Below are positions 1 through 64,000 of a DNA stretch of 64,000 bases, one piece after another. Each line of letters opens with the position of its first letter. The stretch's first letter is position 1. This DNA is from Cyanophora paradoxa CCMP329 (Eukaryota > Plantae > Glaucophyta): positions 97,720-161,719 of the forward strand of contig QPMI01000141.1 of the NCBI GenBank assembly GCA_004431415.1, written 5' to 3'. The translations under genes and the position numbers were made by a program. Below the pieces are notes generated by a model that did not search any database, was not told the origin of the DNA, and was given only the letters and a program-made list of their open reading frames with translations.

Positions 1-3000
1 AAGCCGGCGGGGACGGGGGCGGGGGCGGGAGGGGCGTGGCGAGGGCGGCGGGCGGGGCGGGGAGAGGTCGGCGGCGGCGGCGGCGGCGGCGACGGAGGAG
101 GCGAGGGTGGCGGAGGGTGTGGCGAAGGCGGGGACGCCCAGGGCCTCGGAGAGGGACGGCGGCACGAGCGGCGAGGCGGCGCCGGGCGCCGGGCTCGCCT
201 CCTCGGCCGGGGCGGGGGCCGCCGCCGCCTCCGAGCGGCGCGGCGAGCTCCCGGAGTCCTGCGGGGGGGTCGAGGGCCCCGCCTCCTCTTGGGCCGCCGC
301 GGGGCTCGCCGGGGCCGGGGCCGCCTCCTCGTCTTCGCCGGGGGCGGGGGCCTCGTCGGAGAGGAGGGCCTGGAGGGAGGGCATGGCGATGGAGGGGCGC
401 GCCCAGGAGGCCCCGAAGGCCACCCCCAGCGTCCCCGTCGCGTCGTCGCCCACCGCCGAGAAGCGGGGCAGCCGGAAGCCGCCGCCCAGGCCCTGCGCCC
501 CGGCGAGTGAGCGGGGAGGGTTTGGAGGGCGGGGCGGGGCGGGGCGGGGACCTGGAGGGAGTCCTCGTCGGCCTGGAGGCAGGCGGCGAGGCCGGCGCGG
601 ACCATCCCCCGCCGCGTCTCGTCCCCGCCCGCGATGTCGTACACGTCCGACGCCCCCTCCCCCATCTCCTCGTCGCTGTCCGCCCCCTCCGCCTCGCCCT
701 CGGCCTCGGCGGCCGGCGGCTCCGCGGGGCCCGAGGAGAGGGCCTCGGGCCCCGAGGAGGGGGCCTCGGCCTCCAGGCGCTGCTCCTCCTCGTCGTCCTC
801 GTCCTCCTCGGCGATGGCGCCCAGCAGCTTCGCCGTGATCCCCAGGCTCGAGCGCCGCGCCGCGAGGCTCGAGCGGCCCGAGCCGCGCAGCGAGCGCCGC
901 GGGGCCGGCGCGGGGCCGGCGGCCGGGGCGAGGCGCGGGGCGCGGGCCGGCGGCGGCGGGGAAGGAGGGGAGGACGGCGGTGAGGTCCATCGAGTCGTCT
1001 TCCGCCGGGGCGGCGGCCGGGGCGGCCTGCTCGGCCTGCGCCGGGGCGGGGGGAAGTGGACGACGGCGGTGAGGTCCATGTCCTCGCCCCCGTCGCCCTC
1101 CGCCTCCGCATGGGCCTCCTCCATCGCGGCGGGGGCCGGGGCGGGGGCCGGGGCGGGGCCGGCGGCGAGGGCGGCCTCCTCGGAGGCGCGGCGCAGCTGC
1201 TCGACGATCTCCGCCCCGATCGTGAAGCTCATCTCCTCGTCCCCGTCCTCCTCCTCGTCCACCACCACCTCCGCCTCCTCCGACCCCGCCTCGCCCTCGG
1301 CCCGCGCCGCCGCCGCAGCTGCTGCTTCCTCCTCCTGCTCGTCGGCGCGGGCGGCGGCGGCGAGCTCGGCGCGCAGGTCCATCGTCGCGAGGGTCAGGCC
1401 GGAGCCGCCCTCGCCGGCCGCCGAGGTGCGGGAGGAGGCCGCCGGGCTGACCGCCGCCGCCGCAGACGGGCGGGGCGCGAGGGCGACGCCCTCCTCGTCC
1501 TCCATGGCGCGCCGCGCAAGCTCCGCGCGCAGGTCCATCTCCGTGTCGCCGGCGAGCGCCGGGGCCGGAGCCGGGGCCGGGGCCGCCTCTTCGGCGGGGG
1601 CGGGAGCGGACTCCGAGGGGCGCGGGGCGGCGCCGGGCGTGGCCGCGGCGGAGAGGGCCGGGCTGCTGGGGACCGCCGACACGCGGGCGGCGGCCGACGC
1701 GATCGACGCGGCGGGGCTCGGGGCCGGAGCGGCGAAGGCGGAGGGGCGCGGGGCGGAGGCGGGGGCGGAGAAGGCGGAGGGGCGGGCGGCCGGGGTGGCG
1801 GGCCCGGGGAGGGAGAGGGCGCGGGCGCGGAACTCGGTGCCAGTCATGGACATGTCGTCGACGAAGGCGGCGAAGGCAGCGGCGGCCGGGGGAGGAGCGG
1901 GCTGGCCGAGCTGGCGGCCGGTGAGGCGGCGAGGGCCGAGGAGCGGCGCTCGGGGCCAGGGAGAGGCCGCGGTAGAAGCCGAGGCCGGCCGCCGAAAGGT
2001 CCTCCGCCCCGGCCCCACGGGCGGTAGCAGCGGGCCCGCCGCGCTCGGCGCCGGCGAGGCCGCCACCGCCGCCGATGAGCGCCGCTCGGAGGGGGCGGAC
2101 GCCGGCTCCGAGCCGGCGCTCGCCATCGCGAACTCCGCCTCCGGCTCCGGCGGCTGCTGCGAGACTTCCTCGATCGCCTCCTCCGCAGCGGCCGGGGCCG
2201 GCGGGGCGGGGGCGGGCGAGGCGGCGGGCGATGCCGCGGCGGCCCCGAGCTCCTCCTCCTCCTGGCGCTGCTGCTGGTGGGGGACGAGCGAGAGCGCGCG
2301 GCGGAAGTCCATCGTCGCCATCGACATCTCCGCCTCCGCAGCGGGGCTCGCCGGAGCGGCGGCTTCCACCTGCTGCTGCTCGGGCGCCGGCTCATCGGCC
2401 TCCTCCTCGTCCTCCATCGCGCGGCGCGCGAGCTCGGCGCGCAGGTCCATCGCCGTCACTGCGTCCACCGCGTCGGGGCCGGGCACGGGCATCGTCGGGC
2501 TGGCCGCGGCGGCCGCCTCCTCCTCCGAGGCGCCGGGGGCGGGGCTCTCGGGGAGGGCGGAGGGGCGTGCGGGGGCGGCCGGGGAGAGGGCGGCGAGGGA
2601 GCGGCGGAAGTCGGCGGCGGACATGGAGAGGTCCTCGTCGGCCCCGAAGCGGGAGGTGGGCGGGAGCAGCGGGCTCCCCGCCCCCGACGCCGGCGACCCG
2701 ACCGCCGACGAGAGCCGGCTCGGCCGCGGGCCCGAGAGCGAGAAGACCTCCGGAGGGGCGAGCAGGCCGCCCTCCTCCTCGTCTGCCGGGGCCCCCGGCC
2801 CCGACCCGGCCTCCTCCTCGTCGCCGTACGAAGCGGTCGGGGGCAGCAGCGGGGCGCCCTCGGAGACGGACGGCGAGGCGGCGCCGGCCTCGAGCTCGCG
2901 CTGCTGCTGGTTCGCGAGCGAGAGCGCCCGGCGGAAGTCCATTGTCGCCATCGACATGTCCGCCTCGGCCACCGCCTCGGCCTCCGCCTCGGCCTCCGCC

Positions 3001-4824
3001 GCTGGCTGCTGCTTCGACGCCGGCTCATCGGCCTCCCCCTCGTCCTCCATCGCGCGGCGCGCGAGCTCGGCGCGCAGGTCCATCGCCGTCGCCGCGTCGA
3101 CCGCGTCGGGGCCGGGCACGGGCATCGTCGGGCTCGCCACCGCGGCGGCCGCCTCCTCCTCAGAAGGGCGGGGTGCGGCCGGGGCCGGGGAGAGGGCGGC
3201 CTGCTCCTCGGCGCCGGGGCTCCCTGTGAGGGCGGAGGAGGAGGCGCCGGAGGGGCGCTCGAAGGCCTCGCTGGGGCGCGCGACGGAGCGCCGGAAGTCC
3301 ATCTCGGTCATCGACATCTCCGCCTCGCCCCCGCCCTCGGCCGTCCCCCGCCCGAACGCCAGCGAGGCGCCCCGGCTGCGGCCGCGGCTCCGCCGGAAGC
3401 TCATCTCCGTCATCTCCATGTCCGCCTCGCCCCCCTCCTCCTCCTCGGGCCCCTCCTGGGCGGGGCCGGCGGGCGGGAGGGAGAAGCCGCGGCTGCGGAA
3501 GTCGATGGCCTCCGCCTCCGCCCGGGCGGCCGGCGGGGCGGCGGCGGCCGCCGCCGCCCGGAGGGCCGCCTCGTCTTCCTCGTCCTCCTCGTCGCGCAGT
3601 GCGGCGGCCGCCAGCTCGCCCCGCAAGTCCATCGCCGTCGCCTCCGCCGCCGCCGCCGCGGGTGCCGCCCCGCCGCACAGGACGATCTTGCCGGCCTGGT
3701 AAAGCGTGAGGTCCATGTTCTCGTCGTCCAGCCCGCCAGGCGCAGGCTCCGCCGCCGGGGCCGGGGCGGCGCCGAGCTCCAGCCCCAAGTCCGAGGGGCG
3801 CTGCGCCTCGTCCTCCGCAAGCAGCCGCCCGATCGAATCATGCGGCTCCTCTGACGGCCTGCGCGGCGCACGAAGTTCAGAGGCGCACGCCGGGCACGCA
3901 GGCGCTCGCCTGGACCGGAGGAGCGGCGAGAGGCCGGGCGAGTTCTTCACGAGACTCAGCGCCCTGCGCGGTGGCGTGGCGTGTTAGAGTGGCGAAACTC
4001 GGCACGCGAGCGCATTGAGCGGAGCGCACCGAGCGAGGGAGCTCGGCTGCGCGCTCAGCTCGTCCTCCTCCGCGGCGGACATGCGCATGCGCATCTCCTG
4101 CTTCTCGCGGAAGTGCCTCTCAAGGTCGTCCTGCGTCCAGTCCTCGTCCACGACCTTGTCGGTCGGCGACTCGAACTGATCGTTGTCGCTCCTGCCGCCG
4201 CGGGTCAGCCGCTGCGGCAATCCGAGCCAGCGGCCTCGGGCGCACCCAGAGCCCGCAGACTGCCTGCCGTCCGACTCCGTGCTGCTCGGCGACTGACCGT
4301 TGATCTGCACCTCGAACACGCGATCCTCGGGCGCGCTGCGGCCGGAGAGCTCAGAGGCGGCCCAGGCGTGCGCAATCCGGTCGTAGCACCTTGTAGTGCT
4401 CTCATTGATGCCGGAGCTCGAAGGCCCCGGCGTCTCGGTGACCGTGGTGAAGAACTGCTTGACCTGGGCCATCGGGTTGAAGCTCACGCGGCGCCCGATG
4501 CCCACCGACTGCCGCATCGATAAGCGCTTCCGCTTTGCCGCCTGGATGTCATCCCTGCGACGCATTAGCTAAGCCACGGGCGCGGGGCTCGACCTGTCAC
4601 TCACTCGGTTAGGTCCTCTTCGGCATTGGGCGCGAAGCTGGGGCGCGGGAAGGGATCCTCGATAGCTGCAAACGGTCTCCTACGACCAGCGCGGCCCTGC
4701 GGCAGAGAAGGATCAGCGGGGCCAGCGCGGTTCAGGAGAAGGGCCGGCACACCGGAGACGGGCTAGCGACCTTCTCCGCTAGGCCGTGGAAAACATTCTC
4801 TTTGTCCTGCAATCCCGGCGACAT
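1..4824 (-). CDS. KNL1: KNL1/Spc105-like kinetochore scaffold (N-terminal part; runs off the window start)
   Basis: ATG at 4824 (MSPGLQDKEN). PP1-docking RRVSF at 4479-4493. Long acidic low-complexity region with MELT-like repeats: MDLT at 3705-3716, ~1068-1079 and ~979-990; MEMT ~3410; MSMT ~1845 and ~3305; MSFT ~1221. C-terminal Spc7/RWD domain is not in the window. Confidence 0.75.
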
Positions 4825-5075
4825 GTCCACGGCCCGCCTGGGCCGCGGGGAGCGCGCCAGCGACATCAGGACCGTTGTGCGAACTTCTGCGACGTACCCC
4901 CCCAGCAGACTTCTCACTGTTCTCAGTCAGTTCTGCTAGCGCTGCCCCCGCTCCCGGGCCAATTAGGCCGTCCAGCTGCGCTGTAGACGAACCACAGCGC
5001 CTGCTCGTGGCCTCACGGAGCGCGGAAGACCAATTTGATCCAGCACTTAGGCGCCGGCCTAGCCAGTCCAGGTAG

Positions 5076-6081
5076 ATGGCGGATGGAAGCGGCGTAGTTG
5101 TCGACGTCTGGTCGGACATCGCTTGCCCATGGTGCGCCTGCCGGATCGCGACGCGAACTGCCGCTCAGCTTCTGCGCACAGGTGCTACGTCGGCAAGCGG
5201 CGTTTCCAGCAGGCGCTGAAGACGTTCTCCCAGTCGAATCCGTGCGCTTGAGTCCCGCGGGATTCGGGGATGACGCGCCCAGCGCCCGCCGCGCGGCCGC
5301 TAACCTCCGTCGATATCGCAGCGACACACCCGTCGAAGTGCGCTTTCACCCGTACATGATCGGTTCGCCCGACGCGCTCTAGCCTCGCCCCGTCCTCGCG
5401 CGCGTCCCAGCACGCCAGCTCGTCCTCGTCCTCACGAGCCGCGCGCCGCATATGCATGCGCAGATCCGGCGACGGCGAAGGACGGTGAAGATTACCTGGC
5501 GTACAACCGGCGGCGCTGGGGCGGGGACGGGTGGACCGGGGAGCTGCGGCGGGCGGGGAAGGCCGTGGGGGCGCCCTTCGGGGACTGGAAGACGTGGCCG
5601 AACACGCTGCTGGCGCACTGCCTGGCGGAGGCGGCGTACGCGGCGGGCCGCGGGGACGAGGCCGTCGAGGCGCTCTTCGCCGCCACGTACGAGAAGGGGC
5701 AGAACGTCTCCGACCGCGCGGCGCGCCCCCCGCCCGCCCAACGCTGGCGCTTCCTTGTCCTCATGGACGCGTCTTCCGCAGACGCTGGAGAGGATCGCGG
5801 TCGAGCTGGGGCTGGACCCCTCCGCCTGCTTCTCGGAGGAGGCGCAGGCCGCCGTCAAGCGCAAGGCGCGCCTCGCCTCCCCCCTCTCACAGTCCGCCGG
5901 CCTCTCAGCTGGGGCGGGGCAGGACGCGGCGGCGAAGCGGGGCCGCTTCGAGATCGGGGGCGTGCCATTCTGGGTGATGCGGGGCCCCAGCGAGCAGGCC
6001 CTCGCCCTCGAGGGCGCCCAAGGCCCCTCCGCCTTCACCGCCGCCCTCCGCAAGGCCGCCTCGAGCTCCCCAAGCGCATAG
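5076..6081 (+). CDS. DsbA/FrnE-family thioredoxin-fold oxidoreductase
   Basis: Spliced translation VDVWSDIACPW|CYVGKRRF ... NTLLAH ... ALFAATYEKG ... IGGVPF ... LEGAQ; 4 introns. Confidence 0.9.
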
Positions 6082-6627
6082 CTGCAGCCCGCCCCGTTGG
6101 ACTATAATCTGGACCCTCGAAATTAAACGTTCCATTGAACTTCGGATTTGATTCAAGTGGTGTAATTAGATTAGGGCGCATGTACGCGAGCACTACGCGG
6201 TCTATAGATCTGCGAGACTGCATAGGACATCGTAATGCAAGATCGAAACGCATCTGTTCGTAACTGTGATCGACTCGAGGCTGAGAGGGAGTAGGCTATC
6301 CTCAGCTGTTTGTTCATCAAAGGCTTTAGTTTAGGTCACTGTGCGATGAATTATAGCCGCCCGGCCAGCGGAGCCGGGGGGGGGGGGGGGGGATACATAA
6401 AGATGGAGATGGAAAATGAATCCCACTGTATCCACTGCACAAACTCAAGGGAAGGCTGACTTGCTAGAAATCTGTGGTAGCAGGACATAAGACGATATCG
6501 GGTGTAGAGTTACAGCGTGGCAAGCTTCCTAACTTTACAAGGGCGCCCCCCGAACTGAGCGAGGAGGCCCTACATGCATACTCTAACGAAAGCAGACAAA
6601 AAGCAGAAGACGACGAAAAGCGCTCGC

Positions 6628-9250
6628 TCACTGGGGCGAGAGGCCCGGCAGGGAGCGGAGGTTGAGGGGCGCCATGGACTGCGCGAAGCCCTCCGTTGGG
6701 GCTGCCCCGCCCAGCAGAGAGGCCGGGGACGGCGAGGGGGTCACTCCGGGGCGGGCCGGGCCGGCGGGGGCCGGCTCGAGGGCGCGGGGCGGGAGGGAGA
6801 GGGAGCAGAGCTCGGGGGTGGCGGCGGGGGAGGGCACGGCGGTGAGCGGGGCGCTGCGGGCGCCCCCGGGGGGCGACGAGAAGCGCGGGCTGCCCTCCGC
6901 GCACGACGCCGACACGGGCGCCCGCGGGGCCGGCGCCAGGGGCGACCCGCCGGCCACGGGCGGCCGCGGCGCCGGCGGCGGGCCGGCGGCGTGCGCCGGC
7001 GGAGCCGAGGAGAAGGCGTGTGGCGAGGGGCGGGCGGCGGCCGAGGACTGCTGCGGCGGGGGGCGGGGGCAGGCCCTGGGGGCAGGCTGGGGCCGCCGGG
7101 GCCGCCGTGGCAAAGACGGGGGACGGAGCCTGGACGCGGATCGCCTGCGGGGCCGGGCGGAGGGCGGCCCCCGCCGAGTCCACGGGGGGCGTGAAGCGGA
7201 GAAGGGGCGCAGGGACCGGCGAGCGGGCGGCCGGGGCGGGGGGCGGGGCGGCGAAGGGGGCGGGGCGGCGCTCAGGGTCGAGCTCGGGCGGGCTCCCGCC
7301 GTCCTCCGAGGGCTCCGGCACGACGAACTCGAGGCGGCGGATGGTGGCACCGTTGGGCAGCGGCGAGGCCGAGTCGACGCCGACGTTCACCTGCAGCAGG
7401 CGGCCGCTGCGGCGGTACAGGAGCGGCGAGGAGGCCGAGTGGCCCCGGGGCGAGGTCGGCTGTGAGCGGGCGTAGGCGACGGCGGGGGCGGCGGCGGCGG
7501 GGCCGTGGAGGGGCGTCGAGGCGCCGCTCGCGGGGCTCGAGTCGGCGACGCTGTAGCGCCGCTGGCGGGCGTGCTCCAGCGCGTCGTGCAGGAGGGAGCC
7601 CGGGCACTGCGCCGGGAAGCTGTACCGCCGCGCCCCGTACGCCTGCGCCCCGCCCTCCCCGGGGTGGCCCCTCCCCGGGGGGAAGAACGCGGGGGGGACG
7701 GCCAGCAGGCTGGAGAAGGAGGGCGGGGCGGGTCCGAGGGAGACCCGCGGGGAGTGGGCGAGCAGGGGGGACGGGGCGGGCGGCAGCGGCGGCCGCAGGG
7801 ACGGGTCGAAGGCGCTCGGCTCCTCGCCCGTCGAATGCCGCCGGCCCATGCGGACGGCGGCGGGGGCGGGCCAGGCCTCGCCGCCGGGGTCCTTGGCGGG
7901 GTCGGCGGAGGGCGGGGAGGGGGGCAGGACGGCGGGGGAGAGGTCGCGGGGGTCCCCGAAGCTGGCGCGGGAGGGGTCGGAGACGCAGATGGAGGCGGAG
8001 CGCCCCTGGGGCACGCGCGACCCTGGCGAGACCTCCGCCCCCGCCTCCTCCTCCTCGGGCCGGGGCCCTGGCGCCGGCAGCGCCGACTCCGAGAACCAGT
8101 GCGGCCGGGGCGACGAGGGGCGCCGGGGGGACGTGGCCGAGGCGGAGGGCGTGGGGCCCGAGGGGTGGCCCTGCGAGGGGGAGGGGTGCGAGTGCGGCGG
8201 GGAGACCGACGCGCGCCGCGGGCTCGCCGCGCCGAGGCTGTAACCGGAGGCCGAGGCCGGGGGGGACGGGGAGGCGCAGGCGGCGGGGCGGCCCATGTGG
8301 GCCGGGGCGGGGAGGGGGGCGAAGGCGGGCAGCGGCTGCTGGAAGGCGGAGGAGGAGCAGGCGGCGAAGGGCGGGGAGGACGAGGGCCGCCGCCGCACGA
8401 GCGAGTAGGAGACGGCGAGCGGGCCGCGGGCCTCCGCGTCGACCGCGACGAAGAGCGTGCCCGCCTGCGCCGCCGCCGCCGCCGCGACCGGCACCGTCAG
8501 CACGCCGCCCTCCGACCGCCATTGCGCGTCCGCTGCCGCCGGGCGTCAGTCACGCGGGGCACGCGGCGCGGCGGGGGGCCGCGGGAGGACCGAGGGCGGA
8601 CCATCCGTCGGGAGGACGCGGCGGAAGGAAGCGAGGAGGCGGGTGCGCGGGTCGCCGGCGGGGGTCTTAGGCTGCAGCGGCAGCGCCTCGACGCGCATGA
8701 GGGCCCACGCCGCGTCCTCCTCTTGCGGCACGCGGATCCGCAGGTACGCCCGGCAGCCGGGGCCCGCAACGACCGTCGCAGGCCTGCGCGGCGCTCCTCA
8801 GCGAGGCGCCCCGAGCCGCGGGGCGGAGGGAGGCGCGCCGCTCAGACTCGGAGAGGAGGACGGGGACCGTCAGGTCGACCGCGAGCTCGTATGTGGACTC
8901 TGCGAGCGCTTCGACGACGACCAGGAGCGCCCCGTGCAGCTGCTGACTGCTTCGCCTCTGGAGCTCCAATCGCCCATTGTGTCCCTCTTTCAGTTCGATG
9001 CGGGCGACGTCCTGGGCGTGAGGGGAGCAGTGAGAAAGCCGCAGAAACCATTGAAAGGGGTCTGGAAAAGAAAGGGAAGAACCTCGTGCGGGGAGCTCCA
9101 CTGCGCGGTTATAGAGACGTGGCCGAGCCTCGCCCCACAGGAGATGCCCACTACTGTATCGCCGTCCGGAATTGATACTCGATATAGCGCCCGCTGTCCG
9201 CCCGGAAGGGATGCGGACGCCCGCTGATTGAGGCCGAGGAGCATGGCCAT
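6628..9250 (-). CDS. Hypothetical protein: N-terminal beta-rich region followed by a long Pro/Ser-rich tail
   Basis: Spliceable exons from MAMLLGLNQR (GAG|GTTCTT...CCCAG) and a long open Pro/Ser-rich frame. The 3' end is uncertain because of a probable frameshift. Confidence 0.5.
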
Positions 9251-9605
9251 AACTGCGCGGCTCGCCCCTGGGCGGGCGGCCCGTGCTGGAGCTTCCAAGC
9301 TTGTTGTCACTGAAGGGGGGGCTTACACGCGCTGGGCGGCCGGCGGGGGGTGGTTGCGGCCGCGGCTCTTATTGATGCAACGCTGGCACACACTGGTCTT
9401 CCTGGTTCTGGGGAAGATCTCGCGGGCGCCGTGAGGCGGCAGGGGAATGCCAATCGAGCTCGGAAGAGCTCGCGCAGGCTCGAGCTCCGACCCGAGGTTT
9501 TTTACGTGGCAACTGAGCCGGGCTCAGAGCTTCGAAAGGGGTAAAGCGTTACGAGAGGGGGGTGAAGCCGGCCTAGCCGTGATCGATCCAGCAGACCGCG
9601 ACAGA

Positions 9606-11342
9606 ATGGCCCGCGACGAAGAGATGGTCGATGCGGAGGAGGAGGAGGTCGAGTTGGACATCTCCAACGCGGACGTCGTCACAAAGTATCGTACCGCCGG
9701 CGACATCGCCAATCGTGCGCCGGGCCCGGGGGCCGCGTCCGATCTCGTTTCTCACTCCCTTGGGTTGCGCAGGCACTCTCGCGAAGATCGTGGCCGCTGC
9801 GGCGCCCGGGACGCCTATCCTCGCTCTCTGTGACCTCGGCGACAATGCTATCGTGGAGGAGACGAAGGCGATCTACGGCAAAGTCAAGGAAAAGGGCATT
9901 GCGTTCCCCACATGCATCTCGGTGAACAACTGCGGCGGGCACTACAGCCCCCTGGCTTCGGAGGCGAACCAGACGCTCAATGTGGGCGATGTTGTCAAAG
10001 TGTGAGTTCCCTGACGTGCCTCCCCGCCCGCTCCTTCTAGCTCTGTCATTAGCGCGTTTAGGCAAAGCGTACGCGCGTTGATCGCGCTCGCAGTGATCTC
10101 GCTGTGCACATCGATGGCTTCATCGCGACGGCGGCGCACACGTTCGTCTGTGGGCAGAACCCTGCCACCCCCATTGAGGGCAAGGTCGCGGATCTCATCG
10201 CTGCTGCGAACACTGCCGCTGAGGCGGTGCTGCGGTTGATGAAGCCGGGCAACAAGGTTAGTGATCGCGTCTCTGCTCCGGGCCTCGGACCTCGTGAGGC
10301 GTGCCGCGACTCGCTCTGACTCTGTTTCGAACAATTCGACAGAACACCCAGGTGTCCGAGGTGATCCAGAAGGTCGCCGCGGCGTACGGCGTGAATGCCG
10401 TGGAGGGCGTGCTGTCCCACCAGATCAAGCGCTTCGTCATTGATGGCAACAAGGTGCTTTCGCTTTCCTTTCCTCTTTCCATCGTCCCCGCGCGCCCCTC
10501 GCTCGGTCATAACCTGCGCTCGGCATGCGCAGGTCATCATGAACAAGCCGACAGTGGAGCAGAAGGTTGACGAGGTCACGTTCGAGCCCAACGAGGTGTA
10601 CTCGATCGATATTGTGTTCAGCACGGGCGAGGGCAAGGTTCGTAGCTCGCCTGGCGGTCGAGAGATGACGGGGAGCTCAATATGACTTTCCTCGCTGCAG
10701 CTCAAGGAGCTCGGCGAGCAGCGGACGACCGTCTTCAAGCGCGCCGTCGACCGCCAGTACAACCTGAAGATGCAGGTCCGCGTCCTCGGCTGCCAACCCG
10801 CTCGACTTCCGGGCCCATCTGACTCGTGTCTCTGCAGACATCCCGGAAATTCCTCTCGGAAGTAAACAGCAAGTTCCCGTCCTTGCCATTCACGCTTCGG
10901 TGCGCGCGAAATCCTCCCCGGCGCCCGTCCTTTAGATGTCGCTCACGGTCTGCGATTTCCCCGCAGCGCGCTGGGCGACGAGAAGACCGGCCGCCTCGGC
11001 GTCGTCGAGTGCCTGAAGCACGAGCTCCTGCACGCATACCCGGTCCTGTACGAGAAGCAGGGTGCGCACGCAGCGCCCGGCCCGCCCTTCCGCTTCATAC
11101 GAACGCCCCGCCGACGATCCGGCGCGCGCGCAGGCGAGCAGCTGGCGCACGTCAAGTACACGGTGCTGCTGATGCCGACGGGCCCGACGCGCATCACGGG
11201 CGCGGCGCCGCCGGCGGTCAAGTCGGAGAAGACGGTCGAGGACGCCGAGGTCAAGGCCCTGCTGGCCACCTCGCTCAAGAAGAAGTCCGGCAAGAAGAAG
11301 GCCGGCGCCGCGGGCGGCTCCGAGATGGATACCGCCGCGTAA
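9606..11342 (+). CDS. PA2G4: Proliferation-associated protein 2G4 / EBP1 (M24 fold)
   Basis: DISNADVVTKYRTAGDIAN, KGIAFPTCISVNN, DLAVHIDGFIA, EGVLSHQIKRFVIDGNK, FPSLPFTLR, YPVLYEK; 8 GT-AG introns; Lys-rich C-terminus. Confidence 0.95.
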
Positions 11343-11633
11343 TTTTCAGACGATCCCGCCGGCGCTGCCGGCGCTGGTCCGTAGCGGCAGATTTTGGTAC
11401 CTCTGTCAAAGCATTTCAAACAGGCCTCTCGCGCTCGAGGTGGGGAACGTCGCAATTGCGTCAGCCAAGATCTAGGAGCACTGAGCCGAGATCGGAGCTC
11501 GCAAGCGCTGCCGCTGCCGCCGCGCGGGCTGCATGGGCGCGCAGGGGCGTTGGGAGGGGTGGCTATGGGGGGGTTCAGATTCTATCTTGAAGCTATAGCT
11601 AAGCCAGCTAGCCAGCTCGAGACCAGCGCCGCA

Positions 11634-12961
11634 ATGGCAGGCGTGGACGCGTTCTACGCAGCGCTAGGAAGGCGCGGGATCCAGCCGGGCCTCGACAGGA
11701 TCCACCGGCTGCTCGCGGCGCTCGGCCGGCCGCACGAGGCGGCCCCCGTCGTGCACGTCGCGGGCACGAACGGCAAGGGATCCGTCTGCGCGTATGTGTC
11801 GTCCGTCTTCCGCGCCGCGGGCTACCGCGTCGGCCGCTTCACGTCGCCCTACCTGCTGCACCCTCGCGACTGCATCTGGATCGACGGCGCGCCGCTGAGC
11901 GCCGGCGAGTGGGAGGCCGAGATCGGGCGCATTCGCGCGCTGCTGGACGGCGCCGGGGACACGGCGACGACCCAGTTCGAGGTGCTGACCGCGGCGGCCT
12001 TAGCCTCCTTCGCGCGGCGCGGCGTGGACGTGGCGGTCATGGAAGCGGGCATGGGCGGCCGCGGGGACTGCACGAACGTCACGACCGCGGCGGGCGCGCT
12101 TGCGACGGGCCTCGTCTCGGTCTCGCTGGACCACCAGAAGTTCCTGGGCGACACCGTCGCGGCGATCGCCCGCGAGAAGGCCGGCCTCTTCCGCGCCGGC
12201 AGGCCGGCCGTCGTCGGCCCCCTGCCGCCCGACGCGCGCGCCGAGGTGGAGGCGGCCGCCGCCGAGCTGCGGCCGCCGGCGCGCCTCCTGTGGCCGGCCC
12301 CCGCGGTCCCCGAGGCGGACGGCGCGTGGGCGGCGCTCCCGAGCGAGGGCGGCGTGCGCGTGCCGCTGCGGCTCGCCGGCGGCTTCCAGCTCGCGAACGC
12401 GGCGGTCGGGGCCTCGCTGGCGCTCGCGGCGGCGCGCGAGGGCGGCTTCGGGCGCGTGGACGCGGGGCGCTGCAGCGGGGCATGGAGGCCGTGCGGTGGC
12501 CGGGCCGCCTGGAGTGGCGCGCCTGGGGCGGGCGCGAGCTGCTCGTCGACGGCGCGCACAACGACGACGCGGCGCACGCCCTCCGCGCCTACGCCGACGC
12601 GGCGCTGCGGAAGCGGGCGGGCGGGGCCTCGCCCGGCCCGGTGCACTGGGTGATCGGGGTGCTCGAGAGCAAGGACGCGCGCTCCATCCTGCGCGCCCTC
12701 CTCCGCCCCGGCGACTCCGCCTCGTTCGTCCCCGTCCGCATCCCCGCCGACGCCGCCTGGCAGCGCAGCGCCGACCCCGCCGCCCTCCTCGCCGCCGCCC
12801 GCGAGGCCTGCCCGGGCCTCCGCTCGGCCGAGGTGCGGGCCTCGCTGCGGGGGGGCCTGGAGGCGGCGGCGGGGGACGGCGCGGCGGCCCTCCGCGTCCT
12901 CTGCGGCTCCCTGTACCTCGTCGGCGAGTTCACGGAGATGGCGGGGTACGCCCCCTCGTAG
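11634..12961 (+). CDS. folC: Dihydrofolate synthase / folylpolyglutamate synthase (FolC family), intronless, with an apparent 1-nt frameshift at ~12463-12467
   Basis: HVAGTNGKGS, GRFTSP, EAGMGGRGDCTN, SLDH, REKAG, FQLANA in one frame; WPGRLE, DGAHN, CGSLYLVGE in the next. Adding one G to GCGGGGCG joins the frames. Confidence 0.92.
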
Positions 12962-13265
12962 CTCCCGCTTGGCTTTTGCGACCTTCGAAACTCCGTGGTT
13001 TTGGCAGTCTCGAGTGCGGGGAGGGGGCGGGGGCGGAGGGGCCGGGGCCGGGGCGGGGCGGGGTCCCCGGAGGGCCGGGGCGAAGGCAAAAGGCCGACTG
13101 GGTGCACGCGGGGCCGGGAGGGGCGGGGCGGCCGAGCCACGTGCACGTGCACCGGGCGGGCTGAGTCGAGCTTGAAACAAAAATATTCTCTTGAAATTAC
13201 ACGGAGCTTTCATACAAAGGCTAACACACGGGCGCCAAGTTAAAGACGTGGCCGCGACCCCCGCA

Positions 13266-14216
13266 TCATTCCTTGAGGAGGGCCTCGTAGTGGGCGAAGA
13301 GTTCCTCCTTGGGAAGCACGCCCTCGATCCGGTCCACCGGCTTCCCGCCCTGCGGGGGGTACGTATACGGCTCAGCGCGGGCGGGGGTGGGGGTGTTGGG
13401 GGTACACCGCGCCTTGAAGAGGATGAGGGTCGGGAGGCCGCGGATCTGGAACTTGGAGGCGATCGTGGGGTACCTGCTCGTTCGAAGGGGCCCTCGAGCT
13501 TAGGAGACGGGGCGCAGCAAGAGGGAGGGGCGCGGGCGGGCACACATGTCGGTGTCGATCTTGACGACGCGGACCTTGTCGCTCATTTGCGACGCCATCT
13601 GCCCCGCCGTCGGCGGCGGCGCGTGGTCGTGCGGGGCCTCGCCGCGCGGCGCTCACGCACCTCGGCCAGCATGGGCGCCAGCATTTGGCAGGGCCCGCAC
13701 CACGTCTGCCGCGCGATCGAGTTCAGGGCGGTCTGCCAGCGCGGCGCGGCGCTCGCGGCGCCAGCGGACCGCGAAGAAGTCCACCAGGAGCGGCGAATCC
13801 GACTCGGCGAGGAGGTCTGATCATGAGAGGCAGCTAGATATTAGGGCTGCGCAGCAGCGGGTGGCCAGTCGAGCGGCTTCGGGCTCGCTGCGCACCCTCG
13901 AAGGTCCCGTACTTTTTCTGCACGCCGGCTACGCAGCTGAAGCTGATCGCGGGCTGAGCGCGGGCTGCAGTGAACGTCCGGCCGCCGAAGAGCTGCGATG
14001 CTCCGAAGGCCGTCGACGCGGTACGGACGGCGCTGTACGAAGTCCGAGTCGTGGGCCGGTGCCTGCGACGCGGCCGCGTGAGCCCCTGTCAACGTCGGCG
14101 GCAATGACAACACTTCGAGAAGCGTACGCGGTGCGCTTTGAGGACCGCGATGCAGCAGCTGCGTTCGGAGTAGCCTTCGACGCCACAAGAACGCCGCCGG
14201 AGAAGGAGAACGCCAT
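13266..14216 (-). CDS. Plastid thioredoxin, y-type
   Basis: Transit-peptide-like MAFSFSGGVLVASKA. Spliced mature part KKYGTFEDLLAESDSPLLVDFFATWCGPCQMLAP ... VKIDTDMYPTIASKFQIRGLPTLILFK GGKPVDRIEG; VKIDT is typical of Trx-y. Confidence 0.88.
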
Positions 14217-14318
14217 TTTCGAGGATCTCTCGTGGGGTACGCGAGCGGCGGGTGCAACGAGTTTGAACAGACCACGGGCCACGGCCTGCAAGCGGCAGCA
14301 GCAACTGCGGCAGCAGCA

Positions 14319-16085
14319 ATGGTGGAAGAGCGTACGGCGAAGCGGGCGAGGAGTGATGTTGGCGGGAGCACTGGTGCGCCCTCGCAAACCCGGAGCGCTC
14401 GCTCGCTCGCTCCGCTCACGCGCGCCCCGCAGCGCCAGTTCCGAACTCGGGAGCGAGCCCGTCGAGCTCGAGCGCGCGGCTGTCGGCTCTGGAATCCCTG
14501 CCCGACGACGTCCTCGTGCGGATCCTGGCGAGTTCCACGGGCTCAAAGCGGGCCGATGGAGTGGTGGAGACGATCCCTCGCTTGCTTGCACGTGTCGCAC
14601 GGATCAGCCGTCGCTTCCGGCAGCTCGCGCAGGAGCCCGGCCTCTGGCAGCACGTGGTCCTAATTGATCCCTGCGACGCCACCGTCGAGGGCCTCGCGCG
14701 ACTGCCGGCCAAGACGCGGAAGGGCACCCAAAGCATCAGACTCCTCGAAAGTAAACTTTCGGACGACGGTTTCCACACCCTGCTTCAAGCCTTCGGCGAT
14801 CAACTTCAGGAGCTGCAGATCTTCTTCGACAATCAAACGGACATTCCGTTCTCAGCCTTGCCGTTGCTTCAGCATTTCAGCAGCCTCCGTTCTTTGACGC
14901 TTCACGCCACTCATCATCAGATGAGGGGTGTCGACGTCGCCGCGAAATCTAGCTCGGCGTTCGTGCAAAGATCGCTTGCTCTGCTTGGCACGTTGTCTCT
15001 TGGGACGCTCGATTTGTGGATGTTCCCTGTCTCAGTTAGCACACTACAGGCCATTGCAGCCGGGCCGTCGAGGGGTAAGCTTCGTCATTTTCTTGAGCGA
15101 CTGTCAGCTGAAATGAAAGCCGCAGAGACCCTCAGATCCCTCGAAGTCAGCGTGCTGCTCGCCGAAGGGGAGCCCCATACGGCAGCGATTGCGGCGATTG
15201 GATCGCTCGAGCAGCTTGAGAATTTGTCGCTGGGGTTTCGGACAGAGACGGATTGTTCGTTTTGTTGCCCTGACGTGTCCGACGATGACCTGAGGCCCCT
15301 TGCTGCGTTGACTTCTTTAAAAAGTGCGTCTTGCCCTTATCTTGAGAGCCGAACACTGTGTATGCGAGCTTATTCTCATCGCCAGAACTAGCAGCGCACT
15401 TCTTCCTGTTGTCGCTGGAGTTTCTCCGGCCATTGACCTCCCTCGCTGACTTGGACGCTTCGATTTCGGATTTTTTTTCTGATGGGGAGGTCGACTTCTC
15501 ACCGCTGTTGGCTTCGGCGGGTGTCTTGCGCCGTCTGCGAATGTCGCTCTACGGGACTGCTAGAAATTTGAATTCCTCCATCGTCACCGTGATCCCCCAA
15601 ATGTTGCTCCTGGAGGTTCGATTTTACTATCGCTCGCTGTCCTCCCATCTACTAACCGCCTTTGAGAAGGATCTGTCACTCGCTTGCGCAGACTCCATGC
15701 CAGCCCAACTCGCCGGCCAGGCCTTCGGCGGACTCAAGTGTCTTCGTAGCGTTACCATCGAGCGCTACAGCACTGCTGCAGGCGACTGCATACTTCCGGG
15801 CCCCTTCCTCAAGGCAAGTCTCGCGTCGATCCTTGCTCTACAGTCTCAAATAACGAACGCTTTTCGCAGCGCCTGGCCTCGGACGTGCCGAGCATCCAGA
15901 AGCTGCGCACCGGGGGCTTCTCGCTGCCGCTGCCCGAGGGCATCGACGCCGTCTCGGCCCTGCGCCGCCTCCCGAGGCTGGAGCTCGCCGGCCGCGCGGC
16001 CTCCTCCCTGGACGTCGAGGCCCGCCGCTACCTGCGCGCCGCGCTCCCCTTCACCCGGATCGTGTATGAGGATGGGGCGTCCTGA
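14319..16085 (+). CDS. F-box / leucine-rich repeat protein
   Basis: LESLPDDVLVRIL ... VARISRRFRQLAQEPGLW (F-box), then LxxLxL repeats (LQELQI, LRSLTL, LENLSL, LRSVTI). Confidence 0.8.
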
Positions 16086-16486
16086 TCGCCCTGAGTTCAC
16101 CCCCCCCCCCCCCCCCCCCCCGGCGCATTATCTCCTTTACGTAAGAAGCGCTGCACCTCCCGATTCTCTCCGGGCATGGCCTCCGGACCCCCCCCCCCCC
16201 CCCCCTCCCCCCCACCCCCTTTCTCTCCCCTCCCGGGCCCAGCACCCCTCCACTCTCGCTCTCACTGAGTCCCTCGCTCTTCTCTTCCCCCGCCCAACCC
16301 CCTCCTCCCCCCCCCCCCCCCGTCCCCTCTCGACCTTGACCCTTAGCGCTAGTGCTTCTTTATTTGTGAGCTAGCACTATGCAATTGTGTTTTTGAGCTT
16401 TTTGTGAGAACCACATTGGTCTTAGTCTTGGTCTTGCAAATTGGTAGCAATACCACGCAAGCCGTCATGCAGCCTCTGAGCTATGG

Positions 16487-17541
16487 CTACGTGGGGAAGT
16501 CGTCGACGCAGTCCGGGGCGTGTGACCAGCCCGCCAAGCACCTGCCCTCCGCCTCCAGCGCCCTCTTCGCCGCCTGCTCTCAGCCCTCAGATGCGGGAAA
16601 GTTAACGAGACCGGGACGGGCGGGGCAGGCCTGGTACGCGGTGGCCGCGCCCTTCGCCTCGCCGTACTTGAGGGGCCGGGGGGATACTGTCGCGCCGGCC
16701 TGCGGGGCGGCGTCGCGGGGCGCCGGAGGTGCCGGGTTTTAGGGGTACAGGAGAGGATGACCGTACCTTCGCATCCGTGGGCGCTGTGGCGTCGCCGCCG
16801 TCGCTGGGCCCGCTGCCGTCGCCGGAGGGGGGCGCGGGAGGCGCTGGCGCTGGCGCTGGCGCCGCCACACCGTCCTCGCTGCTCGAAGATGGTGCCTGAA
16901 AGGCCGGGTGAGAAGAAGGCGCGCGCTGGTGGGATGTGGGTTCGAAGGCACCGTCGGCGGCGGCAGCGACGGGGCGGCGAGGGGCGCGAGGGCAGGGGGC
17001 AGCTCCCCCGGGGGTACGAAGGCGCACAGGGCGCGGAAGGAATCGTACAGGCGCTCCTGCGGCGCCGTCGTACCCGAAAACGGCAGGAAAGGGAAGGGGG
17101 GGGGGGAGTGAAAGTGGGGTACCCACCTTGCAGATGGTGGCGCGACAGCCGGGCTTGGGTACGCCCTTCGTCGAGCAGCCATCTGGCAGCCCGCGTCAGA
17201 TGAGGTTGTGACGAAGAGGTGGGGGGGGGGGGGGGGGGCGAGGGTTGAAGGAGGATGGGGGGGGGGGTACGCACGGCGGCGGCCGAACTGGCTCATGGTC
17301 ACCTCGTGATCGTCGGGGGCGCTCCAGTTGATGGCTGAAGGGGGTACGGTGTTCAGGGCCAAGCGGAGGGGAAGAATGATGGAGTGCAGGGTCAGAAAAG
17401 GGGGTACCGCAGCCGGAGGCGACGCAGTTCTGCTCCCCGCGGGCGAACTCGAGGTGCTGCGGGGCCGGCGTGAGGCGCCGCGGAGACGGGAAAGGCGGCG
17501 GAGACAAAGCCTAGCACAGGAGAGGCAAGGCGGGAGGGAGG

Positions 17542-17575
<34 letters not shown>

Positions 17576-19001
17576 AGGATCCGCTCGCCTGCATGCCCCA
17601 CTCGAAGCAGAGGGAGGTCGGCAGCATCTCCGGCGGCTCGTGCGCGTACCCCTCCGGCAGCTCCTCCCCGGGGACGCCCTTCGCAATTTCTAGTTAGCGG
17701 AGGGGGGTCGAGCTCGGAGAGGGGGGTACCGAGATGCGAGAGACGAGGGCGCGGCGGAGGGCGCCCTCGTCGAAGAGGTCGCCCACGACGAGGGACGAAA
17801 GGCGCACGGGGTACGCCAAAAGGTGCGAGAGGAGGGCGCCCTGGAGGCCCAGCACGGCCCAGCGCGCCAGCTTGTCCGAGCAGCTCATGCAGTGCGTGCG
17901 CGGCCCCCGCCCCGGCTTCGTTCGCAGCGCGCCCGTCGCGTGCCATCCCGTTCCCGGCACCTGCGCCCGCCAGCTTAGAGGGAGGGCGGGGGTAGGGGAT
18001 CAGGGGATCAGGGGGCGCACGAGAGGGTCCGCGGGCCCGCCGGCGACGGGCTTGGCCCCCGTACGCCGCGTGTCCCCGGGCTCGGGCGGCGGCGAGGGCG
18101 CCGACGCGGGCGCCTCCGTCCGCGCCCGCTTCGCATCGGGCTCCGCCTCGCCCTCCGCCCCTCCGCTGGCCTCCGCTGCTGCCGCCGCCGCCGGCGCCTG
18201 GTCCTGCTTGGGGGTGCAGAGGCACCCGAAGCGCGCCTCGGGCCTCTCCATGAGCGAGATCGACGCGTCCCCGCCTGCGCTCGAGCCCGTGAGGGGCGGG
18301 GCGGAAGAGCGGTGAGAGGCGGCGCTCGCGTGCTGACAGGGCGCGTGGGAGGTGTACATGTGGTACTGGACGCCGCTCCGCAGCCGCGCGCGGAAGGGGC
18401 CGGCGGATGCCGCCCGCTCAAAGTCTGACGGCTCGCCCCGCAGCAGCTGCGACAGCTGCCGGTGCAGGTACCTGCGCCGCCGCGGGCGCGGGCGTCAGCG
18501 CCAGGCCGGTCTTAGTCAGCCCGCGGTGCAGCGCACTTGATGAAGGCCCGCCTGCAGATCACCTCGCCGCTGCGGGTGCCCCGGTAAGCTGGGCGCGGGC
18601 CGCGGCGCAACCGACTCGAGAACTCGAGCGCACTGCGAGTCGAACACGATCTCGCCCCGCCACTGCGACACATCGCCTCCACAGCACTTGCTGCGCGATC
18701 CGCATTGTATGCGCAGCAGGGCGCGGCGCGGCGCGGCGCGGGAGCCACAGCCGCTCACCTGCCGGTCCCAAGGCTGACCACGACGCTGGGCGCTCCAGGC
18801 TCGGTTTTCACGATACCGGCTAGCAGAGTCCACTCTGCGCGAGCGCTCGCGCGCGTCAGGACCGCGCGCGGGCCGAGCTTAGCTGATGCCGGCCGGCCGC
18901 GAGGGACGGGGGCGCTCGCCTTTGCCTTGGGGCTTGCCGTTCTTGGGCAGCTTGGCGAACTTCTCCAGCACCGCCCGCGCTATCGCGTCGCCGCGCTCCA
19001 T
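16487..19001 (-). CDS. ADAT1: tRNA-specific adenosine deaminase 1 (ADAT1/Tad1)
   Basis: [73 protein letters not shown]; no dsRBDs seen. Confidence 0.92.
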
Positions 19002-19075
19002 CTGGACGCGCGTACCCCCAAAACGCGGCTTGACCGTCAACTTGCGGCTTGCCTCGGCTTGACCGGCTGTTTTCG

Positions 19076-19670
19076 ATGGCGGCGACGATCCTGCCCCTCG
19101 GTGCGACGCCGCACCGCGCTGGAGGCCCTTCGCAAGCCTCCCTGATGGCGCCACCCGTTCCGCAGAGCTCATCGACAAGTGCATCGGGAGCAGGATATGG
19201 GTCCTTCTCAAGGGCGCGTCGCCCGCTTCGCGTGACCATTCAGCGTCCATCGCGCCCTCGGGGGCCTGACGCGTGCGGCAGGCGATAAGGAGCTCACGGG
19301 CATTCTGCGCGGCTTCGACGACTATGTCAATAGTGCGCCCCGGTCGCCTATGTGCTGCATCTTTAGCTGCTGATGCGGGCGTCCCGATTCGCCGCAGTCC
19401 TTTTGGCCGGCCCGCAACGCGAGCGCCCCGCCCCCATTCTCCTGCTGTACTTGACTCGCAGGCTCCTCCTCTTGGCGGCTCGCACATATGGTGATAGAAG
19501 ACGTGACCGAGTAGTGCGTGGAGCCCGCTGAGTGCCGGGGGGGCGCGGAGCTAACGCCGTCCGGCAGTGAGAACACGCCGGAGGGGCGGCGGCTCACGAA
19601 GCTGGAGCAGATTCTGCTCAACGGCAACAACGTCGCGATCCTCGTGCCCGGCGCCGAGCCCCCGGAGTAA
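19076..19670 (+). CDS. LSM5: Sm-like protein LSm5
   Basis: Spliced [83 protein letters not shown]. The intact YVNMV requires removing 19330-19485 (AT-AC). Confidence 0.96.
19330..19485 (+). other. U12-type AT-AC intron in LSM5 whose donor is split by a nested U2 intron (19333-19397)
   Basis: GTCA|ATA[GTGCGC...GCTGAT...CCGCAG]TCCTTTT...CTCGCAC|ATATG. Excising the bracketed 65 nt gives ATATCCTTTT. Confidence 0.88.
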
Positions 19671-20024
19671 CCCGCCGGCGCCCGCGCTCCTCGCGGTGCG
19701 CCGCGCCTAGCGCGGGGCGTTCGCCCGGCCCGCGGCGCGGCGCCCGCTCACGCTCCAGTTCCGCCCGCAGGCCCCGACCTAGTAGCTAGGTAGCTCATCA
19801 AGGATACTATGATAGGTGGCGCTCTTATATGGACCAGTGCTCCCGAGCTTAAGATGCTGCGCGCGCCGAGGGACGGGAAGCGCTAGCTCTCGAAGTCTAG
19901 GCCCGGCACCGGCGCAGGTGCATGCTGGGGCGGGTTGCGTGTACACGTACTTAAACAGGTAGATAAAGAAGAATGACTAGGGACCTCGCTCACGCAAGGC
20001 CGCAGGCGCACTAGGCTGGTCTAG

Positions 20025-23000
20025 CTAGGACGCGTAGGTGGGTATGCTCGCCGTGGAGGGGTTGTGCGAGGGCCCGGCACCCGGGGCGGCGGCGGCGCCC
20101 GTGGCGGCGCCGGTGGCCTGGCGTAGGAGAGATGGGTGGCGGGAGAAGAGGTTGCCGGAGCCCGGGCGGGGCGCCGACGAGGCGAAGGCCTTCTGCGCCT
20201 GCGCGTAGTCGCTGCTCGCGCTCGTCGGGCGCGACCCGCCCGCCCCCTTCGCCTCCGCCTGCAGCCTGCGAGGCGGCTCGGATCTCTCGAGGCGCAAATC
20301 TCTTAGCGTGGCTCGGGAGAGGGCGCGCTTCTCGATGAGTCGGTCCTTGGCCTCGATCGCGATGCGCGTCGCCTGCGCCTCCGCGTTCATCCGCCGCACC
20401 GTCTCCGCGTACCGCCGCTTCTCCTCCTCCAGGCCCCGGATGTACTGCGGGGGGTACGGGTTCGAAAGACGTGCGAATCGTTTTCCAGCGCGACTCACGT
20501 CGACGGTGGGGTTGGAGGCGAGGTCGTCGAGGACGCCCTGCCGGAGCTTCTGGAACTGGCTCTCCAGGCCGGCCTCGGGCCCGCCGGGCGACCCGGGCGC
20601 CGCGGGGGCCGTGTCGGGGCGGGGCCCCGCGGACTCGAGGCCGGCGCCGGGGCCGACGGGGGCGGTGCCCGGGCGGGAGAAGCCGGCGGAGAGGGAGCGT
20701 AAGGGGCCGCCGGAGGAGCCCGAGGCCGCCGTGCTCGGGCGCCCCCCCGCCCGCCCGCTGAACTTGTCCCCCGTCGGCCCCAGCGGCGCCGTCGCGGCCA
20801 CCGCGGCGCTGAAGGGCCGCGACACGGGCCGGCTCTGCGCCGCGGCGCGGGTCAGGGCCGGTCCGGGCCGGCTTCGAGAGAGGGGAGTCGGACCTGGGCG
20901 ACGAGGAGGTTGTTGCGCTCGCGCTGCTCCTCGACGAGGAGGAACTTGCGGATCTCCGACGCGTACGGGCACTTCTCGTAGTCGATCGGGCCCGGCCGGT
21001 CCCGCTTCGGGATGCGCGGCCGCGGGCCCATCGGCGACTGCTCCATCGGGTACTGCCTGCGGCGGAGCTTAGAGAAGACGGGGGAGCTTGATGGGACGGA
21101 AAGATGTACCCCCCGTCGAGGAGGAAGAGGAGCTTCTGGCAGTGGCGCGCGTACTTGTAGAGGTACTCGACCTGGCCGCGGAGGCTGCTGATCTCCTCCT
21201 TGGAGGAGGCCTTGAGCTCGGCGAGCTCGGAGGAGGTGCGCCGGAGCTCGCCCGTCCTGCCCTCCACCATGTTCTCCAGCGAGAGCTTCAGCGCCGAGAT
21301 CTCCGTGTCCTGGCCAAGCAAGGTGAGAGGGAGCAGCGCACGAGAAGCCAAGGCATATTCTCGCGGGAGGGGAGGGGGGACCTTGGCCTGCTTGACGGCG
21401 GCGAGGCGCTCGGCGTAGTCGCGCTCGAGGCGGTCCCGCGCGTTCGCCTCCAGCTGCGCGCCCGCCGGTCAGGGTCGGAGAGGGGTCCCCGGGCACTCGG
21501 CAGCCCCTCCTGTGGGACGCGTCGCACCTGGGCGGTCTCGCGGTTCTGGATGGAGGTGACGCGGAACTCCTCCGGCATCCGCCGCATCTGCTCCGTCAGG
21601 TCGCTGCCCCCGCCGCCCCGCCCCGTCAGAAGGAGGGGTGGGAAGGGGCCGCGGGGGAGGGAGGGCCTCCCCGCGGGCGCGCGCACCTGACGAGGCGCTG
21701 GTTGTTGGCGGTGAGCTCGGCGACGCTCGCGCTGTGCTGCGCCGCACGCTCCCGCGCCTCCAGCGCCGCCCGCGCCCGCATCTCATCCACCTCCTGCGTC
21801 AGCTCCCGCACCTGGAGGCGGCGTCAGGCGCGGGCGAGGCGGGGCGGGGGCGGAGGGGGGCGGGCCTTGTCGTTGAGGCGGCGCTCGGTGGTGGCGAAGC
21901 GGTCCGAGTCGGCGGCGTTCTTCTGCTGCGAGGCCGCCAGCTCCGCCTTCTTCTTCTCCACCCGCTGCGCCCGCGGCCGAGGGAGGTGAGCGAGCGCCCC
22001 GCCGGCGACGCCCGCCGGGCCGCTCCATTCTAAAGCTATCTAGAGACGGCGGACCTGGCGGAGCTCGGCGTTCTCCTGGCGGGCGCTCCGCAGGTACCCC
22101 TCCGTCGCCTCCAGCTGCGCCAGCAGCCGCGACTCATCGCCGGCGCCGGCGCCGCCGTGCGGGAGCGAGTGGGCCCGCCCCGTTGGGCCGCTGGAGCCCG
22201 GCCGGTGCGACCCCGCCTGCTGCTGCTGCGCCTGCTGCGCGCCCGGGGCCGCCGACGCAACCGACGAGCCGCCGGGCGGCTGCCACTTGTACGCGGCGCC
22301 GGAGGAGCCCGAGGCCGACGCAGCGGCGGCGGTGCCGAGGCCGGCGGCGGAGTAGGCGCCGGGGCGGCGGGGCGATCCGCATGGGCCCCGACTGCGGCTG
22401 CGGCGGGGCGCCCCAGGCCTGCTGCTCGGCGGGCCGCCCGGGGCCCGAGGGGCCCGACCCGTACTGCTGCTGCTGCGGCTGCGGCTGCTGCTGCGGCTGG
22501 GCCACGGAGGCGCCCGAGGCGCTGCTGCCGAGGGCGGAGGCGGAGGCGCTGGGCTGCACCTGCCCCGCCCGCGCGATCAGCGACGCGATGTGGTCCTCCT
22601 TGCGCTGCAGCTCCCGCCGCAGGTCCGCCACAAGCTGCCGCAGCTGCGCGTCCGACCGAGCGGGCGGGCGGGCGGGTGAGGCGAGGGGCGCGGGCGGGTG
22701 AGGCGAGGGGCGCGGGCGAGGCGGTCCGCTTCGAGCCGGGAAGGGAGGGCACCTGGGCGATCTCGTCGGTGAGGCGGGCGATGCGCTTCTCCTGCCCCGC
22801 CGCCCGCGCGTCCACGTAGTTCACCCGCGGCCGGTTCGTCACGTTCTGGCACCGGTTCGCGAACTGCGCGGGGGGGCGGGGGGCGCGCGCCCCGTCAGCC
22901 CCGCCGCCGCCGCCGCCTCGGCCCCGCCGGCTGCGGCGGGGCCCCACCTGGAGGGTGTTGAGGCACTCCTCGTAGTTGGCGACCGTCGGGTTCAGGCACG

Positions 23001-24929
23001 CCAGCAGCGTCGTGTACGAGTTGCCCCCGATGCTGCCCGGGGGGGGGCGAGGCGCGTCGGCGGCGCGCTCGGGGCCGCGCGGGCTCGCGGGGCCGCACCT
23101 GTTCTGGAGGATGCGGGTGAGCTTGGAGTCGCGGTAGCCGACGTGGCGGGCGGGGCCCCCCGCCCCGTCCTCCCCCTTGTCCAGCGACACCACCACCTGC
23201 GCGGGCCCCCTCGCATCGGCTCTGCTCCGCGCGGTGCGGGCGGCCGCCTCTAGCGTCCCCTCCAGCTAGCCAGCCGGCTAGGCCAGCGACGCCGGCTAAC
23301 CCAGAAGAGGGGCGGGGGGGTCCCGGGGCGGGGCTCGGTGGCGGGCGGACCTTGCCAAGAGCGGTGAGGGACTGGTTGATCATGACGGCCTCCTTCAGCC
23401 GCTGGCCCTCGCTCTGCCGCCCCCCCGCCAAGCGAGGTTCAGCAAGCAGCGAAGGGGGGGAGGATATCGCCGGGCGGGGCGGGGCGGGGGCGCCTGGCTC
23501 TTGGCGATGCGCTCGGAGCCGGCGAGGTCGACGAGGTTCAGCACGCCCGTCACCGTCTCCGCCTCCATGTCCGCCGCCCCCGACCGCGCTGCCCGGGGCC
23601 TTCAGGACAACCCTCCGGGCCCGGGGCCGGGGCCGGGGCGGGGCCGGGGGCCGGGGGCGCACGGGACTGGAGGACGGTGATGGCGAGGACGGTGTGGGAG
23701 CGGGAGCTCGTCTGGTTCATCGCCGTCTCGTGCGTCGCCCGCCGCGCCAGCCCCGCCGCGATCACCTCCATCACCTGGGGCCCCCCTGTCAGCCTCCAGC
23801 CGCCCCGCCCCGCGCAGCCCCGCTCGAGCGCACCTCGTCGACGGAGGAGACGGGGATCATGGAGAGGTCCTTGACGTAGACCTCCCCCTTCGGCGTCTCG
23901 TGGATCTCCAGGTCCCCCGAGGCCCCGCCGCCCCCGCCCCCGGACCCGGCGCCGCTGCTCCGCCGCGGCGACGTGGCGCCCCCCGACGACGGCCGCCGCC
24001 GCAGCGCGCTCCCCGGCCGCCGCACCGCCGCCCGCTTCCCCGCGTTCTGGTCCAGGTACGCCCGCCCCAGGTCCCGGATCTGATCCAGGTAGTTCTCCAG
24101 GAACGACACGAAGACGCCGAAGTGACTGTAGGGGGACTGCCCGCGCCCGGCTCGGGGCGCGCTCCAGAGGGCGGGGGAGAAGGGAGGGGAGGGCAGGCGC
24201 GCCTGCTTGCCGATCTGCTCGAAGATGTGCTGCACGGCGCGGGGCGCGATGCCGAGCCGGTCCGGCATCTCCCCGAACATGCTGCGGGCGAAGACACGTT
24301 CGGAACGGGCTCCGCGGCGCGCGGCGCTGCGCGGCGAGCGCGCGGCCGAGAGAAGAGAAGAGGGGAGGGGCGCGCCTGTAGGTCTTGCCGGAGCCGGTCT
24401 GCCCGTAGGCGATGCAGCAGGCGTTGAAGCCTTGCAGCACGTGGTCGATCAGCGGCCTGCACATCTGCCGCCCCCAGCCCCGCGTCAGCCGCGCCGCTCC
24501 TCCTGCACGGTTGCTGGGGCGGCCGTCCGAGGCTCGCCCGCTATCGATTCGTGGGGGAGAAAGGGGCGAGGCGCCCCAAAGCCGCGGAGCCGGGCGCACC
24601 CGGTCGTACACGTCCTGCTGGGTCGCCTCGCCCTTGAGGAAGCCGTCGAAAGCGAACTCGCGCTCCCCGCCCCGAATGGGGTCCTTGATAGTGATGACAT
24701 CGTCGGGGCTCACCGTGATCATGCCCCCCATCGCCTCTGGAGGCTGCGGGCGCAGCCGCACGTGGACCCGCACATTGGCAGAGTCCACCTGGATCTGCTT
24801 GCCCGCCGAGGGCGCCGCCGCTTCTTCGGGCTGCTGTGGGTCCAGTTAGCTAAAAGCGGCCGCGGAGGGCGGGCGGCCCGGTCCTTAACGAAAACGCATA
24901 GAAAAGCTCGGTTCGGCTCGAACCTGCAT
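20025..24929 (-). CDS. N-terminal motor kinesin with coiled-coil tail
   Basis: NVRVHVRLRP, FAFD, AYGQTGSGKTYS, SFLENY, MNQTSSRSH, LNLVDLAGSER, INQSLTALG, HVGYRDSKLTRILQNSIGGNS, TLQFANR. Confidence 0.93.
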
Positions 24930-25297
24930 CTAGCGCCCACTCGGCGAGCCTGCTGGCTATGCGCCGACAACTCCGAGCCTCGTCAACGCGCGGTCCGAGC
25001 TACGCTTCTCTTTTCTGCGCCTTGGTATAGCTCTTCGGATCCTCTCGAGGCTAGTCAGGAAACCGCCCGCCTCTGTGCTGTATTTGCAGCTGGCCGGTTA
25101 TAAGATTCTGTACCCCCTTAAAGAAGTTCTGAGTTCTCAGTTCTGTTGCACTTCCGGCCCTCCCCGCGAGCTCCAGCGCACTGTAGAGCACGGGGCAGGT
25201 CTACCGCATTGTTTCGAGCAAGAGCTGAGTGCCAGCACTGCCAGCGCCGTCTCCCTTTCCTGCAGTAGCACAGCCGCCGCCCAGCCCAACCGCATAC

Positions 25298-26223
25298 ATG
25301 GATGACGGCACGGCCAGCGAGGCCCCGTCGGTTGCCATGAGCGCCTTCGCCGGGACAAGTATAGGACGGCAGCTGAACGCGATCTACGGCGGCAAGCGGA
25401 GCATGAACATAGCGGCGCCGAAGCTGCCCCCGTCTTCCATTAAACCAAGGGAGCCCAGCCCGCCGTCGGCGCCCCAGCGGCCAGCGCACCTCACCGCGGC
25501 CGAGGTCCGCCGCGCCCCCGCCCCCGCGCCCCCGCCGCCGCACTAAGGCGGAGCGCTAACGCTCGCGCAGCAAATCGATTACCCGATCCCGGGTCAGTTC
25601 AGCAGGAGGCCAAACTACCCGTCGTACTGGAGGCCGGGCAAGAAGCCGGCGGCTGCGATCCAGGCCGAGAACCCGCCCGACGCACCGTACGTGCCCGGCG
25701 CGCGGTCCAACAGTGCGTCTCCGCGACCCCCGCGCGCGTGCGCCGCCCCGTGCCGACCGCCGCGGCCCGCAGAGAACTTCAAGGACAGGACGAAGGAGAA
25801 GGAGCGCCTGCAGCGCATCTTCGAGGCGCGCCGCCCGCTCCCCTCGCCGCCACCCGCAGCCGCTCACCGCCTTCCTCCGCGCAGAACAACGGCAAGGACC
25901 CGCACGCGCTGCTGGGGGCCGTGCAGGTGCCGGCGGAGGGCGAGGGCGAGGAGGAGGAGGCGGGGGAGGAAAACGAGTTCGACATGCTGGTGCGGGAGAT
26001 CGACGAGCGCAAGGCCTTCCTCGACGAGATGGAGCAGCTCGGCGCCCGCCCCAAGTACGAGGCCCAGATCCGCGGCGAGATCGCCCAGGTCCCCCTCTCC
26101 TCCCCCGCCCCCCGCCCTCTTCTGGGCCGGAGCTGACGGCGCCGCCCGCAGCGGCTCGCGCGGATGCGGCAGATCGAGCGGCAGCGGGGGGCGCGGCCCG
26201 CCGCCCAGCCGCCCTCCGGATGA
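25298..26223 (+). CDS. UPF0193 / EVG1 (C22orf23)-like protein
   Basis: KEKERLQRIFE and FDMLVREIDERKAFLDEMEQLG...YEAQIRGEIAQRLARMRQI resemble the UPF0193 C-terminal block. Confidence 0.7.
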
Positions 26224-26591
26224 GGGCCCGACCGGTTCCCTCCCTCTATCCCCCGGCCCTGTCGCCCAAACTGCTCTTTTTGCTCACTTCATACATCGAC
26301 ATCGCATATCAATCTTAAATCACTCGCAATCACTGAATTGCCGAAACTGCATCAAATAGTTACACATTCTACCTGATAACTCTTGAAACTCGAATGAACG
26401 TGCGGCGAGGCGGCAGCAGGGTGGGAGCCGCGGGCGGGAAGCTCTGAAGGGGAAGCAGGGTGTTTGGGGCCTCGGAGGCGGGGCGAGCCATCAAAGGGCG
26501 AGGAAGGGCAGGACGGGTCGTCGATGGCGCGGGAGGTGGGGGCAGAACGAAGGACAAGAGGAAAGGGTTCGGGGAGCACGAGATCTCGAGA

Positions 26592-27955
26592 TCAGGGGAG
26601 GACCAGCGGGGAGCGCAGCCGCGCCTGCAACGACCCCCGGGCGTAAGTAAGCGGGGCGAGCAGAGCGTAGCCGAGGAGGGAGGGGGGAGAGCAGGGGGGT
26701 ACACGCCTGGACGAGGAGGAGGGTGGCGCCGGTGACGGCGGGGATGGCGAGGTTGTCGTCGCAGGGGGCCCACAGCTCCGCCGCCGTCGCCGCCAGCGCC
26801 CCCGCGAACGCGTAGTACTCCACCTGAGAGGGGTCAGCTGGGAGGAAGAAGCGAGAAGTAAGAAGGATAGGACGACGATCAAACGCACCAGGTGCATGTG
26901 CCTGAACGTCAGGAGCCTGCGAGGGGCACGCGTTGGTCGGCTGGCTCGGGGGCGGAGGGAGTGGCACCGCACCCCATGGCGAAGCAGACGGCGAAGCAGC
27001 CGAGGGAGCCCTCGAGGCTCTTCCCGTTGGCGATCTTCGTGCGCCCCATCGAGAGGCCCACGAGCGCCGCGCACAGGTCCCCGATCGTGAGGCAGAGCTG
27101 CGCGGGGGCTCGGCGCCGGCCCCGAGGGCGACGGGAAGCGCGGAGAAAGGGGTACCAGGCTGTAGATGCAGCCGATGGGCGGGCAGAAGTAGACGGTTAG
27201 GAAGCACCCGCAGAGGTCTGCGGGGGCCCGGCGGGTCGGCGCGCAGGGGGCAGCGCGATGGCGGGTGCGGCGCGCACAGTACGAAGTGCCAGAGAGGCGC
27301 GTGCGCTCGTGCTGCGGGGCAGGCGGGTCAGATCCGTGCCGAAAGCGAGCGGCGGCGCGGCGCCGACGCGAACCGGCCGCAGCATGCCGCCGAGCACTTC
27401 GATGAACTTTTCATTGAAAGCGGGCACGAGCAGCCTGAAGCACTCCACTGAAAAGACTGTGTACACGCTCAGAGGACCGCGAACGCCTGGAGCGGGGGGG
27501 CAAGCTGACCGACGGCAAAGACGCTGCCAACGGTGATGGCGGCGGCGTGCTGCGTGAGCCAGCCGTTCTTGAGGCCGACGTAGTAGATGAACGGCACGAA
27601 TACGCCCGACACGTGGAAGCTCTGTGCGCGCAGTGAGCGCGGCCGCTCGTCAAACAGTCGGACGCGGGAAGCGGACCTTCCTTCGGGTCTCGCGCAGGAA
27701 CTGGGCGTGCGAAACAGTGAGCATGGGCGGGCAAGTGCGTAGCTAAGGGAGTGGGGCTCAACGCGAAACGTGCAAGGCTGACTGACCTTCGCAACTCGTC
27801 TGATGCTCAACCCTAGCAGCTCTCGCCCGGTGCGCCGGGTCAAGGTGACCGAGCAGCACAACAAGAGAAGTCCCAAAACCAGCAGCCCGGCAAAGAGCCT
27901 GCACTGCGTTGGTCGAGGTGGGGCGAGGGAACCGCAGCGCCACGCACCCTAGCAT
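26592..27955 (-). CDS. CTP-dependent diacylglycerol/polyprenol kinase (DGK1/phytol/dolichol kinase family) membrane protein
   Basis: ETRRKSFHVSG, LRPHERTRLSGTSYY, LTIGDLCAALVG, GKSLEGSLGCF, DDNLAIP. Start codon uncertain. Confidence 0.85.
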
Positions 27956-28189
27956 CACGAGCGGGAAGAGCCGATTGCGCTGGTTTACGTACACAAGCTC
28001 AAGCTCACGCTTCTGGATCCGGACTCCACACGAAACTTGCCGCGTCTCACTTTCCGGGTACAAGTGTAAAGAACAGGGGGGATGTAGCGGAGCCTTCGTA
28101 CGCGTCCCACGCGCGCGCGCGGCGCTGGCTCGGGCCTTGCAATATTAATTGGTCTCGAGCAAGCGGGGCCGGGCGCGGCGGGTTCTTGA

Positions 28190-28578
28190 TTCGACTTGAT
28201 TCAAGGTATGCAGGGAAGCTCAGGTCTTTCCGTCGACTTTTGCTTGTCAGGCGTAGTGCCTCTCCTGCCCTCCGCTATACGTGGGTCTTCCCTAGGGCGG
28301 ACTTCCACGTCTGGAGGGTGTTAGCGTGCTCTGTTTGCCTTCATCGGTCTGCGTAGGGCGCTGGGCTCAGCGGCTTTTTCTGCAGGTGTATCTTTCGGCC
28401 TCTCGCCCCATTTGTAGATATAGGACGTAGATAGAATTTCCCACCACTTAGACAGAGCACAGCACTCGACGGTCCTCAATGTTATCTAGTCGGAGAGATA
28501 AATTGGGCGATGTGAAACTCCTAGTAGTTGTTGTTGTGTGCTAATGCAAATCCTTCTTCTTCGACTTGATTCAAGGTA
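28190..28578. mobile_element. 351-bp insertion flanked by a perfect 19-bp direct repeat (putative truncated retroposon with target-site duplication)
   Basis: TTCGACTTGATTCAAGGTA at 28190-28208 and 28560-28578; lower-GC interior ending in (GTT)n and (TTC)n short repeats. Confidence 0.55.
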
Positions 28579-28672
28579 CACAGAGGCTCGAATTCAAAGA
28601 GGGGCACTCACAAACTAAACCAAATCTAAACTTTTAATATCGAATTCCGCCCGTACGCGTGGATCCTGGCGC

Positions 28673-30865
28673 TCAAGGCTCGGGCTCGGAGTCCGATTCC
28701 TCGGGGTCTTCGGAGGCCTCGAGGGCGCCAGCCGGCCCCTCCGCCGCGAAGCCCGGCGCGAGCCCCGAGGCGGCGAGGCGGGGCCGGCGGCAGGCGGGGC
28801 CCAGGCGGAGGGCGGCGAGGGCCGGGCAGGCCTCCAGGCGGAGGCTCTGCAGGGCGGGGCAGCCGTCGAGCTCCAGGCGGGAGAGGGCGCGGCAGGCGGC
28901 GATGCGGAGGCTTCGGAGGCGCGGGGCGGGGCCCAGGGCGAGGGTCCCGGCGAGGCGGGGGCAGTGGGAGAGGGAGAGTGAGGTGAGGGCGGCGCAGGGG
29001 AGGGCGGAGAGCCAGGGGGCGTCGAGGAAGGGGCAGGAGGCGAGGGCCAGGGACTCCAGGCGCCGGGCGGCGAGGCGGCAGGCCCGCAGCGCCGAGCCGG
29101 CGGCGGAGACCGAGGAGAAGAGGCGGAGGCGGGCCAGGAGCGGCGCCTCGAGCTCGAGGGAGGAGCAGAGGGGCGAGTCGACGCAGAGGGCGGCGGTGCG
29201 GAGGCGCGGGGCGGCGGCGGCGAGGGGCGCCGCGGCGTGGGGCACGGCGGCGTCCACCTCCTCCAGGATGGCCCAGGGCGCCTCGGCCGGCAGCGAGCCG
29301 GCGTGGAGGCGGGCGAGGGGGGGTACGGGCCCGCCCCCGAAGGAGAGGGCGTGGAGGGGCAGCTCGAGGTCGCGGAGGGCCGGGCAGGCCTCCACCCGCC
29401 CCGACGGCAGCCCGATCGCCCTGAAAAGCTCACCCTGCCCCCCTCCCTGTCACGGGGTACGGCAAAGGACCGGGGGCGGGGGCGGGCGCGGGGGCGGGCG
29501 CCTGGGCGGGGGAGAAGCGCGGCCGGACGGCGACGCGGAGGGTGCGGAGGACGGGGCAGGCCGCCACTCGCAGCGCGGGGGGCACGAGCCGGGAGCGCAG
29601 CTCGAGCTCCTCCAGCGCCTGCCGGGCCGCGGATTCAGCTCAGGGGGGTGGGGGGGGGGGGGCGGGGGGGTAGGGCGCACGGCGGCGCCGGAGAGCTCGC
29701 AGCCGCCGGCGTCGGGCTCGGCCTCCGCGTCTGCGTCAAGGACGCGCAGGGCGCGCAGGGGCGCCGCCCGCCCCTCCGCCGCCATGCGGAGCAGCTCGCC
29801 TGCCCCGGGGGTAAGTTGGCTGCGGGGGTACGGGGGAGCACGAAGCGCACCGGGCCCGGCGTCGATCTTGACGGAGAGGCGCGCGAGCTCGCCGCCGTCC
29901 TCGTACCCCTCCAGCTCCTCGGCCCCGACGTGCAGCCGCTCCAGGCGGGGCAGACGATCCAGCAGCAGACGCAGGTCCGCCATCTGGGAGGGGGCGGCGT
30001 CGGGAGGGGACGCGGGGGGAACGCGAAGGGCGTGGCGCGCCTGCAGGACAAGGGCGCTGCTGGGGAGGGGCTCGCCCGCCTCGGACCACTGGATCTGCCG
30101 GGGTACAGCGTTCGAAAGGGCGGGGCGTGTGATCGGGCTGGGGGAAAGGCGCACGCGGCCGTGGCGAAGCGTTAGGGATAGGAGCGGAGGCGGCTTATCG
30201 AGGTCGGGAGGGGGTAGAAGGCCCTCGAGGGCGGCAGTGAGCGACTCGGAGAGGGGCACGTGAAGGGCGGCCTCGAACTCCAGAAGCGAAGGGCAGACCT
30301 CGCCGCGGGCGAGCCCGCAGAAGAGGGCGGGGGGGAGGAAGACGCCGCAAAGGACGAGGCGGCCGAGGCGGAACGGCGCGCCGCCGCCGGGGGCGGCGAG
30401 CGGGGCGCCACAGGAGGCGGAGCGACCGCCCGTCGAGAGCTCGAACCCGAGCAGGCCGCCGGCGCCGCTGATCGCCCACTCCGCAAGCTCCTCCACGTCG
30501 CACGCGGGCGACGCGTCGATCGCGAGCGCGTCCGGCCTTGCGCCCTCGACGAGCGACACGACGTCCAGCTTTTTTGCGTAGACCGCCCGCGGGATCAGCA
30601 GGCGGAGACCCGTTTCGCCGGTGGCCCCCCTGTACTCAAGCAGCGCCCGCACCGCAGCCGCGTACGCAGCTGCTGGGATGCGCTGGTCCGCGCAGCTCAC
30701 GAACGGGGCAATCGCGCCGCCACGGCTCCAGCACCACAGCTCAGCGTGCGCGAATACGATCCGCCTCAGCTCGCGGGAGGAGCTGCCGATGCGCAGCAAG
30801 TCTAAGGGCCCAAGGTGCCGGAGCACCTCGATTACGACGCTGTCGGGCAGGCCGCCGAGGCCCAT
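28673..30865 (-). CDS. F-box / leucine-rich repeat protein
   Basis: MGLGGLPDSVVIEVLRHLGPLDLLRIGSSSRELRRIV; C-terminal cysteine-containing LRRs (LTSLSLSHCPRL, LRSLRIAACRAL, LQSLRLEACPAL). Confidence 0.82.
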
Positions 30866-31071
30866 AGGGCGAAACTGTGATGATCCGAGATTCGCGCTAA
30901 GGGCGTACCGTATAGTACGTACGCGGCCTTCAAAACAATCGAGTACGGGAGTCGGAGTACCGCCGAAACGGGTACGCGCAAAACTTGGCCGGCAAGCTCG
31001 GCCGCGGCGACAGGCCAGCTGAGAGAGAGGCTCCAGCCCGCGCGATAAATTGCAGTGATAGGCTTCCAGCG

Positions 31072-31845
31072 ATGTCGATCGTCAAGTGCGACCACAAGAT
31101 TTTGAGCACCATCTTCGGCAACTTCGAGCCGAAGGCGCTAACCAGCCTTCGGCTGGTCAGTCGGGACTGGTGCGCTTTCCCCCTTTGATTTGCTGGCTCC
31201 CCCGGGCGACGGACGTTGGCGGACGTGATTGGTTTTGTTTTTGGGGGGCGCGGGCATCCCTGCTCCAGAGCGCCACGTCCGCGTGCGCCATGTGCTGGCA
31301 CAGCACGTCGTAGTCGAAAGAATAGCTCCATCACCCTGCCCGCCCCCGTTTCCCCCGCGTGCTTGATTCCCTTCGGCGCGCCCGACGCTGACGCGGCGAC
31401 CCAGGTCGCTTGTCGCCGTCAACGACTATCTCTGGGAGCCCCACGTCCAGAAGGACTTTCCCGCGGCGCATCCTGATGCGGCTGCATCTCGTGGCGCAGC
31501 TTTCCGCGTCTACGTGCGTTCCCGGCCGCCCGCCGGCCTTTCGCCCGATCGCCGCCGCTGATACGCTCTTTCGTTCTCAGGTGAGAGAGTACCTGGTGAG
31601 TGCCCTCGCCGCCTCGCCGGCGGCGCCCGCCGAGGGCCCGCGCCGCCGCGCTGACCCCGCGCCGCGCAGGTGCGCAAGGGGATGCGGCTCCTGGTCTTCT
31701 CCGCCTTCTTCACCAACCGGCTGCACGGCTTCTTCGCCCGCGAGGTGCCCCCGCCCCGCTCCGCCTCGCCCTGCCTAGGCCCGCGGCCGCGGCCTTGCGC
31801 GAAGCTCTGACTCGGCGGCGACCGGCGCAGGCCGAGCTCAACTAG
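31072..31845 (+). CDS. Small F-box protein
   Basis: DHKILSTIFGNFEPKALTSLRLVSRDW|SLVAVNDYLWEPHVQKDF; probable missing G at ~31680. Confidence 0.6.
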
Positions 31846-32671
31846 CGAGCCGCGAGGGAGCGAGCGAGCCGAGCTGGCAAGGGCTTCACCGGCCGGCTTG
31901 GCTTGGCGAGCCTCGAAGCTTCGCTCCGGCGGCCGGTCGCCATGCCCGGCGGCCGCCTGCACATGTGCCCTGCGCGTCGAAACCGAGCCCTACGTCCGGC
32001 AGGCGCCCGCCGCTTTCCTCCCCCTCGATCCCCTGTCGTTTTGCGCATCTTCCTTGAATTTTGCTCCGCTCTTCCCCAAGCTTAAAAGTGTCCAGATAGG
32101 AACCTGTACATGTACCCATACGGTATTCCGAGCCTTCAGTTTAATTTACGCAGCTCTCTGCAGATGTAGATGTAATTGTACCCGAGTCCAGTTCCAATTC
32201 CATTTCCGATCCTGATCACGAATCTAATTTGAAAGCCTTGAAAGCCCTCTGGGTTGGTACCCGCGCCCACCTGGCGCGCGGGGTGTAGGGTTCGCAAAGA
32301 TGCCATTCGATTCAAAAGACAAAGATAGGCTCGTCGATCGATATCGATTCGATTCAAGTGAACTGAATGCAAGCTACAGAGAATTCGAATGAGGTAAAAA
32401 CGCTCCAGGCGGAACGCATACATACGTATACGAGACTGAAGTACGGAAGATCGGATTATATGGGACGACTGCGGATCAAATCACGTCCTGAATCCCAAAT
32501 CTTTGAGTATGAAACCTGCTGATGTGATCGGGCACTGCTACCACTGGCCGGGCGACCGGCGCCCCGCTTCTGCCTATTCAAACACGTAACAGCTATAAAA
32601 ACTGCGAAAGTATGCCTAGAGATACTTGACCGGGATCGGGGGAGAAAAGCAGAGGAGCGGGGCAGGGCCGC

Positions 32672-34523
32672 CTAGAGGGCGGACATGGCGTTGGAGATGG
32701 AGGAGCGGCGCTTGAGGAGGGCCGAGGGGATGGCGGAGGCGGCCTCGGCGGCCTTCTGCACGGCGGCGGGGTCCAGCAGCGACGCGATGCCCGAGCCGCG
32801 CCGCGCCGCGTGCTGCGGGTGGGGGTGGGGGTGGGGGTCCTCGGGGCGGGCGAGGGCGGCTCCTGGTGGGGCGGGGGTGGGCGGGGGGGCCCCCGGGCGG
32901 GCGCCGGGCGCTGAGCAGCCTCGAGACGCGCTCGACCGCCCACAAGGAACCGCCCGCCCCCGCCTCCGAGGCGCGCGAGGAGCCCCCGGCCGCCTCGCGC
33001 CCCCGCCCTGCGCCTGCCACGACGCCGGCAGGGGCACCATCGACGCCCCCAGGGCCGGCACCCGCGCCTCGGCGAGCTGGGGGGAACGAGGCCGGCGCCC
33101 GCAGGGGCGAGGGCGAGGGGGAGCCGGACGAGGAGGGGGAGGGGGGGGTGGGCGCGCCCCGCGCGACCCGGTCGAGGGCGAGGGAGCGGGCGAGGCGGGA
33201 GACGAAGGAGGTCTTGAGGGACGCCGCCGGCCCCGGCCCCGCGCCCCCGGCCGGCGGCGGGGCCAGGGGGTACACGGCGAGGGCGCCCGAGCCGCTCGTG
33301 TCGGAGGCGAGCGCGAGGTACGCGTGCCCGTCGCCCCGCCCGGCGGGCACCTCGAACTCGAGGTCGGGGGCCGCCCCGGGGGGCCCGGCCGGGCCGCCCG
33401 CACCCTCCCCCCCCTCCTCCTCGCCCTCGTCCTCGTCGTCGTCGTCCAGGGGGGCGACGGCCGCCAGGGTGGACGAGCGGAACTCGTGGCTCGCTGTTGG
33501 GGGGAGCGCGGGTCAGCCGGGCGGAGGGGCGCGCTGGAGGAGGGGCGCGCGGGGGGCACTCGCCTGGAGAGGGGTGGGTGCAGGTGCGGGAGCCGAACAA
33601 GCGAACGTCGCCGCTGGGGCGGAGCACGGCCACGCGGCAGCCGCCGGGGGGCACCGCGAACTCGAAGAGGGCGGGGGAGTCCGGGGCGAGGGAGAAGGGG
33701 AGGGGGTCGGCGCCGGCCTCGAGGGGGCGGTGGGGCAGGGGGGTGGCCCGCAGGGCGAAGAGGGCCGGGCGGGGGACGGGGCGGGGCCCTCCTCGGCGCC
33801 CTCCCACTCGGCGAGGGCGATGGGGGGCGGGGGCGGGAGGCTGGGCTCCTGGGGCGAGGAGCCGGCGCGGCGGCGGGCGGGCCCGAGGGGCGGGGACTCG
33901 GAGCCGCCGGGGGAGTTGGGGGAGCGGGGCCGGGGCGGGGCGTGGAAGGAGCTCGAGGCGCCGGGGCGGAGGGCGGGGTGGCGGCGGCGGGGCCGCGGGG
34001 CCGGCGCGTAGACGCCCAGGCGGAGCTCGCCCAGGCGGAAGGCCTCGTCCGAGGGGCGGAGCACGAGCGAGGAGGGCCCCCGCGCGTTCGGCGGGTGCAC
34101 GTGCCGCCACGTCGCCCGGTCCGGCGTCGGCTTCTCCTGCTGGTACGAGATGAAGAGGCGCACGCCGGGGGCGGTGCGCGGCCCCAGCTCGATCTCCAGC
34201 GGCCGCAGGTCGGTAACCGTCACCGAGTAGTAACGCCTGCCGCGCCGCGCGGTCGAATCAGCGGCGCCGGGGGCCGTCCGAGGGGCGGGCGCACGGCTGC
34301 TCGGCCGTGACTTCTTCGACGGCGGTGCTCCCCTCCTCGAGCTCCTGGACCTCATCGAGGGCCTGCGCCGCCTCCGCGAGCGCCGTCACATGCAGCAGCC
34401 GCCGCAGGTCCGTACAGCTGCGCCCCGGCCACGACTCAGGCGCCCCGGCGACCGCGGGGCACGGGAAAGGGAGGGCGCGGACCTAAACGAGGCCCGTGAA
34501 AGGCGGCCCTCGCCCTCGGCCAT
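32672..34523 (-). CDS. Hypothetical protein with beta-sandwich-like segments and Pro/Ala-rich linkers
   Basis: Spliceable exons such as RYYSVTVTDLRPLEIEL...VRLFISY and ALFEFAVPPGGCRVAVL...VRLFGS; no family recognised. Confidence 0.5.
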
Positions 34524-35474
34524 GGCCCCCGCTCGGACTGGTCCGCCCCGCAGCCCGCTCGCGACCTCCGCGCTCCAATTGCCCCCGCAGCCTGGCGGCC
34601 GCTCATGCAGGCAGCGCTCCCGCTGTCCTCGTGCTCCGCTGCGGTTGTCCGGCGGCGAGGAAGCTGGACGCGGCTCCGGATCCTGACCACAGATTGCAGG
34701 CTCGCGCTCGCGCTCGCCGAGTCGCGCCGACAAGTACTCGATCGCTCGGCGACCGCTCAGGCTAGCGCTGATGAGAGATCGAGCTTGCGCACTGCGGCAT
34801 GCAGGCTAATAGCTAAGTAGAACGGTGTAGCCCTTGCCCGGCCGCAGGCTCCCGCAGCGCATGTCGGTCCATTGTCGGACCATTGTCGGTTGGTTGACCG
34901 AAGTGAACGGGGTATGTACATACGGCCCCGTCGTCACGGAGTCATTGCTTGCAGGCATGTGACGTCGACGCCGGCTGGCGCCGATTGATAAACAATGCTA
35001 ATGGGCGGCAAATAGGGATTTAGCATGCGGAGGTTTGAGATCCAGAAAGCGCCAGCTCGAATCTCACCGGGGTGCTTTCCACTACATGCATATGCATCTG
35101 CATATGTGACTCGTGATGATGCAACTCATCGTGATCATGTGAGTGGTCGTTTCGATGCGACGTCATGATCATGATCATGAATCAGTGACGAATCATTGAC
35201 GATCGATATATCGATATCGCACGCACTGCGGCACAGGGAATCGCAAAATTGGAAGCACGCAAATTTACAGAAACAAAACTGTGACAGCTACACTGAGACA
35301 GTACTAGTAGCGCTAGTACGTATACGATACTACTAAGTAGGCAACGAAGAGCCGCGGCGCGCACGTGAATGCACCGTGGCACTGCGGCAGAACCAGGAAT
35401 CCGTACTACAGGTATACGTACCAGGCTACGGTACGTATGCGCGTGGACTCGCCGAGTCGATGCATAAGTTATGA

Positions 35475-38019
35475 TCAAGGGGCCGAGCCCAGGCAGTCGC
35501 TGACGACGAGGCGGACGCCGGCGCCGCCGACGGGGGCGGGGGACCCCGCGGGGGGCGGCAGCGCGAGGTCGGTGTCGGAGAGGCGGAGGGGCGGGGGCCC
35601 CGGGCCGGACGCGGGCTTGGAGGAGGAGGCCATCTGGGCCTCGAGCTCCTCCTCGAGGTCCAGCACGGAGGCGCCGGCGAGCAGGAGCCAGGCGGCCGCC
35701 CCGGCGAGGTAGAGCCCCGCGCAGATCCCGAAGACCACCGACCAGCCCAGCCCCGCGTCCAGGATCAGGCCCGTGAGGGGCACCCTGCGCGCCCCGCCAC
35801 TTAGCCGACGGCGCCCGGGGGCGTTCGGGGCGGGCCGGGCGGCGCACGAGATGATGCCCGCGACCTGGCTCGCCTGCAGGGCCCCGGGGGTTCAACGGTA
35901 AGAGGCGGGGCGAGCGGCCGGCGGCCGGCGGGTCGCACCGTGTTTCCGATGCCGAAAACAACGCCGGCGTGCCGGGGGGCGATGTCCAGGTGGCTGAACC
36001 CCCCGCGCCCGTCAGAAGCGGCCCCGCGGTAGCCGGGCGGGGTCCCACGTGGCGCACTTGACGTTTGCCCCCGCCAGGGTAAGCGCGTTCAGCCCGAGGG
36101 CCGCCGTAATGAAGGCTGCGGGGGTACGACATGAGCGTGCAGCCCAGGCCACGCGAGGGGTACAAGGGCCCCCCGTACCGGCGCCGTCGGCCGCGCTCTG
36201 GGCCACGTACGCAGCGAGGAGCGCGAAGACCGCCGGGCAGACCATGCCGACCACCTGGTCAAGGGGGGTCGGGGGGAGAGGCAGCGGTGGGGGGTACGGG
36301 GGCGGGCCTGGAAGAGGTGGCGGACGAAGAGGGCGTCCCACCCGCGCTGGAGCAGCAGGTCGCCCCCGAAGCCGGCCGCCAGCCCCATGATCGCCTGCGC
36401 CACGTACGGGGCCACTGCGCCGAAAAGCGTCGGGAGGTTGGGGAGGGGGGGGGCGCTAGAGGAGAGGTGGTAAACGGGGGTACCGACGAAGAAGGGCAGG
36501 TCGGCGAGGCGCGTGCCGAACGTGACGAAAAAGTATTCGGGGAGCCTGCGGCGGGGGGTCACGGCGCTGGCAAGGGAAGGGAAAAGGGCGATGGGGGATA
36601 CGGGCACGCACCAGGAGAGCACGATGAAGAAGCCCCAGCTGTTGCAGAAGTTGTTCACTGCGGGACGGGTCGGAGGGCTTGCGAGATTGATTCTGGAGGA
36701 CACACGGCACCTATGATGGCCCAGATTTCGCGGCGGCGGAGGAGGGCCGCCCAGGGGATGCGAGCCGGGGGGCCGGGGGTACCCGGAAGCAGCGCTGACC
36801 TGCCGAGCGGTGCGCGGGTGGGCGGGGCGGGGCGGGGCAGACGCGCGGGTTTCGGCGCACTCGTCGCGGGGGGAGGCGGGTGGGGACACGCCGGCGGGGG
36901 GTAGGGGCGCTGACGGGGGGGACGCGGGCCGGCTGGGCCTCGCGGCAGGGGAGGCGGGGCGCGACGAGGGCCGGCGGGTGGCGATGCGCAGCAGCTCCCG
37001 CCGGGATATGAACCGGTGCTCCTCGGGCCGGTCCGCCGCCAGGAGGAGCCAGGGCGGCAGCCTGTGTGTCGCCGAGGTTAACAGGGGTACACGATCACTC
37101 GAGAGGGGTACGGGGTCGGACCAGACGAGGCCGAGGCCGCCGAAGAGGTAGAAGACGGAGGGCCAGCCCCGCGCGGCGATGAGGGGCGGGCACACCGCCG
37201 ACGCCAGGATCGTCCCCGCGAAGGCGCTGCGCCCCCGGGCCGGGGCGCGTCAGGCAGGGGTACGCACGCGGGGACGAAGTCAGGCGGGGGTGCGGGGGCC
37301 TGGAGGTGACGAGGGCGACGGCGCGGTTGGACTCCTCGGCGTAGACCCAGTCGGAGAGGAGGGCGTGGATGGCGGGGAAGACGACGCCCTCCGCCAGGCC
37401 CACGACGACGCGCACCGCGAAGAACGCCGGCACCCCCGCCGCCCCCGCCGCCTCGTGCAGCAGCGTCGCCACCGAGCACAGCGCCATGCCCCCCGCCAGC
37501 ACCTTCTTGCCCCCAATCCGGTGCGAGAGGTACCCCCCGGCGATCCTGCCGGGCCCGTGAGCGACGAGAGGGGGGGGAGGGGAGGGGGGGTAGCGAGGGC
37601 GCACTGGGTGAGGATGTAGCCGTAGAAGAAGGCGCCGAGGATGGCGCCCGAGGTGGCGGGGGACCACCCGTTCTCCCGCGAGAGCGCCACGATCGCCACC
37701 GACAGGTTCGACCTGCCCCGCCGCCGCCGCCCCCGTCAGGAGCGCGGAAACCTTTGCTCCGTCTATTATCTCTGTCGAGCAGATTCGGGCACCGGTCGCC
37801 GTAGGCGACGAGGACGGCGACGGCGCAGAGGGCGACCATCACCCCCCGCCAGAGCGAGTCGCGCCCCTCCTCCGCCCCCGCCGCCGGCCGCGGCGGCGTC
37901 TCGCACGCGTTGAGCGTCAAGCCCTCGTCGTGAGCGCCGCCGGCCGAGCCGCGGCCGCCCCCTGGGACCTGCAGCGACGCCCCTGCCGGCGCAGGCGGCG
38001 GCGCGCCCGTCTCCGCCAT
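35475..38019 (-). CDS. MFS anion/phosphate transporter (SLC17/PHT4 family)
   Basis: YGDRSNLSVAIV, GAILGAFFYGYILTQIAGG, GLAEGVVFPA, GWPSVFYLFG, WGFFIVLSWLPEYF, NHLDIAPRHAGVVFGIGNT. Confidence 0.93.
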
Positions 38020-38704
38020 CGAACGATGCTTGCTCAAGGTACCGGCCTCGCGGTCACAGCTGTTCTTCGCGCAGGACGCCAGCTGCTGGAGCGCGCTTGT
38101 GTCGCCCTGCAGCTACGCAAGCGCTGCGGCGACGCTGGTGGCGCGCATCTTGCGTATGCTGCTCCGACGAGTCTCGGGCTCGCCGGTGCAACTTCAGAGT
38201 ATGGCAGACTCCGGTTAACGTTGCATCTGCCGCAATTGGAGCTCAAGGCTGCAGCCTGCAGCCTAGCAGGCGGCAACTGGGCCGAAGCCTTTCTCGGCCG
38301 TTGAGGGAAGCTCCTGAGAAGTATAACGAACGTGTTGAACGCACGCCCGGGCAGTCGGATTCCGCGGCCGAATGGCGCGAATTTGATCCGGGGCTCGCGG
38401 CTCGACTGCAAGCGTTGCACAGCTTCGGATCTTTCTAGTTACCTGTTTCGAGCGTGCGCGCTTCGGACTTCAGCGGCGAATCCGCGCCACCCGCAGGGTA
38501 CGCTTGACTTCATTCGCAGCGGCAACTCCGACGTCAATTGCGTAAAAGCGGCCTTCGCGTGAAAGCCCGGCCTGCACAACGCCGCACTCTGTCCACGCCA
38601 TCGCAGCCGATGTACGTACGCCGCGCTCGAGTGCCGCGCGCGCTGATCATTGCCCCCGGCCACAGAGCGCGAGCGACCACCCGCGTCCCGACCGCCCTCG
38701 GTTG

Positions 38705-40862
38705 ATGTTCATAGCGGCGGCACCGGCCATCCTCGCGCGCACGTTCTTCGCCGGTATCCCGCTCCGGCCCGCCAGCAGCAGCTGCAAGCCCCGCCCTCGC
38801 AAGCCTCAGCAGCACCAGCGTGCAACCCGCATCCGCTTCGTCGCATCCGTGAGAATGTCGTCCAACGCAGCAGCACCGCCCGGCGGGGAGAAGGTGCACA
38901 AGTCATTCCTTGACGACATCCAGAGCTCCACCGGCGAGTTCGTGCGCAAACCGAGCACCTTCCGGTGCGTTTCGGTGCGCGAGAGCGGTGTGAACACCCG
39001 GTGCGACGTCCCGCACCCGCGCAGGAACCGCGTGGCGGCGGACGGGTCGACCGAGTTCGCCCCCGAGGCCGGCCGCTACCGCCTCTACGTCTCCCACGCA
39101 TGCCCCTGGGCGCGCGTCCCCTCCTCGCAAAGCCACCCTGGATATGACTCCGAAATTGATCCCTGCGCGCACGCGCACGCCCTGTGGCAGGCGCACCGCA
39201 CGATCCTGGTGCGCAAGCTGAAGGGCCTGGAGAAGGTCATCGACGTCTCCGTCGTGCACTACTTTCTGCACCCCGAGGACGGCTGGACCTTCGACGCCAG
39301 CGACCCCGACGTCGTCGCCGACCCCCGCGGCTCCCGCCGGTCCGCGGCACTCGCACACGTACCCGGTCCGGAGCGCGTCATGGGGCTCTTACCTTTTCGC
39401 CCCGCAGGATCAAGGATTTGTACTACACGGCCGACCCCAACTACGTCGGCAAGTTCACCGTCCCCGTCCTTTGGTGCGGGTACCGGGGAAGGGCCGGGGT
39501 ACGGCGGCCGCGATCTGACTCGGGTACGCGCGAAGGGACGACAAGAAGCGGACGATCGTGAACAACGAGAGCTCCGAGATCATCCGGTACCCCTCTTGCA
39601 ATTGTCAAACCTTTTAGTCCATTTCGGGCGGCTTAGCCTCTCGAACCGTACCGGGCCAGGATGCTGAACAGCGAGTTTAACGCCTTCGCCGAAAACCCCT
39701 CGGTGCGTCCCCGTACCCTCTCCCCCCTCCTCTCTCTTCGTCTTCCTTCGGCCTGACTGTACCCTCAGCTGGATCTGTACCCCGAGGCGCTCCGCCCCGA
39801 GATCGACCGCTGGAACGATTTCATCTACCCCAACGTTAACAACGGCGCGCCTGTACCCCGAAGATCGCTTGCCGGCTGCTCATGTTGAGGGCGCAACCAC
39901 TTACACCTCTCCGCCCCTTCAGGCGTCTACCGCTGCGGATTCGCCACGTCGCAGGAAGCCTGTGCGGCACCCACCTCCCGTCGCCTCCCCCCTTCGCCCT
40001 GACTCGCCACGACCGTCGGACGCCTCTTCCCCCTTCCCCCGTAGACGAGAAGGCCTTCCGTGCGCCGCCCCCCCTCCTCCCCCCCCCCCGCCCTGACGGG
40101 GTACCCCAGACGACCTCTTTTTCGCGCTGAACCTCCTCGACGGCCACCTCGCCTCCTCCCGCTACCTCTGGCGCGCGCCATCGCCGCCCAGCAACCCCCC
40201 GCCCACGCCCTCTGAATCGCGTACCCCCTCGCAGCGGGGCGGCGTTCACGGAGGCGGACGTGCGGCTGTTCACGACCCTCGTGCGGTTCGACCCCGTCTA
40301 CGTCGGCCACTTCAAGGCGCGCCCGCGCCCCCGGCCCTGCCCCGCCCCCGGGCGCCCTGGGCGAGGGCCGAGGCGGGGCGGGTAGTGCAACAAGAAGCGG
40401 GTCGCGGAGTACGCGCACCTCTCCGCCTACCTCCGCGACCTCTACCAGGCCCGCCCCTCGCTCCCCCTTCCCGGCCCCCGCGCTGGCCCGCTGAGGCGCG
40501 CCCCTGTCCGACCAGATGCCGGGCGTCAAGGAGACCACCAACATGCGCCACATCAAGTGGTGCGCGCTCGCTTGCTCCGAGCTTGCTCGGGGTTCGAGGA
40601 GTTTGTTTGGCTGGCCCTCTTACCTTCTCGGCGCCCCGCCCCGCCCAGGCACTATTACTACTCCCACGACAAGATGTGCGTGGCCGCTTCCACCCGCTTG
40701 GCTTCTGAGCCCTCGCTCGGCTCCGCTGCGCCGCGCCTGCTGCGCCCGGCCCTCCCGCGCGCTCACTTTCCCGTGCGCGCGCGCAGCAACCCGTCGCGGG
40801 TCGTCCCCGTGGGCCCCGACATCTCCTACCTCGAGGGCCCCAACACCCGCGCCGCCATGTAG
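38705..40862 (+). CDS. Glutathionyl-hydroquinone reductase (YqjG/ECM4-type GST) with putative organellar transit peptide
   Basis: GEFVRKPSTFR, GRYRLYVSHACPWAHRT, FTVPVLWD, IVNNESSEIIRMLN, NNGVYRCGFA, RFDPVYVGHFKCN, HIKWHYYYSH, INPSRVVPVGP. Confidence 0.95.
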
Positions 40863-41017
40863 CCGCCGCAGCGAGCACCCTTCTGCTCTCAGCTGCGCGC
40901 GCCCCCTCTGCTCTCAGCTGCGTGCGCACGCCTCTGTGCGTGCTGTCCCCCGGCGTGCCGTGCCGTGGTGCTCTGTATTTACATAATTTATAGCACTTGT
41001 AGTGTAGGCTGGCTGGG

Positions 41018-42812
41018 CTAGCTCTCGGGGCTCGCCGGGCCGCCGCCGGCGCCCAGGTCGACGGGGAGGGGGCTGGCGTCGCCCTCCGGCTCCGGGGCGG
41101 GGGCGGGGGCGGGCAGGGGGCCGCTGCCCGCCACCTTGATCAGCACCTGCCGGCACGGCTGAGACAGGATCCAAGGCCGAGCTCGAGCTTGGGCCCGGCC
41201 CCACCTTTGCGGAGCGGCAGGCGGGGCGGTTGGCGGCGACGGCGAAGGCGTCGGGGGCCCGCTCAAGGGGGAAGGCGTGGGAGATGAGGGCGCGGGCCCG
41301 CGGGCCGGCCCGCCTCAGGACCTCCAGCCCCGCCTCGAAATCCCCCAGCTCCTCCAGCGCCCGCCCCGGCACCCGCAGGGGCGGTTCGGGCGGCCCCGCG
41401 TACGCCACCGAGTGCCGGATCGTCAGCTCCTGCCCCCGCCGCTGAGGGAGGGTACGGGACGGGAAAGAGGAGGGGTACCGCACTTTGGAGAGGGCGGGGT
41501 AGGCAGTGAAGGAGAGGGACGGGGCGAGGATGCCGACGAGCACGAGCGTCTGCGGCGGGGCGGGGCGTCGGGGGTACGCGACTCGAGGGGGGTACGCGGA
41601 TGCGGGCGCACGCCGGCGGGGCGGCAGAGGGAGGCGGGGGCGTCGAGGCTGGCGAGGCGGTCGTTCGCGCAGACGAGCACAGAGTCGAAGCGGGAGGCAA
41701 GGCCGGCGGCCTCCTCGGGGGCGACCACGGGGCTCGCCCCCGCCGCCTTAGCCGCCTCCCGCTGCGCCACGCGTGAGGCGCGGCGCCGGGCGGGCGGGCG
41801 GGCCGGGCGCGGCGGCGCCGCCGTCGCCGGGGTCGCGCCTGGAACGGGTGCTTGGCAACGGCGGCGAGGGAGGAGGCGCCGAGGGCGCGGGAGGCGAGGA
41901 GGGCGAGCAGGCCGATGGGGCCCGCGCCGTAGACGGCGAGCGAGACGCCAGGGGCGGCGCCGGCGACGCGCGCGGCGCGGACGCAGACGGCGGCGGGCTC
42001 GGCGAGCGCGGCGAGCTGGAGGTCGAGGCCCGGCGGGAGGCGGTGCAGCGCCCGCGCCGGCAGCGAGGCCTGCGAGGCCATGCCGCCGTCCAGGTCGATC
42101 CCGTGCACCCGCATCCGCGCGCAGATGTTCACGCTGCGCGCGCCGTGAGAGGCGCCTAGCGACGTGGGCTGCGGAACTCGCACCGGCCCGACCGGCACTC
42201 CGCGCACTCGAACTCGCCGCAGGGCTGTATCGGCTCGACGGCGGCGGCGTCCCCGCGCTTCCAGCCGGCGACCTCGGCGCCCACCTCCTCCACGACGGCG
42301 GAGAATTCGTGCCCGAGGACGACGCCCCGAGCGTATTGCTGCCCGCCGGTCTTGGCTGGTCCTGCTGGGGCGGCAGCGGACTGATCTTGGCCGGTCTGCC
42401 CGCCCCAGCGAGAGGCGTCCTGCTGGTCTTGGCAGCGGACGGCCTCCAGATCTGCGCGTGTAAGTCTTTACAGAACCATTCTGACCGCGCCAATGCGCCC
42501 CCCGCGCGCGCCGTGTGTACATGTGTGGGCGCCAGCAAGAAGCACAAGTAGCGCGGGAAAGTGCAGGGAGAGCGCGGCGCACGGCGCACCCGTCCCGCAG
42601 ATGCCCACAAAGGCCGGCCTCACGCGCACGCGTGTCGGCGAGAGGGCGCTGGGGCGCTCGCGGCGCTCGAGGCGAAGTTGAAAGTGCGCGCCAGCATCAC
42701 CGCCCAGGACGACGCAAAGCTGCTGAGCATGTTGTGCGTGCAGCTGCTTCGAATTAGAGCTCTTTTCCGCCCGCTCGAGCTCGCCTCCGAGGGTTGAGGA
42801 AAGCGTCTCCAT
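41018..42812 (-). CDS. Zinc-dependent medium-chain dehydrogenase (sorbitol/threonine dehydrogenase-like)
   Basis: VGICGTD, VLGHEF, CGEFECAECRSG..NIC, DGGMA, AALAEP, VYGAGPIGL, LISHAFPL, KVLI. Confidence 0.9.
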
Positions 42813-43112
42813 CGCGTCGGGGGAGTACGCTGATTCTACATACGCAATTGACGCTCGACGGCGCCGCCTCGCGATCGGGTTCAATATCGATATCCTGTTC
42901 GATCGATCTCCTCACGGCCTGCGCGCGCCGCGCGATCGAGATCCTTGCTGCAGCCTTTCTGCAGCCTGCAGTTCCAGCAACTAGCACCGACCAGCGCTAG
43001 CGCCCGAATCTAAGCGCTAGCCTTAGGCGGCAGCCAGCAGCTCTGAGCACGTGCACAGCCCATCGGCCTTCGACTCCTCGAAGGTTGAATCGGCAGTCGT
43101 GATCTCTCTCGG

Positions 43113-44967
43113 ATGCTGGGCCCGCTCGTGGCCGCGCTCGGGGCGGCCGGCGCCGTCGTGTACGGATGCCGCAAGCGAACCGGCGAGCGGAAGCGCGTCG
43201 TCGTCTGCGGTGGTGGATTCGCGGGCGTGAAGCTCGTGCACCAGCTGCACGGCGAGTTTGACGTGACCCTCGTCGACCCGAAGGAGTTCTTCGAGGTAGG
43301 CCGTTGTCGGCGTCGATCGCATCGATCTCGTCGGCCTTAAGCTTCGTCGATGCATCTGACGTCAGCGCAGTACACGCCGGGCATCCTGAGAGCTTTCGTC
43401 GATCCCGGGCACTTCCACGCGGCGCTCGCCGTCGACTACGCCGCGCTGCCGGCCGCCTTCGTGCGCGGCGAGCTTGAGGAGGTCCTCGCGGAGCGCGTTG
43501 CGGTCCGCACGCCCGAGGGCCGCCGCGAGCTCCCGTTCGACTTCCTCGTCCTCGCGACGGGCCTCGGGTACGCCCCGCCCGTGCGGCCGGCGCCGTCCTC
43601 CGTCACCCGCGAGTCGCGCGGCGCGGAGCTCGCCGCCTCCGCCGCCGCCCTCCGCTCCGCATCCTCCGTCGTCGTCGTCGGCGGGTGCGCCTTTCAACTC
43701 TTTTCGGCCTCGCCCGCCGCCCGCGCAGCCTTACGCGCGGCTCCGGCGCGGCCGGCAGGGGCCTCGTGGGCGTGGAGCTGGCGGCGGAGGTGGCGGCGGT
43801 GCGGCCGGCCTCGGAGTGCTCCGTGACGCTCCTGGAGGGCGGGGCGGACATCCTGCCGGGGATGGCGCCCCGCACGCGGGCCTACTGCCGCGCCTGGCTC
43901 GAGGCCCGCGGCGTGCGCATCCTCTGCGGCGTCAGGGTCGATAAGGTCGCCGAGGCGGGGGCGGGCGCGCCCGGCGGCGCCCGCGTGATCTCCACCAGCG
44001 ACGGCGGCTCGCTGCGCGCCGACTGCCTCCTCTGGGGTGCCCCGCCGCCCTCCTCCGCCCTGCCTGCTCTCCGGCCCGATCGCGGCCCGCCTCACGCCCG
44101 CGGCGCGGCAGCGACGGGCGTGGGCGCGGGGGCGGCCCGGCGGCGCCGCGGGGCGAGGCGCTGGCGCGGGCGACGGACGAGCGCGGCTGCATCCGCGTGA
44201 ACGATCACCTGCAGGCCCGCCCCGCCCCGCCCCCGTCCGGCCCCGGCCCGGGGGGCTGAGGGGGCCGGGGCCGGGGGCGGGCAGGTGGAGGGCCTCTCGC
44301 GCGTCTTCGCCCTCGGCGACCTCATGCGCCACGCCAGGCCCGCCGTCCCGCGCCCGGGGCCCGGGCCGGGGCTAAGTTGGGGCCTCACGGGGCGGGGCAG
44401 CGGGGAGGCGAAGCTCGCGCACAAGGCGGAGCTCAACGCGGCGACCTGCGCCGAGAACATCCGCCGCCTCGCCCGCGCCTCCCCGTCCGCCCCGCCCCGC
44501 CCCGCACCCGTTCGACTCGATTGCCCTCCGTGCCGCGGGCCGACGGATCCCTCGGCAGGGAGCCGCTGCTCTCGTACCCTCCCGGGGGCGTGAAGACCCC
44601 CGTGATCGTCTGCATCTCCCTCGGTGCGCGCGCGCGCCCGCGGGCCCCGCCGTTCCGGTTCAATGGAATCTGATGCGGGGGCGGGCGGCAGGGCCGCGGG
44701 ACGGGGCGCTGGAGTTCAACGGGGCGCTGCTGGCGCGGGGGCGGGCGGCGGCGCTCGCCAAGGCCTTCGTCGAGCGCTCCAAGATGGCCGAGGTGCTTCC
44801 CGCCGCCAAACCCGACGCCGTGCTCGCCCCCTCGCCGGGCCACTGAGCCGGGGCGGCGGGGGCAGATCCGGGGCAGCCGGGCCGCGCAGCTCCTGTGGCG
44901 CGTGAGCGACGCGCAGGCCGCCCTCATCAACCGCTTCGTCATCCCCGCCAGGGCCCCCGCCCCCTGA
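43113..44967 (+). CDS. AIFM2/FSP1-like FAD-dependent NAD(P)H oxidoreductase
   Basis: VVVCGGGFAG, DVTLVDPKEFFEYTPG, FDFLVLATG, VVVVGGGLVGVELAAE, VNDHLQV, VFALGD. Confidence 0.88.
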
Positions 44968-45872
44968 TCCCGCACCCCCCCGGCGCGGGATGGAAGCCTA
45001 GTAGGCGGGGCCCCCGGCCCCCTCGCCTCCGCCCCTGGCCTTCGTGATCACCTCCTCTGATCCGCCTTCGCAAATTGGGCTCGGCCCCCTGAAAGGCCCG
45101 AGCCTGCAATTGCATTGTTTCGTTATAAATTATCTTCGACGTGTTATTTACGATGGTACTTGGCGGGTTGCCCATTCGATCAGCGGCCCTTTGAGCCGGC
45201 CCCTTGGCAATTGCAAGCGCCCCGGGGCCCGATTCGGCTCGTGGAAAGGTCCGCATCGATTGCGAGCAAAACTGAAGGGTACAGGAGGACCAAGCTAGAC
45301 TACAATAATCAACAACACACAATTCGCGGCGCTCTCTTCCTCGGGCGCGCGGCCACGGGGGCCGGCCGCTGCGAGGTTCGAGCCCTCATCTCTTCCGTCT
45401 TCGCATCCGCTGCGCGCGGACTCGCGCAGCCGCTCCGCCCGCCGTCGCTGCGGGGGGCGGGGGCCGGCGCGGGCCGGCGCCGCCGGTGCTGCTGGTGGTG
45501 GTGCTGGTGCGCTGTGGCTGAGCGCGGGCCGCGGCTCGCTGCTCTGCGCCACGCGCCAGGCGCCGCCTCTGTCGCACTGCCGCGTAGTTGGCTGTGCGGG
45601 AGGGGCCTGGGACGGTCGCTCGCGCCGCCGGGCGGGGGAGGGCGCTGCCTCCGCCGTCGGGTCGGCGGCTCGGCTCCCGTCGAGGGGAAAGGGTGGAGGC
45701 GTGTCCACCGTAGGTGATCGGAGTCCACTATGGAGCTCCCAGCAGGTCCCCGCGGGGCCCGCGGTCTGCGAGGCGAGGAGAAGAGCCGAGGTCAGCCGCC
45801 CGTCTCGAGAGGGGGCGAGAAAGCGACGCGGCCCGCCCGCGGTCTAGAGGGGCTAGATAGGATAGAGGCAGA

Positions 45873-45999
45873 GAACGCTCAGACATCCAAGGAAGATTGG
45901 GCCCGCAGCGGCCCAGCCCCCGGCAAGGGGCGGGCCCTCGGGTGGACAACTGCGAATGTGTTGAGAGACGGAAATCTCGTTGTTTCGATCATGGCGTTC
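45873..45999 (-). ncRNA. U14: U14 C/D-box snoRNA, copy in a 3'UTR intron of eIF4G
   Basis: Terminal stem GAACGC/GCGTTC; C-like box ATGATCGA; domain A CATTCGCAGT, complementary to 18S ACTGCGAATG; GC-rich central hairpin; domain B TTCCTTGGATGT, complementary to 18S ACATCCAAGGAA, directly before box D CTGA. Confidence 0.92.
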
Positions 46000-46116
46000 T
46001 TTGCTCGGTCCGCTGAGGGGATCCGGCCCCGAAAACCCACCCGGCCCGGCCCCGAAGACGGCACGAGAGGGGCCCGGGGAGCGGCGGGGGCGCACCAGGT
46101 GATCTCCGTGGCCGAC

Positions 46117-49100
46117 CTAAGCGGAGCTGTCGACGAGGACCACCTTGCGGTGCTCGTCGCTCTGCGGGGCGGGGCGAGCGTGAGAGGCCGCCCGGGGGGG
46201 AAGAGGGAGATGCAGGGGCGCACGGTGAGCAGCGAGGCCCAGTTGACGTCGGAGCCGGTGCGGCAGAGCTCGCCGGCCGCGGCGTCGCCGAGGGCGAGGC
46301 GCATGGCGGCCACGGCGGCGTCGGCGACCGCGGGGGCCTCGACGGCGGCGAAGAAGGAGACGGGGAGCGCGCTCCTGGCCATGCAGCGGCCCACGAACTC
46401 GCCGACGAGCGCCGGCGCGTGCGGCACGTCGATGCCGATGTCCTCCAGCGACCCGATCACGTGCTCCAGCCTGCACGGCGCCCCTTAGCCCCGAACGCTG
46501 AGCGGGGCGGGGCGGGGGCGGGGCGCGGGGCGCACGCGCGGGCGATGTGGGAGCCGTGGAGGAGCGCGCGGCCGTGGCCGGCGACCATGAGGCGGGCGAG
46601 GAGGTCCCGCTCGCGGGCGCGGCGGTCGATGCCGACGAGGACGGCCCGGTGCACGACCTCGACCCGCCCGTCGTCGTCCAGGCGCAGCTCGCCCAGGCTC
46701 TCCAGCGTGTCCGCCAGCTCCTCGCTGCACAGGAACTCGTCCAGCAGGTCCCGGATCGACTCCGCCGCCGGCCGCTTCGACGCCGAGGCCGCCGAGGGGG
46801 CGTGGCTCGGGAGCTCGAGGATGAGGGGCGGCGGGCTGCCGGCGCGGCTGCTGCCCGAGCGGACCTCGAGGCAGGCGCCGACGGCGGTGACGCCCGAGGA
46901 GGATTCGGTGGGCGCGAGGGTCGAGGACGAGGGCGACAGGGGCGGGGTGGACGAGGCGGCCGAGCCCTGCCCGTCCGAGAGCGACGAGCCCGAGCCGCGC
47001 CGCTCGCTCTCCTCCAGCGCCCCGAAACGGTTCGCCGCCTGCGCCTTGCCCCCGTTGCCCGCCTGCTGCTGCTGCTGCTGCGGCTTGCCGGCCTTGCCCG
47101 CCGGCTTCTCCTGCGCCGCCGCCGCCGGCTGCTGCCGGCCGGCCGGCTGCTTCACCTGCGGCGTCTTCTTGATGTTCGAGGTCGGCTGGCCGATCGCGGC
47201 GCTGAAGCTCTGCAGCCGGCCCGACGCCGTCTTGGTGCTCGACGGCGGCGAGGGCGCCGGCGAGGCCGCCGGGGCCGCGCCCTTCTTCGCCGACGCGCCG
47301 CGGCCGCCCTTCTTGGCCGACACCGTCGTGAAGCCGTCGTCCGACTTGGGCGTCACCGGCGTCGTCGCCACCTGCAGCGAGCGCGCGCGCCCGTGCGCCG
47401 CGGCGCCGGTCGGGGTCGCCAGCGGCGAGGCCGGGGCCCGGGAGCTCGAGGGGGTCGCCAGCGGGGTCGACGCGGCGCGGTCGAGGCGGGCCGAGAGGGG
47501 CCGCCGCGGGGACTTGGTGTCGATGGCGAGGCCGGCGGCCTTGCGCTTCTCCTCGCGCTGCGCCTGCGGCGACGGCCTCGGACAACGCGCGGGCGCGCGG
47601 GCGAGCGGGAGGAGAGCATTGGGAGGGCGGACCTCGGCGTGGATCTCGTCGAGGGTCTTGGGGCCCGAGGCCTCGTGGCGGGGCACCCAGCCGTGGGCGC
47701 GTAGCTCCACGACGTCCTGCAGGAGGAAGCGGATGCGCGAGGAGAGGCGCTCGCAGGTGCCCCGACTGTGCGCCTCGATGTCCGCGAAGAGCTTGTCCAT
47801 GAAGCGCCGGCACCGGATGTTGTCCAGCAGCTTCCCCGTCGTCTGCGGCGGGCAAGAAGCGATCAGATTCGATCCGCCGTCTCAAAGGGCGGAGGCGAAG
47901 GGGGGCGGACCTGGAGGAGCTTGCAGAGGGCCTCGAGGTTCTCCTCGTCGGGGGTGTCCGCCTCGCCCAGGAGGCGCGTGTTGCAGTCCAGCACGATCAT
48001 CTCCGGCAGCAGCTTCACCTTGTACAGCTCCCCGATGAACTTGATATGTGCGAGGCGGTCGAGGAGAGCAGCGCGGGCAGAGGCGGGCGTCGCGACTCGA
48101 AAAGGCGGGAAAGAAGGAGAAGGGGGGGAGAGAGAACGCTCAGACATCCAAGGAAGATTGGGCCCGCAGCGGCCCAGCCCCCGGCAAGGGGCGGGCCCTC
48201 GGGTGGACAACTGCGAATGTGTTGAGAGACGGAAATCTCGTTGTTTCGATCATGGCGTTCCGAAAGGGGAAGAAAGGAAACGGAAAAGGAGGGGAAAGGG
48301 GGCGAATGCGGAACTCGCGGTCGAAAGGATATTGCCAAGCATAGCCTTCTTCATGAGCATCATGCGGTACTCGCGCTCCTCCTTGGGGAGGTCCTCGAGC
48401 CCCTCGGACGAGGGCTGCTTCTCGAACTCCTGCTGGCACTTGTTGAGCAGCAGCCGGCGGAAGTTCTGCGGTGCCGGACGGAGCGTGAGACCGGTGAACG
48501 AGGTCGGGCGGGCGGGGCGGGGGCGCCTCGGTGTGGCCGTCGAGGGAGTACTCGGGGAGCTTCTCGCAGAGGCGGACGCAGAGCTGGGCGTAGACGGCGC
48601 TGAACGCAGGCTCCGTCACGGCCTTGTCGAAGATCAGGCCGATCGTCCCCCGCAGCAGGTTCAGCGACGAGATGCGCCCGTCCATCAGCTGCCCCAGCAG
48701 CGCCTCGAACTTCTCCAGCGTCAGCTTGTTCAATATACTGCGCGCGCGCCGCGGCGTCGGCGTCGGCGGCGGGCACGGGATGGAAGAGGCGCAGGACTGG
48801 AGAGGGCGGACCCCTTGATGCTCTTGAGGACCTTCTCCTCCTCGCTGGCGTCTGTGTTGCGGATCCAGCGGTTCTCAGTCTGTACAAGGGGCGCGACCTG
48901 CGGTGCGACAGGGGGGCCGTCCGTGAGCGGGCGGGCGCCTCGCGAGCGGTCGGCGGAGGGGGCGGCGCACGTCCGCAAGGGGCGCCGGCTCCGCACATCC
49001 TGAGCGCCATTCGCGATCGTTGTCTGACTTCTTCCGGTTGTAGTTGTTGTAGGAGCTGCAGATCGCGATCACGTCGGGGGCGGGGCGCGGCCGGGAGGTG

Positions 49101-50441
49101 CGGAGGGGCCGGGGAGGGGATGGAGGGCGGCGGCACCTGGCGGGGGTCCCGCGCGAAGCGTGGGGCGAAGGTTCGTGATCGTGCCGGCCCCGGGGCCCGT
49201 GGCCCTTCTACGTAGCAAACGCGACGCGATAAGAGACAAGGCAGCATAAGCCGCTCGGTTCAGTCGTCAAGCACGTGTCCGGGCCCAGGGCTCGCGGTCA
49301 ACATAGCTCTCGTGAACCCTCACCCACGCGCGTCGCCGCACGGGGTCTTCGTGCGCTAGAGGGCACGGAACGGAAACGGTCGCGTTCGGTCTCGGAGGGA
49401 TGCCAGGAGCACGGCTGCCAATCCTGGGCCTCTCGCGAACGGCGACCGCCCCGGAGGGATCTATGCTCCATCACTGGCAGCCGCCCGGCGGGCAGCAGTG
49501 CCTCCGGAGCTCCCACGCGTCGTTAATAAGCACGTCGGCACACGGCGCCGTGTGGCGCTTGCGCGCGATCGTGCTTTTGGGGCGGCTTAGGGCGCGGCTA
49601 CTCTTCCCCTGCAGGAGAAGATCAATATCGCGAGGACCTAGCATATCCCCATCGTAGACCGTGATCGAAAATGCGATCGCGACCGGCGCGAAACCGGGGC
49701 GCCGAGGCGGACCTTGGAGCTGACGGGGGTCTTGCGCTGGCCTCCGCGCGACGCGGGCGGGTAGAACTCCTCCTCAACTTCTGAGCCGGCCAGCTCCATG
49801 ACGACGCACGGCAGCCGCGGCAGCTCGAACGTGGGCTCCACGCAATACTGCGCAAGGTCGCGATCAGCGCTAGCGCGCGCCCCGGCGAGCCATCCGCGGC
49901 GCGTAGAGGTTCTCGCGCACCGGACGGAAGGCAAGGAGGAAGTTGCGGTCGTACTTGACAGTGGACGGAACTTTGCAGGGGGTCGCCAGCGGAACGCTGG
50001 TGGCGAGGTCATATGCTTCGAGATCCGCGCTTCCGGTGGGCACAGAGGGCGTCTTGGGCACATCGAAGGTCATTTGCTGCGCGTAGAACCGTCAGGACTA
50101 CCGGGGGCGACTCCAATGGGCGAGAAAATGACGATCGCGATCTGGCTCACCTTGGGAATGAAAGGGGTGGCGCAGGGGTTGAGGCTAGGCGTTGATGCGC
50201 TCGAGGGCTCCTGTGAAGCCGATGGCGTAGTCTCGCATGGCGATGCGGGGGTCGCAGGCGCGCTGGGCGATGCAGGTGTGAAGACGGCCGCGCCCGCTCG
50301 CAGGAAGGTGGGCGTGAACACTGCGGCTGTTGCGCGGAGCTTTGTGCACGCGCTACTGCTGCTGTCTGTCTTGCAGGGAGTGGAAGCCGCTGGACTGCTC
50401 GGTCCGTCTTCCAGAACCACAGGTGCGGTGTCGTGGGCCAT
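46117..50441 (-). CDS. EIF4G: Translation initiation factor eIF4G (PAM2-like motifs, eIF4E-binding motif, MIF4G, MA3)
   Basis: KYDRNFLL (YxxxxLphi), KGILNKLTLEKF, IFDKAVTEPAFSAVYAQLC, FRRLLLNKCQQEFE, LGNIKFIGELY, ENLEALCKLL, SRIRFLLQDVVELR, GPKTLDEIH, MA3-like LEDIGIDVPHAP. Confidence 0.93.
48048..48332 (-). other. Canonical U12-type AT-AC intron in eIF4G (hosts U14)
   Basis: GGCA|ATATCCTTT ... TCCTCGAC(branch-like)CGCCTCGCAC|ATATCAAG. Removal restores the conserved LGNIKFIGEL. Confidence 0.92.
48134..48260 (-). ncRNA. U14: U14 C/D-box snoRNA, copy inside the U12 intron of eIF4G
   Basis: 127 nt identical to 45873-45999, with the same domain A, domain B and boxes. Confidence 0.92.
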
Positions 50442-50657
50442 TTTGCGTTATGAGAAGGGGGAAGTTGTGCTGTGGTCGTTGGGCGGGGAAGATGGACGGG
50501 ATGAGGGAGAAAGATGGACCGCGCAATGGCCGCGATCGAACTGAGGGGTATACGCGGCTTCTCGCTCGACACCGTACCCCACTTCAAACCACGTACCCGA
50601 GCCGCAAGCAGCCGAACTCTCGCTGCAGCAGCACTCTAGCGGCAGGACAACTTAGGG

Positions 50658-53600
50658 ATGGCGGAGGAGAACGGGGAGGCGCACGCGGCGGAGGTGGCCC
50701 GGATCGCCGAGCTTGAGAAGCAGCTGCGTGAGTCGAAGGCGCACCTGAACAACATCGTCGCCCTCCTCGAGCTGTGCAACGTGCGCGTCTGCCCCCCCGC
50801 CGCCCCGCGGGGCCCTAGCGCCGGCGCGCGCCCGATCGCTCGCGCCGCAGCGCCAGCAGAAGGCGCCCGGCGCGGAGGAGGCGGGCGAGGACGACACGCT
50901 TCGACCGCCGGAGGTCGTTATAGCGGCGCTGGGCGCCCTGCGGCGCACTTTCGCCCGGCTGCACGTCAGCGGGGAGCTGGCCCGCGCCGCCAAGGGCTCG
51001 CAGCGCCAGATCCCCGGCCGGGCGAGGCCATCGGCGGCGGCCGGTGCGTAGCTACCGGCGAGAGAGCGAACGCATCGCGCCGCGCCGCGCGGGCCGCCGA
51101 CGCGATCGCCGGCGCAGGCGGCGACAAGGCGGAGGCGGAGAAAGCGGGCGGGGGCGGAGCGGAGGAGGAGGGGGTGGCGGAGGCGGAGCGGGCGTACCTC
51201 TCGTGGCTGATGGCGAAGTACACGTCGTTCCTGCGGGCCGCCCTGCGCCTCCTCCTGGACGACGAGCCCCGCCTCCAGGCGCGCCGGCCCCGCCCTGGGG
51301 CGAGGCGAGGCGGGCGGGGTCGGGCGTGAGATTGGATGCAGGTGGCGGGGCTGGCGGCGGGGATGGACTTCGTGGGGCGGCACGCGCGGGACTTCAACGC
51401 GAACCTCTTCGCCTCGCTGCTCCGCTGCCTCGTCTCCAACCGCAACCTCAGCGGCGCCCTCCTCCAGGTGAACGCTCCTCCGCGCGATCCGAGGGCGCAG
51501 CGCCCCCTCCCTCGCCGCCTCTCCCCTGCCCTCTGACCCCGGGGCGCCCCCGCAGGCCTTTCTCTCCCGGTACCTCTCCGCCTTCGACGACGTCCGCTAC
51601 TACACCACCACCGCCGTCGCGTGCGCCCTGTCGGAAGCTGTACCCCCCTCGCCGCCTCCTGAGCCCGCGGGCAGGCGGCTGGCGGCGCGGCGGCTGGCGG
51701 AGATGGCGAAGGAGGGGGCCGGCGGGGCGGGGGCGGAGAGCAGCGGCAGCGAGGACGAGGGGGACGAGGGGGACGCGGGCGGCGGCAGGGGGGGGAAGAA
51801 GAAGGCCGCGGCGGACGCCGAGGTGGCCCCCCTTCCTCTCTCTCTCTCTCCCACCTCCCCTTCCCGGGGCGAGCCGGTACCCCCGCAGGGCCTGGAGAAG
51901 GCCTTCGCGCACCGCCTGAGCCCGCACGCGCTCTCCCGCAACCTCTTCGACCTCCTCTCCCGCGTCCAGGTACCCCCCGCCGCCCCTCCTCCCCCTGCTC
52001 CGCTGAGCCGTGCCCCGGGCAGCTGCCATCGGACTCGGCGGCGCTGCGACGGTTCATGCCGGCGACGCTGAAGTCGATGGGGCTGGCCGAGGACGGCTCC
52101 AAGCCGGCCGCCCCCGCCGAGGGCGGCAAGCGCAAGCGCGAGGCCGGCGACGGGGGCGAGCAGGGCGGTGGTCAGTCCGCCTGTCTTCCGCCGGTGCCCG
52201 CTCCGCCTGACGCGCCTAGCCCCCGCAGCGTACGGCCGCCTGGGCCAGATCAAGCACCACCGCAAGGCGCGTACCCCCCGCCCGGCCTCGTCTCCCCCCG
52301 GCCCCCGAAATGACGTACCCGCTCTCGCAGGCCTTCTCGGACGCGTGGCTGGCGTTCCTGAAGCTGCCGCTGCCGGCGGACGTGTACAAGCGCGTTCTCG
52401 TGCGGCTCCACCGTGACGTCATGCCCCACATGGGCCCCCCCGGCGCTCCGCTCCTCCTCGCCGACTTCCTCACCCGCTCCTACGACCAGGGTGCGCCCGT
52501 ACCCCTCGATCCCTTGCCCCCTTCCCGCCCTTCCTTGCGCCCTCCGCCTGAGGCTCTACCCCCCAGGCGGCGTGGTGAGCATCCTGGCGCTGAACGGCCT
52601 CTTCGTGCTCATCTCCAAGTACAATTTGGACTACCCCTCCTTCTACGCGAAGCTTCGTTCGCTGCTCGAGCCGCAGCTCTTCCACGCCAAGCACCGCGCC
52701 CGCTTCCTCAAGGTGCCGTACCCCTGCCGCGCCCCTCCCCCCCTCGAACCCACCCGTACCCCCCTCGCAGCTGCTGGACCTGTTCATGACGTCGACGCAC
52801 CTGTCGGCGTACCTGGTCGCCGCGTTTGCGAAGCGGCTGGCGCGGCTGGCCCTCTCCGCGCCCCCCTCGGGGGCCTCGTTCTGCGCCGCCTTCGCCGCCA
52901 ACCTCCTCCGCCGCCACCCCGCCTGCCTGCCCCTCATCCACCGCTCCGCCTCCGCCCCCGGCCCCGCCGGCCCCCAGGAGGGTGCGTCCGCGCCCCGCCA
53001 CCTTCCCCCCCCTTCCCCCCCCTCTTCTTCTTCTGATTCGGCCCCCCCTCTCCCCCCCCCCCCCCCCCCCCCCCCCCCCTGCAGAGCGTGCGCCGGTGCT
53101 GGAGTCGCCCTTCGCGGACGTCTCCGCCGACTCGCTCGAGGGCGGCCTCCTCGGGGGGCCCCAGCCCAAGCGGCCCCGGTCCGTCGCGCCCCCTCCCGCC
53201 CCGCCCCGCCCCGCTGAGCGCCGCGATGCTTTGCCGCGCAGCGCGCAGCAGGCGGACGGGGCGGGCGAAGCCGGGGCGGGGGCAGAGCGGCCCGGGGCGG
53301 ACCCGTACGACGACTTCGTGGAGGAGCCGGCGGCGTGCCGGGCGCTCGACTCGTCCCTGTGGGAGCTCGAGGCACTCCGCGGCCACTACGACCCCGAGGC
53401 GCGCCCGCCTCCGAACTGATGAGAGGGCCCGCGCGATAGGGAGCTCGCTTGCAGCACGCGCCCGAGTCCAGCGCGCTAGAAGAGCGCGAGAGGCGTTGCT
53501 GAGGGCGCCTCTGACGGGGCGCGGGGCGCTCAGGTGGCGCGCTTGGTGGCGATCTTCGAGGCACCCCTCAACGGCCGCGGCGAGATCGACGTCTCGGGGC

Positions 53601-53879
53601 CCATGACTGCGACCTACCAGTCGGTGCGAGCGCCCCCGCGCCCAATATTAATAGAGAGCTGGCCGGACTATGTCGTTCCTGCAATCCGACCCGAGGCTCG
53701 CGCCGCAGACGATCGACGGGCAGCTGCGGCGGCGGCTGCCGAAGGGCGGGGTGGCGCTGGCGTACCACGCGCCGCTGCCGCTCTTCCCGACGGAGCGGCG
53801 GGAGGCGCCGCGGGAGCCGGCGGCGGCCGTCGCCCTCGCCGCCGACGAGGTCTTCCTCGAGGGCTGGGCCTTCTCCTAG
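50658..53879 (+). CDS. NOC4: Nucleolar complex protein 4 (CBF/Mak21 domain)
   Basis: HLNNIVALL, FDDVRYY, HRKAFSDAWLAFL, LLADFLTRSYDQGGVVSILALNGLFVLI, LDYPSFYAKL, STHLSAYLVAAFAKRLARL, NLLRRHP, ALDSSLWELEALRGHYDP. Confidence 0.93.
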
Positions 53880-54096
53880 CCCCCACTGGCGGCCCCGGGC
53901 CCTCCTGTAGGCGCCCTGGCTCTCTCGCTGACCTCGCTGTCGGCGCCTTGAATGGGATTCGAACTTCGATTCGGAAGAATTCAACGATTCGCGATCCGCC
54001 TTTCACCGAGTCAGCGCGGGGCGGTCCGAGCTGGAGCTCCTTGCTAACTGGGGTGAGCGAGGGGACTCCGCCGGGCAGGGGGCTCTGGCTGAATCG

Positions 54097-54164
54097 AGGG
54101 GAGTCGTTGCGAATTTAGGGGAGTCGTTGCGAATTTATATAATTAGGGGAGTCGTTGCGAATTT
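54097..54164 (+). repeat. Three perfect copies of the 20-mer AGGGGAGTCGTTGCGAATTT
   Basis: Copies at 54097-54116, 54117-54136 and 54145-54164, with an 8-nt AT spacer before the third. Confidence 0.9.
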
Positions 54165-54203
54165 AGGGGGGCTTCGAGGAGCTTGAACAAGCGAGGCCCA
54201 GCG

Positions 54204-55687
54204 ATGTCGCTCTGCGACGACTCACGGTGCTACGACAACGTCTCCGCGACGTCGAAGAAGCTGTATTTCGTGCGGCATGGCGACAGCATGTTTCAGGTCA
54301 AGTTGGAGCCGGGGCCGCGCTTTTCGCAACTAAGACCGCGCTTTTCGCCAGGTTTACAAGCGAGCCACGTGCGCGAGCGCTTTTCGCGCCCTCGGCCCGC
54401 TGCGGCGGCCGCGCCCGAAAGAAATTCGCACGTGCAGCCGCGCCCACCAAAATCGTTTTGCGGTGGCGCAGTGGCAAGGATCCTTGGATACTGGACGCTC
54501 CCGTGAGCCCCACTGGGCAGAAGCAGATTGAGGAGCTCGCAAAATCCGTCGACTCGCTCCAGGTCCGCGAAATCTTATTTCGGGCCCCGGCCCGCAATCC
54601 CGGCCGCAGACAGACATGGGGATCCCGCGAAAAGACTCGAGAATTCGAAAAAGCTCATGCTTTTGAGCGCGCAGCCCTTTCCGCAGCTTGTTGTGACCTC
54701 TCCTCTCACGAGGTGCGCGCGCGAAACTCTGCCGGAAGGCCGTTCAGGGTGCATATCAGCTCGCGCTGGCATGCGCAGGACGCTGCAGACGGCGGCGGGC
54801 GTCTTCGGGGGGCGGGCGCCCATCGTCGTGTGCGACCTGCTGCGGGAGCGCTTCCGCGAGAGCGCCGACGTGGGGCGGCCGCCCTCCGAGCTCGCCGCGC
54901 ACTTTCAGCACCTCCCGGGCCTCGCCGCCGAGCTCGAGCGCCTGCCAGCCCTCTGGTCGCCCTGCCCCCGCCCCGGGCCCGGGCCTTCAGCTGCGCATGC
55001 AGTGTTGATAAATTGCAATTGTTGGCGCCCCCGACCCGCAGGTGGGCGCACCAAGGCCGGGCGCTCCCCGACGTCGCCGAGTCCGCCGAAGTGAGAGCGC
55101 GCGCGCCTCCGGATCCGCGGCCGCCGCTCGATACGAGGGTGTGTGCACGGCGGCGGGCGCAGGCCTTCGCGGAGCGGTGCCGGGAGGCGCTGCGGTGGAT
55201 CTGGGAGCGCCCCGAGGACGTCATCGCCGTCGTCGCCCACTCCCAGGCGCGGCCCTCGGCAGCTCGGGCCTAGTCCTGGCCTCGGAGTCGCAGATGAAAG
55301 CTCAATTTATCGGTCTAAGCTGCAAATAAGAGCAGGTCGCCCCAGAGCTTCGCTTAGACTCGAGGCGTGTGCGGGTCCCTTCGCTGAGGCTCGAGGCAGG
55401 TCTTCAAGAACCTGTGCGGGGAGAAGCTCCCGAACTGCGGCGTGCTAGCGGCGACGCTCGAGCCGGCCCCGCTCGTCGACGCCGCCGGCCTCCCCCGTCC
55501 CCCCGAGGCGCCCCGCGACCCCGCCCGCCCCAGGCCGCCGGATCCCCCTTGCAATTGAATTTGATCTCCTCCGCAGGAGAGGGTACCGGTGGTACAGGAC
55601 GCGGCGGCCGACGAGGCGGCGGCGGCGGCGGCACTGCGCGGCAAGCCCGTCCGCCTCCAGGCGCGCCCATACCCCGCCACTCACTAA
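54204..55687 (+). CDS. Histidine phosphatase superfamily (phosphoglycerate mutase-like) protein
   Basis: KKLYFVRHG, DAPVSPTGQKQ, LVVTSPLTRTLQTA, LRERFRESADVG, WIWERPEDVIAVVAHS, LPNCG. Confidence 0.88.
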
Positions 55688-57008
55688 GCCACTGGGCCAG
55701 CGACTCGCGATCGTGATCAGTGCACGTGATCATGATCATGACATGTACAATCCGAGCCTCGGAGCCCCGGCCTGAGCGTGATTACAATTAGATCTAGAGC
55801 GTCACGGCGTTAATTGGAATCATGCATATGAGACTCTGAGAGCTTTCACCGTTGCAAGTAAAACTAGACATCATGGTACGATCACCGTTGCAATGAGAGC
55901 TATCATGGTAATTACAAGATCTAGAGCGGGGCACTGTTGCAAATAGAACTGGGGCCAAGTTTAAAGCCGATATCAAATTAAATTGAACTTGCAGGGCCCG
56001 GACCCGGGGCAGGGCGGGGGCGGGGCACCCCAAACGCTCGCTGTTTCTCTCAGAGACTGAAGGGGGGCGGGGCGGGGCAGGTGGTGACGGGGGCGGGGGT
56101 CTTCGTGGACGGGCAGCGGCTCGTGGAGGAGGACGAGCCCCGCGAGGGGTAGAGGGGTAGCGGCGCACCCCGCGCCTCCTCGACCGCACCGGAGCCCGAG
56201 ACTCAGTGACTGGCATTACAATATTAAATTCCGCGGCCGGGCGGCACAAACACCTCAACATGCCATCGCCGTTTGTAATGCATGTGCAAATAGATTCGGC
56301 CGAGAACGCACACATACGCTACGGGGGGACGCGCACGCGTCACGGCGTACGTCAAAGAAAAGACTCTAATCGACACACAAGTACTGCGAGTCTGTGGCGA
56401 AGCAAAATTCAATGATTAGCGGGTATGAATGATATATATATATATCCACACACACACGGATCTCGAGTGATTCTCGACTGGTCCTACCTCGACCAAGCCA
56501 TAGGCTACATCTAGCCCTAAAGACGGATACGCACGCGTACGTGCAAATGCACAATAAAAATGTGTACAAAAGAGAGCATACACTTCTAGATCAACAATAC
56601 AAAGACCTGGGCATCTCACCTCCAAACACCCCCTTCCCTGGTTCACGATAATCTCACTCCCAGCGCTCATATAGATCCTGTTTGAGCTAAGACTTCGTCG
56701 AACTTTGCCACTCAAGGCAGGATAGAAAAATCTTGTATCTAACAAAGACCTTGAAATATTCCGGGATGCCCGCGGGCTGAAGAAGTGAGTAAAAGCCGCA
56801 GAATACATGGATAAACCCCGGATTATGGGGACTATCGCGCTACGCGCCAGAAAACATGGATGCATGGATGTGATGGAGAGCTGCGAGATAGGCCCATGCC
56901 GGGGCGTCGGAGGGCCGGGGAGGAGCGGGCAGGGGGCGGGCGAGAGGAGGGGCCGGGGCGGCTGCGGGGCGGCGGGGCGCAGCGGCGGCCGCGCCGCGCC
57001 GCGCCGCC

Positions 57009-57797
57009 TCAGTCGAACTTGGAGTCGAGGTCCTCGGCGCCGTCCCAGTGCTCGGGGGCGGCTCGAGGGCGAGGCGCAGGGCCTTGGCCTTAAGGACGCG
57101 CCAGCTGAGGTCCTCCGGCGCCAGCCGCGCCGCCGGGCGCGCCTTCACCGCCGCCCCCGCCTTGGCGGCCGCCGCGACGGCGAAGGCGGCGCGCGAGGCG
57201 CGGGCGGCGCGGAGCTTGGCAAGGAGCTCGGGGGCAGCGAGGCCTCCGCGGCCGCCTCGGCGGAGAGCTCCCGCTCGCCGTGCCCCGCCTCGCCATCCCC
57301 GCGCCCAGGCCGGCCCGGCCGCCGGCGTCTGGAAGGGGTTCAGGATGGGGGGCAGGCGCCGGTAGGGGCCGAGGCCCCCGCCGCGCGGCGAGGCCGGCGG
57401 GGCGACGGACTGGGCGAGGCCGGCGCCCGCCCGCCCGTGGGCGTGCCCGGCTGGGAGCCCTCCGGGGTGCCCCCGCCGCCGCCACCGCCGGCGGCGGGGC
57501 TCGCCCTCTGGCTCGCGCCGGCGGCGGCGGCGAGGAGGCCCCGCGAGCCGATGCCGCGGCGGGGCGCGAACGAGGCGACCCGCGCCAGCGGCAGCCTCCC
57601 CGAGCCGCTCGCCCCCGCCCCGGCCCCGGCCCGGCGCCGTGGGCGGAGGCGTGCGGGGTGGTGGCCGCGGAGTGGGCGGGCGCGCCAGCGCCGGCGGCGG
57701 CCTCGGCGTCCTGCGGGAGGGGGGGGCGTCACGCGGGGCGGGGCGGGGCGCGTCCGAGTGGGGGCCTCGTGGGCTGTTCGGCGGGGCGGGGCGGGGT

Positions 57798-57829
<32 letters not shown>

Positions 57830-60800
57830 CGCACGGCGAACTCGACCTCGAAGACCTCGCGCTCGAGGCGCACGGCGGCCGCCAGGCGCCCCCCGGCCTC
57901 GAACGCCGCCGCCGCCTCCGCGAAGCGCCGCCCCAGGAAGAGCTCGAACGCCCGCTCGTACTGCCCGGCGGAGCCGGCGGCGCGGTGGGCGGCGCCCGCA
58001 GGGGGCCGCGGGGCGGGGCGGGCGGGGCGGGGAGGGGCAGACCTGGGCGGCGTACTCGCGCTCGGCGGGGGTCTCGGTGCCGAGGCGGGCGACGAGCTCG
58101 TAGATGCGGCACGGGCGCGTCCGCCCCTTCAGCACCACAAGGTCCACGAGCCGGCAGAAGAACTTCTCCCGCGCCCGCCTGCGCGCGCCCCGCCGGATGG
58201 CGTCGACGCGGTCCGCCAGAGCGGACGAGGGCGCGGCGGGCAGGCAGGGAGGGAGCGGATCGACTCTAGGGGCAAGGCTCTTTACCCGGGTTGTCTGGGG
58301 AGGCGGGGCGGGGCGGGGCGGGGCGGGGCGGGCGCACCGCTCGACGTCCTCGGAGATGAGGATCGTCGTCCCGTAGCGCTTGTTCAGCGGCTCCAGCCGC
58401 GCCGCCGCGTTCTAAGCCGGGGCGGCCCGCGCGGGCTCAGGATGGAGAAGAGGGGACAGACTAGAGAAGGGAGACTGGCTGAGGGGGAGGGCGGAGCGGG
58501 CGGGGGCGGACCACGGCGTCGCCGACGGCGGTGTAGGAGAAGCGCGAGCTGCAGCCGAAGTTGCCTGCCGGGGCGGGCGGGCGGCCGCGTCAGACCAGAT
58601 CGGATCGGGCCGGGCCGGATCGAACGGGCGCGCACCGATGAGGCAGTCGCCGGTGTTGATGCCGATGCGGACCTCGAGGGGGGGCAGGCCCCGCGCCACC
58701 CACTTCGGCCGCATCGCCATCAGCACCTGCCCCAGCGCGGTGAGCCACGAGCTCGAGCTGGAGGCGGGGCGGGGCGGGGCGGGGCGCGGGGCGGGCCTCC
58801 TGGCACTCGACGGCGGCGGCGCAGGCGGCGGCCTCGTGGTCCTCGACCAGCGCCAGCGGGCAGCTGAAGAAGGCCATCTGCGCCGGGGGCCGCCGCGACG
58901 CGCGGAAAGGTGTCACGCGGAGGCGGGAGGAAGGCCCCGCGGGGTCGCCGGCTAAGCAGGCGTCCTCGGGCGCTTTTGAGGAATTGTGGCGGGGCGGGGC
59001 GGGGCGGGGCGCGGGGGCGCACGATGGCGTCGCCGATGAACCTGGGGGCGCGCGGAGCGTCAGCCAGCCGGCCAGGCGAGGAGGCGTGGCGGGGGCGCGG
59101 GGCCGGGGGCGGGGGCGCGCTTGTCGATGGTGCCGAGGTTCTGCTCGATGGAGAGGGAGAGCATGGAGAGGGCGTCGCCCATCACCTCCAGCAGCTGCCC
59201 CGGCGCCAGCGTCGCCGAGAGCTGCCGGGGAGGGGGGAAGGGCCCGTCAGAGGGCGCCCGGGGCGGGGCGGGGCGGGGGCGGCGGCGGGGCGGGGGCGCG
59301 CCGTGGTGAAGTCCCGCACGTCCAGGAAGAAGCTGCGGCGGGGCGGGCGGGCGGGGCGGGCGGGGCGGGCGGGCGTGGGGTGAGCGGGGCGGCTCGGCGG
59401 GGCGCAGCGCGGCGGAGGGGCGGGGGGCGGACAGGCTGGAGCGCTGCTGGGTGAGGGAGAGCTCGGCGGCCTGCTCCGCCGAGGCCAGCGTCCGCTGCAC
59501 CACCGACGCCGGCACGAACTTCGCGAAGGCGCGGATCTGCGGGGGGCGTGGCGGAGGCGGCTCGGTCTCGGAGGGCGGGCGGGAGGGTCGCGCGGGGGGC
59601 GGGGGCGGGGAGGGCGCACCCCCTGGAGCATGCTGGAGAAGGCGGAGGTGAGGAGCTGGACCTGCGGGGGGCGGCGCGCTCAGCTCAGCTCGGCGAGGGT
59701 CGCCCGACCGGGCTCGGCCCGAGAGGGCGGCCCCAAGGCGGCTCTTGCTGGGATGGCGACAAGGCCCGGGGCTCTAGCAGGGCCCCTCCTCTCTTCCTTG
59801 GAGAGCGCAGGGGGCGGCTCCTCTCAGGGGGGGAAGGGGCGCGGCCCTCCCCCAGAGCAGCGGCAGCTGGCGCCCTGCTTCGGAGAGGGGGTGTGGGCGG
59901 GACGGGGCGGGGCGGGTGGGGCGGGCCTCGGTGACGCGGGAGGTGGAGCCGATGCGGCGCTCGGAGGAGCCGCGGGCCGAGTTGCCCGGCGTGTTCATCA
60001 GGTTCAGGGTCCGGATGACCTCCATCTTCGCCGCCAGCTGCCGCAGGGGCCGGCTGATCGCCAGCGCCGACGCCACGCTGCGCGCGGAGTCGTCAGACCC
60101 GGTCCAGATCCGGTCCCGCTCGGGCCGGGCCGGGCGGGGCGGGGGGGGACCTGATGGCGACGGCGACAACGAGGATGGCGCCCGTGACGACCCCCGTCAG
60201 GATGGCGCTGCGCGGCCGAGCGGCCCGGTCAGCGGCGGCCGAGGGGAGAGACGGGCGGGCCGGGGGACCCTGCTAGGCCCCCCGCGTGCGCGGCGGAGGC
60301 GGCAGCGGCAGCGGGGCGGCAGGGGGCGCGCGGGGGCGGGCGGCGGGCGGGCCTGCGGCGGGTGTTCTGGATGTAGGCGGCGGTGTCGACGGAGACGACG
60401 ACGAGCCAGTTCACCCCGCGGTGCGTCACCCGGCTCGCGTGCACCACCATCTCGGCGCCCTGCCCGACCCCGCCCCCGCCCGCCCCTCAGACGGGCGGGG
60501 GAGGGAGGCGGCGGCGCTGTGAGGCCCTTGGCCGCCCGTCACCTGGACGGCGCAGGTGGTGGAGAGCTCCAGGCCGCCTTGGGCGCCGCCCTTGTCCGTG
60601 AGTCCGATGGACGCGATCGGCCCCAGGCGCTCCCGCAGGCACGCCCCGATCTCCGGGATCGGGCTCACGGCGCGCCACACCGACACCCGCGGGCTGGCCC
60701 CGCCCCGCCCCGCGTCGGGCGAGCGGAGGGGGAGGGGCGGGGGCGGCGGGCGGCGCACTCGGTGCCCTGGACGACCCCGCCGACGACGACCGAGGTCGAG

Positions 60801-63800
60801 AGCGCGTTCGCGCCCTCCGCCCGCGCCACGATCTGATCACGACGCCCCGCAGGGTCGTTCAGGGGGCCCGAAGGAAGGGGGGCGGGGAGGGCGGGGCGGG
60901 GCGGGGCGGGGCTGGCGGGGCGGGCTGCGGGGCGGGCCTTGCCGTCGGAGGTGGCGAGGAGGTAGTCGCTCGGGCCGCCCTCCACGACGAACGCCACCGT
61001 GTTGCCCCCGAAGGAGCTCACCTGCGCCCCGCGCGCCCCGCTCCCGTTCACGATGCGAGGCCACTCCAGAGAGAAGGCTCGCAGGGGGGCTAGCGGCGCG
61101 GGGGGGGGGAGGGCGGGGCGATCGCTGCGGCGCGCACGATCTCCTGGATGATGAAGGAGAGGCCGTGCTCGAACTCCACCGCGCACGCGCCCACCCCGAC
61201 CGCGTTCCCCTGCGCGGCCGCAGCCGTCACGGGATGCCCGAGGGCGGGCCGGGGCGGGGCGCACGGCGGCGTCGAAGAGGGTGGCGGCGGCGGACATGGC
61301 GAGCTGCCCATCCACCCTGCGCCCCGCCGCCCCGGCCCTCAGCCCCCGAAAGGACCCATCGCCCGGGGCGCAGGAGGCGGGCGGGGCGGGGCGCGCTTGA
61401 AGTAGGAGGAGGTCCAGGTGACCTCCGAGCCGGCGGCGAGGGCCTTCGTGTACCAGCCGCGCTGCGTCGGCCGGAAGTTGTACGCCCGCCGCACCACGTT
61501 CGGGTCCTGGCCCCGCCCGCCCCTCAGCGGCGCCCCGCCTCGCAGCTCGCCTGAGCGGGCGCGGCTAGAAGGGCCGGGGGGCGAGCTCAGCTATAGAGGG
61601 GTCGGCAGGGCGGGGCGCAGGGGAGGAGGGCGGGGGCGGGCGGGAGGGGGGCGGGGGGCGCGCGCGCACGTCGAGCATGGAGGTGTTGCCGATGGGGCGC
61701 CCGTGCTTGTCCGCCGGGAAGGCCGTCATCACCGGCGTCGTCGGGCTCGCGTACAGGATCTGCCTCCCGGCCCCTTGAGCCGAGCGCCCACGCCCGAGAC
61801 GACCGTTCGCCCCGGAGCGAGGGCCCCGCCCCGCCCCGCCCTGTCCTCTAGCGCCGCCCGCCCGCGCGACACGCGGCCGGCGGCCGGGGCGCACCTTCGT
61901 GTAGAGGATGCGGGGCTCCGTTGCAAAGTAGTCCCGCGACATCTCCCAGTACCTGGGGGGGGGGGGCAAGGCCGGGTACAGCTTAGCGCCCTCTTGGTCC
62001 CGGCAGGCCGGCCCCGGGCGGGAGGGAGGGAGGGCGCGGGGGCCGCGGGATGCGGACCAGTCGCTCGCGTAGCTGCCGGCGGCCTCTCGGAGTCAGATCT
62101 CGGAAGAGCGGGGGGTGGGATGTGGGCGGGGAGGAGGGAGGGGGCGCACCCCGCGCCGCAGAGGACGAACTGGGGCCACGCTTCGAGCACTGCGGGGTCC
62201 ATTTTCAGTGGGGCTTTTCGCAAGTCCCCTATCTAAAACCGCACTTCGGAAGGCCCACGGGTGGACGTTCGGGTCGGCCGGCGAGTCTGCCGGCGGGGAG
62301 CGGGCGAGCGCTCAGGTGAGCAGGAAGGGGAGGACGGAAGAGGAGAAAAAGACGGAAGCCGACGAAAAGCGTACCCGTCAAGATTCCGTCGCGGTGCACG
62401 GCCTGCATCTCCACAAGCGCCGGCGTGTACGCGTCCTGCGCAGGGTACGCCGCGGCGCGCTCAGCGGCTGCGAGATTCGGTGTGCGCGGGCGCGGGCCGG
62501 GGCGCGGGGCGTGGAGGGGCGGGGCGGGGGCGCGAGGGGCGGCGCACGAGGAACGCGATCGCCCCGCGGGCTGCGAGCCAAGGCGGGGGGAGGGGGGGTG
62601 AGGGGCGCCCGGGCCCCACTGCGGCGCCCCCGGCGTGGCGTGGCGCACCCGTCTTCGACAGGAGGTCTTTTTCGAGGCTGACGGGGGGGAGGGGCGGGGG
62701 GTTCAGGGAACAGGGGGCGGCGGGGGGCCGGGAGCCGGGGCAGCGAGCGGGGCGCACATGTGCAGGCTGCGCAAGGGAGGAAAGCGCCGGTCGGCGGGGG
62801 GGCGAGAAGAGAGGCAGACGCAGCGGGCAGGGGGATGGGGGGGGGGGGGGGGGGGGGGGCGCACATGTCTCCCATCGACGTCTGCACCGCTTGGTAACCT
62901 GCACCGAGCGGAAACTCAGCGGGACGGCGGGGCAGGCCGGGGCAGGCCGGGGAAATGGGCGGAGGGGGGGGGGGGGGGGGAAGCGGACGGATGGCGCGTA
63001 CCCAGGAACCAGGTGATGATGTTGGAGACGACGAGGCTGGCGACGCGGCGGTCGGCGCGGGGCGCAGCGGGGCGACGAAGGGCGGGCGGGCGGGCGGCGG
63101 GAGGGGTGGGGAGGGGGTGGGGGGGGAGGGGGGGGGGGCGCACAGAGAGACGATGGGGGCGATGATGATGGTCTTGACTGACCTGAAGAACGAGGGGGCC
63201 TTGCCAGAGGCGTCCCCCGCCCCGCCCTCCTTGCCCCCGGCCGGCCCCTCCGCCCCGCCCACGCGCCCCGCGACGGACGACGCCGGCTTGACGCGGCGCC
63301 AGCTGGGGAACATCCAGCTCTTGCTCTTCTTGGGCGCGCCCCTGTCCAGCGGGTCGCTCGGGAGGGGCTCCCCCACGTCGCGCGTCGGGTTGCGGTTCAG
63401 CGGCTTCGCGGGCAGCACCGGCGCCTCGGCGTCCGCCCCGCCCGCCTCGCCGTCCGAACCGACGCTCGCTCGCAGGTGCATGCGCGACGCGGCGTTGCCG
63501 CCCTGCGCCGTGTACCTCTGCTCGCCCCCGCGTGAGCGAGCCCGAGGACGGGGGGCGAGAAAGGCGGCGGCGGAGAGGGGCCGCGCGCCTGAGCTGTCGC
63601 AAGAACGAAGTCACGCCGGTCGTTGCTCGCGCGGCGCGGTGGCAGCGCCGGCATCGACTGTGGCACCGGGTGGCCGGGGTGCCGGGCCCGGTGGCTCGGG
63701 TTCAGCCCCGAGCTGGGGACGCTGGACTCGGACGACGAGACCGCGGCCAGGGAGGTGCCCGACATGGATGCAGCCGATCCGGGCGAGGCGCCGCTCTTCG

Positions 63801-63897
63801 CCTCCCCCCGCGAGCCGTTCGCGCTGGGCTGCGCCGCTGCATCCTCGTCCCCCGCGGCGGGCTCCGCGTAAGAAACGTGGCTCGGCATTGCCGTCAT
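57009..63897 (-). CDS. Membrane-bound class III adenylyl cyclase with extracytoplasmic Cache-like region
   Basis: TM segments; ISRPLRQLAAKM (HAMP-like); FAKFVP; FFLDVRDFT; GTIDKFIGDAIMAFF; VRIGINTG; YTAVGDAVNAAARLEPLNKRYGT; LKGRTRP; C-terminal PPEHWDG...SK with one homopolymer frameshift. Confidence 0.9.
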
Positions 63898-64000
63898 GTG
63901 CCGACAGGCTTCGGAACTAACTTCCACCGGACTAACTAACGACAGCTCCGCCAGCCGGGAGCCTGGAAACTATTCCTTGCTGCTGGTCCGCCCCTCGATG

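What the first reader, a model, noticed from the sequence alone, without database searches (positions are those of the whole stretch)
19330..19485. U2 intron nested inside the 5' splice site of a U12 (AT-AC) intron in LSM5: a two-spliceosome sequential 'stwintron'
Seen: the Sm1 motif ([10 protein letters not shown]) is restored only by deleting 19330-19485, which starts AT and ends AC. Its start reads ATAGTGCG, not a U12 donor. However, 19333-19397 is a typical 65-nt U2 intron for this genome (GTGCGC...GCTGAT...CCGCAG), and removing it fuses ATA+TCCTTTT into ATATCCTTTT, the U12 consensus. That donor is also used by the eIF4G AT-AC intron here, and both introns end in CTCGCAC. Known: stwintrons (an intron splitting another intron's splice signal) are described mainly as U2-in-U2 in fungi, and U2/U12 twintrons such as Drosophila prospero are alternative rather than sequential. 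LSm2-8 serves both U6 and U6atac. Inference: the major spliceosome must act first to build the minor donor, on a gene whose product both spliceosomes need, which could allow feedback control. I recall LSM5 carrying a conserved minor intron in other eukaryotes, but this needs checking.
Basis: partly seen in the sequence, partly recalled or inferred. Interest (0 to 1): 0.93.

Follow-up and report, generated by a model that had tools for sequence, protein, structure and literature searches.

The report
Major intron inside minor intron's donor
In an algal LSM5 gene, an ordinary intron sits inside the start signal of a rare "minor" intron, so the cell most likely has to use its two different splicing machines one after the other to make a single exon joint, an arrangement I found no report of; the finished joint is seen in RNA, the half-way product is not yet.

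Summary
The anatomy is real. RNA contigs from two studies join 19329 to 19486 and restore LSM5. The removed 156 nt end AT..AC but lack a minor (U12) donor. Cutting out a typical 65-nt GT-AG intron (19333-19397) rebuilds ATATCCTTTT; a rebuilt ATATCCTT arose in 0.01-0.13% of shuffles. The same position and phase holds an intact U12 intron in a sponge, a limpet and two fungi. Best reading (0.85): a major intron arose between bases 3 and 4 of an ancient minor donor, forcing major-then-minor splicing. Not shown: the intermediate (contigs held no unspliced form of any LSM5 intron, so its absence says nothing) and the second step's machine. One oddity: the best U12 branch site lies 31 nt from the AC, not 11-16. 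Feedback control is untested. Published stwintrons are fungal U2-in-U2; published U2/U12 twintrons are either-or. The genome is probably Cyanophora paradoxa (scan notes; consistent with PMC6704402). The scan noted this same stretch in another window and a U2-in-U2 candidate elsewhere in this genome; I saw no U2-in-U12 case on other DNA.

The parts
19076..19100 (+). LSM5 exon 1, coding part (ATG at 19076)
   Evidence: joint in RNA contigs
19101..19165 (+). LSM5 intron 1, U2 GT-AG, 65 nt
   Evidence: RNA joint; signals
19166..19213 (+). LSM5 exon 2
19214..19281 (+). LSM5 intron 2, U2 GC-AG, 68 nt
   Evidence: RNA joint; register
19282..19329 (+). LSM5 exon 3, ends in ...FDDYV + first base of N codon (phase 1)
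19330..19485 (+). Complex intervening sequence, 156 nt, removed from mature mRNA
   Evidence: RNA joint 19329/19486 in X2, X3, X6
19330..19332 (+). Bases 1-3 (ATA) of the split U12 donor
   Evidence: sequence
19333..19397 (+). Inner U2 intron, 65 nt, GTGCGC..CTGAT..CGCAG (predicted; excision not observed)
19370..19374 (+). Branch motif CTGAT of inner intron, A 24 nt from the acceptor
19398..19404 (+). Bases 4-10 (TCCTTTT) of the split U12 donor
19448..19455 (+). Best U12 branch-site match TACTTGAC, A at 19454, 31 nt from the AC (atypically far)
19457..19461 (+). Competing U2-type acceptor CGCAG; use with donor 19333 would give an in-frame 9-residue insertion; not seen in RNA contigs
19469..19476 (+). 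Branch-like CTCTTGGC at the usual U12 distance but with G in place of A
19479..19485 (+). Outer acceptor CTCGCAC (AC end)
19486..19513 (+). LSM5 exon 4, 28 nt (same length in sponge, limpet, Gigaspora)
19514..19567 (+). LSM5 intron 4, U2 GT-AG, 54 nt
   Evidence: RNA joint
19568..19695 (+). LSM5 exon 5 (stop at 19668-19670)
19696..19770 (+). 3' UTR intron, GT-AG, 75 nt, 25 nt behind the stop
   Evidence: RNA joint in X1, X3
48048..48332 (-). Comparator: uninterrupted AT-AC U12 intron of eIF4G, 285 nt, donor ATATCCTTTC, branch-like TCCTCGAC 11 nt from AC
   Evidence: not tested on RNA

Best explanation
A donor-split nested intron across two spliceosomes. Step 1 (inferred): the major spliceosome removes the 65-nt GT-AG intron 19333-19397 and joins ATA to TCCTTTT. 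Step 2 (inferred): the minor spliceosome recognises the new ATATCCTTTT donor and removes a 91-nt AT-AC intron, joining 19329 to 19486 (result shown in RNA). Origin (inferred): the outer intron is an ancient U12 intron; the inner one was gained later between donor bases 3 and 4 and was tolerated because short introns are cut out by intron definition. Most likely a neutral accident that is now obligatory, since every partial form breaks the protein.
For: Mature joint in RNA, two studies. Inner intron fits local U2 introns: 65 nt against 53-75; its first nine bases equal those of the RNA-supported intron 18020-17961; CTGA branch 24 nt from a CGCAG acceptor against 12-20 in the neighbours that show a clear branch motif. 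Rebuilt donor equals the eIF4G U12 donor over 9 bases; chance 1.3e-4 to 1.3e-3. Same position and phase is a U12 intron (GTATCCT donor, TTCCTTAAC-like branch) in Corticium, Lottia, Gigaspora and Rhizophagus. 275 fetched LSM5 proteins all have exactly three residues between N and E/D-D. The species has minor introns (77; PMC10639083). U11-48K reads donor bases 1-3 and U11 RNA pairs behind them (PMC3584512), so the split donor cannot be read as it stands.
Against: The intermediate joint 19332/19398 was not seen, though no unspliced form of any LSM5 intron was in those contigs. The outer branch site is 31 nt from the AC against an optimum of 11-13 (PMC3584512) and 11-16 in orthologues. Only U11 was found among minor snRNAs in Cyanophora (PMC10639083). 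Orthologous introns examined are GT-AG subtype, not AT-AC. No close relative was available to show the uninterrupted state.
Confidence: 0.85

Rival explanations
1. One-step major splicing in the shifted register: donor GT at 19333, non-canonical acceptor ...CACATA at 19488. It gives the same mRNA because ATA is repeated. The split U12 donor would be a relic.
For: Register is equivalent; 19333 is a strong local U2 donor; the outer U12 branch is atypical; fungal stwintrons are sometimes cut in one step from inner donor to outer acceptor (PMC12403724).
Against: Needs a TA acceptor while skipping good YAG sites at 19366, 19397 and 19461; every RNA-supported neighbour ends in AG; does not explain a perfect ten-base U12 donor and an intact inner branch and acceptor.
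Confidence: 0.06
2. Two steps as proposed, but the second is done by a changed or hybrid machine (for example U11 with major U2/U6 parts), not a standard minor spliceosome.
For: Only U11 was detected in this species and the authors suggest transformed machinery (PMC10639083); both AT-AC introns here end in a CGCAC that mirrors the local CGCAG; the branch TACTTGAC also fits the local U2 motif, at a U2-like distance.
Against: The eIF4G intron keeps a U12-like branch at 11 nt; failure to find diverged snRNAs in a very GC-rich genome is weak evidence.
Confidence: 0.05
3. One-step minor splicing in which the inner 65 nt loop out and bring ATA next to TCCTTTT without being cut, or a degenerate donor ATAGTGCG is used directly.
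For: No intermediate seen; the TCCTTTT pairing element is intact in the primary transcript.
Against: Inner segment folds no better than shuffles (z 0.19); it carries full U2 signals that a loop would not need; U12 donors are highly constrained (PMC3584512).
Confidence: 0.03
4. Chance: the rebuilt donor is a coincidence in an otherwise odd intron.
For: Large scans examine many introns.
Against: Shuffle probability 1.3e-4 to 1.3e-3 at a site independently known as a U12 position.
Confidence: 0.01

Closest known systems
[D]-class spliceosomal twin introns (stwintrons) of ascomycete fungi, e.g. [D1,2] in lipS and [D2,3] in bioDA (PMC5639578, PMC6616335, PMC12403724)
   Same: Inner intron interrupts the donor of an outer intron; inner must go first; arose at the site of an older host intron; a one-step mis-splicing route is possible.
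   Different: Those are defined as two nested U2 introns in fungi. Here the outer intron is U12-type AT-AC, the split is after base 3 ([D3,4]), the host is an alga, and the intermediate has not been shown.
U2/U12 twintrons: Drosophila prospero, SRSF10, NCBP2, HNRNPLL and 18 human cases (PMC8329584, PMC3564746)
   Same: A U2 intron lies within a U12 intron and both spliceosomes act on one stretch.
   Different: There both sets of sites are intact and compete, giving alternative mRNAs. Here the U12 donor does not exist until the U2 intron is removed, and one mRNA results.
Conserved LSM5 minor intron (V-N codon, phase 1)
   Same: Same position, phase and following 28-nt exon in sponge, limpet and glomeromycete fungi.
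   Different: Those are uninterrupted GT-AG U12 introns with a branch 11-16 nt from the acceptor; Saprolegnia has a U2-like intron there; Camelina, Citrus, Closterium, Diacronema and Folsomia have none.
Recursive splicing (own knowledge)
   Same: A first splicing step creates the donor for the next.
   Different: Recursive sites rebuild a U2 donor from AG|GT using the exon end; here the donor is rebuilt from two intron pieces and is of the other class.

Membership tests
Stwintron, [D] class | Inner intron interrupts the donor of an outer intron | tested here: met
   Removal of 19333-19397 joins ATA to TCCTTTT; boundary is unambiguous
Stwintron, [D] class | Inner intron has full canonical signals | tested here: met
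   GTGCGC donor, CTGAT branch, CGCAG acceptor, 65 nt, like RNA-supported neighbours
Stwintron, [D] class | Whole segment is absent from mature mRNA | tested here: met
   Joint 19329/19486 in three runs, two studies
Stwintron, [D] class | Splicing intermediate lacking only the inner intron is detectable | tested here: inconclusive
   Not among listed joints; contigs covered exons only, for all LSM5 introns
Stwintron, [D] class | Both constituent introns are U2-type (published definition) | tested here: not met
   Outer intron is AT-AC with a U12 donor; definition in PMC6616335 and PMC12403724. It works like a stwintron but is not a member as defined.
U12-type intron (outer, rebuilt) | RTATCCTT donor | tested here: met
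   ATATCCTTTT after step 1; absent from the primary transcript
U12-type intron (outer, rebuilt) | TCCTTAAC-like branch about 11-13 nt from the acceptor | tested here: inconclusive
   7 of 9 match but 31 nt away; at the usual distance the motif has G for A
U12-type intron (outer, rebuilt) | AT-AC or GT-AG ends | tested here: met
   AT..AC is one of four equivalent registers and the only one with known ends
U12-type intron (outer, rebuilt) | Orthologous position held by U12 introns | tested here: met
   Corticium, Lottia, Gigaspora, Rhizophagus
U12-type intron (outer, rebuilt) | Excision depends on U11/U12/U4atac/U6atac | not testable with these tools
   Needs bench work; no snRNA gene in the window; literature finds only U11 in Cyanophora
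U2/U12 twintron (prospero type) | Both introns have intact sites in the primary transcript and compete | tested here: not met
   No U12 donor at 19330 in the DNA
U2/U12 twintron (prospero type) | Two alternative mature mRNAs | tested here: inconclusive
   Only one joint seen; the in-frame 19333-19461 form was not, but contigs drop rare forms

The most novel reading that the evidence does not exclude
An obligatory relay between the two spliceosomes: the major spliceosome builds the substrate of the minor one within a single intron. The stronger form adds regulation: the stalled intermediate has a premature stop about 125 nt before the 3' UTR exon joint while the normal stop is only 25 nt before it, so LSM5 output could report the activity of both machines. 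The relay is likely (about 0.85); the regulatory use is unsupported (about 0.1).
Probability: 0.85. Interest if true: 0.85.

Novelty: new variant of a known kind. Interest (0 to 1): 0.8.

Why it matters
It would be a natural case in which one exon joint needs both spliceosomes in a fixed order. Known cross-talk between them is competition or exon-bridging help, not one making the other's splice site. It is a 156-nt, well-expressed substrate in a cultured alga, testable by one RT-PCR, and a ready tool for how a transcript is handed from one machine to the other and how fast minor splicing is. For evolution, it shows an ancient minor intron surviving an insertion into its most constrained signal, extends stwintron-like structures beyond fungi, and points to a class of minor introns that donor-motif classifiers cannot see. 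The odd branch site also gives a handle on the diverged minor machinery proposed for this alga.

Tried and rejected
Single GT-AG or GC-AG introns and two-intron micro-exon models: none restores V-N-M-V-I-E-D. In-frame 19333-19461 form: adds nine residues in the Sm1 motif, absent from 275 homologues and from RNA contigs. A second nested U2 intron ending at 19461: would leave about 35 nt with no branch A; rejected on sequence. snoRNA or other RNA in the LSM5 intron: none. Special folding: z-scores -0.6 to 0.8. Copies of the inner intron elsewhere in the window: none beyond short chance matches. Window-wide scan for other split RTATCCTT donors: two trivial edge hits (split after base 1 or 7), no second convincing case. 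First shuffle test was looser (any GT/GC..AG, third base fixed) and was replaced. Homologue search with the unspliced stretch 19515-19667 found nothing; exon 5 was too short for the search for related loci; the metagenome scan returned mostly intron-free loci. No glaucophyte orthologue was found. Independent naming of the organism failed. Two papers were not held.

Full report
Setting. The window is a GC-rich eukaryotic sequence (61-82% GC) with short introns. Scan notes on the same genome name Cyanophora paradoxa (AI notes, unchecked). This fits the published genome: 712 contigs, 67.6% GC, 9.2 introns per gene, mean 86 bp (PMC6704402). I could not confirm the name by a tool of my own (run names are coded).

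The gene. Exon 5 matches LSm5 in solved structures at E 7e-12. Exons 19076-19100, 19166-19213, 19282-19329, 19486-19513 and 19568-19670 translate to an 83-residue LSM5. RNA contigs from runs X2, X3 and X6 (two studies) show all four coding joints, including 19329/19486, at contig depth 110-118. X1 and X3 show a further intron in the 3' UTR (19696-19770). The runs are only guessed to be RNA, but exon-only cover with precise joints shows that they are.

The observation. The removed 156 nt start ATAGTGCG and end CTCGCAC. Because ATA lies on both sides of the cut, four registers give the same mRNA; only 19330-19485 (AT..AC) has known intron ends, and 19333-19488 reads GT..TA. No single GT-AG or GC-AG intron and no micro-exon model restores the Sm1 motif. 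Among fetched homologues, all 275 with a readable motif have exactly three residues at this spot, which argues against the in-frame 19333-19461 form with nine extra residues; that form was not in the contigs either.

The inner intron. 19333-19397 is 65 nt. Ten RNA-supported U2 introns nearby are 53-75 nt, mostly start GTGCG or GCGCG and end GCAG; four have a clear CTRA branch 12-20 nt from the end. The inner intron starts GTGCGCCCC, the same nine bases as intron 18020-17961, has CTGAT 24 nt from the end and ends CGCCGCAG. Its removal gives a 91-nt intron starting ATATCCTTTT, equal over nine bases to the donor of the uninterrupted AT-AC intron in eIF4G (gene identity; not tested on RNA). In shuffles of the 156 nt, a GT..YAG removal rebuilt ATATCCTT in 26 of 200,000 (ends kept) or 263 of 200,000 (first nine bases kept). 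The split falls between donor bases 3 and 4. In the human minor spliceosome the 48K protein reads bases 1-3 and U11 RNA pairs only behind them (PMC3584512), so the two halves of recognition are 65 nt apart in the primary transcript.

Comparison across species. I fetched eleven LSM5 loci from ten genera. At the identical codon and phase, the sponge Corticium, the limpet Lottia and the fungi Gigaspora and Rhizophagus carry U12 introns of the GT-AG subtype, with GTATCCT donors and TTCCTTAAC-like branches 11-16 nt from the end. Saprolegnia has a 49-nt U2-like intron there; Camelina, Citrus, Closterium, Diacronema and Folsomia have none. No glaucophyte relative was available, so the uninterrupted ancestor in this lineage is inferred. 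C. paradoxa has 77 reported minor introns, with only U11 found among minor snRNAs (PMC10639083).

What is not shown. The intermediate joint 19332/19398 is not among the listed joints (nine weaker ones were not displayed), and bin depths over 19251-19504 equal exon-only cover. The same holds for the ordinary LSM5 introns, so these contigs hold no pre-mRNA of this gene and cannot test the intermediate. In X1 the laid contig starts exactly at 19486, as an assembly fork would cause; this is a hint only. The weak point of the model is the outer branch site: the best match, TACTTGAC, has its A 31 nt from the AC, against 11 in eIF4G and an optimum of 11-13 (PMC3584512). Between them lies a CGCAG 7 nt after the A, then 24 nt with no A before the final AC. 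At the usual distance stands CTCTTGGC, a branch-like motif with G for A. Either a distant branch, an unusual branch base or a diverged machine must serve. No special fold explains it.

Mechanism. Shown: the mature joint, the sequence signals, the conserved U12 position. Inferred: major spliceosome first (65-nt lariat), minor spliceosome second (91-nt lariat), 0.85. Rivals: one-step GT..TA cut (0.06), second step by a hybrid machine (0.05), loop-out or degenerate donor (0.03), chance (0.01). Partial forms break the protein: full retention stops at 54 residues, the intermediate shifts frame and stops at 80. That stop lies about 125 nt before the 3' UTR joint, while the normal stop lies 25 nt before it; under the usual 50-nt rule (own knowledge, untested in this alga) only the intermediate would be degraded. 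This makes regulation possible but is no evidence for it. That the minor and major tri-snRNPs share many proteins is published (PMC5855946); that LSm2-8 binds U6atac I take from own knowledge. A neutral gain in an intron-rich genome is the simpler origin, as argued for fungal stwintrons that arose in older host introns (PMC5639578); a scan note reports a U2-in-U2 [D1,2] candidate elsewhere in this genome (unchecked).

Known systems. Stwintrons are defined as nested U2 introns and described in ascomycetes. U2/U12 twintrons such as prospero and SRSF10 are competing, alternative events. Searches for a sequential U2-then-U12 case found none, in a library that lacks most subscription papers. The element works like a [D3,4] stwintron but fails the U2-in-U2 criterion and the twintron criterion of intact competing sites. 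I rate it a new variant of a known kind.

Noticed in passing
window 48136-48258, minus strand: U14/SNORD14-like box C/D snoRNA (52.3 bits, E 3e-10, below the gathering score of 64) inside the AT-AC intron of eIF4G.
   Followed up: partly
window 19696-19770: RNA-supported intron in the LSM5 3' UTR, 25 nt behind the stop; it would mark upstream premature stops but not the normal one.
   Followed up: partly
window 19448-19485: Outer intron branch site is 31 nt from the AC, followed by an unused CGCAG and an A-free run; a G-for-A branch-like motif sits at the usual distance.
   Followed up: partly
window 19214-19281 and 20266-20328: Two of ten RNA-supported U2 introns near LSM5 have GC donors (GCGCG).
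   Followed up: no
window 19486, run X1: The LSM5 contig of run X1 begins exactly at the outer acceptor, and exons 1-3 are missing from that run; may be an assembly fork or a filter effect.
   Followed up: no
L086 687-735 (Saprolegnia LSM5): The conserved minor-intron position holds a 49-nt intron with a U2-like donor GTACGT: a likely minor-to-major conversion.
   Followed up: no
L083, L084, L085, L088, L089, L091: The LSM5 minor intron is absent in two flowering plants, Closterium, Diacronema and Folsomia.
   Followed up: no
window 48333 and 19329: Both AT-AC introns interrupt an Asn codon in the same context (A|AT...AC|ATAT), so their joints are ambiguous by 3-5 bases in RNA data.
   Followed up: no
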